Shown here: positions 1-32,000 of the stretch, one piece after another | Layout: the number at the start of each line of letters is the position of its first letter | Position numbering within the stretch: the stretch's first letter is position 1 | Assembly (NCBI RefSeq): GCF_000009705.1 | Contig: NC_003272.1 | Location: forward strand, 600,001-632,000 | From: Nostoc sp. PCC 7120 = FACHB-418 | GTDB taxonomy: Bacteria; Cyanobacteriota; Cyanobacteriia; Cyanobacteriales; Nostocaceae | Length of the DNA: 32,000 nt | Direction of reading: 5' to 3' | The notes under the pieces: model-generated | What the model saw: only the letters and a program-made list of their open reading frames with translations | Told to the model about the DNA's origin: nothing | Databases searched by the model: none | Program-made: the position numbers and the translations under genes

Positions 1-1
1 T

Positions 2-457
2 CATGGGCGTATCGGTATCCGCTTCACCGCCATGTTCGACAGCCACTTAGAAAATACAGGCTGCATCACTGGCAACTCTGATGTCAAGCTCAATATTTTT
101 GGCAGTAATAATTATACCTACCCAGATGCCAGCGTTACTTGCGACGATCGCGACAAAACCACAACCCGATATATTACCTACCCCTGCTTAATCGTCGAAG
201 TCCTCTCAAAAACTACCGAAGCTTATGACAGAGGCGGAAAATTTAGAATGTACCGCCAAAACCCAGCCTTAATAGATTACCTCCTAGTCAGTTCCACCAG
301 CATCGAAATTGACCTTTATCACAAAAACGACGCAGGCGACTGGTTAATTATCAACTACAAACCAGGCGATACAATTGAACTCAAAAGCATTAACCTAAGT
401 TTCCCCATTGAACAAGTCTATCGCGGTTTAACCCTTGAACCAGAGAATGGGGAATAG
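2..457 (+). CDS. Uma2-family (DUF820) PD-(D/E)xK endonuclease, 5' end probably cut by the window edge
   Basis: The reading frame is open from nt 2, upstream of the tracked ATG at 32. The core YPDASVTCDD...PCLIVEVLSKTTEAYDRGGKFRMYRQNPALIDYLLV matches the D...EVxS...D...K...Y pattern of Uma2/DUF820 proteins, which are expanded in cyanobacteria. Confidence 0.6.
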   Translation, partial: HGRIGIRFTAMFDSHLENTGCITGNSDVKLNIFGSNNYTYPDASVTCDDRDKTTTRYITYPCLIVEVLSKTTEAYDRGGKFRMYRQNPALIDYLLVSSTSIEIDLYHKNDAGDWLIINYKPGDTIELKSINLSFPIEQVYRGLTLEPENGE

Positions 458-491
458 AATCAAAGTATTACCTATTAAGGTAAATTTAGTT

Positions 492-1676
492 ATGAAAATT
501 GTTTCTATAAAAATTAAAAATTATCGAGCCTTTGAATCTCTAGAAATCAAAGAAATTCCCACCTTTTGCGTCATCATCGGAGCAAATGGTACAGGTAAAT
601 CTACCCTATTCGATATTTTTGGCTTTCTCCGCGATGCCCTAAAAAATAACATTCGTCAAGCCCTTCAGATCCGGGGTGGATTTAATGAAGTCGTCACTAG
701 AGGCAAAGAACAAGAAGATATCGAAATAGAACTAAAATTCCGCATGAATATTCTGGAGACAGAACGTCTCGTTACCTATATTTTAAATGTTGGACAAGAA
801 GAAAGACGACCCTTAGTTAAAAGAGAAATACTCCGGTACAAGCGTGGCGAATATGGTTCTCCCTATCACTTTCTCGACTTCCAAAACGGTAAAGGATATG
901 CCATCACCAACGAAGAAAACTTTGAACAAACCGACGAAGAACTACAACGTGAAGAACAACAACTCGAATCCAATGATATTTTAGCAATTAAAGGACTGGG
1001 GCAATTTCAACGCTTCAAAGCCGCCAGTGCCTTCCGTTCACTAATTGAAAATTGGCACGTTTCCGACTTCCATATCAGCGATGCTAGAGGCAGCAAAGAC
1101 GCACTCTATGCCGAACATCTCTCCCCCACAGGCGATAATATGGCACTTGTCGCCCAATACATTTATCAAAACCATCCCGATATATTCCAAACCATCCTCA
1201 CAAAAATGCAGGAAAGAGTCCCCGGTATTTCTAAAGTAGAAGCAAAGGAAACAGAAGACGGCAGATTAATCCTGAAATTTCAAGACCAAGCTTTTAAAGA
1301 TCCCTTCATTGATCGCTATGTTTCTGATGGCACAATGAAAATGTTTGCCTATTTAATTCTGCTCTTCGATCCTAAACCCCATCCTTTACTTTGCGTCGAA
1401 GAACCCGAAAACCAACTTTATCCTAGTTTGCTTCACGAACTCGCCGAAGAATTTGCCAGTTATGCCCACAGAGGCGGACAAGTCTTTGTGTCTACCCACT
1501 CCCCCGACTTTCTGAATGCTGTTCCCCTAGAAAGTATTTTCTGGTTGACAAAAGAACAAGGCACTACAAAAATTTTCCGAGCCAGCGATAATGAAACCCT
1601 GAACAACTTAGTGAAAGCAGGAGATTTACCTGGCTATCTCTGGAATCAAGGCTGGTTTGAAGGAGTCGCCCCCTGA
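492..1676 (+). CDS. ABC/OLD-type AAA ATPase (AAA_15/AAA_21-like), no fused nuclease domain
   Basis: Tracked ORF is 435-1676. I prefer ATG 492 because MKIVSIKIKNYRAFE is the usual N-terminus of this ATPase class. Walker A GANGTGKST is at nt 579-605. Also present are a signature-like SDGTMKMF, Walker B LLCVEEPENQLYP and an H-loop VFVSTHSPDF. Confidence 0.8.
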   Translation: MKIVSIKIKNYRAFESLEIKEIPTFCVIIGANGTGKSTLFDIFGFLRDALKNNIRQALQIRGGFNEVVTRGKEQEDIEIELKFRMNILETERLVTYILNVGQEERRPLVKREILRYKRGEYGSPYHFLDFQNGKGYAITNEENFEQTDEELQREEQQLESNDILAIKGLGQFQRFKAASAFRSLIENWHVSDFHISDARGSKDALYAEHLSPTGDNMALVAQYIYQNHPDIFQTILTKMQERVPGISKVEAKETEDGRLILKFQDQAFKDPFIDRYVSDGTMKMFAYLILLFDPKPHPLLCVEEPENQLYPSLLHELAEEFASYAHRGGQVFVSTHSPDFLNAVPLESIFWLTKEQGTTKIFRASDNETLNNLVKAGDLPGYLWNQGWFEGVAP

Positions 1677-2239
1677 TGAGCTATGACTTGATTTTTTTAC
1701 TAGAAGAACCTTCTATAGAAAATGTTTTAAAGGAAATCTTACCCAAAATAATTCCTGATGAAATTTCTTTTATTTGTATTCCTCACCAAGGTAAACAGGA
1801 CTTAGCTAAATCTATACCAAAAAAAATTAGAGCTTTTCAATTTAACCCTGACACAAAATTTGTTATTGTTCACGATCAAGACTCCCACGACTGTAAAAAC
1901 CTCAAATCAGAACTTTTAGAAATTTGTCAAAATGCAGGAAACAAAAACATACTGATCCGAATAATCTGTCATGAACTAGAATCTTGGTTTTTGGGTGATT
2001 TAGTTGCAGTCGAAAAAGCCTATGGACTAAAACCCGAAAGTTTGAGTCAAAAACAAAATAAAACCAAGTTTCGTAACCCCGATCAACTCAACTCTGCGAA
2101 AGAAGAACTCAGAAAGTTAGTTCCAGAATATTACCCCGGTACTCATTCTAGGATGATCGCGCCCTATTTATCCTTGACTGAAAACAAATCTCGTAGTTTT
2201 CAAGTTTTTCTCGATGGCATCAATAAAATTATCAATTAG
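1676..2239 (+). CDS. DUF4276-like protein (predicted Toprim-like nuclease partner of the upstream ATPase)
   Basis: The ATG overlaps the ATPase stop (ATGA at 1674-1678), which suggests translational coupling. Acidic motifs sit in the Toprim order: IFLLEEPS (nt 1703-1708), VIVHDQDSHD (DQD at nt 1874-1882) and CHELESWFLGD. The ELESWFLGD-type motif is what I recall as characteristic of DUF4276. The family assignment is from memory, not a search. Confidence 0.6.
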   Translation: MSYDLIFLLEEPSIENVLKEILPKIIPDEISFICIPHQGKQDLAKSIPKKIRAFQFNPDTKFVIVHDQDSHDCKNLKSELLEICQNAGNKNILIRIICHELESWFLGDLVAVEKAYGLKPESLSQKQNKTKFRNPDQLNSAKEELRKLVPEYYPGTHSRMIAPYLSLTENKSRSFQVFLDGINKIIN

Positions 2240-2245
2240 AGTAAT

Positions 2246-5130
2246 ATGCCCCAAACCGAAGCTGAACTAGAACGACAGCTAATAGAACGCCTCACAGGAT
2301 TAGGCTACGAACCTGTCACCCTTCGTCACCCTTCGCAACGCTGAAGACCTCAAAACCAACCTGAAAACCCAACTAGAAAAACATAACCACATCCAACTCA
2401 GCGATACCGAATTTAAAACCATCCTCAATCACCTGGATAAAGGTAACGTCTTTGACCGCGCCAAACGCCTCCGCGATAAAATGGAACTCAGCCGCGACGA
2501 TGGCACAACCTTTTACCTAGAATTTCTCAATATCGAACATTGGTGTCAAAATCAATATCAAGTCACCAACCAAATCACCCAGCAAGGCAATTACAAAAAC
2601 CGCTACGACGTAACCCTGCTGATTAATGGTTTACCCCTCGTGCAAATTGAACTCAAACGCCGAGGACTGGAACTAAAAGAAGCCTTCAACCAAATCAACC
2701 GCTACCAACGCCATTCCTACGGCGCAGACATTGGACTATTTCAATATGTGCAAATATTCGTCATCTCCAACGGCGTAAATACCCGCTACTACGCCAACAA
2801 CCGCAAACAAGAATATAAACAAACATTCTACTGGGCAGATGAAGAAAACAACCTGATCACCCAACTAGAAGACTTCGCCGATCGCTTTTTGGAAAAATGC
2901 CACGTTTCCAAAATGATCTGTAAATACATTGTTCTGCACGAATCTGACAAAGTGCTGATGGTGTTGCGTCCCTACCAATTATTATGCGGTAGAAGCCATC
3001 ATTGAGCGTGTCAAAAACACCGATAAAAACGGCTATATCTGGCACACTACCGGCTCAGGGAAAACCCTCACCAGCTTCAAAGCTGCCCAAATCCTCAAAG
3101 AACTGCCCAAAGTCCATAAAGTGCTGTTTGTGGTCGATCGCGCTGACCTTGACTACCAAACCAGTAAGGAATTTAATTATTTTAGTCCTGAGTGTGTGGA
3201 CACCACCGACAACACCGGACAACTGGTAACACAAATGGCTGGGGATAGTCGCCTGATTGTGACGACGATTCAAAAACTCAACCGGGCGATCAAATCCCCA
3301 CGCCATGAAGCTGCAATGTCAGGCTTGAAGGATCAGCCCATTGTGTTTATCTTTGACGAGTGTCACCGTTCCCAATTTGGCGAAACCCACAAAAATATCC
3401 TTAAATTCTTTACCCAAGCCCAAATGTTTGGCTTTACCGGGACTCCCATCTTTGCTGATAACGCCACCAGCAACCAGCACGGTAAACGCACCACTAGGGA
3501 CTTATTCCAGGAATGTTTGCATAAATATGTAATCACAAATGCGATCGCTGATGAAAATGTTTTAAAATTTTCCGTTGAGTATTGGGGCGGAATGAAACGC
3601 AAAGACGGCACATTAATTACAGAACCAAAGAGCGATCGCTTTGAAACCCCTGAGCGAATTTCTGGAATTGTCGATTGGATTATTGCCAACCATCACCGTA
3701 AAACCCACGGCAAAAAATTCTCTGCTATGCTCTGCGTCAGTAATGTAGATACTCTAATTACTTATTACGAAATCTTTAAAAATCAACAGCAACAGGGATT
3801 ACATAACCTGCGAATAATTACTATTTTTACCCCCAGCGATAACGAAGAAGACGAAGACGCAAACGGCTTAATTGGAGAACCGGATTTTAATATCAGCAAC
3901 GATACGAGCAGCCGCAGCCATAGCCGCGACAAATTGAATGAATTTATCGCCGACTATAACCAAATGTATAAAACCCAGCATTCCGCTAAAGATGGTCAGG
4001 CTTTTTATGCCTACTACAAAGACATCTCAAAACGGATGAAGGACAGAGATAGAGAAAACTTTCAGGACGCAGAACGCGCCGATATTCTGTTAGTCGTGAA
4101 TATGTTTATCACGGGTTTTGATGTGAAAAAACTCAATACCCTCTATGTCGATAAAAATCTCAAGTACCACGGGTTAATTCAAGCCTACTCCCGGACAAAT
4201 CGCATTTTAGGCGAACTGAAATCTCAGGGTAATATTGTTTGCTTTCGCAATCTTAAGGAGAATACCGATCAAGCGGTTTCGCTATTTTCCGATCCCAACG
4301 CCAACGAACAAATTTTTATTGAACCCTACGAATACTATATTGAGAAATTTAATCAAGGTGTGGAAGAACTGAGAGCGATCGCCACTATCCCTAATGATGT
4401 GAATAAACTAATTAGTGAAGATGACCAAGTTAATTTCGTTAAAGCCTTTCGTAATCTGATCCGTTTACAGGATGTTAGTAAATCATTTACTGAATTTAGC
4501 TTTTCTGACTTAAATCTGGATGAACAAACTTTTGAAGATTATAAAAGTAAATATCTGGACATCTACGATAAAACGCGCTCGAAACCTGATGATGAAAAAG
4601 AATCTTTAGTTGAGGAAGTCGATTTTGAACTGGAATTAATCCACCGCGACGAAATCAATGTCACCTATATTCTCAAGCTGCTGGCGAACCTCCAGCGCGA
4701 CATCAAGGATGATGCTACCCAGGAAGATTACCAAAATCAAAAAGCCTCTATCCTTGAGCTAATTGGGAAAGAAGCTCAACTACGCAGCAAGCGGGATTTA
4801 CTGGAGAAATTTATCGAACAGCGACTACCCACCCTTGAACCCCAAGAAAAACTGGAAACCGTCTTCCAAGACTTTTGGACTCAAGAACGTATTGAAGCAA
4901 TTGAACAACTTTGTCTAGAGGAAAATCTCCAGGTTACAACTGTTAATCAAATGATTGCTGACTATAAATTCTCTGGGAAAGAACCATTAAGGGAAACCAT
5001 GCTGAGTGCTTGTAACGAAAAACCCAAATTATTAGAGCGTAAAAAAATTTTTGGGCGCGTTGTCGCAAAATTACTCGACATCATCAACAAATTTGATGAC
5101 GCTCTTGGTGAGCTTGGGGAGGAAGAATAA
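2246..5130 (+). pseudogene. hsdR: Type I restriction enzyme R subunit (hsdR), disrupted by two frameshifts
   Basis: Three collinear fragments. Fragment 1 is ATG 2246 to TGA 2342-2344 (MPQTEAELERQLIERLTGLGYEPVTL...). Fragment 2 is the frame open from 2304 to 3005 (..LKTNLKTQLEKHN.., NRYDVTLLINGLPLVQIELKR, VLRPYQ). Fragment 3 is the frame open from 2959 to 5130 (YYAVEAIIERV..GYIWHTTGSGKTLTSF, FIFDECHRSQFG, GFTGTPI, QAYSRTNR). Removing one copy of the 10-bp duplication and 1 nt near 2979 restores about 957 continuous codons. Confidence 0.85.
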
Positions 5131-5165
5131 GCTTGCTGTTGTGGCAAAGTTATGGGTAAGATTAC

Positions 5166-5194
5166 AAAAAAGCCGCCACGGGGACGGCTTTCTT
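5166..5194. terminator. Bidirectional rho-independent terminator-like hairpin between hsdR and tRNA-Val
   Basis: The stem aaagccg (5169-5175) pairs with cggcttt (5185-5191) around a 9-nt loop. It is flanked by an A-run on the left and T-rich sequence on the right, so either strand reads hairpin followed by a U-run. Confidence 0.5.
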
Positions 5195-5199
5195 ATATA

Positions 5200-5272
<73 letters not shown>

Positions 5273-5365
5273 GTTCATTTCACTAACAATCAATATAGCA
5301 AAATATTTTGAATCGCGCTAGTATTTTGAGGAAATTTTTTTTAAGTATTTTTGAGAAGCTTGTAA

Positions 5366-5962
5366 ATGCCCTCTGGTAGGACGCACGATCGCATTACTTT
5401 ATGGTCGTTGCCGTTGGTGGCTGGTCTGACTTTCTGGCAGACTCGCTCTGGCAATGTCACTTTGTTGGTGGCTGGTGGGTTTATGTTTGGTGGGTTGATG
5501 TTCGGCCCTGATTTAGATATTTACTCGCGTCAATATCAACGTTGGGGTGTTTTGCGCTGGATTTGGTTACCTTATCAAAAAAGTCTTCGGCATCGTTCTT
5601 TTCTATCCCACGGGCCTCTGATTGGGACAACTCTAAGGGTTGTCTATCTCAGTAGCTTGCTGGCTATATTGACGGTTGTGATTTTGGCAGTTGTTGATAA
5701 GCTCTGGAATGTGACTGTGACATGGCAGGATGTAGAAGTGACAGTGGGGCGATCGCTCACTAGTTACAGTATGGAATTCTTCGCTTTATTTTTGGGTCTG
5801 GAACTGGGGGCGATGAGTCATTCTCTCAGTGATTGGGGCGGTTCGGCTTACAAGCGTTTCCGTAAGCAGGGGGTTCGGGGAATACTTCCTAGTAGCAAAA
5901 TTAAGAAACGTAAGGTGACAAGTCGTCGGTCTACTGGCGGGAGAAAAAATCAAAAACGGTAA
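5366..5962 (+). CDS. Membrane protein, DUF2227-like putative metal-binding protein
   Basis: 198-aa ORF with N-terminal PSGRTHD, several hydrophobic segments and a basic C-terminal tail. The family assignment is from memory of the SGRTHD motif. Confidence 0.5.
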   Translation: MPSGRTHDRITLWSLPLVAGLTFWQTRSGNVTLLVAGGFMFGGLMFGPDLDIYSRQYQRWGVLRWIWLPYQKSLRHRSFLSHGPLIGTTLRVVYLSSLLAILTVVILAVVDKLWNVTVTWQDVEVTVGRSLTSYSMEFFALFLGLELGAMSHSLSDWGGSAYKRFRKQGVRGILPSSKIKKRKVTSRRSTGGRKNQKR

Positions 5963-5991
5963 TACTGGGAAATGCACAGGTACAAGGAGTT

Positions 5992-6798
5992 ATGGAAGCG
6001 AATCATTTGGCAGCTTTGCAAGAGTTAATTGAGGTGGTAGCGAAGTTGCGATCGCCTGATGGGGGTTGTCCCTGGGATTTGGCACAAACTCCCCAAACCC
6101 TGACACCTTATGTAATTGAGGAGGCTTACGAGGTTGTAGATGCCATTAAGGGTGGAGACCAGGAGGCGATCGCGGAGGAGTTGGGTGATTTATTATTACA
6201 GGTAGTTTTACAAGCCCAAATTGCTAGTGAATCCGGACAATTTTCTCTCCAAGAGGTTGCCCAAGGTATCACCCAAAAGTTAATCCGCCGCCACCCTCAT
6301 GTATTTGGTGATGTGTCGGTCAATAGTGTAGATGAGGTACGGCAAAACTGGGAACAAATCAAGGCAGAGGAAAAGGGCGAACCATCAGAGGAAAGTCAAA
6401 AACTGAGTACAAAACTTAGTCGTTATGGACGTACCCTACCCCCACTCACAGCCGCGATGAAAATTTCCCAAAAGGCTGCGGCTGTGGGTTTTGAGTGGGA
6501 AAATATTGATGGTGTGTGGGCAAAATTCCATGAAGAGTTACAGGAATTTCAACAAGCTTTAGCCGAGGAAACGCCAGAACGCCAACAAGCCGAATTAGGC
6601 GATTTACTATTTGCCGTGATTCAGTTAGCCCGTTGGCATAATCTTGACCCTAGCGAAGGATTACAAGGGACAAATCAGCGATTCGTCCAACGGTTACAAA
6701 AAATGGAGGCGGTAGTTGATCGCCCCCTTTTTGATTACAGTTTGGATGAGTTAGAAACTCTCTGGCAACAGGCTAAAGCCCAACTTGCTAAGGAGTAG
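5992..6798 (+). CDS. mazG: Nucleoside triphosphate pyrophosphohydrolase MazG
   Basis: Tandem MazG domains. The motifs CPWDLAQTPQTLTPYVIEEAYEVVDAI, EELGDLLLQVV, a second EELQEF and ELGDLLFAVIQLAR are typical EEXX(E/D) MazG repeats. Confidence 0.88.
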   Translation: MEANHLAALQELIEVVAKLRSPDGGCPWDLAQTPQTLTPYVIEEAYEVVDAIKGGDQEAIAEELGDLLLQVVLQAQIASESGQFSLQEVAQGITQKLIRRHPHVFGDVSVNSVDEVRQNWEQIKAEEKGEPSEESQKLSTKLSRYGRTLPPLTAAMKISQKAAAVGFEWENIDGVWAKFHEELQEFQQALAEETPERQQAELGDLLFAVIQLARWHNLDPSEGLQGTNQRFVQRLQKMEAVVDRPLFDYSLDELETLWQQAKAQLAKE

Positions 6799-7351
6799 GC
6801 TTCCATTTAATATTGCAACCAATACTCGGTTTTTGTTCGCCAATGACAGGTTTACCCGCCAGTACCGCATCAATGGCGGCGCGTAAATCTGCACCCGTTA
6901 CAGGTTTACCATTGCTAGGACGGCTATCATCTAATTGTCCTCTGTATGCAAGCTGGCGATCGCTATCAAAGACAAAGAAATCAGGGGTACAAGCCGCAGT
7001 ATAAGCCTTGGCTGTCTCCTGTGTTTCGTCATAACAAAAGGGAAATTGCCAACCTAGTTCTATTGCCAATGCTTTGAGAGATTCGGGCGCATCATCTGGG
7101 TAATTTTTTGCATCGTTGGCACTGATGGCGACGATTCCTAAATCGCTTGTGGAATAATCCTGGCCTATGCGTGTTAATTCATCTTGAATGTGCTTCACAA
7201 ACGGACAATGCCGACAAATAAACATTACTAATAAAGCTTTTTTATCGGCAAAGGTAGAAAGAGAGATGGTTTTGCCAGATACTACGTCTGGTAGATGAAA
7301 ATCTGGCGCTTGTGTGCCGATAGGCACCATTGTAGAAGCGGTTAAAGCCAT
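6788..7351 (-). CDS. Thioredoxin-fold protein (redoxin/AhpC-TSA-like thiol-disulfide oxidoreductase)
   Basis: 187-aa ORF with a CRHCPF (CxxC) motif in the context LLVMFICRHCPFVKH, typical of thioredoxin-like redoxins. Its 3' end overlaps the mazG 3' end by 11 bp in convergent orientation. Confidence 0.7.
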   Translation of the reverse strand: MALTASTMVPIGTQAPDFHLPDVVSGKTISLSTFADKKALLVMFICRHCPFVKHIQDELTRIGQDYSTSDLGIVAISANDAKNYPDDAPESLKALAIELGWQFPFCYDETQETAKAYTAACTPDFFVFDSDRQLAYRGQLDDSRPSNGKPVTGADLRAAIDAVLAGKPVIGEQKPSIGCNIKWKPTP

Positions 7352-7495
7352 AGTTCACCCGGTATCTTGATTTTGACAACGGCTCTTGCTGTTTGTCACA
7401 GTCAAAATAACATGAAATACCTCATAAATTTAGAGGCGGGAAAATTCCCGCCTCTGTTTTTGTTAAGTTATTTTTTTAGAAAAATTAAAATTTAT

Positions 7496-7714
7496 CTATT
7501 GCAGGTTGGTCAAAAGACCGAAAATTCCTTTTCCTGTAAATACTTCTAATGCGATTAATGAGATGAAACCAATCATCGCCAAACGACCGTTGAGTATTTC
7601 TGCATAGGGTGTGAACCCAGTGCGATCACCTTGCTCATCTACATATACTTTTGGCTCAATCGCAAAGTTGTTCATCAAACCTTGGTCGTCAACGATGGCA
7701 TTATTTGTACGCAT
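7496..7714 (-). CDS. High-light-inducible protein (HLIP/Scp, one-helix CAB family)
   Basis: The C-terminal helix AEILNGRLAMIGFISLIALEVFTG carries the ExxNGRxAMxG chlorophyll-binding motif. I prefer the internal ATG at 7714 (MRTNNAIV..., 72 aa), which has GGGGA about 9 nt upstream, over the tracked start at 7756. Confidence 0.8.
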   Translation of the reverse strand: MRTNNAIVDDQGLMNNFAIEPKVYVDEQGDRTGFTPYAEILNGRLAMIGFISLIALEVFTGKGIFGLLTNLQ

Positions 7715-7746
7715 TTTATTTTCCCCAGTTCGGTCTGTTATTAAGA

Positions 7747-7775
7747 ACTGTAACAAATATATTAACTATTGTAAA
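7747..7775 (-). promoter_or_regulatory. Candidate sigma70-type promoter of the HLIP gene, with HLR1-like TTACA repeats
   Basis: On the minus strand there is TTTACA (7775-7770), a 17-nt spacer, then TACAGT (7752-7747). The octamers TTTACAAT and GTTACAGT resemble HLR1 half sites ((G/T)TTACA(T/A)(T/A)) and overlap the -35 and -10 elements. Confidence 0.3.
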
Positions 7776-7887
7776 GTATCTGAGTCCATCTGAAGATATA
7801 TCATGGTGAATCGAGTTCACAAATACGTCTAAAGAACACCCCTAGCTTTTAGACAATCCTAGTTACACATAAAACTCCCAGAAGCCA

Positions 7888-8610
7888 ATGGATCGATTCC
7901 GAGTAGAAGTTATAGCTAAAACACCAAACCCCCAGCAGGTAATTTACGCCGCAATGCACCAAGATTATACGGATGGGTTCGTGTTTGATGAGCGCGACTC
8001 CTGGCCCTCGGAGTCCGAATGTGGCGACATTATTATTAAACGCCTGTTAGCTGGGGAAAGAGGACACTATGGCCCGTTAGAGCATCCCCAGATTGTTTTC
8101 AACTGCGGCTATTTTCCCCACAGCGTTATGCAGCAGGCGCGTACGCATAGAGTTTCAGTATCATTTGATGTGCAATCTTTTAGGTATACGGGTAACCAGT
8201 TTATTGATGTAGTCGAAGGTATAAAAGACATTGAAGATGTTTTTTACCTCCGTCCTGTTGGTTATTACACAGATAGACAGGGCAAAAAATATTACTATTC
8301 TCCAGAACAAAGAGCCGCAGATTTGCAGTGGTGTTTAGAAGCAGCTAAACGTTACAAAGCTGATTTTGAAGGGGGAATGTCTGAAGAACACGCACGGGGT
8401 AAAGTACCTTTTGATTATCGCCAGCATTTTGTCGTCAGCTTTAATCTTCGTTCATTTTTGCACTTTTGTGATTTACGCAATAAGAAAGATGCACAACTAG
8501 AAATTCAAAAGTTGTGTGAACTGATGTGGCCTCATTTTGCAGAGTGGTCTCCGGCGATCGCTCAATGGTATGAAAAAGCCCGTCTAGGTAGAGCCAGACT
8601 ATCACCATAA
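7888..8610 (+). CDS. thyX: FAD-dependent thymidylate synthase ThyX
   Basis: 240-aa ORF with RGHYGPLEH, a QQARTHRVSVSFDVQSFRY segment (RHR/S ThyX-type motif) and FLHFCDLRNKKDAQLEIQ, all typical of ThyX. Confidence 0.85.
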   Translation: MDRFRVEVIAKTPNPQQVIYAAMHQDYTDGFVFDERDSWPSESECGDIIIKRLLAGERGHYGPLEHPQIVFNCGYFPHSVMQQARTHRVSVSFDVQSFRYTGNQFIDVVEGIKDIEDVFYLRPVGYYTDRQGKKYYYSPEQRAADLQWCLEAAKRYKADFEGGMSEEHARGKVPFDYRQHFVVSFNLRSFLHFCDLRNKKDAQLEIQKLCELMWPHFAEWSPAIAQWYEKARLGRARLSP

Positions 8611-8647
8611 TTCAGACCGCTTTCCACTTATAGGTGTAATGTTATCG

Positions 8648-8672
8648 ACCCTCGGCTAGCCGAGGGTTTTTC
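8648..8672 (+). terminator. Rho-independent terminator after thyX
   Basis: The stem accctcgg (8648-8655) pairs with ccgagggt (8660-8667) around the loop ctag, followed by TTTTT. Confidence 0.7.
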
Positions 8673-8781
8673 GTTACAATTCATCCCTATTTCCCTCGCT
8701 ACTAGAGATCAATTCTTCCAGACAATACCCAAACATAAGTTCTTCTGTTTACTCGAATCAATTATTTTTTGTCAAGTCCCA

Positions 8782-8810
8782 TTGACATTTTGTAACAATA
8801 TTGTTAAATT
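8782..8810 (+). promoter_or_regulatory. Candidate sigma70-type promoter of the Psb34-like small ORF
   Basis: TTGACA (8782-8787), a 17-nt spacer, then TAAATT (8805-8810), about 35 nt upstream of ATG 8845. The spacer contains the perfect 14-bp palindrome TAACAATATTGTTA (8793-8806). Confidence 0.45.
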
Positions 8811-8844
8811 AGTTTACATAAAGTAACAACGCACATAAAAAACT

Positions 8845-9015
8845 ATGTATACCACCGTTAACGAAGCAGGCATTTTAAATAACTACGCTACCGAACCCAA
8901 AATGTATTACGCTACCTACCCCAACCAAGAGCAAAAACGCCAATATGCTTTACAGGGTGCGTTTGCTACATTGCTCATCACAACTTTAGTTTTGGTTGCT
9001 TTGGGCATTAGCTAA
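8845..9015 (+). CDS. Small one-helix membrane protein, Psb34/Ssl1498-like (light-harvesting-like family)
   Basis: This 56-aa ORF is below the cutoff of the ORF track: MYTTVNEAGILNNYATEPKMYYATYPNQEQKRQYALQGAFATLLITTLVLVALGIS. It has its own promoter-like element and terminator and a C-terminal transmembrane helix. Its N-terminal motif GILNNYATEPKMY parallels GLMNNFAIEPKVY of the neighbouring HLIP. Assignment to the Psb34 family is from memory. Confidence 0.6.
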   Translation: MYTTVNEAGILNNYATEPKMYYATYPNQEQKRQYALQGAFATLLITTLVLVALGIS

Positions 9016-9070
9016 GATTTTTAAATTTCAATATCGCTGTATCTAAATTGTCATTCGTACTTCTTTGATA

Positions 9071-9099
9071 AACCTCGGTTAGTTTCGCCGGGGTTTTTT
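9071..9099 (+). terminator. Rho-independent terminator after the small ORF
   Basis: The stem aacctcgg (9071-9078) pairs with ccggggtt (9088-9095), including one G-U pair, around a 9-nt loop. The sequence runs into TTTTTT (9094-9099). Confidence 0.7.
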
Positions 9100-9200
9100 G
9101 TTGTGCGGAGTGCGAATGCTAATAGATAAATATGAGATCACTAATCTAAAGCCAAAAAACTAAAATGGGATGAGCAATCCCCGTGAAAAACTAAAATGAA

Positions 9201-10178
9201 ATGAGTAATCCCCGTGTTTTGTGCCTCGGCGAAGTTCTATTCGATTGTTTAGCTGATCAATTAGGGCTAAAGCTGGAACAGGTAAAGTCTTGGACTGCTT
9301 ATCCAGGAGGAGCGCCAGCTAATGTGGCTTGTGCTTTAGTGAAGTTGGGAACTCCCGCCGGATTTATTGGTGCTGTCGGTGAGGATGAGCCAGGAAATGT
9401 GCTGGTTAAGCTATTACAAGAAGTAGGTGTAGATACAACGGGTGTACAACGTCATTCTACTGCCCCAACTAGGCAAGTCTATGTGGTCAGGGATCTAGCA
9501 GGCGATCGCACTTTCGCTGGCTTCGGTCAGTATGATACATCTGAATTTGCTGATACGCATTTGCAAGCCAAGCAATTACCAGAGTCAGTGTTTCAAGAAG
9601 CGGATTTCCTGATTTTGGGTACATTGGAATTAGCCTATCCCGACAGTGAAAAAGCTATTCACCGAGCTTTGGAACTGGCTGAACAGTATGACCTGAAGAT
9701 TGTGCTGGATGTTAACTGGCGGCCGGTATTTTGGCATGATGAAAATATTGCTAGGCAAAAAATTCAGGAAATTTTCAAACGCGTTGATTTCCTCAAGCTT
9801 GCTAAAGAAGAAGCTGAATGGCTATTCGACACCTCTGATCCAGGCGCTATTACTTACCGTTTAGGCTCTATTGAGGGGGTATTAGTAACTGATGGCGAAA
9901 ACGGCTGTGGTTATTGCTTGGGTGAGAATGAAGGTAAAATACCTGCTTTTGCTGTTTCTGTAGTAGATACCACGGGCGCAGGAGATAGCTTTCTGGCAGG
10001 GTTTATCCATCAACTGAGTGAACATGGCATTCACAACTTGAATGATGCAGAGACAGCAAAACGCATTATTACTTATGCTAGTGCTGTAGGGGCGTTGACT
10101 ACTACTAAAGCAGGTGCGATCGCTTCTCAACCTACCGCGATGGAAGTGGAAACTTTTTTAGCCTCCAATAAAATTTAG
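9201..10178 (+). CDS. PfkB-family carbohydrate kinase (probable fructokinase)
   Basis: 325-aa ORF with N-terminal VLCLGEVLFD, GGAPANVA and the C-terminal PfkB signature DTTGAGDSFLAGF. Confidence 0.8.
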   Translation: MSNPRVLCLGEVLFDCLADQLGLKLEQVKSWTAYPGGAPANVACALVKLGTPAGFIGAVGEDEPGNVLVKLLQEVGVDTTGVQRHSTAPTRQVYVVRDLAGDRTFAGFGQYDTSEFADTHLQAKQLPESVFQEADFLILGTLELAYPDSEKAIHRALELAEQYDLKIVLDVNWRPVFWHDENIARQKIQEIFKRVDFLKLAKEEAEWLFDTSDPGAITYRLGSIEGVLVTDGENGCGYCLGENEGKIPAFAVSVVDTTGAGDSFLAGFIHQLSEHGIHNLNDAETAKRIITYASAVGALTTTKAGAIASQPTAMEVETFLASNKI

Positions 10179-10187
10179 TTGAACTAC

Positions 10188-10224
10188 CCACACTGACCTA
10201 TCGGGTCAGATGTGGGGCTTTTGT
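10188..10224 (+). terminator. Terminator-like imperfect hairpin after the kinase gene
   Basis: cccacactgacc, a tatc loop, then gggtcagatgtgggg (stem with a bulge), followed by CTTTTG. Confidence 0.45.
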
Positions 10225-10397
10225 CGGTTCAAGCTAAAGTAGTAATAGTGATAGTTGTAGAACTCAAGTTGGCTGCTCTGTTATCTCTTTCCTAGCTAGA
10301 AGATATCCGAGAGTTTTGCCTACCAGGGCATTTCAGTTATTTTATCGCAAATCGAGCCACAGTATACATTACTGTGTTATCTTGCTTTTATAAAAAA

Positions 10398-10472
10398 GGG
10401 CGAACGAGGGGACTTGAACCCCCGAATGGTGGAACCACAATCCACTGCCTTAACCACTTGGCTACGCCCGCC
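10398..10472 (-). tRNA. tRNA-His (anticodon GUG) with encoded G-1
   Basis: The reverse complement is GGCGGGCGTAGCCAAGTGGTTAAGGCAGTGGATTGTGGTTCCACCATTCGGGGGTTCAAGTCCCCTCGTTCGCCC. The anticodon loop is TTGTGGT, the T loop is TTCAAGT, and an extra 5' G sits opposite discriminator C, as expected for bacterial tRNA-His. Confidence 0.9.
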
Positions 10473-10599
10473 ACACACATTCTTTATTATAGCACCTGTT
10501 TAGTAAACTTATCCAGAATTTTTTTTTTGTGAGGAACGGACTTTACTGATTGAGAGTCTTGGGAATGCAAATTGATTTAGCGAATTAAAGTTAGGAAAT

Positions 10600-10983
10600 A
10601 TGAAACCCCTGACCATTACGGCATCGGTAGGAGCCTTAGGATTAGCGGCTGTGCTGGGAGTAACAATGGCGAAAACTAACCCTAATCAGACTGAATATGA
10701 AGAGTATGCTGTGCAACGGTTGACAGAATACCTAAAGAATGATGTCTGCAATAAAACAACAAAGCTCTTAGAACGTTTAATTAATTACAACTGTGACAAA
10801 TTAATAGATTCCGCTAACCCCCAACTCCGGCAACTCCTCTCAGCTACCACCGAAAGACAAGACTTTGCTGTGTTTAGCATTTACCGTACAGAACTAAAAT
10901 TAAGTACTTGGATGCCGTCTTACAAGTTTGAAACGGTGGGAGCTTTTAATAATTTCTACACTTATACAGCAGAGGAACAGTGA
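10600..10983 (+). CDS. Hypothetical protein with N-terminal signal/anchor helix (possibly DUF4359 family)
   Basis: 127-aa ORF with a hydrophobic N-terminus (LTITASVGALGLAAVLGV) and two Cys residues. The family guess is from memory only. Confidence 0.45.
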   Translation: MKPLTITASVGALGLAAVLGVTMAKTNPNQTEYEEYAVQRLTEYLKNDVCNKTTKLLERLINYNCDKLIDSANPQLRQLLSATTERQDFAVFSIYRTELKLSTWMPSYKFETVGAFNNFYTYTAEEQ

Positions 10984-11062
10984 TAGGTAAAGGAGAAAAA
11001 CTCATGACTGTTGACTTTTTGTAACATAATAAAAATAGTTACGAAAAGTTTCACCCCTGCCC

Positions 11063-11776
11063 ATGACATCCGCTTATCTGCTTGTATCCCACGGCAGCCG
11101 AGATCCACGTCCAGAAATCGCTATGCAGCAAATAGCAGGACTGGTAGCTGAAAAATTACATCTTCCAGAAAAGTTAGTGGGAACAGGATATTTGGAGGTG
11201 GTTTCTGAACCTTTGCATGAGCAGATCAGAAATTTTGCTCAAATTGCTGTAACTTTTGGGTGTCATCATCTGAAGATCATACCTTTGTTTCTGCTTCCGG
11301 GTGTTCATGTGATGACGGACATTCCTAGTGAAGTAACACAGGCGCAACAAGCTGTAGGTAAAGATATTCTGATTGAATTACAGCCATACTTGGGCAGTCA
11401 TCTGGGTTTACAAACATTTCTCCAAAAGCAAATCGCTACTATAAAAGCAGAAGCGTGGATTCTGTTATCTCATGGTAGCCGTCGCCCAGGTTCTCAACAA
11501 CCAGTGGAAACAATGGCGGCGTATATAGGCGGAGTGGCTGCTTACTGGTCTGTGGCTCCTAGTTTAGAGTCAAGAGTTCAAGAATTAATTGCTATTGGTT
11601 ACAGAGAAATTGCAATTTTGCCATACTTTCTATTCTCCGGCGGCATAACTGATGCGATCGCTCAAGCAGTTGAAGCGCTAAAATTACAATTTCCTGGGGT
11701 AAGTTTATACTTGGCTGAACCTTTGGGAGTTAGTGGAGAATTAGCCGATTTAATTGGGGATTTGATTTACACATGA
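11063..11776 (+). CDS. cbiX: Sirohydrochlorin chelatase, CbiX family (two tandem CbiX half-domains)
   Basis: The motifs LLVSHGSRDPR and ILLSHGSRRPG each start one half-domain. The stop overlaps the cobA ATG (ATGA at 11773-11776). Confidence 0.75.
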   Translation: MTSAYLLVSHGSRDPRPEIAMQQIAGLVAEKLHLPEKLVGTGYLEVVSEPLHEQIRNFAQIAVTFGCHHLKIIPLFLLPGVHVMTDIPSEVTQAQQAVGKDILIELQPYLGSHLGLQTFLQKQIATIKAEAWILLSHGSRRPGSQQPVETMAAYIGGVAAYWSVAPSLESRVQELIAIGYREIAILPYFLFSGGITDAIAQAVEALKLQFPGVSLYLAEPLGVSGELADLIGDLIYT

Positions 11777-12555
11777 ACCGCACAGACAATCAGGGGCAAA
11801 AGGGTTTGGGTAAGGTCTATTTAGTAGGTGCGGGGCCAGGCGATCCAGGACTGATGACGGTGAAGGGCAAAGGTATATTAGAATGTGCCGATGTGGTCAT
11901 ATATGATGCTTTAGTCAGTCCAGCAATTTTGGCAATGATTAATCCCCAAGCAGAGCAGATTAATGCTGGTAAGCGCATGGGGCGACATTCTCTATTGCAG
12001 GACGAAACAACTCAACTACTAATTGAACAAGCCCAAAATCACGCTGTTGTTGTGCGGTTAAAAGGTGGTGACCCCTTTATTTTCGGTCGTGGCGGGGAAG
12101 AGATGGCTGATTTAATTGCGGCTGGGGTTCCGGTGGAGGTTGTGCCAGGGATTACATCAGGAATTGCAGCGCCAGCCTATGCAGGGATTCCCCTGACTCA
12201 TCGCTTATATAGTTCATCTGTAACTTTTGTAACTGGGCATGAGTCGGCAGGTAAGTATCGACCGAAAGTCAATTGGCAAGCGATCGCCCACGGTTCAGAA
12301 ACGATTGTCATTTATATGGGTATCCACAATCTACCTTATATTGTGGAACAGTTGAAAATGGCTGGTTTGAGTTTAGCAACACCAATCGCTCTAGTGCGCT
12401 GGGGTACACGTCCCGAACAGGAAGAATTAATTGGCGAATTAGGGACAATTGTAGAACTAGTGGAGAAAACAGGATTTGAAGCGCCAGCGATCGCAGTCAT
12501 TGGCTCTGTAGTCAATATGCACAGTATTTTATCTGTAGCAGCCCGTGTTAATTGA
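11773..12555 (+). CDS. cobA: Uroporphyrinogen-III C-methyltransferase (SUMT)
   Basis: Motifs VYLVGAGPGDPGLMTVKG, VVRLKGGDPFIFGRGGEE and VPGITSGIAAPAYAGIPLTHR are canonical for CobA/CysG methyltransferase domains. Confidence 0.88.
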   Translation: MNRTDNQGQKGLGKVYLVGAGPGDPGLMTVKGKGILECADVVIYDALVSPAILAMINPQAEQINAGKRMGRHSLLQDETTQLLIEQAQNHAVVVRLKGGDPFIFGRGGEEMADLIAAGVPVEVVPGITSGIAAPAYAGIPLTHRLYSSSVTFVTGHESAGKYRPKVNWQAIAHGSETIVIYMGIHNLPYIVEQLKMAGLSLATPIALVRWGTRPEQEELIGELGTIVELVEKTGFEAPAIAVIGSVVNMHSILSVAARVN

Positions 12556-12609
12556 CTTGCTAATGTATCTACATCTAAGAAGGTAATGGGTAATTGGTAA
12601 TAGTTGATA

Positions 12610-13749
12610 TTACGTAATGTGTTTAAAAATTACTTTTAGCAAATCACCTTGATTAAAAGGTTTAGTTAAGTGACCTGATGCTCTGACTATCTTTGCTCTC
12701 GCTCTATCAACTAGTCCAGCTTTTTCTGTCACCATAATCACAGGTGTGTTTTTAAAATATGAATGTTTGCGTAATAAAGAACATAACTCATAGCCGTCTA
12801 AATCAGGCATATCAACATTGATCAAAATGATATCTGGCTTTGTACAGAGAATTTCCATTAATGCTTTTAGAGAATCTGTAACACCAATTACTGCAAATAT
12901 TTGATCATCTAAAAAGTTTTTAATATTATTTAGCACAATTGGATTCTCATCAATACAAAAGATTGTATAGATTTTTTTATCAGTAGATGTGGCAGATGTC
13001 TGTGAGTATCCATGATTGACAGTATTAGGTTGAGATGCGTAACGCTTTGAATATTCTGTAGATTTATTAGTATTTATTTGCGGTAAGCGTGGCTCAGGCT
13101 TAGGCTGAGTATGAGGAGGAGATGTAAATTTGGTGCTACGTCTGTTGTTAACTGGTATCTGGTTATGTTCTGTAGATGAAGATATCTCTTGACTGGAAGC
13201 TTCTCTGCGGAATGCTTCCGGAACACGCCCATGCTGTTGACACTGTTCTACTAATAACCGAACATTCAGATAGCAAAATTTAGGCAAATCATCTAAAAAA
13301 CTTTCAGGAATAAATTCATAACTTCCTTCTTCCAGCATGAGAAATGATTCTACTACTTCTAATGCTAATTGTTCTATAAGAACAGCTGCTTGTGAAGAAC
13401 TAATATATTTCTGATTGACTAACCAACAAATAGCTAAATAATCAGGATTGGGTATTGCTTGATTTTCAATTCCTGTTTCAAAGATTGCTCTTAACTGCTC
13501 GTTAATTTCTTTAGGTAGGGTTGCAATTTGTGGGCTTAAATTTCCCAAATGTCTATAAAGAGGTTCAAACATCCTCTCTGAATAACAGGCATAAATTAGC
13601 TTACCCTCTTCTACGTATATAGACCAGGTACCTGAAGTACTAAATACTTGTAGACAACCAGTGATTGTCTTCCCAGTTATTTTTTTTAATAACGATAGGG
13701 GTTGTATTTTCTGAAAAAATCTGTATCTAGTAATCGGAAGTGTTTTCAT
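12610..13749 (-). CDS. patA: PatA-type response regulator (N-terminal PATAN domain, low-complexity linker, C-terminal CheY-like receiver)
   Basis: 379-aa ORF. The C-terminal receiver contains IFCIDENP, ILINVDMPDLDGYEL and HLTKPF. The N-terminus (TGCLQVFSTSGTWSIYVEEGKLIYA) is PATAN-like. Length, architecture and position next to rluD and the pec/cpc cluster match my recollection of patA in Anabaena PCC 7120. Confidence 0.8.
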   Translation of the reverse strand: MKTLPITRYRFFQKIQPLSLLKKITGKTITGCLQVFSTSGTWSIYVEEGKLIYACYSERMFEPLYRHLGNLSPQIATLPKEINEQLRAIFETGIENQAIPNPDYLAICWLVNQKYISSSQAAVLIEQLALEVVESFLMLEEGSYEFIPESFLDDLPKFCYLNVRLLVEQCQQHGRVPEAFRREASSQEISSSTEHNQIPVNNRRSTKFTSPPHTQPKPEPRLPQINTNKSTEYSKRYASQPNTVNHGYSQTSATSTDKKIYTIFCIDENPIVLNNIKNFLDDQIFAVIGVTDSLKALMEILCTKPDIILINVDMPDLDGYELCSLLRKHSYFKNTPVIMVTEKAGLVDRARAKIVRASGHLTKPFNQGDLLKVIFKHIT

Positions 13750-14579
13750 GGCGATCGCTCTGTTATTAAATCAAGATTTAAAATAAAAATTAGGGAAAAG
13801 GCTTTTCCTGTAGGTAAATGTATTTCTGAGAATATATTTACCTAAGTTCAGCAATTTACAGTTAAGTCAACACAGTTAGTCTTTATTTTTTATTTTCACG
13901 CCAATCTTTCCACTCAGGAGAGTTCTACACCGTCAGTGCTACTCTCCTGAGTGGAATAGTTTCATGATGTCAAACAGAAAAATTGTTCAACCGATTACTA
14001 GAAAACATTCTTTCAAAAATCAGGTTGCTTTTCTGTATCTTTCATTAACTTGGCTAATCTAACAGTACCTTAAGTACTACACGTATAGTTATTGGCTCAA
14101 ACCCATCAGTAGCAAAAGTATTATCTGTGTTTTTACCGCATAACGTAAAATTAAGGTATATCAAACTTAAATACGGTGAAATTAAAAAACACTAGTTCTT
14201 TTGCTCACTACGTAAGTATTGATTTAGTAGTTACCCAGGTTTGAGATTTTAGAGATGTTGTTTGCCAGATTTTTTATGACCATCACTTGCAAAATGTCAA
14301 TAGCAGATTTTCACTATAAAAATTCTATTTTTTCCCAACGGTAGATACGCAAGTAATGGCTCACTAAAAGCTAGGTTACTCCAATTTATCTAGGCAAATA
14401 AAAATAATATATAAACTTTATGGCTAATGCTTAAAGGAAATGTGAATGACGGTAGAATCAGAATGATATTTGAAAACGTATTGACTCATTAGTTATCCTG
14501 AGGTTTAAAAACCGTACAGGAGAAACCAAATTTTTATAATTATTTAGCATTGAATTGATTCACTTGTCCCCAATCCTGA

Positions 14580-15518
14580 ATGTTGAACGAATTTTACTTA
14601 GAAGTTGAAGAAGACAGCGCACGCATCGACCGTTACCTTGCAGAAGAATTACCAGATTTATCCCGTTCTCGGATTCAGCAGTTAATTGAACAGGGGAAAG
14701 TCCAAGTTAATGGCAAAGTTTGTACATCTAAAAAGATTAACCTGAAAGTAGGCGATCGCATCACTTTAGAGGTTCCCGAAGCGCAACCCCTAGAAATACA
14801 AGCCGAAGATATTCCCCTAGATATTCTCTACGAAGATGACCAGTTACTCATTCTCAACAAGCCGGCTGGTTTAGTCGTCCACCCTGCACCAGGACATTCT
14901 CATGGCACATTGGTAAATGCTTTGTTGGCACATTGTCCTGATCTTCCTGGTATTGGTGGTGTGCAGAGGCCGGGAATTGTCCATCGTTTAGATAAAGATA
15001 CAACAGGGGCAATTGCGATCGCTAAAACCGACATCGCTTATAAACACATCCAAGCACAACTCCAAGCCAAAACCGCACGACGAGAATATTTAGGTGTAGT
15101 GTACGGTGCGCCTAAAACTGCAAGTGGCAAAGTAGATTTACCCATCGGTCGCCATCCCCAAGACCGCAAGAAAATGGCTGTTGTCCCCATTGAAGAAGGA
15201 GGAAGGTCAGCCATCACCCATTGGCAAATACAGGAACGTTTGGGAAACTTCACCCTAATTCATTTCCAACTGGAAACCGGACGCACTCACCAAATTCGAG
15301 TTCACAGCGCCAAAATGGGTCATCCTATAGTCGGTGACCCTGTTTATGGTTCCGGTCGTTCTGTAGGCGTAAATTTACCTGGTCAAGCTCTCCACGCTTG
15401 GCGATTGAGATTGCAACATCCAATTACTGGAGATTGGGTTGAAGCCACAGCAACGCCTCCACAAAGCTTTACAACGCTCTTAGAAATTCTCCGGCGCAGA
15501 GCATCTATTTCTTCTTAA
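14580..15518 (+). CDS. rluD: RluA-family 23S rRNA pseudouridine synthase (RluD-like) with N-terminal S4 domain
   Basis: Motifs LILNKPAGLVVHP, the catalytic HRLDKDTTG and GRTHQIRVH. Confidence 0.88.
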   Translation: MLNEFYLEVEEDSARIDRYLAEELPDLSRSRIQQLIEQGKVQVNGKVCTSKKINLKVGDRITLEVPEAQPLEIQAEDIPLDILYEDDQLLILNKPAGLVVHPAPGHSHGTLVNALLAHCPDLPGIGGVQRPGIVHRLDKDTTGAIAIAKTDIAYKHIQAQLQAKTARREYLGVVYGAPKTASGKVDLPIGRHPQDRKKMAVVPIEEGGRSAITHWQIQERLGNFTLIHFQLETGRTHQIRVHSAKMGHPIVGDPVYGSGRSVGVNLPGQALHAWRLRLQHPITGDWVEATATPPQSFTTLLEILRRRASISS

Positions 15519-16377
15519 CCGTGCTTAGACCTGTCAAAGGGATTGGGGACAAAAAAGTAAAAGGTAAAAGAAAAAATCTTTTGTCTTGGATTGGGGACTG
15601 GGGACTGAGTTTTTAAATGAAAAATTATGGAATTCTGCTTTAACGTGAGTCTCCAACGGAGGCGCACGTTGCTTTAACCTCCGTGTCTCTAAAAAATGAG
15701 AATCAAAAAAAATTTTCGATGTTTTGTTACTCAAATTCACAAAACATTACATATAGGTTTTTCCTGATAAATCAAATAATTGCTAGTAATAATGCGCGAA
15801 TCGCTTATAAACAGCAGTTAACAGGCTATTAATAATTATGATGAATATTAGTCTTGAAAATTATTATCATTTTTAGCCACAAAATAAAAACCGAAGATTG
15901 TTATCTAAAACACAGATTTTTTTTGATAAAAATCCTGCTTTAGCTTTGTTTATCAATTTCTACTGTCAGCATGAAAGTATATATAAGCTAGATTTGCTAC
16001 CGCCGTAGAAATTATACTCAAGCATTTATTAAGTAAAGTAAACAATATTATTTAATTGTTAAACGGTTTTTCACCTAAAGGCATTACAACCTTTATAAAA
16101 CAATAATTTTTAGAGAAGTCTGTATGGATTAACACTATCTTACAAAACTTAATAATAAATTCACTCAAGCCATATATAAAATACGAACTAAGGTTTTCAA
16201 AGCAATTAAAAAACAGAAAACAAATTGCTGTTTTCCTAATAAGAAATCGCACATGATTGCAGTCCCCCAAGATAATATATGGGAGTTAATTCTGCTTGAA
16301 TATTTGTTTTCTAAATAGTAAGAATAATTGCAATCGACCTTATAAAAAGCTGCAATGACCTTTAGGAGGAAAGAAAG

Positions 16378-16896
16378 ATGCTCGATGCTTTTTCCAAAGT
16401 AGTTGAACAGGCAGATAGAAAAGGTAATTATCTTAGTGGAGATGAAATCAATGCGTTATCGGCATTAGTTGCTGATAGTAATAAGCGGTTAGATATAGTT
16501 AACAGACTAACAAGTAATGCTTCCTCCATTGTGGCTAATGCTTATCGTGCTTTAGTTGCTGAACGTCCACAAATATTTAATGCTGGTGGTGCTTGTTTCC
16601 ACAATCGTAACCAAGCTGCTTGTATCCGTGATTTAGGATTTATTCTGCGTTATGTCACCTATTCTGTATTAGCAGGTGATGGTAGTGTCATGGACGATCG
16701 CTGCTTAAATGGTCTGAGGGAAACATATCAAGCTTTAGGTACTCCTGGCGATGCAGTAGCATCTGGAATCCAAAAAATGAAAGATGCAGCAATTGCAATT
16801 GCTAATGACTCCAAAGGCATTACTAAAGGTGATTGTAGTCAGTTAATTGCTGAATTAGCTAGCTATTTTGATCGCGCTGCTTCTGCGGTTGTTTAA
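16378..16896 (+). CDS. pecB: Phycoerythrocyanin beta subunit
   Basis: 172-aa phycobiliprotein beta chain with bilin-binding Cys contexts NQAACIRD and KGDCS. It precedes a PecA-type alpha gene. The Shine-Dalgarno sequence AGGAGG lies upstream. Confidence 0.9.
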
Positions 16897-16971
16897 ATAG
16901 ATGTTTTTTCCAAAACTTTTTTCAAACTGACTGTTAGTAATTAATCGCAAATCAAGGAGATTAGGAGAAGT

Positions 16972-17460
16972 ATGAAAACACCTTTGACCGAAGCGATCTC
17001 TGCTGCTGATGTTCGTGGTTCCTACCTCAGCAACACTGAAATGCAAGCAGTTTTTGGTCGTTTTAACCGCGCTCGCGCTGGTTTAGCGGCTGCTCAAGCA
17101 TTTTCTAATAATGGCAAAAAATGGGCAGAAGCAGCAGCAAATCATGTTTATCAAAAATTCCCTTACACCACTCAAATGAGTGGGCCTCAATATGCTTCCA
17201 CTCCAGAAGGTAAATCCAAGTGTGTTCGTGATATTGACCACTATCTTCGTACTATTAGCTATTGCTGCGTAGTCGGTGGTACTGGCCCCTTAGATGAATA
17301 TGTAGTATCTGGTTTAAGCGAACTCAACAGCGCCCTTGGTTTATCTCCTAGCTGGTATGTAGCTGCACTAGAATTTGTCCGCGATAATCACGGTTTAAAT
17401 GGTGATGTTGCAGGTGAAGCTAATATCTACCTGAACTATGCAATTAACGCTTTAAGTTAA
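16972..17460 (+). CDS. pecA: Phycoerythrocyanin alpha subunit
   Basis: 162-aa alpha chain with the Cys-84 context KSKCVRD. It differs from the CpcA paralog at 21429 and is followed by pecC/E/F homologs. Confidence 0.9.
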
Positions 17461-17472
17461 GACAAAGCTTGT

Positions 17473-17564
17473 GGGTCTTGGGAAATAGGTAATTGCTCAA
17501 TTTAAGTGAGTTACTTTGTAACTGCTTTGAACATAATTGCAGCATTTTCTAATTCCTAAGACCC
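17473..17564 (+). promoter_or_regulatory. Long-range intercistronic stem (pecA-pecC spacer), possible attenuator or processing structure
   Basis: gggtcttgggaa (17473-17484) pairs with ttcctaagaccc (17553-17564): 12 bp including one G-U pair, enclosing about 68 nt. Confidence 0.35.
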
Positions 17565-17606
17565 AAATTTATAATCAAAAAAATTGCGGAAGGAGCGTTT
17601 ATCAAA

Positions 17607-18443
17607 ATGAGTAGTTCAGTCGCAGAAAGGCTAGCAATTAGAGATGCCATCGGCAATAAAGTTGAACTGCGCCAAAATTGGAGCGAAGATGATTTACAAA
17701 AAGTATTCCGGGCTGCTTATGAACAAATATTTGGACGGCAAGGAATATATGCTAGCCAAAAATTTACGAGTGCGGAAGCTTTGTTAAGAAATGGCAAAAT
17801 CAGTGTGCGGCAATTTGTAGAGATTTTAGCCAAATCTGAATTTTACAAAGAATGCTTTTTTTATAAAAACTCTCAAGTGCGTTTGATTGAATTAAACTAT
17901 AAGCACTTACTGGGACGCGCACCGTACGATCAATCAGAGATTGCTGATCATGTAGACATTTATGCTGCTCGTGGCTACGATGCTGACATTGATGCTTACA
18001 TTTACAGTTCAGAATACGAAAATGCTTTTGGTAATTCTATTGTTCCTTATTACCGAGGATTCCAATCAATCCCTGGAATGAAAACAGTAGGATTTAATCG
18101 TATATGTGAGCTTTATCGTGGTCGGGGTAATAGCGATAACGCACAAATGGGACGGACAAATTCTCGTTTACGAACAAAAGTTTCCCTGAATTTGCCTAAT
18201 GGAATTTTGCCACCAACTTCCGCCGGGACAAACTTTGTTTCCGCAGCACCGACGTTAATCAGTTCTGCGACGAAGGGTGATAATCGGATGTTTGTGATTG
18301 AAGCGATCGCCGGTGGATTGAATACAAACGTAGCAGTCCGTCGCAGCCGCCAGGTTTACACCGTTTCCTATGAAAGACTCTCCGCCACTTACCAAGAAAT
18401 TCATAAGCGTGGTGGAAAGATAGTCAAGATTTCCCAAGTGTAG
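17607..18443 (+). CDS. pecC: Phycoerythrocyanin-associated rod linker polypeptide
   Basis: PBS-linker domain ([24 protein letters not shown]) plus a C-terminal CpcD-like domain (MFVIEAI...[23 protein letters not shown]). Confidence 0.9.
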
Positions 18444-18454
18444 AAATGGTTGCT

Positions 18455-18487
18455 AGATACCCAACTTCTTGAAGAAGTGGGGTATCT
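18455..18487 (+). promoter_or_regulatory. Strong hairpin in the pecC-pecE spacer
   Basis: agatacccaacttctt (18455-18470) pairs with aagaagtggggtatct (18472-18487): 16 positions with one mismatch, nearly palindromic. It lies 12 nt after the pecC stop. Confidence 0.45.
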
Positions 18488-18518
18488 GAGTAAATTTTGA
18501 ATTTCGGAGCAAAGCAAC

Positions 18519-19280
18519 GTGACTGCTGAACCAATTCTTTCTCCAGAAACAGCGATCGCAGCTTTATCTGGTGAGGATAACCAAATTCGTTATTATGCTG
18601 CTTGGTGGTTGGGTAAACATAACGTACAGGCTGGTTTTACGGCGCTATGTGTAGCCTTATTTGATGAACGCTATCGCATCCCATCAGGAGGGTATCCTCT
18701 GCGTCGTCAGGCTGCACGGGCTTTAGGATTGTTGAAAAATCCCCAAGCTGTACCAGCCTTAATTGCAGCATTGGAATGTGATGAGGATTTGCGTCTGAGG
18801 GAAGCAGTAATTTGCTCTTTAGCGGCGATCGGTGACAAACGTGCTGTGACTCCTTTACTCAATCTTTTGCAATCAAGTCAAGCACAACCTTATGAAGCTT
18901 TAATCGAAGCTTTAGCTACTCTACAAGTTTGGTCAGCCCGTCCACAAATTGAACCTTTTCTTCAGCATTATTCTGAGCGTGTGCAATGTGCAGCCGCTAG
19001 ATATATGTATCTTCTCACCCAAGAATCTGAATACATTGAACGTATTGTCAAAAATCTCAATCATGACAATATGTATTTACGTTGGGCGGCGGTATTTGAT
19101 TTGGGTGCAGTTGCTCATCAACAAGCCGTACAGGCAATCTTAACGGCTCAGGTTCCTAATAGCTTAAAGCTCTTAAATTTAAAGCGTATTCTTGAAGCTA
19201 TGTTGAATAATAATAGTGTTAATCATGAAAAAGCAGCTTTATTATTTGGAGCAATTGATGATTTATTAATTCAACTTTAA
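18519..19280 (+). CDS. pecE: Phycoviolobilin lyase-isomerase subunit PecE (HEAT-repeat PBS lyase)
   Basis: GTG start at 18519 with GGAG 9 nt upstream. The motifs [11 protein letters not shown] and [14 protein letters not shown] are shared with the CpcE paralog at 23306. Confidence 0.85.
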
Positions 19281-19295
19281 AACTCATAACTGAAT

Positions 19296-19482
19296 ATTGG
19301 GGATTGGGGATTGGGGATTGGGGATTGGGGATTGGGGATTGGGGATTGGGGATTGGGGATTGGGGATTGGGGATTGGGGATTGGGGATTGGGGATTGGGG
19401 ATTGGGGATTGGGGATTGGGGATTGGGGATTGGGGATTGGGGATTGGGGATTGGGGATTGGGGATTGGGGATTGGGGATTGG
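19296..19482 (+). repeat. STRR1-type heptanucleotide tandem array, (ATTGGGG) x 26 perfect copies plus a 5-nt partial copy
   Basis: The 7-nt period is directly visible from 19296 to 19477 (182 nt, 26 units), followed by attgg. The reverse complement CCCCAAT is the STRR1 unit described for Anabaena/Calothrix. It fills the pecE-pecF spacer. Confidence 0.97.
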
Positions 19483-19560
19483 TTTGTTATTAATATCTCC
19501 AGTCCTTTTTGTGTTGAATTTAGGACTTACGCACTGAACCAAAAAAAACTTCTGAAGATG

Positions 19561-19585
19561 GTCAATAGTCAATAGTCCACAGTCC
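19561..19585 (+). repeat. Short heptamer repeat (GTCAATA GTCAATA GTCCACA GTCC)
   Basis: Visible 7-nt periodicity. atagtcaatagt (19565-19576) is also complementary to actattgactat (about 19602-19613), so the two can form a hairpin. Confidence 0.7.
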
Positions 19586-19695
19586 AAAAAACTTGATTTT
19601 AACTATTGACTATAAATGTTTGAAACCCCTACACCCGGTCTCAACAGAAAATCTGGGTGCGTAATTCGTAGCATTGTTTTATCCAGAAATAAATT

Positions 19696-20217
19696 ATGAA
19701 TCAAGCTTCATTGAGCGTAGACGCTATTACCAATTTAATCGAAGCATTTCATCATCACCATCCTGCTGTTAGAAGTGCGGCTGTAGATGAATTAATCAAA
19801 TTGGGAAGCATCACAGTTAATTTGTTAATTGCTGCTTATGATGATTCTCAAGATCAAGGTTTTCAAGCCCAGATCATTCAGGTTTTAGCTCAAATTGGTG
19901 ATGCAAAGGCACTAAAATTATTAGCCGAGGTGGTGGGGACAAGTGTAGCCAATCACTGTCAAGGTAATGTCCGCCGCATTGCTGCACGAGGGTTAGGAAA
20001 AATCGCCAGCACCACTAGTAATACAGAAATAATCAACAATGCTCAAGAAAAGTTAATTTGGGCATTACTTACCCCCGAAGATTGGGGTCTACGTTACGCT
20101 GCTGCTGTCTCTTTACAAGAAATTGCCACGCCAAAAGCTAAAGCTGCTTTACAACAAGCGATCGCCCAAGAAACCGATCCAGTTGTTCGCTCACGTATGG
20201 CGATCGCCTTGAGTTAG
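19696..20217 (+). CDS. pecF: Phycoviolobilin lyase-isomerase subunit PecF (HEAT-repeat PBS lyase)
   Basis: 173-aa HEAT-repeat protein (VRSAAVDELIKLG, RRIAARGLGKI, WGLRYAAAVSLQEI), paralogous to CpcF at 24239. It is the last gene of the pec block. Confidence 0.85.
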   Translation: MNQASLSVDAITNLIEAFHHHHPAVRSAAVDELIKLGSITVNLLIAAYDDSQDQGFQAQIIQVLAQIGDAKALKLLAEVVGTSVANHCQGNVRRIAARGLGKIASTTSNTEIINNAQEKLIWALLTPEDWGLRYAAAVSLQEIATPKAKAALQQAIAQETDPVVRSRMAIALS

Positions 20218-20817
20218 GGAACAGAGAGCAAGGGGGAGAAACTTAAAGATTTCCCCAATCCCAATTCCTCATCTCTCATCCCTGGAAATGTTGCGAAAGA
20301 TTAATTTTACGTTTATTCACAAAAACCATCCTGTGGAAAAAAATGGCGTAAAACAGCAATAGATTGTCACCACTAGGTTTTTGCAACTATTAAAAAATAA
20401 TTAAGACACCAATATTTTGCCTAAAATCACTAATTCATGAAGTTATGTTACGGGAGAACGGCGTTTTTCTCAGTTCTAGCCCTTGTATGTAAAGCATTTG
20501 AGGGGGTTCTTATTCATGCAACTTATTTATTCACAATTTGTAACAAAATAAGGATCTATAGCATTGTATAAACATAAGCTGGAGGGGTTAAACGACAGAC
20601 AAAAGTTAAACGAGGCAATCGATTCACAAAGTTTGCCTGCTTCTCATAAAATCACCCCAGTTTCTCATTTTTCTCATTCATGGAAGTGGCAAGAAATTTT
20701 GAGACTAACCTGAGAAGTAGTTTGATCCCTGGTCTGTTTACAACCGTTTCCAAGAAATAAAACATAGCCAGTTTTAATTCAGACATCTCTCAAACCAGAA
20801 TTAGGAGATTAAAGTCC

Positions 20818-21339
20818 ATGACATTAGACGTATTTACCAAGGTGGTTTCTCAAGCTGACTCCAGAGGCGAGTTCCTGAGCAACGAACAACTAGACGCATT
20901 GGCAAATGTTGTTAAAGAAGGCAACAAACGCTTGGATGTTGTTAACCGCATCACCAGCAACGCTTCTGCGATCGTTACCAACGCTGCTCGTGCGTTGTTT
21001 GAAGAACAACCCCAGTTGATTGCTCCTGGTGGTAACGCTTACACCAACCGTCGCATGGCTGCTTGTTTACGCGACATGGAAATCATCTTGCGTTACGTCA
21101 CCTACGCTATCCTCGCAGGCGATGCTAGCGTTCTAGACGATCGCTGCTTGAACGGCTTGCGCGAAACATACCAAGCTTTGGGAACTCCTGGTTCTTCCGT
21201 AGCTGTTGGCGTTCAAAAAATGAAAGATGCTGCTGTTGGCATCGCTAACGACCCCAACGGAATCACCAAAGGTGATTGCAGCCAATTGATCTCTGAAGTT
21301 GCTAGCTACTTTGATCGCGCTGCTGCTGCTGTTGGTTAA
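20818..21339 (+). CDS. cpcB: C-phycocyanin beta subunit
   Basis: The sequence [28 protein letters not shown]..., with Cys-82 context RRMAACLRD and Cys-153 context KGDCS, is canonical CpcB. Confidence 0.95.
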
Positions 21340-21428
21340 TTTTAACTAACAAGTCCAGCACCCACTGAAACCTAACTATCTTAGGTAACAGGTAAAAACT
21401 ACGAAATTACTAAGGAGAATTTTACATC

Positions 21429-21920
21429 ATGGTTAAAACCCCCATTACCGAAGCAATTGCAGCTGCTGACACCCAAGGTCGTTTCTTAGGCAACACCGAA
21501 CTCCAATCAGCTCGTGGTCGTTATGAGCGCGCTGCTGCTAGTTTAGAAGCTGCTCGTGGTTTGACTTCCAACGCTCAACGCTTGATCGATGGTGCAACCC
21601 AAGCTGTTTACCAAAAATTCCCTTACACAACCCAAACCCCCGGTCCTCAGTTCGCTGCTGACAGCCGTGGTAAATCCAAGTGCGCTCGTGACGTTGGTCA
21701 CTACCTACGCATCATCACCTATAGCTTAGTTGCTGGTGGTACTGGCCCCTTGGATGAATACCTAATTGCTGGTTTGGCTGAAATCAACAGCACCTTTGAC
21801 CTATCTCCTAGCTGGTATGTTGAAGCTCTAAAGCACATCAAAGCTAATCATGGTTTAAGTGGTCAAGCTGCTAACGAAGCTAACACCTACATCGACTACG
21901 CTATCAACGCTCTCAGCTAG
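21429..21920 (+). CDS. cpcA: C-phycocyanin alpha subunit
   Basis: The sequence [26 protein letters not shown]..., with Cys-84 context KSKCARD, is canonical CpcA. Confidence 0.95.
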
Positions 21921-21929
21921 ATAGCTTCC

Positions 21930-21994
21930 TGCCCGGAAAGGGGTGCAAGTGCTGGATGTAGTCATCATCTAGCAGTTGAATCTCGTTCCGGGCA
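21930..21994 (+). promoter_or_regulatory. Stem-loop after cpcA (candidate partial terminator or mRNA-stabilising structure)
   Basis: tgcccggaa (21930-21938) pairs with ttccgggca (21986-21994). An inner imperfect stem is ctggatg/catctag. The structure is followed by TAGTTTTATC. Confidence 0.45.
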
Positions 21995-22057
21995 TAGTTT
22001 TATCTAGGAATAGCTGTCGGTAGTTATAATCGGCAAAAAAAATAGGGGAAACTTAAA

Positions 22058-22918
22058 ATGGCAATTACAACAGCAGCATCTAGGCTGGGGACAGAGCCTT
22101 TTAGCGACGCACCTAAAGTAGAATTACGCCCCAAAGCTAGCAGAGAAGAAGTAGAATCAGTGATTCGCGCCGTTTATCGGCACGTTTTGGGCAATGATTA
22201 CATACTGGCATCAGAACGCCTTGTAAGTGCAGAGTCTCTATTGAGAGATGGCAATCTGACAGTGCGTGAATTTGTGCGTAGCGTTGCTAAATCAGAACTC
22301 TACAAAAAGAAATTTTTCTACAACAGCTTCCAAACTCGGCTAATCGAACTTAACTATAAACACCTGTTAGGTCGCGCGCCTTACGATGAGTCAGAAGTTG
22401 TTTACCACTTGGACTTGTACCAAAACAAAGGTTACGATGCCGAAATAGACTCCTATATAGATTCATGGGAGTATCAAAGCAATTTCGGTGATAACGTCGT
22501 TCCTTACTACCGTGGTTTTGAGACTCAAGTAGGACAAAAAACCGCAGGTTTCAACCGGATATTCCGTTTATACCGTGGTTATGCTAACAGCGATCGCGCT
22601 CAAGTAGAAGGTACAAAATCTCGATTGGCGCGGGAATTAGCTAGCAATAAAGCTTCTACAATTGTTGGGCCATCTGGAACTAATGATAGTTGGGGTTTCC
22701 GGGCTTCAGCAGATGTCGCTCCCAAGAAAAACTTGGGTAATGCCGTTGGTGAAGGCGATCGCGTCTATCGACTAGAAGTTACCGGAATCCGTAGCCCTGG
22801 CTACCCCAGTGTACGGCGGAGCAGCACGGTATTTATAGTACCTTACGAGCGGCTCTCTGACAAGATCCAGCAAGTTCACAAGCAAGGTGGCAAAATCGTT
22901 AGCGTCACCTCTGCGTAA
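22058..22918 (+). CDS. cpcC: Phycocyanin-associated rod linker CpcC
   Basis: PBS-linker domain ([24 protein letters not shown]) plus a C-terminal CpcD-like domain (VYRLEVTG...[23 protein letters not shown]). Confidence 0.92.
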
Positions 22919-22931
22919 GATAAGCGGATTT

Positions 22932-23004
22932 TGTCAGTGGTCAGTGGGTCATTAGTTAGTAGTCAGGATTCAAACAACTGACAACTAGCAACTGACAACT
23001 AACA
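22932..23004 (+). repeat. Degenerate STRR-type heptamer block arranged as an inverted pair (cpcC-cpcD spacer)
   Basis: The left half is tgtcagtggtcagtgggtcattagttagtagtcagg and the right half is caactgacaactagcaactgacaactaac. The halves have a 7-nt period and are roughly reverse-complementary. Confidence 0.8.
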
Positions 23005-23049
23005 CGCGACAGCGCTATAAAACTTACAACAATAGGAGATAGAGAAGTA

Positions 23050-23292
23050 ATGTTCGGTCAAACCACACTTGGGGCTGGTAGCGTTTCTTCTTCTGCTAGT
23101 CGAGTATTTCGCTACGAAGTCGTAGGCTTGCGGCAAAGCTCAGAAACAGACAAAAACAAATACAACATCCGGAATAGCGGTAGTGTGTTTATCACAGTAC
23201 CATACAGCCGGATGAACGAAGAATACCAACGGATTACCCGCTTGGGTGGCAAAATCGTCAAGATTGAGCAATTAGTTTCCGCAGAGGCATAA
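23050..23292 (+). CDS. cpcD: Small rod-capping linker CpcD
   Basis: 80-aa CpcD domain: VFRYEVVGL...VFITVPYSRMNEEYQRITRLGGKIVKI. Confidence 0.92.
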   Translation: MFGQTTLGAGSVSSSASRVFRYEVVGLRQSSETDKNKYNIRNSGSVFITVPYSRMNEEYQRITRLGGKIVKIEQLVSAEA

Positions 23293-23305
23293 TAGCGCCC
23301 TGGTA

Positions 23306-24136
23306 ATGATAGAACCCAGTGTGGAAGAATTTCCCGCAGAGAACGGGCCACAGCTAACACCAGAACTAGCCATAGCTAATCTGCAATCATCAGACTTAAG
23401 TCTCCGCTATTATGCTGCTTGGTGGTTAGGTAAGTATCGGGTGAAAGAAAGTGCTGCTGTTGATGCTTTAATTGCGGCGTTAGAGGATGAAGCCGATAGA
23501 ACTGAACTTGGTGGTTATCCTTTGCGGCGTAACGCAGCCAGAGCATTAGGGAAATTGGGCAATCGTAAAGCCGTGCCAGGCTTAATTAACTGCTTGGAGT
23601 GTCCTGACTTTTACGTGCGTGAAGCAGCAGCCCAATCGCTGGAAATGCTCAAAGACAAAACAGCAGCACCAGCACTCATCAAATTACTCGATGGGGGAGT
23701 CGCACAGGCCGTGCAAGTAACAGGGCGACCTCATTTAGTCCAACCCTACGAAGCAGTATTAGAAGCGTTAGGAGCTATTGGTGCTACTGATGCCATCCCT
23801 CTGATTCAGCCATTTCTAGAGCATCCAGTCTCACGAGTGCAGTGCGCCGCCGCTAGGGCAATGTACCAACTGACACAAGAACCAGTATATGGAGAGCTGC
23901 TGGTAAAAGTGTTAGCAGGTAACGACCTCAACCTACGACGCGTTGCTTTAGGTGACTTGGGTGCAATTGGGTACTTGGCAGCAGCAGAAGCGATCGCTAA
24001 CGCCAAAGCCGAAAACAGCTTCAAACTCATTGCCCTCAAAGGATTGCTAGAACATCAGATGTCAGCAGAGTCAAACGCCCTCTCAATATCTGATCAAGCT
24101 ATCCGGGTCATGAACCTTATGGATTCATTGTTGTAG
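23306..24136 (+). CDS. cpcE: Phycocyanobilin lyase subunit CpcE
   Basis: HEAT-repeat PBS lyase with [11 protein letters not shown] and GGYPLRRNAARALGKLG. It lies directly after cpcD. Confidence 0.9.
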   Translation: MIEPSVEEFPAENGPQLTPELAIANLQSSDLSLRYYAAWWLGKYRVKESAAVDALIAALEDEADRTELGGYPLRRNAARALGKLGNRKAVPGLINCLECPDFYVREAAAQSLEMLKDKTAAPALIKLLDGGVAQAVQVTGRPHLVQPYEAVLEALGAIGATDAIPLIQPFLEHPVSRVQCAAARAMYQLTQEPVYGELLVKVLAGNDLNLRRVALGDLGAIGYLAAAEAIANAKAENSFKLIALKGLLEHQMSAESNALSISDQAIRVMNLMDSLL

Positions 24137-24197
24137 TCAGTGGTCAGTAGTTAGTAGTCAGTAGCAACTGACAACTGACCACTGGCGACTGACTATT
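24135..24197 (+). repeat. STRR-type heptamer block with hairpin potential (cpcE-cpcF spacer)
   Basis: The sequence is agtcagtggtcagtagttagtagtcagtagcaactgacaactgaccactggcgactgac. cagtggtcag and ctgaccactg are exact reverse complements. Confidence 0.8.
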
Positions 24198-24212
24198 GAT
24201 TTGATTGTGTAC

Positions 24213-24232
24213 AGACGTTGTATACAACGTCT
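24213..24232. repeat. Perfect 20-bp palindrome AGACGTTGTATACAACGTCT, 6 nt upstream of the cpcF ATG
   Basis: Read directly from the sequence: agacgttgta followed by tacaacgtct. The confidence refers to the existence of the palindrome; its function is unknown. Confidence 0.9.
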
Positions 24233-24238
24233 CTACTA

Positions 24239-24841
24239 ATGACTAATGAACTAATTAATGGCGTTGCTCTGGCTGATACACCAGAGAAACTGGTAAAAGC
24301 AGTACAAGAATTGGCATTAGCCAAAGATGTAGCTGCAATTCCCACCCTAATAGCTGTGTTTGGTTATAACAACCCAACAGCAGCCGCAATTGCCTCTACT
24401 GCCTTAGTGCAGTTAGGAGAAGTAGCAGTTCCCCAGTTACTCACACAAATAGATGACTACAACTATGGCGCACGGGCTTATTCGATTCGCACTCTCGCGG
24501 CGATCGCTGACCCCCGTGCTTTAGATGTATTAATCGATGCTGCTGCTACAGACTTTGCTCCCAGTGTGCGCCGGGCTGCGGCTAAAGGATTAGGAAACTT
24601 ACATTGGCACAAGCTAGAGTTTCCTGACAACCAAACAGCACCAAAAAAAGCTTTGGAAACACTGCTGTTTATTTCTCAAGATGCAGAATGGTCGATTCGT
24701 TATGCAGCGATCGTCGGTCTGCAAGGTTTAGTAAACATACCCGATTTACAACAGCCCATCCATACTAGACTCAAAGAAATGCTGGCTAGTGATGCCGAAA
24801 AGGCAGTCCGCGCCCGCATTCTATTGGCTCAAAGTCAATAG
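24239..24841 (+). CDS. cpcF: Phycocyanobilin lyase subunit CpcF
   Basis: HEAT-repeat protein (VRRAAAKGLGNL, WSIRYAAIVGLQ). I prefer ATG 24239 (MTNELINGV...) over the tracked TTG at 24218, which lies inside the palindrome. Confidence 0.85.
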   Translation: MTNELINGVALADTPEKLVKAVQELALAKDVAAIPTLIAVFGYNNPTAAAIASTALVQLGEVAVPQLLTQIDDYNYGARAYSIRTLAAIADPRALDVLIDAAATDFAPSVRRAAAKGLGNLHWHKLEFPDNQTAPKKALETLLFISQDAEWSIRYAAIVGLQGLVNIPDLQQPIHTRLKEMLASDAEKAVRARILLAQSQ

Positions 24842-24878
24842 TTGAAATTGAGTTTCATAAGAAAAGGTGAAAGTAAAA

Positions 24879-25718
24879 ATGTCAATACCTCTGCTGGAAT
24901 ATGCACCTTCTTCACAAAACCAACGTGTAGAAGGTTACGAAGTACCAAACGAAGATACCCCAACTATTTATCGGTTAGCTGCGGCGATCGATGATGCCGA
25001 TGTTGATGCCATCATTTGGGCAGGATATCGGCAAATTTTCAGCGAACACCTGATTATTAAAAGCAATCGTCAATCCTTCTTAGAATCTCAACTCCGGAAC
25101 CGGGCAATCAACGTCCGCGATTTTATCCGGGGATTGGGTAAATCAGAAGTTTATCGTACCCAGGTAGCAGACCTCAATTCCAACTACCGTTTAGTTGACA
25201 TTACCTTAAAGCGGTTTTTGGGACGTGCCGCTTATAACCAAGATGAAGAAATCGCTTGGTCAATTGTCATTGGCAGCCAAGGTTTACATGGTTTTATTGA
25301 TGCTCTGTTAGACAGCGACGAGTATAGAGAAAACTTCGGTGATGACATCGTACCCTACCAACGCCGCCGCTATAAAGACAGACCCTTTAACCTAGTTAAC
25401 CCCCGATATAACGCATATTGGCGCGATCGCCAAACCCTCAACGCCCTGGGAGGACGTTCCTTCTACAGCGCCCGTACTTCTGGCACTTTAACAAAAGACG
25501 ATATCCGTCGCGCCATCCCCGCCAACTTCATGGCATTGGCAGGAAAAATCCTCACCCCAGAACGGAACTACCAGCGTACAATCGCTTCCGTAACTTCTCA
25601 AATTAAAGATATAAAAATTCCCGACACCAGCCGCGAAGTTACAACCCCGGAAGTCACTGTTAAACCCGTGGCCGTGGCTTTGCCATATCGTTATATTCCT
25701 GGTAACAAGACCACTTGA
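24879..25718 (+). CDS. cpcG1: Phycobilisome rod-core linker CpcG1
   Basis: [28 protein letters not shown]... with a PBS-linker domain ([32 protein letters not shown]). ATG 24879 has AAGGTG 9 nt upstream. The tracked GTG 24867 is the alternative start. Confidence 0.9.
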   Translation: MSIPLLEYAPSSQNQRVEGYEVPNEDTPTIYRLAAAIDDADVDAIIWAGYRQIFSEHLIIKSNRQSFLESQLRNRAINVRDFIRGLGKSEVYRTQVADLNSNYRLVDITLKRFLGRAAYNQDEEIAWSIVIGSQGLHGFIDALLDSDEYRENFGDDIVPYQRRRYKDRPFNLVNPRYNAYWRDRQTLNALGGRSFYSARTSGTLTKDDIRRAIPANFMALAGKILTPERNYQRTIASVTSQIKDIKIPDTSREVTTPEVTVKPVAVALPYRYIPGNKTT

Positions 25719-25721
25719 GGC

Positions 25722-25760
25722 GATAACTGTTGACTGACAACTGACAACTGACAACTAACC
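25722..25760 (+). repeat. STRR-type heptamer repeat (GACAACT-type, about 5 units) in the cpcG1-cpcG2 spacer
   Basis: The units read gataact gttgact gacaact gacaact gacaact aacc. Confidence 0.85.
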
Positions 25761-25765
25761 AAATT

Positions 25766-26509
25766 ATGTCAATCCCATTACTTGAATACAAACCCAGTTC
25801 TCAAAACCAGCGTGTTCCTGGGTACGAAGTTCCTAACGAAGATACCCCCAGAATTTACCGCATCGAAGATGCCGCCTACGATAGCGAACTCAAAGAACTG
25901 ATTTGGGCTACTTATCGCCAGGTATTTAGCGAACACGTCATTTTGAAGTTCTTCCGCCAAGGCAACCTAGAATCTCAACTGAAGAATCGGGCAATCAGCG
26001 TCCGTGACTTCGTGCGGGGTCTAGCAAAATCAGAGGCTTTTAAGACCTTAGTCATCAAGAGTAATTCTAATTACCGCCTTGTAGAATTGGCACTGAAACG
26101 CCTTTTGGGTCGTGCGCCTTATAATAAGGATGAAGAAATTGCATGGTCAATCAAGATAGCAACCAATGGTTGGGATGGCTTTGTTGATGCGCTGCTAGAT
26201 TCGGAAGAATATCAAAGCAACTTTGGTGAGAACATAGTCCCCTACCAACGGCGACGCTACAAAGATAGACCCTTCAATCTAGTCACCCCACGCTACGGCA
26301 ACTACTGGCGCGATAAGTTGGAAAGTGAGCGCTACATAGAAGGTGATATTAAGAATTTCTTGGAATTAGCTAAATCCATAGAAATTAAGACCGTCACCTT
26401 TACACCAGTCAGCACTGCCAATATTAAGATTCCCGATACAACTCGGAACACCACACCAACAGGGATTCCCATCTCCGTAAATCCTAGCGCCAATTTCCCC
26501 GTGCGGTAA
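25766..26509 (+). CDS. cpcG2: Phycobilisome rod-core linker CpcG2
   Basis: Paralog of CpcG1: [41 protein letters not shown]. Confidence 0.9.
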
Positions 26510-26547
26510 GTTGCCGACCTACTTCTTTAAAACCGGAGATTTTCACA

Positions 26548-27261
26548 ATGGCATTACCTTTACTGGAATACAAACCCACAACTCAAAATCAACGAGTTCA
26601 GAGTTTTGGGACGGCTGATGTCAATGAGGACACCCCTTATATCTACCGTCTAGAAAATGCCAACTCTCCCAGTGAAATTGAAGAACTGATTTGGGCTGCC
26701 TATCGCCAAGTCTTTAACGAACAAGAGATTCTCAAGTTCAACAGACAAATCGGCTTAGAAACTCAACTCAAAAATCGGTCAATCACAGTTAAGGATTTTA
26801 TTCGGGGTTTAGCCAAATCAGAACGCTTTTATCAGCTAGTTGTCACACCTAACAACAACTATCGGCTGGTGGAAATGAGCCTCAAGCGGCTATTGGGACG
26901 ATCTCCCTATAACGAAGAAGAAAAAATTGCTTGGTCAATTCAAATTGCCAGCAAAGGTTGGGGAGGATTTGTTGATGCTCTGATTGATAGTACAGAGTAT
27001 GAACAAGCCTTCGGTGATAATACCGTACCCTACCAACGCAAACGGTTGACAACAGACCGACCATTCAGCTTTACACCCCGTTATGGTGCAGATTACCGCG
27101 ATCGCGCTGGTATTGTTAGACCAGGACGTATGAGCAACTGGAATAACAGCGCCAACCAAAATTATGATGGGGTGGCAATATTAGGCGTATTGCTAGCCAT
27201 CAGCGCCGGAATGACTTTTCTATTCGTCCTAAATTGGTTGGGAATCAGTTCTAGCTTCTGA
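26548..27261 (+). CDS. cpcG3: CpcG3 / CpcL-type rod linker with hydrophobic C-terminal membrane anchor
   Basis: CpcG-type linker domain plus the C-terminal tail [30 protein letters not shown] (nt 27169-27258), which is absent from the three paralogs. Confidence 0.9.
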
Positions 27262-27370
27262 ACCTAATGCGGGAAAATAAGTAAAGCATGAAGGAGGATT
27301 TTGAGAAATCAAACCTCTTTCACTTAACAAAGCTAGCTGTTTAACTTTTTAATAAGGGGAATAACTCAGC

Positions 27371-28132
27371 ATGGCACTGCCATTACTCCAATACAAACCA
27401 AGCTCTCAAAATCACCGGGTTACCAGCTTCGGTGCAGCTGACCAAAATGAAGATACACCATACATCTATCGTATAGAAGATGTCAGCTCATACACTGATA
27501 TTCAAAACATCATTTGGGCTTCCTATCGCCAAGTCTTCAGCGAACATGAAATCCTCAAATTCAACCGCCAAAAAACCCTGGAATCCCAGGTAAAGAACGG
27601 TTCTATTTCTGTCAGAGATTTCATTCGTGGTTTAGCTAAGTCTGAAGCCTTCTACCGTTTAGTAGTCTCCGTTAACAACAACTACCGCCTAGTTGACATC
27701 ACCCTCAAGCGCCTGTTGGGTCGTTCTTCTTACAACAAAGACGAGCAAATCGCTTGGTCTATTGTTATCGGTACTAAAGGTTTTAGCGGTTTTGTTGATG
27801 CACTCATCGACAGTGAAGAGTACACCAAGAACTTTGGCGAAAATATTGTACCTTACCAACGCAAACGGATGGAAGGTCGTCCCCACAACTTGGTAACACC
27901 ACGCTACGGCGAAGACTTCCAAGAAAAAGCAGGCACAGTTCAAACCGACTGGCGCTTCACCTTGGACAAATTCTACAGCCGCAAGTCCCAAGAAAAACAA
28001 CTGCGCGAAGGCGACCCTCGGAAGTTTGCAGATTTGGCAGCGTCAGTTGGTAACCAAGGTAACTACGCTCAAAGAATCTCTGCTTTTGATATTGACTATC
28101 TAAATGCAGTGCCAAACCGTAGCAGACGCTAA
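27371..28132 (+). CDS. cpcG4: Phycobilisome rod-core linker CpcG4
   Basis: Paralog: [51 protein letters not shown]. Confidence 0.9.
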
Positions 28133-28161
28133 GATTTAAAATCTGAGTGTCTAAGTTTGAT

Positions 28162-28257
28162 ACTGGGTCTAGTTTTTGCGTTGATGTGACGAAAAGTTTG
28201 CAGTTTCTCTGTTGGCTGGGCGTAACATTGGGTGGAGACTAGACCCAGTTGTTTTTA
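28162..28257 (+). terminator. Long-range inverted repeat followed by a T-run, downstream of cpcG4 (candidate end of the operon)
   Basis: actgggtctagt (28162-28173) and actagacccagt (28238-28249) are exact reverse complements. The second arm is followed by TGTTTTTAG. The 64-nt loop is unusually large for an intrinsic terminator. Confidence 0.35.
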
Positions 28258-28292
28258 GGGGTGTAGGGTTGCGTAAGTTCTAGCTTCGTTCA

Positions 28293-29105
28293 CTATATTT
28301 TTTGACCACTGACGAAAAAAGTTAAATTTTCGTACCACACACCTTGCTCTGTTGCTTTCGCCTCAATTTCTCGACAATATTCTGCTTGCAACTTTTCCAT
28401 CTGTTCTAATGACAGATTTAAAAGAGGATTTTCTCTGGGGTGGAACCATCCGCCATTCCATCCTCTAGCTTGCTCTAGGGTGCGGTAGAAACCGAGTTGC
28501 TGAGTTTTCACTTCAATATTTTTAAAACCAGCTGCCTGTATGAGATGATGACACTTTTCGATAGTGCCTGTTGGTTCATTGATATTAATGAGTAAAATGT
28601 CATTTTCTGCACAAGCTTTAATCAGAGTTGGTGCTTCGCATGACTCTTGAGAACAACAAGAAAATCCTACTATTCCACCTTTTTTGAGAAACCGATACCA
28701 CTTACCTAAAGCTGCTGGAATATCTTGGAAATAGACTATGGCTGTAGAACAAAGAATAACATCAAAACTTTCATCTTCAAAATTGATGTATTCGGCATCT
28801 GCTTCTATTAATTCGATATTTTGCCACCCTAATGTTTTAATCTTCTCTTGTGCTTGAGCCAGCATTCCTGAGGAAAAATCTACGCCAATTACCTTGCCAG
28901 TAGAACCAACAATTTCAGCAGCAGCGATCGCCATAATACCCGTCCCCGTCGCCAAATCCAAGACTTTTTGCCCAGTTTTTAGGGGAATCAGTTCTAATAA
29001 AGGCAGAGCGCGACGAATTGTATAATCGTTGTCGTAACTGGTTCTACTGTCGAAAAAGTTGATTACGTCAGTCTTATATTTTTGCTCGTATTCTCTGTTA
29101 TCCAT
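28293..29105 (-). CDS. Class I SAM-dependent methyltransferase (Methyltransf_11-like)
   Basis: The SAM-binding motif I is VLDLATGTGIMAI. Further motifs are DVILCSTAIVYF and LKKGGIVGF. Confidence 0.75.
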   Translation of the reverse strand: MDNREYEQKYKTDVINFFDSRTSYDNDYTIRRALPLLELIPLKTGQKVLDLATGTGIMAIAAAEIVGSTGKVIGVDFSSGMLAQAQEKIKTLGWQNIELIEADAEYINFEDESFDVILCSTAIVYFQDIPAALGKWYRFLKKGGIVGFSCCSQESCEAPTLIKACAENDILLININEPTGTIEKCHHLIQAAGFKNIEVKTQQLGFYRTLEQARGWNGGWFHPRENPLLNLSLEQMEKLQAEYCREIEAKATEQGVWYENLTFFVSGQKI

Positions 29106-29109
29106 AAAT

Positions 29110-29748
29110 CTAATTACTTGTTAAATGTCTAATTTCTGCTTGTAAATTAGCTCTAGCAGATTCTTCACCAACTTCATACATCAAAGGCGTGAAATATATA
29201 CGCTGTCTTTGCAAAAATTTTTCTAAAACTCGTGTGCGCCCTTGAATATAATCAATTTCTGATACCCAAGCATATTCTTGGCGGATAGCGTGAGCATATT
29301 CTTGATAATCAACTCGGTTAGTCGCCAAAATTGCCAAATCAGCATCTAATAAAACTTGACTATCAATATCATCAGCTTGGTGATGCTTGGTGCTGAGGAT
29401 GAGGCGCTTCACTTTGGTTATGCAGCTGAGGGGAATACCTAAACTCTGGAGTGCTGCACCAGCATAGTCAGAGCTTTTTTCCTCATTGTCTTGAGCTTGA
29501 GTATCATAAATTACATCGTGAAACCAAGCCGCAAGTTCCACCCCAGGTAAGTCTTGAGCGTAAGTTCCTAAAGTCTGGATTGTCTGGAGGACACAACTAA
29601 TATGCTTTAGGGTGTGGTAGTGGCGACTAGGGGAAGAATAAGCTTGAATCAAGTGGGTAAATACCTGGGTGGCAGATGTCTTGTCCACTCCAAAGTTTTG
29701 TAGTGTTTGCTGCCATTGGTAATCTAGGAAATTTTCTGCTGTCGGCAT
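29110..29748 (-). CDS. HD-superfamily metal-dependent phosphohydrolase (COG4339-like)
   Basis: The motifs RHYHTLKHI and AAWFHDVIYD carry the H...HD metal-binding residues. The gene ends 4 bp upstream of the methyltransferase start. Confidence 0.65.
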   Translation of the reverse strand: MPTAENFLDYQWQQTLQNFGVDKTSATQVFTHLIQAYSSPSRHYHTLKHISCVLQTIQTLGTYAQDLPGVELAAWFHDVIYDTQAQDNEEKSSDYAGAALQSLGIPLSCITKVKRLILSTKHHQADDIDSQVLLDADLAILATNRVDYQEYAHAIRQEYAWVSEIDYIQGRTRVLEKFLQRQRIYFTPLMYEVGEESARANLQAEIRHLTSN

Positions 29749-29975
29749 TAGAGATAGTTAGTCGTTAAAACTCCCCCATTTAGAAAACCTGGCTTTTAAG
29801 CTTCAGGTCTCGTAATACTAATTTTTATCATCGTTGTCCTACTTGAATAAGTATAGGACTGTTGCAAACTGCAATTTTAAATCGCTTATGGGTGGTGACG
29901 ATAAAATTGACGAGTCACAATAGAAAACACGGACTTTATATATAAAGTCTGAAATTAACTCAGGAGTTCCTATCA

Positions 29976-32000
29976 GTGGTATTACAAGTACAAACCAGCA
30001 CCTACGAAGCGAAAACTCAAGAAATTGCTAGACAATTATTAGGAGCAACTCAAGAAAATCGCTCGTTTTTTGCTTCTTTACGTGATCAAATGCGTTGGGA
30101 TGACAAATTACTGGCTTGGGCGATGAGTAATCCCGGTTTACGGGTGCAATTATTTCGGTTTATTGATACTTTACCCGCATTGCATAGTAAAGCGGAAATT
30201 GCTGCACATTTACAAGAATATTTAGGGGATGAATCTGTCGAACTTCCCGCCGCTTTAAAGGGAATGCTCAATTTTGCTAACCCTGACTCTGTGCCGGGAC
30301 AAGTGGCTGCAACTACCGTCTCTACAGCAGTTGAGACTTTAGCTCATAAATATATTTCTGGTGAAAATATTAAACAAGTCATCAAGACAGTTGAACGACT
30401 ACGGAAAGAAAAAATGGCCTTCACCATTGATTTACTTGGTGAGGCGGTAATTACAGAAACAGAGGCGCAATCTTATCTAGAACGGTATCTAGAATTAATT
30501 GCTCAATTAACAGAAGCATCGAAGAATTGGGGAACTATTGCGGCTATTGATGAAGCAGATGGCGAACAGCTAGCAAAAGTCCAGGTTTCTGTCAAACTAA
30601 CAGCGTTTTATTCCCAATTTGACCCATTGGATGCTAAAGGTAGTGAGGAGAAAGTTAGCGATCGCATTCGTATTTTATTACGTCGTGCTAAGGAGTTAGG
30701 GGCAGCTATCCATTTTGATATGGAACAGTATGCTTATAAAGACTTAACTTTAAATATTTTGCAAAAAATCTTATTAGAAGATGAGTTTCGTCAACGCACA
30801 GATATTGGCATCACAATTCAAGCATACCTAAGAGATAGTGAGCAAGATGCCAGAAATGCGATCGCTTGGTTGAAACAGCGCGGTTATCCTTTAACTATTA
30901 GGCTGGTAAAAGGGGCGTATTGGGATCAAGAAACTATTAAAGCTGCACAAAAACATTGGCCGCAGCCTGTTTTTAATGATAAAGCAGCGACAGATGCCAA
31001 TTTTGAGGCGATAACTCAGTTATTACTGGAAAATCACCAATATGTTTATTCTGCCATTGGTAGCCATAATGTGCGATCGCAAGCTTTAGCTATGGCAATT
31101 GCGGAAACTTTGAATGTCCCCCGGCGGCGGTTTGAGATGCAGGTGCTGTACGGGATGGGGGATAAGTTAGCGAAGGCTTTGGTTGATCGGGGTTATCGGG
31201 TGCGGGTTTATTGTCCTTATGGTGACTTATTACCGGGGATGGCTTACCTGATTCGGCGATTGTTGGAAAATACGGCGAATAGTTCGTTTTTACGGCAGAA
31301 TTTGGAGAATCGGCCGGTTGAGGAGTTGCTGGCAGCGCCGAAAGTTGATTTAGCCCAGGCAAAGGTGCATTCGCCGGAGGCATTCCCACAGGGTAAACAC
31401 TTTGTGGGGGCTGCGGATACAGATTATGCAGAGGAGGAGGACAGAACAAAGGCGGCGCGGGCTTTTGCTGTGGTACGTGGGGAGTTAGGCAAGACTTACT
31501 TACCTCTAATTAATGGGGAGTATGTGCAGACTGCTGAGGTGATTGATTCTGTTAATCCTTCTAATTTTAGTGAGGTGATTGGCAAGGTTGGATTGATTAG
31601 TGTGGAACAGGCAGAACAGGCGATGCAGGCGGCGAAGGCGGCTTTTCCTGGTTGGCGGCGCACGTCGGTGAAGGAACGGGCGGGGATTTTGCGTCGGGCT
31701 GGTGATTTGATGGAACAGCGCCGGGCGGAATTGTCGGCTTGGATAGTTTTAGAGGTGGGGAAACCTGTTAAAGAAGCAGATGGGGAGGTTTCGGAGGCGA
31801 TAGATTTTTGCCGCTATTATGCTGATGAGATGGAACGGTTGCATCAAGGTATAAATTATGATGTAGATGGGGAAACGAATCGTTATATTTACCAGCCACG
31901 GGGTATTGTGGTAGTGATTTCTCCTTGGAATTTTCCTTTAGCGATCGCCTGTGGAATGACTGTTGCAGCCTTAGTTACAGGCAATTGTACTCTGCTAAAG
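29976..32000 (+). CDS. putA: Bifunctional proline dehydrogenase / L-glutamate gamma-semialdehyde (P5C) dehydrogenase PutA, 3' end beyond the window
   Basis: The frame is open from GTG 29976 (CAGGAG 9 nt upstream; in-frame TAA at 29943) to the window end, 675 codons. The PRODH part contains AYLIRRLLENTANSSFLRQ. The ALDH part starts near YQPRGIVVVISPWNFPLAIA. It is absent from the ORF track because no stop lies inside the window. Confidence 0.88.
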   Translation, partial: MVLQVQTSTYEAKTQEIARQLLGATQENRSFFASLRDQMRWDDKLLAWAMSNPGLRVQLFRFIDTLPALHSKAEIAAHLQEYLGDESVELPAALKGMLNFANPDSVPGQVAATTVSTAVETLAHKYISGENIKQVIKTVERLRKEKMAFTIDLLGEAVITETEAQSYLERYLELIAQLTEASKNWGTIAAIDEADGEQLAKVQVSVKLTAFYSQFDPLDAKGSEEKVSDRIRILLRRAKELGAAIHFDMEQYAYKDLTLNILQKILLEDEFRQRTDIGITIQAYLRDSEQDARNAIAWLKQRGYPLTIRLVKGAYWDQETIKAAQKHWPQPVFNDKAATDANFEAITQLLLENHQYVYSAIGSHNVRSQALAMAIAETLNVPRRRFEMQVLYGMGDKLAKALVDRGYRVRVYCPYGDLLPGMAYLIRRLLENTANSSFLRQNLENRPVEELLAAPKVDLAQAKVHSPEAFPQGKHFVGAADTDYAEEEDRTKAARAFAVVRGELGKTYLPLINGEYVQTAEVIDSVNPSNFSEVIGKVGLISVEQAEQAMQAAKAAFPGWRRTSVKERAGILRRAGDLMEQRRAELSAWIVLEVGKPVKEADGEVSEAIDFCRYYADEMERLHQGINYDVDGETNRYIYQPRGIVVVISPWNFPLAIACGMTVAALVTGNCTLLK

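Follow-up and report, generated by a model that had tools for sequence, protein, structure and literature searches.

The start of the window, by which we mean the whole 32,000-nucleotide stretch of Nostoc sp. PCC 7120 DNA that was analyzed, carries an ABC-type ATPase gene and a DUF4276 gene, which are tightly coupled to one another and embedded, as originally predicted, in a type I restriction-modification (R-M) locus. The features of this locus are as follows.

1..457, + strand: 3' part of a Uma2-family gene (PD-(D/E)xK-like "putative restriction endonuclease"), cut by the window start
492..1676, + strand: HEC-01 ABC-type ATPase, 394 aa (PADLOC PDLC04144, Pfam and motifs)
1674..1678, + strand: stop/start junction TGATG, with A1676 common to the ATPase TGA and the DUF4276 ATG
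1676..2239, + strand: DUF4276 protein of predicted Toprim fold, 187 aa, presumed metal-dependent nuclease effector (PF14103, PDLC04143 and AF2 model)
2246..5130, + strand: hsdR pseudogene, type IC (EcoR124-like) restriction subunit (Pfam on fragments, two frameshifts)
5175..5188, no strand assigned: GC-rich hairpin in the interval between the hsdR stop and tRNA-Val (called on the - strand by the terminator scan)
5200..5272, - strand: tRNA-Val(TAC) (ARAGORN and Rfam), its 3' end toward the R-M/HEC-01 island

The genes neighboring the pair in the window and in the public record L001 are hsdM, Fic, PIN, Uma2, and hsdR, and they include toxin-antitoxin genes (AbrB-like/PIN and Fic). The full Uma2 gene encodes 194 aa and starts 127 nt upstream of the window; Pfam scores the complete ORF (L001 8198-8782) at 4.2e-35 and the portion inside the window at 2.5e-21. 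The same Uma2 gene is also found just upstream of the pair in the related loci L003, L004, L005, L008, and L022, but it makes up only 4 of the 113 upstream neighbor genes scanned across the whole family. Due to this rarity, we regard it as a lineage-specific neighbor outside of the system. On the + strand, the terminator scan found no terminator-like sites between 492 and 5130, and the hairpin at 5175..5188 is the first such element 3' of the ATPase-DUF4276-hsdR run. Since an A-run precedes it and a T-run follows, the hairpin could act on the + strand as well. A promoter scan of the locus returned fewer consensus sites than were obtained from shuffled sequence and is thus uninformative regarding the transcription start. 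A tRNA-Val is likewise located 3' of the hsdR remnant in Anabaena azotica. No att-like tRNA-Val repeat of at least 13 nt was found upstream of hsdM, so an integrated island at tRNA-Val is not demonstrated.

The ATPase ORF extends from the ATG at 492 to the TGA at 1674-1676. A longer reading from TTG-435 was ruled out, as the homologues begin at MKIV and measure 393-412 aa (mostly 394-395), with M1 invariant in an alignment of 35 sequences. The protein had been credited with a complete catalytic set, and the Walker A (G30-T38, 579-605, with K36 at nt 597-599), Walker B (LLCVEEPE, L299-E306, 1386-1409), and H-loop (STHSPDF, with H336 at 1497-1499) are all located where they had been placed, together with an ABC signature not previously listed (S278-D-G-T281, 1323-1334). 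Among 73 family members, these catalytic residues are kept in 97% or more. The Pfam search yielded AAA_21 (6.9e-30), AAA_15 (4.5e-24), and SMC_N, as well as the OLD-type DUF2813 (33.4 bits, with the cutoff at 21), and it detected no nuclease domain in the ATPase, which also agrees with the earlier description. Across cyanobacterial orders, ATPase identity stays at 86-97% despite saturation of synonymous sites (dS of at least 1), which rules out a recent horizontal sweep as the cause of the high identity. Within the protein, the insert region ranks with the best-conserved parts, and for a defense sensor the ATPase is unusually conserved. Its AF2 model, built from a shallow alignment (86-97% identity), is of low confidence (pLDDT 61.6) and matches PtuA, GajA, OLD, Rad50, and SMC heads at E-values of 1e-11 to 1e-9 without separating among them. 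No AriA structure occurs in the top 50 fold matches of this model, leaving a specifically AriA-like architecture unsupported, and a sequence search of the ATPase against solved structures returned nothing usable.

The DUF4276 ORF (1676-2239) ends with TAG at 2237-2239. Its PF14103 match (4.7e-14, 53.5 bits against a gathering threshold of 30.2) spans profile positions 2-191 of 192, and the domain assignments of both proteins, which are far beyond chance, are those that had been forecast (AAA_21/AAA_15 and PF14103). The acidic motifs previously recognized in this ORF are all present: LLEE contributes E10/E11 (nt 1703-1708), HDQD contributes D67-Q-D69 (nt 1874-1882), and HELESW spans E100-W104, with E100-L-E102 at nt 1973-1981. 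In 63 diverse homologues, E10, D67, and E102 are invariant, while E11, D69, and E100, along with K40 (nt 1793-1795), are conserved at 90% or above among homologues 32-54% identical to the query. In 73 pairs, the key acidic residues and K40 are kept at 97% or above. The AF2 model (pLDDT 90.1, pTM 0.85) has a beta1-alpha-beta2-alpha-beta3-alpha-beta4 core with strands at residues 5-9, 32-36, 61-68, and 92-98, E10 following beta1, and D67xD69 ending beta3. Thus, the predicted structure displays the core of the Toprim superfamily, namely a four-stranded parallel sheet with a Glu after beta1 and a DxD after beta3. When the model was compared with the PDB using Foldseek, the C-terminal region of Xcc OLD (6njx) was the best match (E 4.7e-4, probability 1.0) and the only one at E <=1e-3, while the best viral fold match was an RloB-like protein (probability 0.98, TMq 0.51). 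DUF4276 and RloB have been placed together in the Toprim superfamily (PMC12065111). At the sequence level, neither Toprim_OLD (PF20469) nor DUF4435 was detected in the protein, which matched only DUF4276 and SL4P at E <=0.01, and searching PDB sequences with a DUF4276 profile gave no usable match. The likeness to the OLD Toprim is therefore apparent at the fold level only, and the protein is presumably a metal-dependent nuclease of Toprim fold, an assignment made from a predicted structure at a TM of ~0.5. The proposal of a split OLD-like ABC-ATPase plus Toprim module, of the type found in OLD, PARIS, and AbiL, holds up, the OLD region being the sole significant PDB match.

The two genes do overlap, as had been noted, but not by a four-nucleotide ATGA; the ATPase TGA (1674-1676) and the DUF4276 ATG (1676-1678) share a single base. 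In 79 of 80 related loci from many phyla, the ATPase is encoded directly upstream of the DUF4276 gene, and where both ORFs were called, in 77 related loci, the gap or overlap almost never exceeds 11 nt. A seeming fusion of the two genes at L081 arose artifactually from a long ORF in an alternative frame; the two matches by tblastn fall in different frames. The identity matrices of the two proteins are correlated (Mantel r 0.79, with 0 of 999 permutations as high). The linkage between the ATPase and DUF4276 genes is obligate, and their products co-evolve.

Comparison with the PADLOC models places the pair in HEC-01, an already known candidate system. The ATPase matches the HEC-01 model PDLC04144 at 1.9e-204 (677 bits) over positions 1-394 of 395, and a second HEC-01 model, PDLC04182, at 5.5e-127. 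The DUF4276 protein matches PDLC04143 at 1.5e-65 (positions 4-186) and PDLC04202 at 3.6e-44, and the two genes are adjacent on the same strand, as in HEC-01, with the 1-nt overlap seen in the window. The PADLOC names for the model pair PDLC04144/PDLC04143 have A and B swapped. Payne et al. described HEC-01 (Hma-embedded candidate 01) in 2024 as a pair embedded in defense systems, in which an ABC ATPase is joined by a TOPRIM protein with a conserved metal site (bioRxiv 10.1101/2024.01.29.577857). The representative chosen by its discoverers, which was not the Nostoc pair, gave no protection from any phage tried (bioRxiv 10.1101/2024.01.29.577857). In conflict with this, a later study found that one representative, again other than the Nostoc pair, protected E. 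coli B from at least one of T7, T5, and T4, a result obtained with a single construct and three phages and reported without mutants or mechanism (PMC12881386). In MADS, Mad3-Mad4 is likewise an ABC ATPase plus TOPRIM (DUF4276) pair, listed beside PARIS and AbiL (PMC11464382), and DUF4276 is also used by some Menshen effectors. The original prediction held that no characterized defense system employs a DUF4276 partner, which does not survive the full-length HEC-01 matches, Mad3-Mad4, and the published phage protection. A match of the pair to a named system had been set out beforehand as a refuting outcome, and with the PADLOC match to HEC-01 this has largely come about. The observation was confirmed, whereas its interpretation is partly supported. 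As PADLOC already lists the pair, the locus constitutes a well-preserved example of HEC-01 and not a discovery.

The R-M system hosting the pair is dead. The hsdR gene, whose ATG (2246) follows the DUF4276 stop after 6 nt exactly as first reported, is broken by exactly two indels specific to the window: a 10-bp tandem duplication (TCACCCTTCG x2, 2316-2335) and one extra T at 2979. Removal of both restores an uninterrupted 957-aa HsdR, and the fragments match HSDR_N, ResIII, SWI2_SNF2, T1R_D3-like, and EcoR124_C in Pfam. Neither indel is present in the intact orthologues (L010, L022, and L006); the hsdR remnant of L003 lacks the 10-bp duplication and ends before the second indel site. Sequencing error was ruled out as the source of the breaks, since two other public records (L001 and L002) carry the identical sequence, and the early description of hsdR as a decaying gene is accurate. 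Upstream of the window, hsdM is intact (537 aa), while hsdS is reduced to a 58-aa remnant matching residues 225-262 of an intact HsdS. The locus therefore lacks the set of intact hsdM, hsdS, and hsdR that a functional type I R-M system comprises.

Orthologous loci form a decay series that leads from intact R-M (L010 and L022) through the window to the 97-aa hsdR remnant of L003 and finally to loci from which R-M is absent (L004 and L005), and the pair is intact at every step. In the Nostocales, at an unsaturated dS of 0.19-0.60, the ATPase has a dN/dS of 0.04-0.06 and DUF4276 one of 0.07-0.14. The pair is under strong purifying selection in Nostocales with a decayed or lost R-M system, as the early suggestion of selection on the pair amid R-M decay would have it. 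The persistence of this selection after the death of the host R-M argues that the pair works independently.

Across the wider family, the genomic context is varied. Of 79 loci, 9 have the pair between hsdS and hsdR, all on one strand; four loci of the same clade (L046, L050, L063, and L065) have it between HmaB and HmaC, and in one locus it adjoins a DrmD-like helicase gene. The expected enrichment in defense islands is borne out only in part: ~18% of related loci lie within R-M, Hma, or DISARM-like systems, and in the remainder the neighbor families are highly diverse and often housekeeping genes, including tRNA synthetases and CobN. For ~80% of the loci examined, nothing belonging to R-M, Hma, or DISARM was detected within 10 kb. 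The pair is patchily distributed across phyla and some copies are plasmid-borne, such as that on pSYSM of Synechocystis PCC 6803 (DUF4276 protein 73% identical), whose surroundings include toxin-antitoxin genes and a gene for a dnd-associated methyltransferase. Among the 50,697 phage records searched, there were no phage-borne homologues.

Based upon these features, the pair is probably an autonomous HEC-01 conflict module directed against phages or mobile elements, consisting of an ABC ATPase together with a Toprim-type nuclease, for which the R-M locus is a vehicle and the pair its passenger and not a subunit. Several steps may be envisaged by analogy with PARIS, OLD, and Gabija. Firstly, the two proteins would be translated from one message and, because their stop and start codons overlap, in a fixed ratio, before assembling into a complex. 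Secondly, the ATPase (K36, S278, E303/E304, and H336) would serve as sensor and switch and upon some infection cue would activate or release the DUF4276 protein. This effector would then cut nucleic acid, be it DNA, tRNA, or another RNA, through a two-metal site formed by E10, D67xD69, and E100/E102, possibly aided by K40. A defense function in cyanobacteria is likewise inferred. Counting against this reading are the failure of the first HEC-01 representative to protect and the narrow scope of the later positive result, the ~80% of loci in which no R-M, Hma, or DISARM neighbors were detected, the lack of homologues in the phage records searched, the strong conservation of the ATPase, and the negative outcome of sequence-level searches for Toprim_OLD, AriB, or a solved structure.

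It is also conceivable that the position between hsdS and hsdR is itself functional and that the pair acts, much like PrrC or PARIS, as a guard of the type I R-M system, monitoring HsdMSR or sensing phage anti-restriction proteins directed against it and firing as a second line of defense. The slot is shared by two HsdR families that are mutually only 24-29% identical, which points to repeated capture at this site, and the DUF4276 stop is placed 5-6 nt from the hsdR start both in the window and where hsdR is intact (L010 and L056). The HsdR encoded here is moreover of type IC (EcoR124_C), as at the prrC locus EcoprrI. PARIS, Gabija, and PrrC are triggered by anti-restriction proteins, as noted by Payne et al. 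(bioRxiv 10.1101/2024.01.29.577857). Nevertheless, we consider such a guard role unlikely: R-M genes are absent from the vicinity of most related loci, Hma systems also harbor members of the same clade, and the Nostocales pair remains under strong purifying selection after the inactivation or deletion of hsdS and hsdR, so it cannot depend upon a working R-M complex.

A role in housekeeping or DNA repair, with an SMC/RecF-like ATPase and a Toprim nuclease acting on damaged or abnormal DNA and having no part in immunity, appears quite improbable. It would account for the very low dN/dS of both genes, the near identity of the ATPase across cyanobacterial orders despite saturated synonymous sites, the ordinary genes that make up most neighborhoods, the lack of phage-borne copies, and the resemblance of the ATPase model to Rad50 and SMC heads, and the first phage screen of HEC-01 gave no phenotype (bioRxiv 10.1101/2024.01.29.577857). 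However, the patchy distribution and plasmid copies speak against it, as do the repeated embedding in R-M, Hma, and DISARM-like operons, which is far commoner than for a random gene, the nearest fold relatives of the effector, OLD and RloB, both being conflict-system proteins, and the phage protection observed in one published test (PMC12881386). It is most improbable that the pair is a selfish, toxin-antitoxin-like addiction cassette, in which the ATPase restrains a Toprim toxin and loss of the cassette kills the cell with no benefit to the host; the persistence of the pair after the death of the surrounding R-M, the toxin-antitoxin neighbors both here and on pSYSM, and the Pfam text for AAA_21 ("putative AbiEii toxin, Type IV TA system") would fit, but over long evolutionary distances both proteins are under purifying selection along their whole length, with no catalytic motif of the ATPase excepted, which favors an active enzymatic function over simple neutralization.

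We offer one further reading as a doubtful conjecture. HEC-01 might be a dedicated back-up effector for methylation-based immunity, recaptured time and again just upstream of the motor/nuclease gene (hsdS|hsdR in two unrelated type I families or HmaB|HmaC), co-expressed with its host system, and fired when phage anti-restriction proteins disable R-M or Hma. The unusually conserved ATPase insert would then recognize either a host complex or some conserved feature of anti-restriction instead of variable phage proteins, and the DUF4276 protein might cut tRNA and not DNA, as AriB does. If so, the Nostocales copies would be guards that have outlived the system they guarded and are kept for a trigger independent of R-M.

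HEC-01 is among the commonest uncharacterized candidate defense systems. The present locus adds no new type of system, but it places the pair in genetically tractable model hosts, namely Nostoc/Anabaena PCC 7120 and Synechocystis PCC 6803 (pSYSM), yields a precise list of residues to mutate, and provides a natural experiment in which the pair has been kept under purifying selection after its host R-M died. What is new here is the ATPase-upstream linkage in 79 of 80 loci, the shared hsdS-hsdR and HmaB-HmaC slots, and the purifying selection following R-M decay. The two genes can be annotated as the ATPase and the Toprim (DUF4276) nuclease of HEC-01, and hsdR as a pseudogene.

When the pair is compared with known systems, OLD (P2 Old and the class 2 Bp and Xcc OLD) and GajA share with it an AAA_15/AAA_21/DUF2813 ABC ATPase, which is the N-terminal type of the OLD family, and a Toprim E...DxD...E metal site; GajA and Thermus OLD are also among the top fold matches of the low-confidence ATPase model. 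Unlike the separate genes found here, their ATPase and Toprim parts are fused in one polypeptide, and the pair has neither a Pfam Toprim_OLD match nor a GajB/UvrD-type helicase partner. The GajA models match the ATPase only partially (56-64 bits), in place of the fused GajA plus GajB of Gabija, and the sole adjacent helicase gene is the hsdR pseudogene.

In the type IC EcoprrI system, prrC lies between hsdS and hsdR, and the pair resembles it as a defense gene inserted at the same place in a type IC R-M locus. PrrC is an ABC-ATPase defense almost exclusively embedded in type I R-M (bioRxiv 10.1101/2024.01.29.577857). It differs in that one polypeptide includes the nuclease domain and relies upon the R-M complex for its latency, whereas most HEC-01 pairs occur where no R-M system is present. 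RloA/RloB likewise combine an ATPase with a small Toprim-superfamily protein inside type I hsd loci, but RloB belongs to PF13707, which is not detected in the DUF4276 protein at the sequence level. The rlo genes are a feature of Campylobacter.

Mad3-Mad4 of MADS also unite an AAA15/21 ABC ATPase with a DUF4276 Toprim protein (PMC11464382, PMC12065111). However, the ATPase scores 127.9 bits against the NCBIfam MAD3 equivalog NF047739, over the C-terminal half only and below the cutoff of 420, and 87 bits against PADLOC mad3, while no mad model matches the DUF4276 protein. The window contains no other mad genes, nor the mad/Hma surroundings of a DUF1156 methylase, a DUF499 ATPase, and a helicase.

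PARIS, in which the ABC ATPase AriA and the TOPRIM nuclease AriB form one immune complex mediating tRNA degradation, is the best-understood mechanistic template for the pair. The split ATPase/Toprim logic is common to both, as are the Pfam families of the ATPases, but the effector Toprim is DUF4276 here and DUF4435 in AriB. No AriB model matches the 187-aa protein at E <=0.1, as it would if an AriB effector lay next to AriA, and the AriA matches to the ATPase reach ~100 bits, a generic AAA_21 level, versus 677 bits for HEC-01. With HEC-01, the pair has in common its gene order, in which the gene for a TOPRIM-like protein comes after that for an ABC ATPase, and relatives 58-68% identical in the ATPase reside between HmaB and HmaC, as originally described; the difference lies in the host, which was Hma in the original description and is a dead type I R-M locus here.

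The gene pair singled out in the original prediction is real and was correctly read, with both open reading frames and their motifs present in the window as described, but it falls within a catalogued candidate family and is thus already known. The two genes are as follows.

492-1676, + strand: ABC ATPase gene, ATG 492 to TGA 1674-1676, 394 aa, read from the sequence
1676-2239, + strand: DUF4276 gene, 187 aa, with the motifs LLEE, HDQD (nt 1874-1882) and HELESW

The ATPase carries a Walker A motif GANGTGKST (K36, nt 597-599), an ABC signature SDGT (278-281), a Walker B motif LLCVEEPE and an H-loop STHSPDF. A Pfam search returned the anticipated AAA_21 (6.9e-30) and AAA_15 (4.5e-24) together with SMC_N and the OLD-type DUF2813, and it found no nuclease domain in this protein, as had been claimed. 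The partner matched DUF4276 (PF14103) at 4.7e-14 and 53.5 bits, above the 30.2-bit cutoff, which was likewise expected. The two frames meet at TGATG, where the single base A1676 is common to stop and start, rather than in the 4-nt ATGA overlap originally proposed. TTG-435 was ruled out as a longer ATPase start, since homologues have lengths of 393-412 aa (394-395 in most) and all 35 aligned sequences share M1.

By its PADLOC scores, which are decisive, the pair is a member of HEC-01 (Hma-embedded candidate 01). The ATPase matched the HEC-01 model PDLC04144 over its full length (E 1.9e-204) and the DUF4276 protein matched PDLC04143 (E 1.5e-65); the ATPase reached only 56-106 bits with the PADLOC models for AriA, AbiLi, mad3, PtuA-like and GajA and 128 bits with NCBIfam MAD3, below its cutoff of 420, and no AriB or MADS (mad) model was among the PADLOC matches of the DUF4276 protein. 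The A/B labels of these two models are reversed relative to other HEC-01 models, "HEC-01B" (PDLC04144) being the ATPase and "HEC-01A" (PDLC04143) the DUF4276 protein. A nematode family, SL4P in Pfam (PF17618, "Uncharacterized Strongylid L4 protein"), also matched residues 20-95 of the DUF4276 protein, its N-terminal Toprim half, by a narrow margin (29.1 versus a cutoff of 28.1 bits). SL4P is precomputed on many bacterial homologues as well, and the two families probably overlap, perhaps because nematode assemblies contain contaminating or transferred bacterial genes.

HEC-01 was defined as the combination of an ABC ATPase with a TOPRIM-like protein inside Hma systems, and predicted structures showed its OLD-like metal site to be conserved; it gave no protection in E. 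coli, and its models were added to PADLOC (Payne et al., bioRxiv 10.1101/2024.01.29.577857). A 2026 study reported that E. coli B carrying one HEC-01 representative was protected from one or more of the phages T7, T5 and T4 (PMC12881386). The PARIS paper (PMC11464382) counts "MADS3-4", like AbiL, among systems that pair an ABC ATPase with a TOPRIM (DUF4276) protein, and DUF4276 and RloB have been placed in the Toprim superfamily (Menshen study, PMC12065111). Because of the HEC-01, MADS3-4 and Menshen papers, the earlier claim that DUF4276 occurs in no characterised system is out of date.

AlphaFold2 gave a confident model of the DUF4276 protein (pLDDT 90.1, pTM 0.85), with the order beta1(5-9)-alpha-beta2(32-36)-alpha-beta3(61-68)-alpha-beta4(92-98) and helices in the part that comes after it. 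Its best and sole PDB match at E <= 1e-3 was 6njx (E 4.7e-4, probability 1.0, TMq 0.49), where it aligned with the Toprim and helical C-terminal region of the Xanthomonas OLD protein; among viral models, an RloB-like protein ranked first (E 1.2e-2, probability 0.98, TMq 0.51). Searching the PDB by sequence and by profile gave no match for the pair. A shallow input alignment, of sequences 86-97% identical, left the ATPase with a poor model (pLDDT 61.6). This model matches PtuA, GajA, Thermus OLD, Rad50 and SMC heads about equally, which supports placement among defence-class ABC-type ATPases and nothing finer.

At E <= 1e-3, the DUF4276 query retrieved representatives of 1,384 clusters. Among 63 sequences with 32-54% identity to it, E10, D67, E102, S172 and S174 are invariant, and E11, G39, K40, D69, E100, W104, D108, P135 and D136 are kept in at least 90%. 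An ATPase homologue lies directly upstream of the DUF4276 gene in 79 of 80 loci from many phyla, nearly always with a junction of <= 11 nt. All ATPase catalytic residues are kept in >= 97% of the 73 complete pairs, in which the two identity matrices also correlate (Mantel r 0.79, 0/999 permutations as high). On these comparative grounds, the two genes form an obligate unit that co-evolves, and the catalytic sites of both are intact.

In the window, the DUF4276 stop (2237-2239) precedes the hsdR ATG (2246) by the 6 nt originally reported. A terminator scan found no terminator-like site on the + strand across 492-5130, and the sequence therefore is consistent with a single ATPase-DUF4276-hsdR operon. 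The locus order is hsdM, Fic, AbrB-like plus PIN, hsdS remnant, Uma2, ATPase, DUF4276, hsdR; the surrounding features are listed here, using L001, a public record that carries the same sequence and extends further upstream, and L010, a Synechococcales MAG.

Upstream of the window: hsdM, intact, 537 aa
Upstream of the window: Fic gene, in-frame stop at L001 6699-6701; intact counterpart at L010 6505-7473
Upstream of the window: AbrB-like and PIN genes, their stop overlapping the start of the hsdS remnant
Upstream of the window: hsdS remnant, 58 aa, matching residues 225-262 of intact HsdS
Between hsdS remnant and ATPase: Uma2 gene, upstream neighbour of the pair
5175-5188: hairpin downstream of hsdR that could terminate both strands
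5200-5272, - strand: tRNA-Val(TAC), 3' end facing the hsdM...hsdR island
9014-9098, + strand: PsrR1 photosynthesis-regulatory sRNA (Rfam, 51.8 bits)
10398-10471, - strand: tRNA-His(GTG), like PsrR1 further downstream in the window

The R-M neighbour is indeed broken. The hsdR gene is type IC-like (HSDR_N, ResIII, T1R_D3-like and EcoR124_C in Pfam) and is interrupted by two window-specific indels: a tandem duplication of 10 bp (2316-2335) and one surplus T (2979). Taking both out restores a 957-aa open frame; hsdS is cut to 58 aa. Fic, AbrB-like/PIN and Uma2 are passengers between hsdM and the ATPase in this dead type I locus (L001 5983-8782). The first 12.2 kb of the window are 100% identical to Anabaena sp. 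FACHB-709 (GCA_014696465.1) and a metagenome contig, bar one poly-T length; this run (10519-10528) has 10 T in the window versus 9 T in L001 and L002, another record of the sequence, and is the sole difference. No att-like repeat of >= 13 nt from tRNA-Val was found upstream of hsdM.

Related loci capture this decay at several stages. L010 has hsdM-fic-hsdS-ATPase-DUF4276-hsdR intact with a 5-nt DUF4276-hsdR gap, which is the ancestral arrangement, and Leptolyngbya BC1307 has hsdM-hsdS-Uma2-pair-hsdR with every gene intact. In Phormidium lacuna hsdR is split, and at the orthologous site of Anabaena azotica (L003), where the same tRNA-Val, DUF2227 and MazG genes follow, hsdM is gone and hsdR is down to a 97-aa remnant; tRNA-Val lies behind this remnant at L003 10894-10968. 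Dolichospermum and Cronbergia keep Uma2 and the pair without R-M genes. The pair lies between hsdS and hsdR in 9 of 79 loci, including those of Endozoicomonas and Treponema, whose HsdR is only 24-29% identical to that of the window; the pair is therefore embedded at the same position in two different type I families. It lies between HmaB and HmaC in 4/79 and adjoins a DrmD-like helicase in 1/79, while approximately 65/79 have no hsd, Hma or DrmD-like genes at the pair. Pfam counts over the two nearest genes on each side agree with this R-M/Hma embedding (downstream, HSDR_N 7 and DUF499 3; upstream, Methylase_S 5, DUF1156 3 and Uma2 4; each among ~150 families). The recurrent hsdS/hsdR slot could indicate a PrrC-like guard of the R-M system, but we consider this unlikely, as many loci have no R-M genes and the pair outlasts R-M loss.

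Elsewhere, several related loci have a very large gene of 959-1,844 aa directly upstream of the pair and on its strand (L028/L029 5749-8732, L032 4689-8789, L042 4668-8645, L036 3133-8667). Those of L028, L032 and L042 had no PADLOC match at E <= 1e-10, and such genes may represent host systems, so far unrecognised, in which HEC-01 is embedded. No homologues of the pair occur in 50,697 phage records, and nine plasmid-collection records carry it, including Synechocystis PCC 6803 pSYSM (L083, NC_005229.1 25994-27735, SGL_RS00110/00115). The pSYSM DUF4276 protein is 73% identical to that of the window, and the neighbours are HEPN/MNT, RelE/HigA, cysteine desulfurase, dnd-associated methyltransferase and HNH genes. 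This makes the PCC 6803 pair convenient as a second system for tests.

Where the R-M system has died or disappeared, the pair has clearly been kept, and it is independent of R-M. In comparisons with the three orthologues from Nostocales (dS 0.19-0.60), the ATPase has a dN/dS of 0.04-0.06 and DUF4276 one of 0.07-0.14. Comparisons with other orders of cyanobacteria give dS >= 1, and the high protein identity (81-91% for the ATPase) therefore signifies long-term constraint rather than recent transfer. Such very low dN/dS, like the ordinary neighbours, might be expected of a housekeeping or repair function, an even less probable explanation given the patchy distribution and the repeated embedding in defence operons. 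A selfish addiction cassette is highly improbable.

The pair is instead probably an autonomous conflict module combining ATPase sensing with a Toprim nuclease. The two proteins would form a complex in which the ABC ATPase, translationally coupled to DUF4276, senses a cue and switches on the two-metal Toprim nuclease (E10, D67xD69, E100/E102), which would act upon its substrate and may thereby defend the native host. As a tractable, naturally isolated example, the locus is valuable for learning HEC-01 function. An ATPase insert between the two ABC lobes (residues ~160-200) has very low AF2 confidence and is among the best-conserved stretches (majority-residue frequency 0.81-0.83 in 73 family members). 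This is the opposite of PARIS, in which the AriA pore residues show poor conservation, which would fit recognition of differing triggers (PMC11464382). MADS Mad3-Mad4, PARIS, AbiL and Gabija are relatives of the pair, which falls in none of them; PARIS, whose AriA and TOPRIM nuclease AriB form one immune complex mediating tRNA degradation, serves as a model for the proposed mechanism, and the OLD and Gabija nucleases provide further ones.
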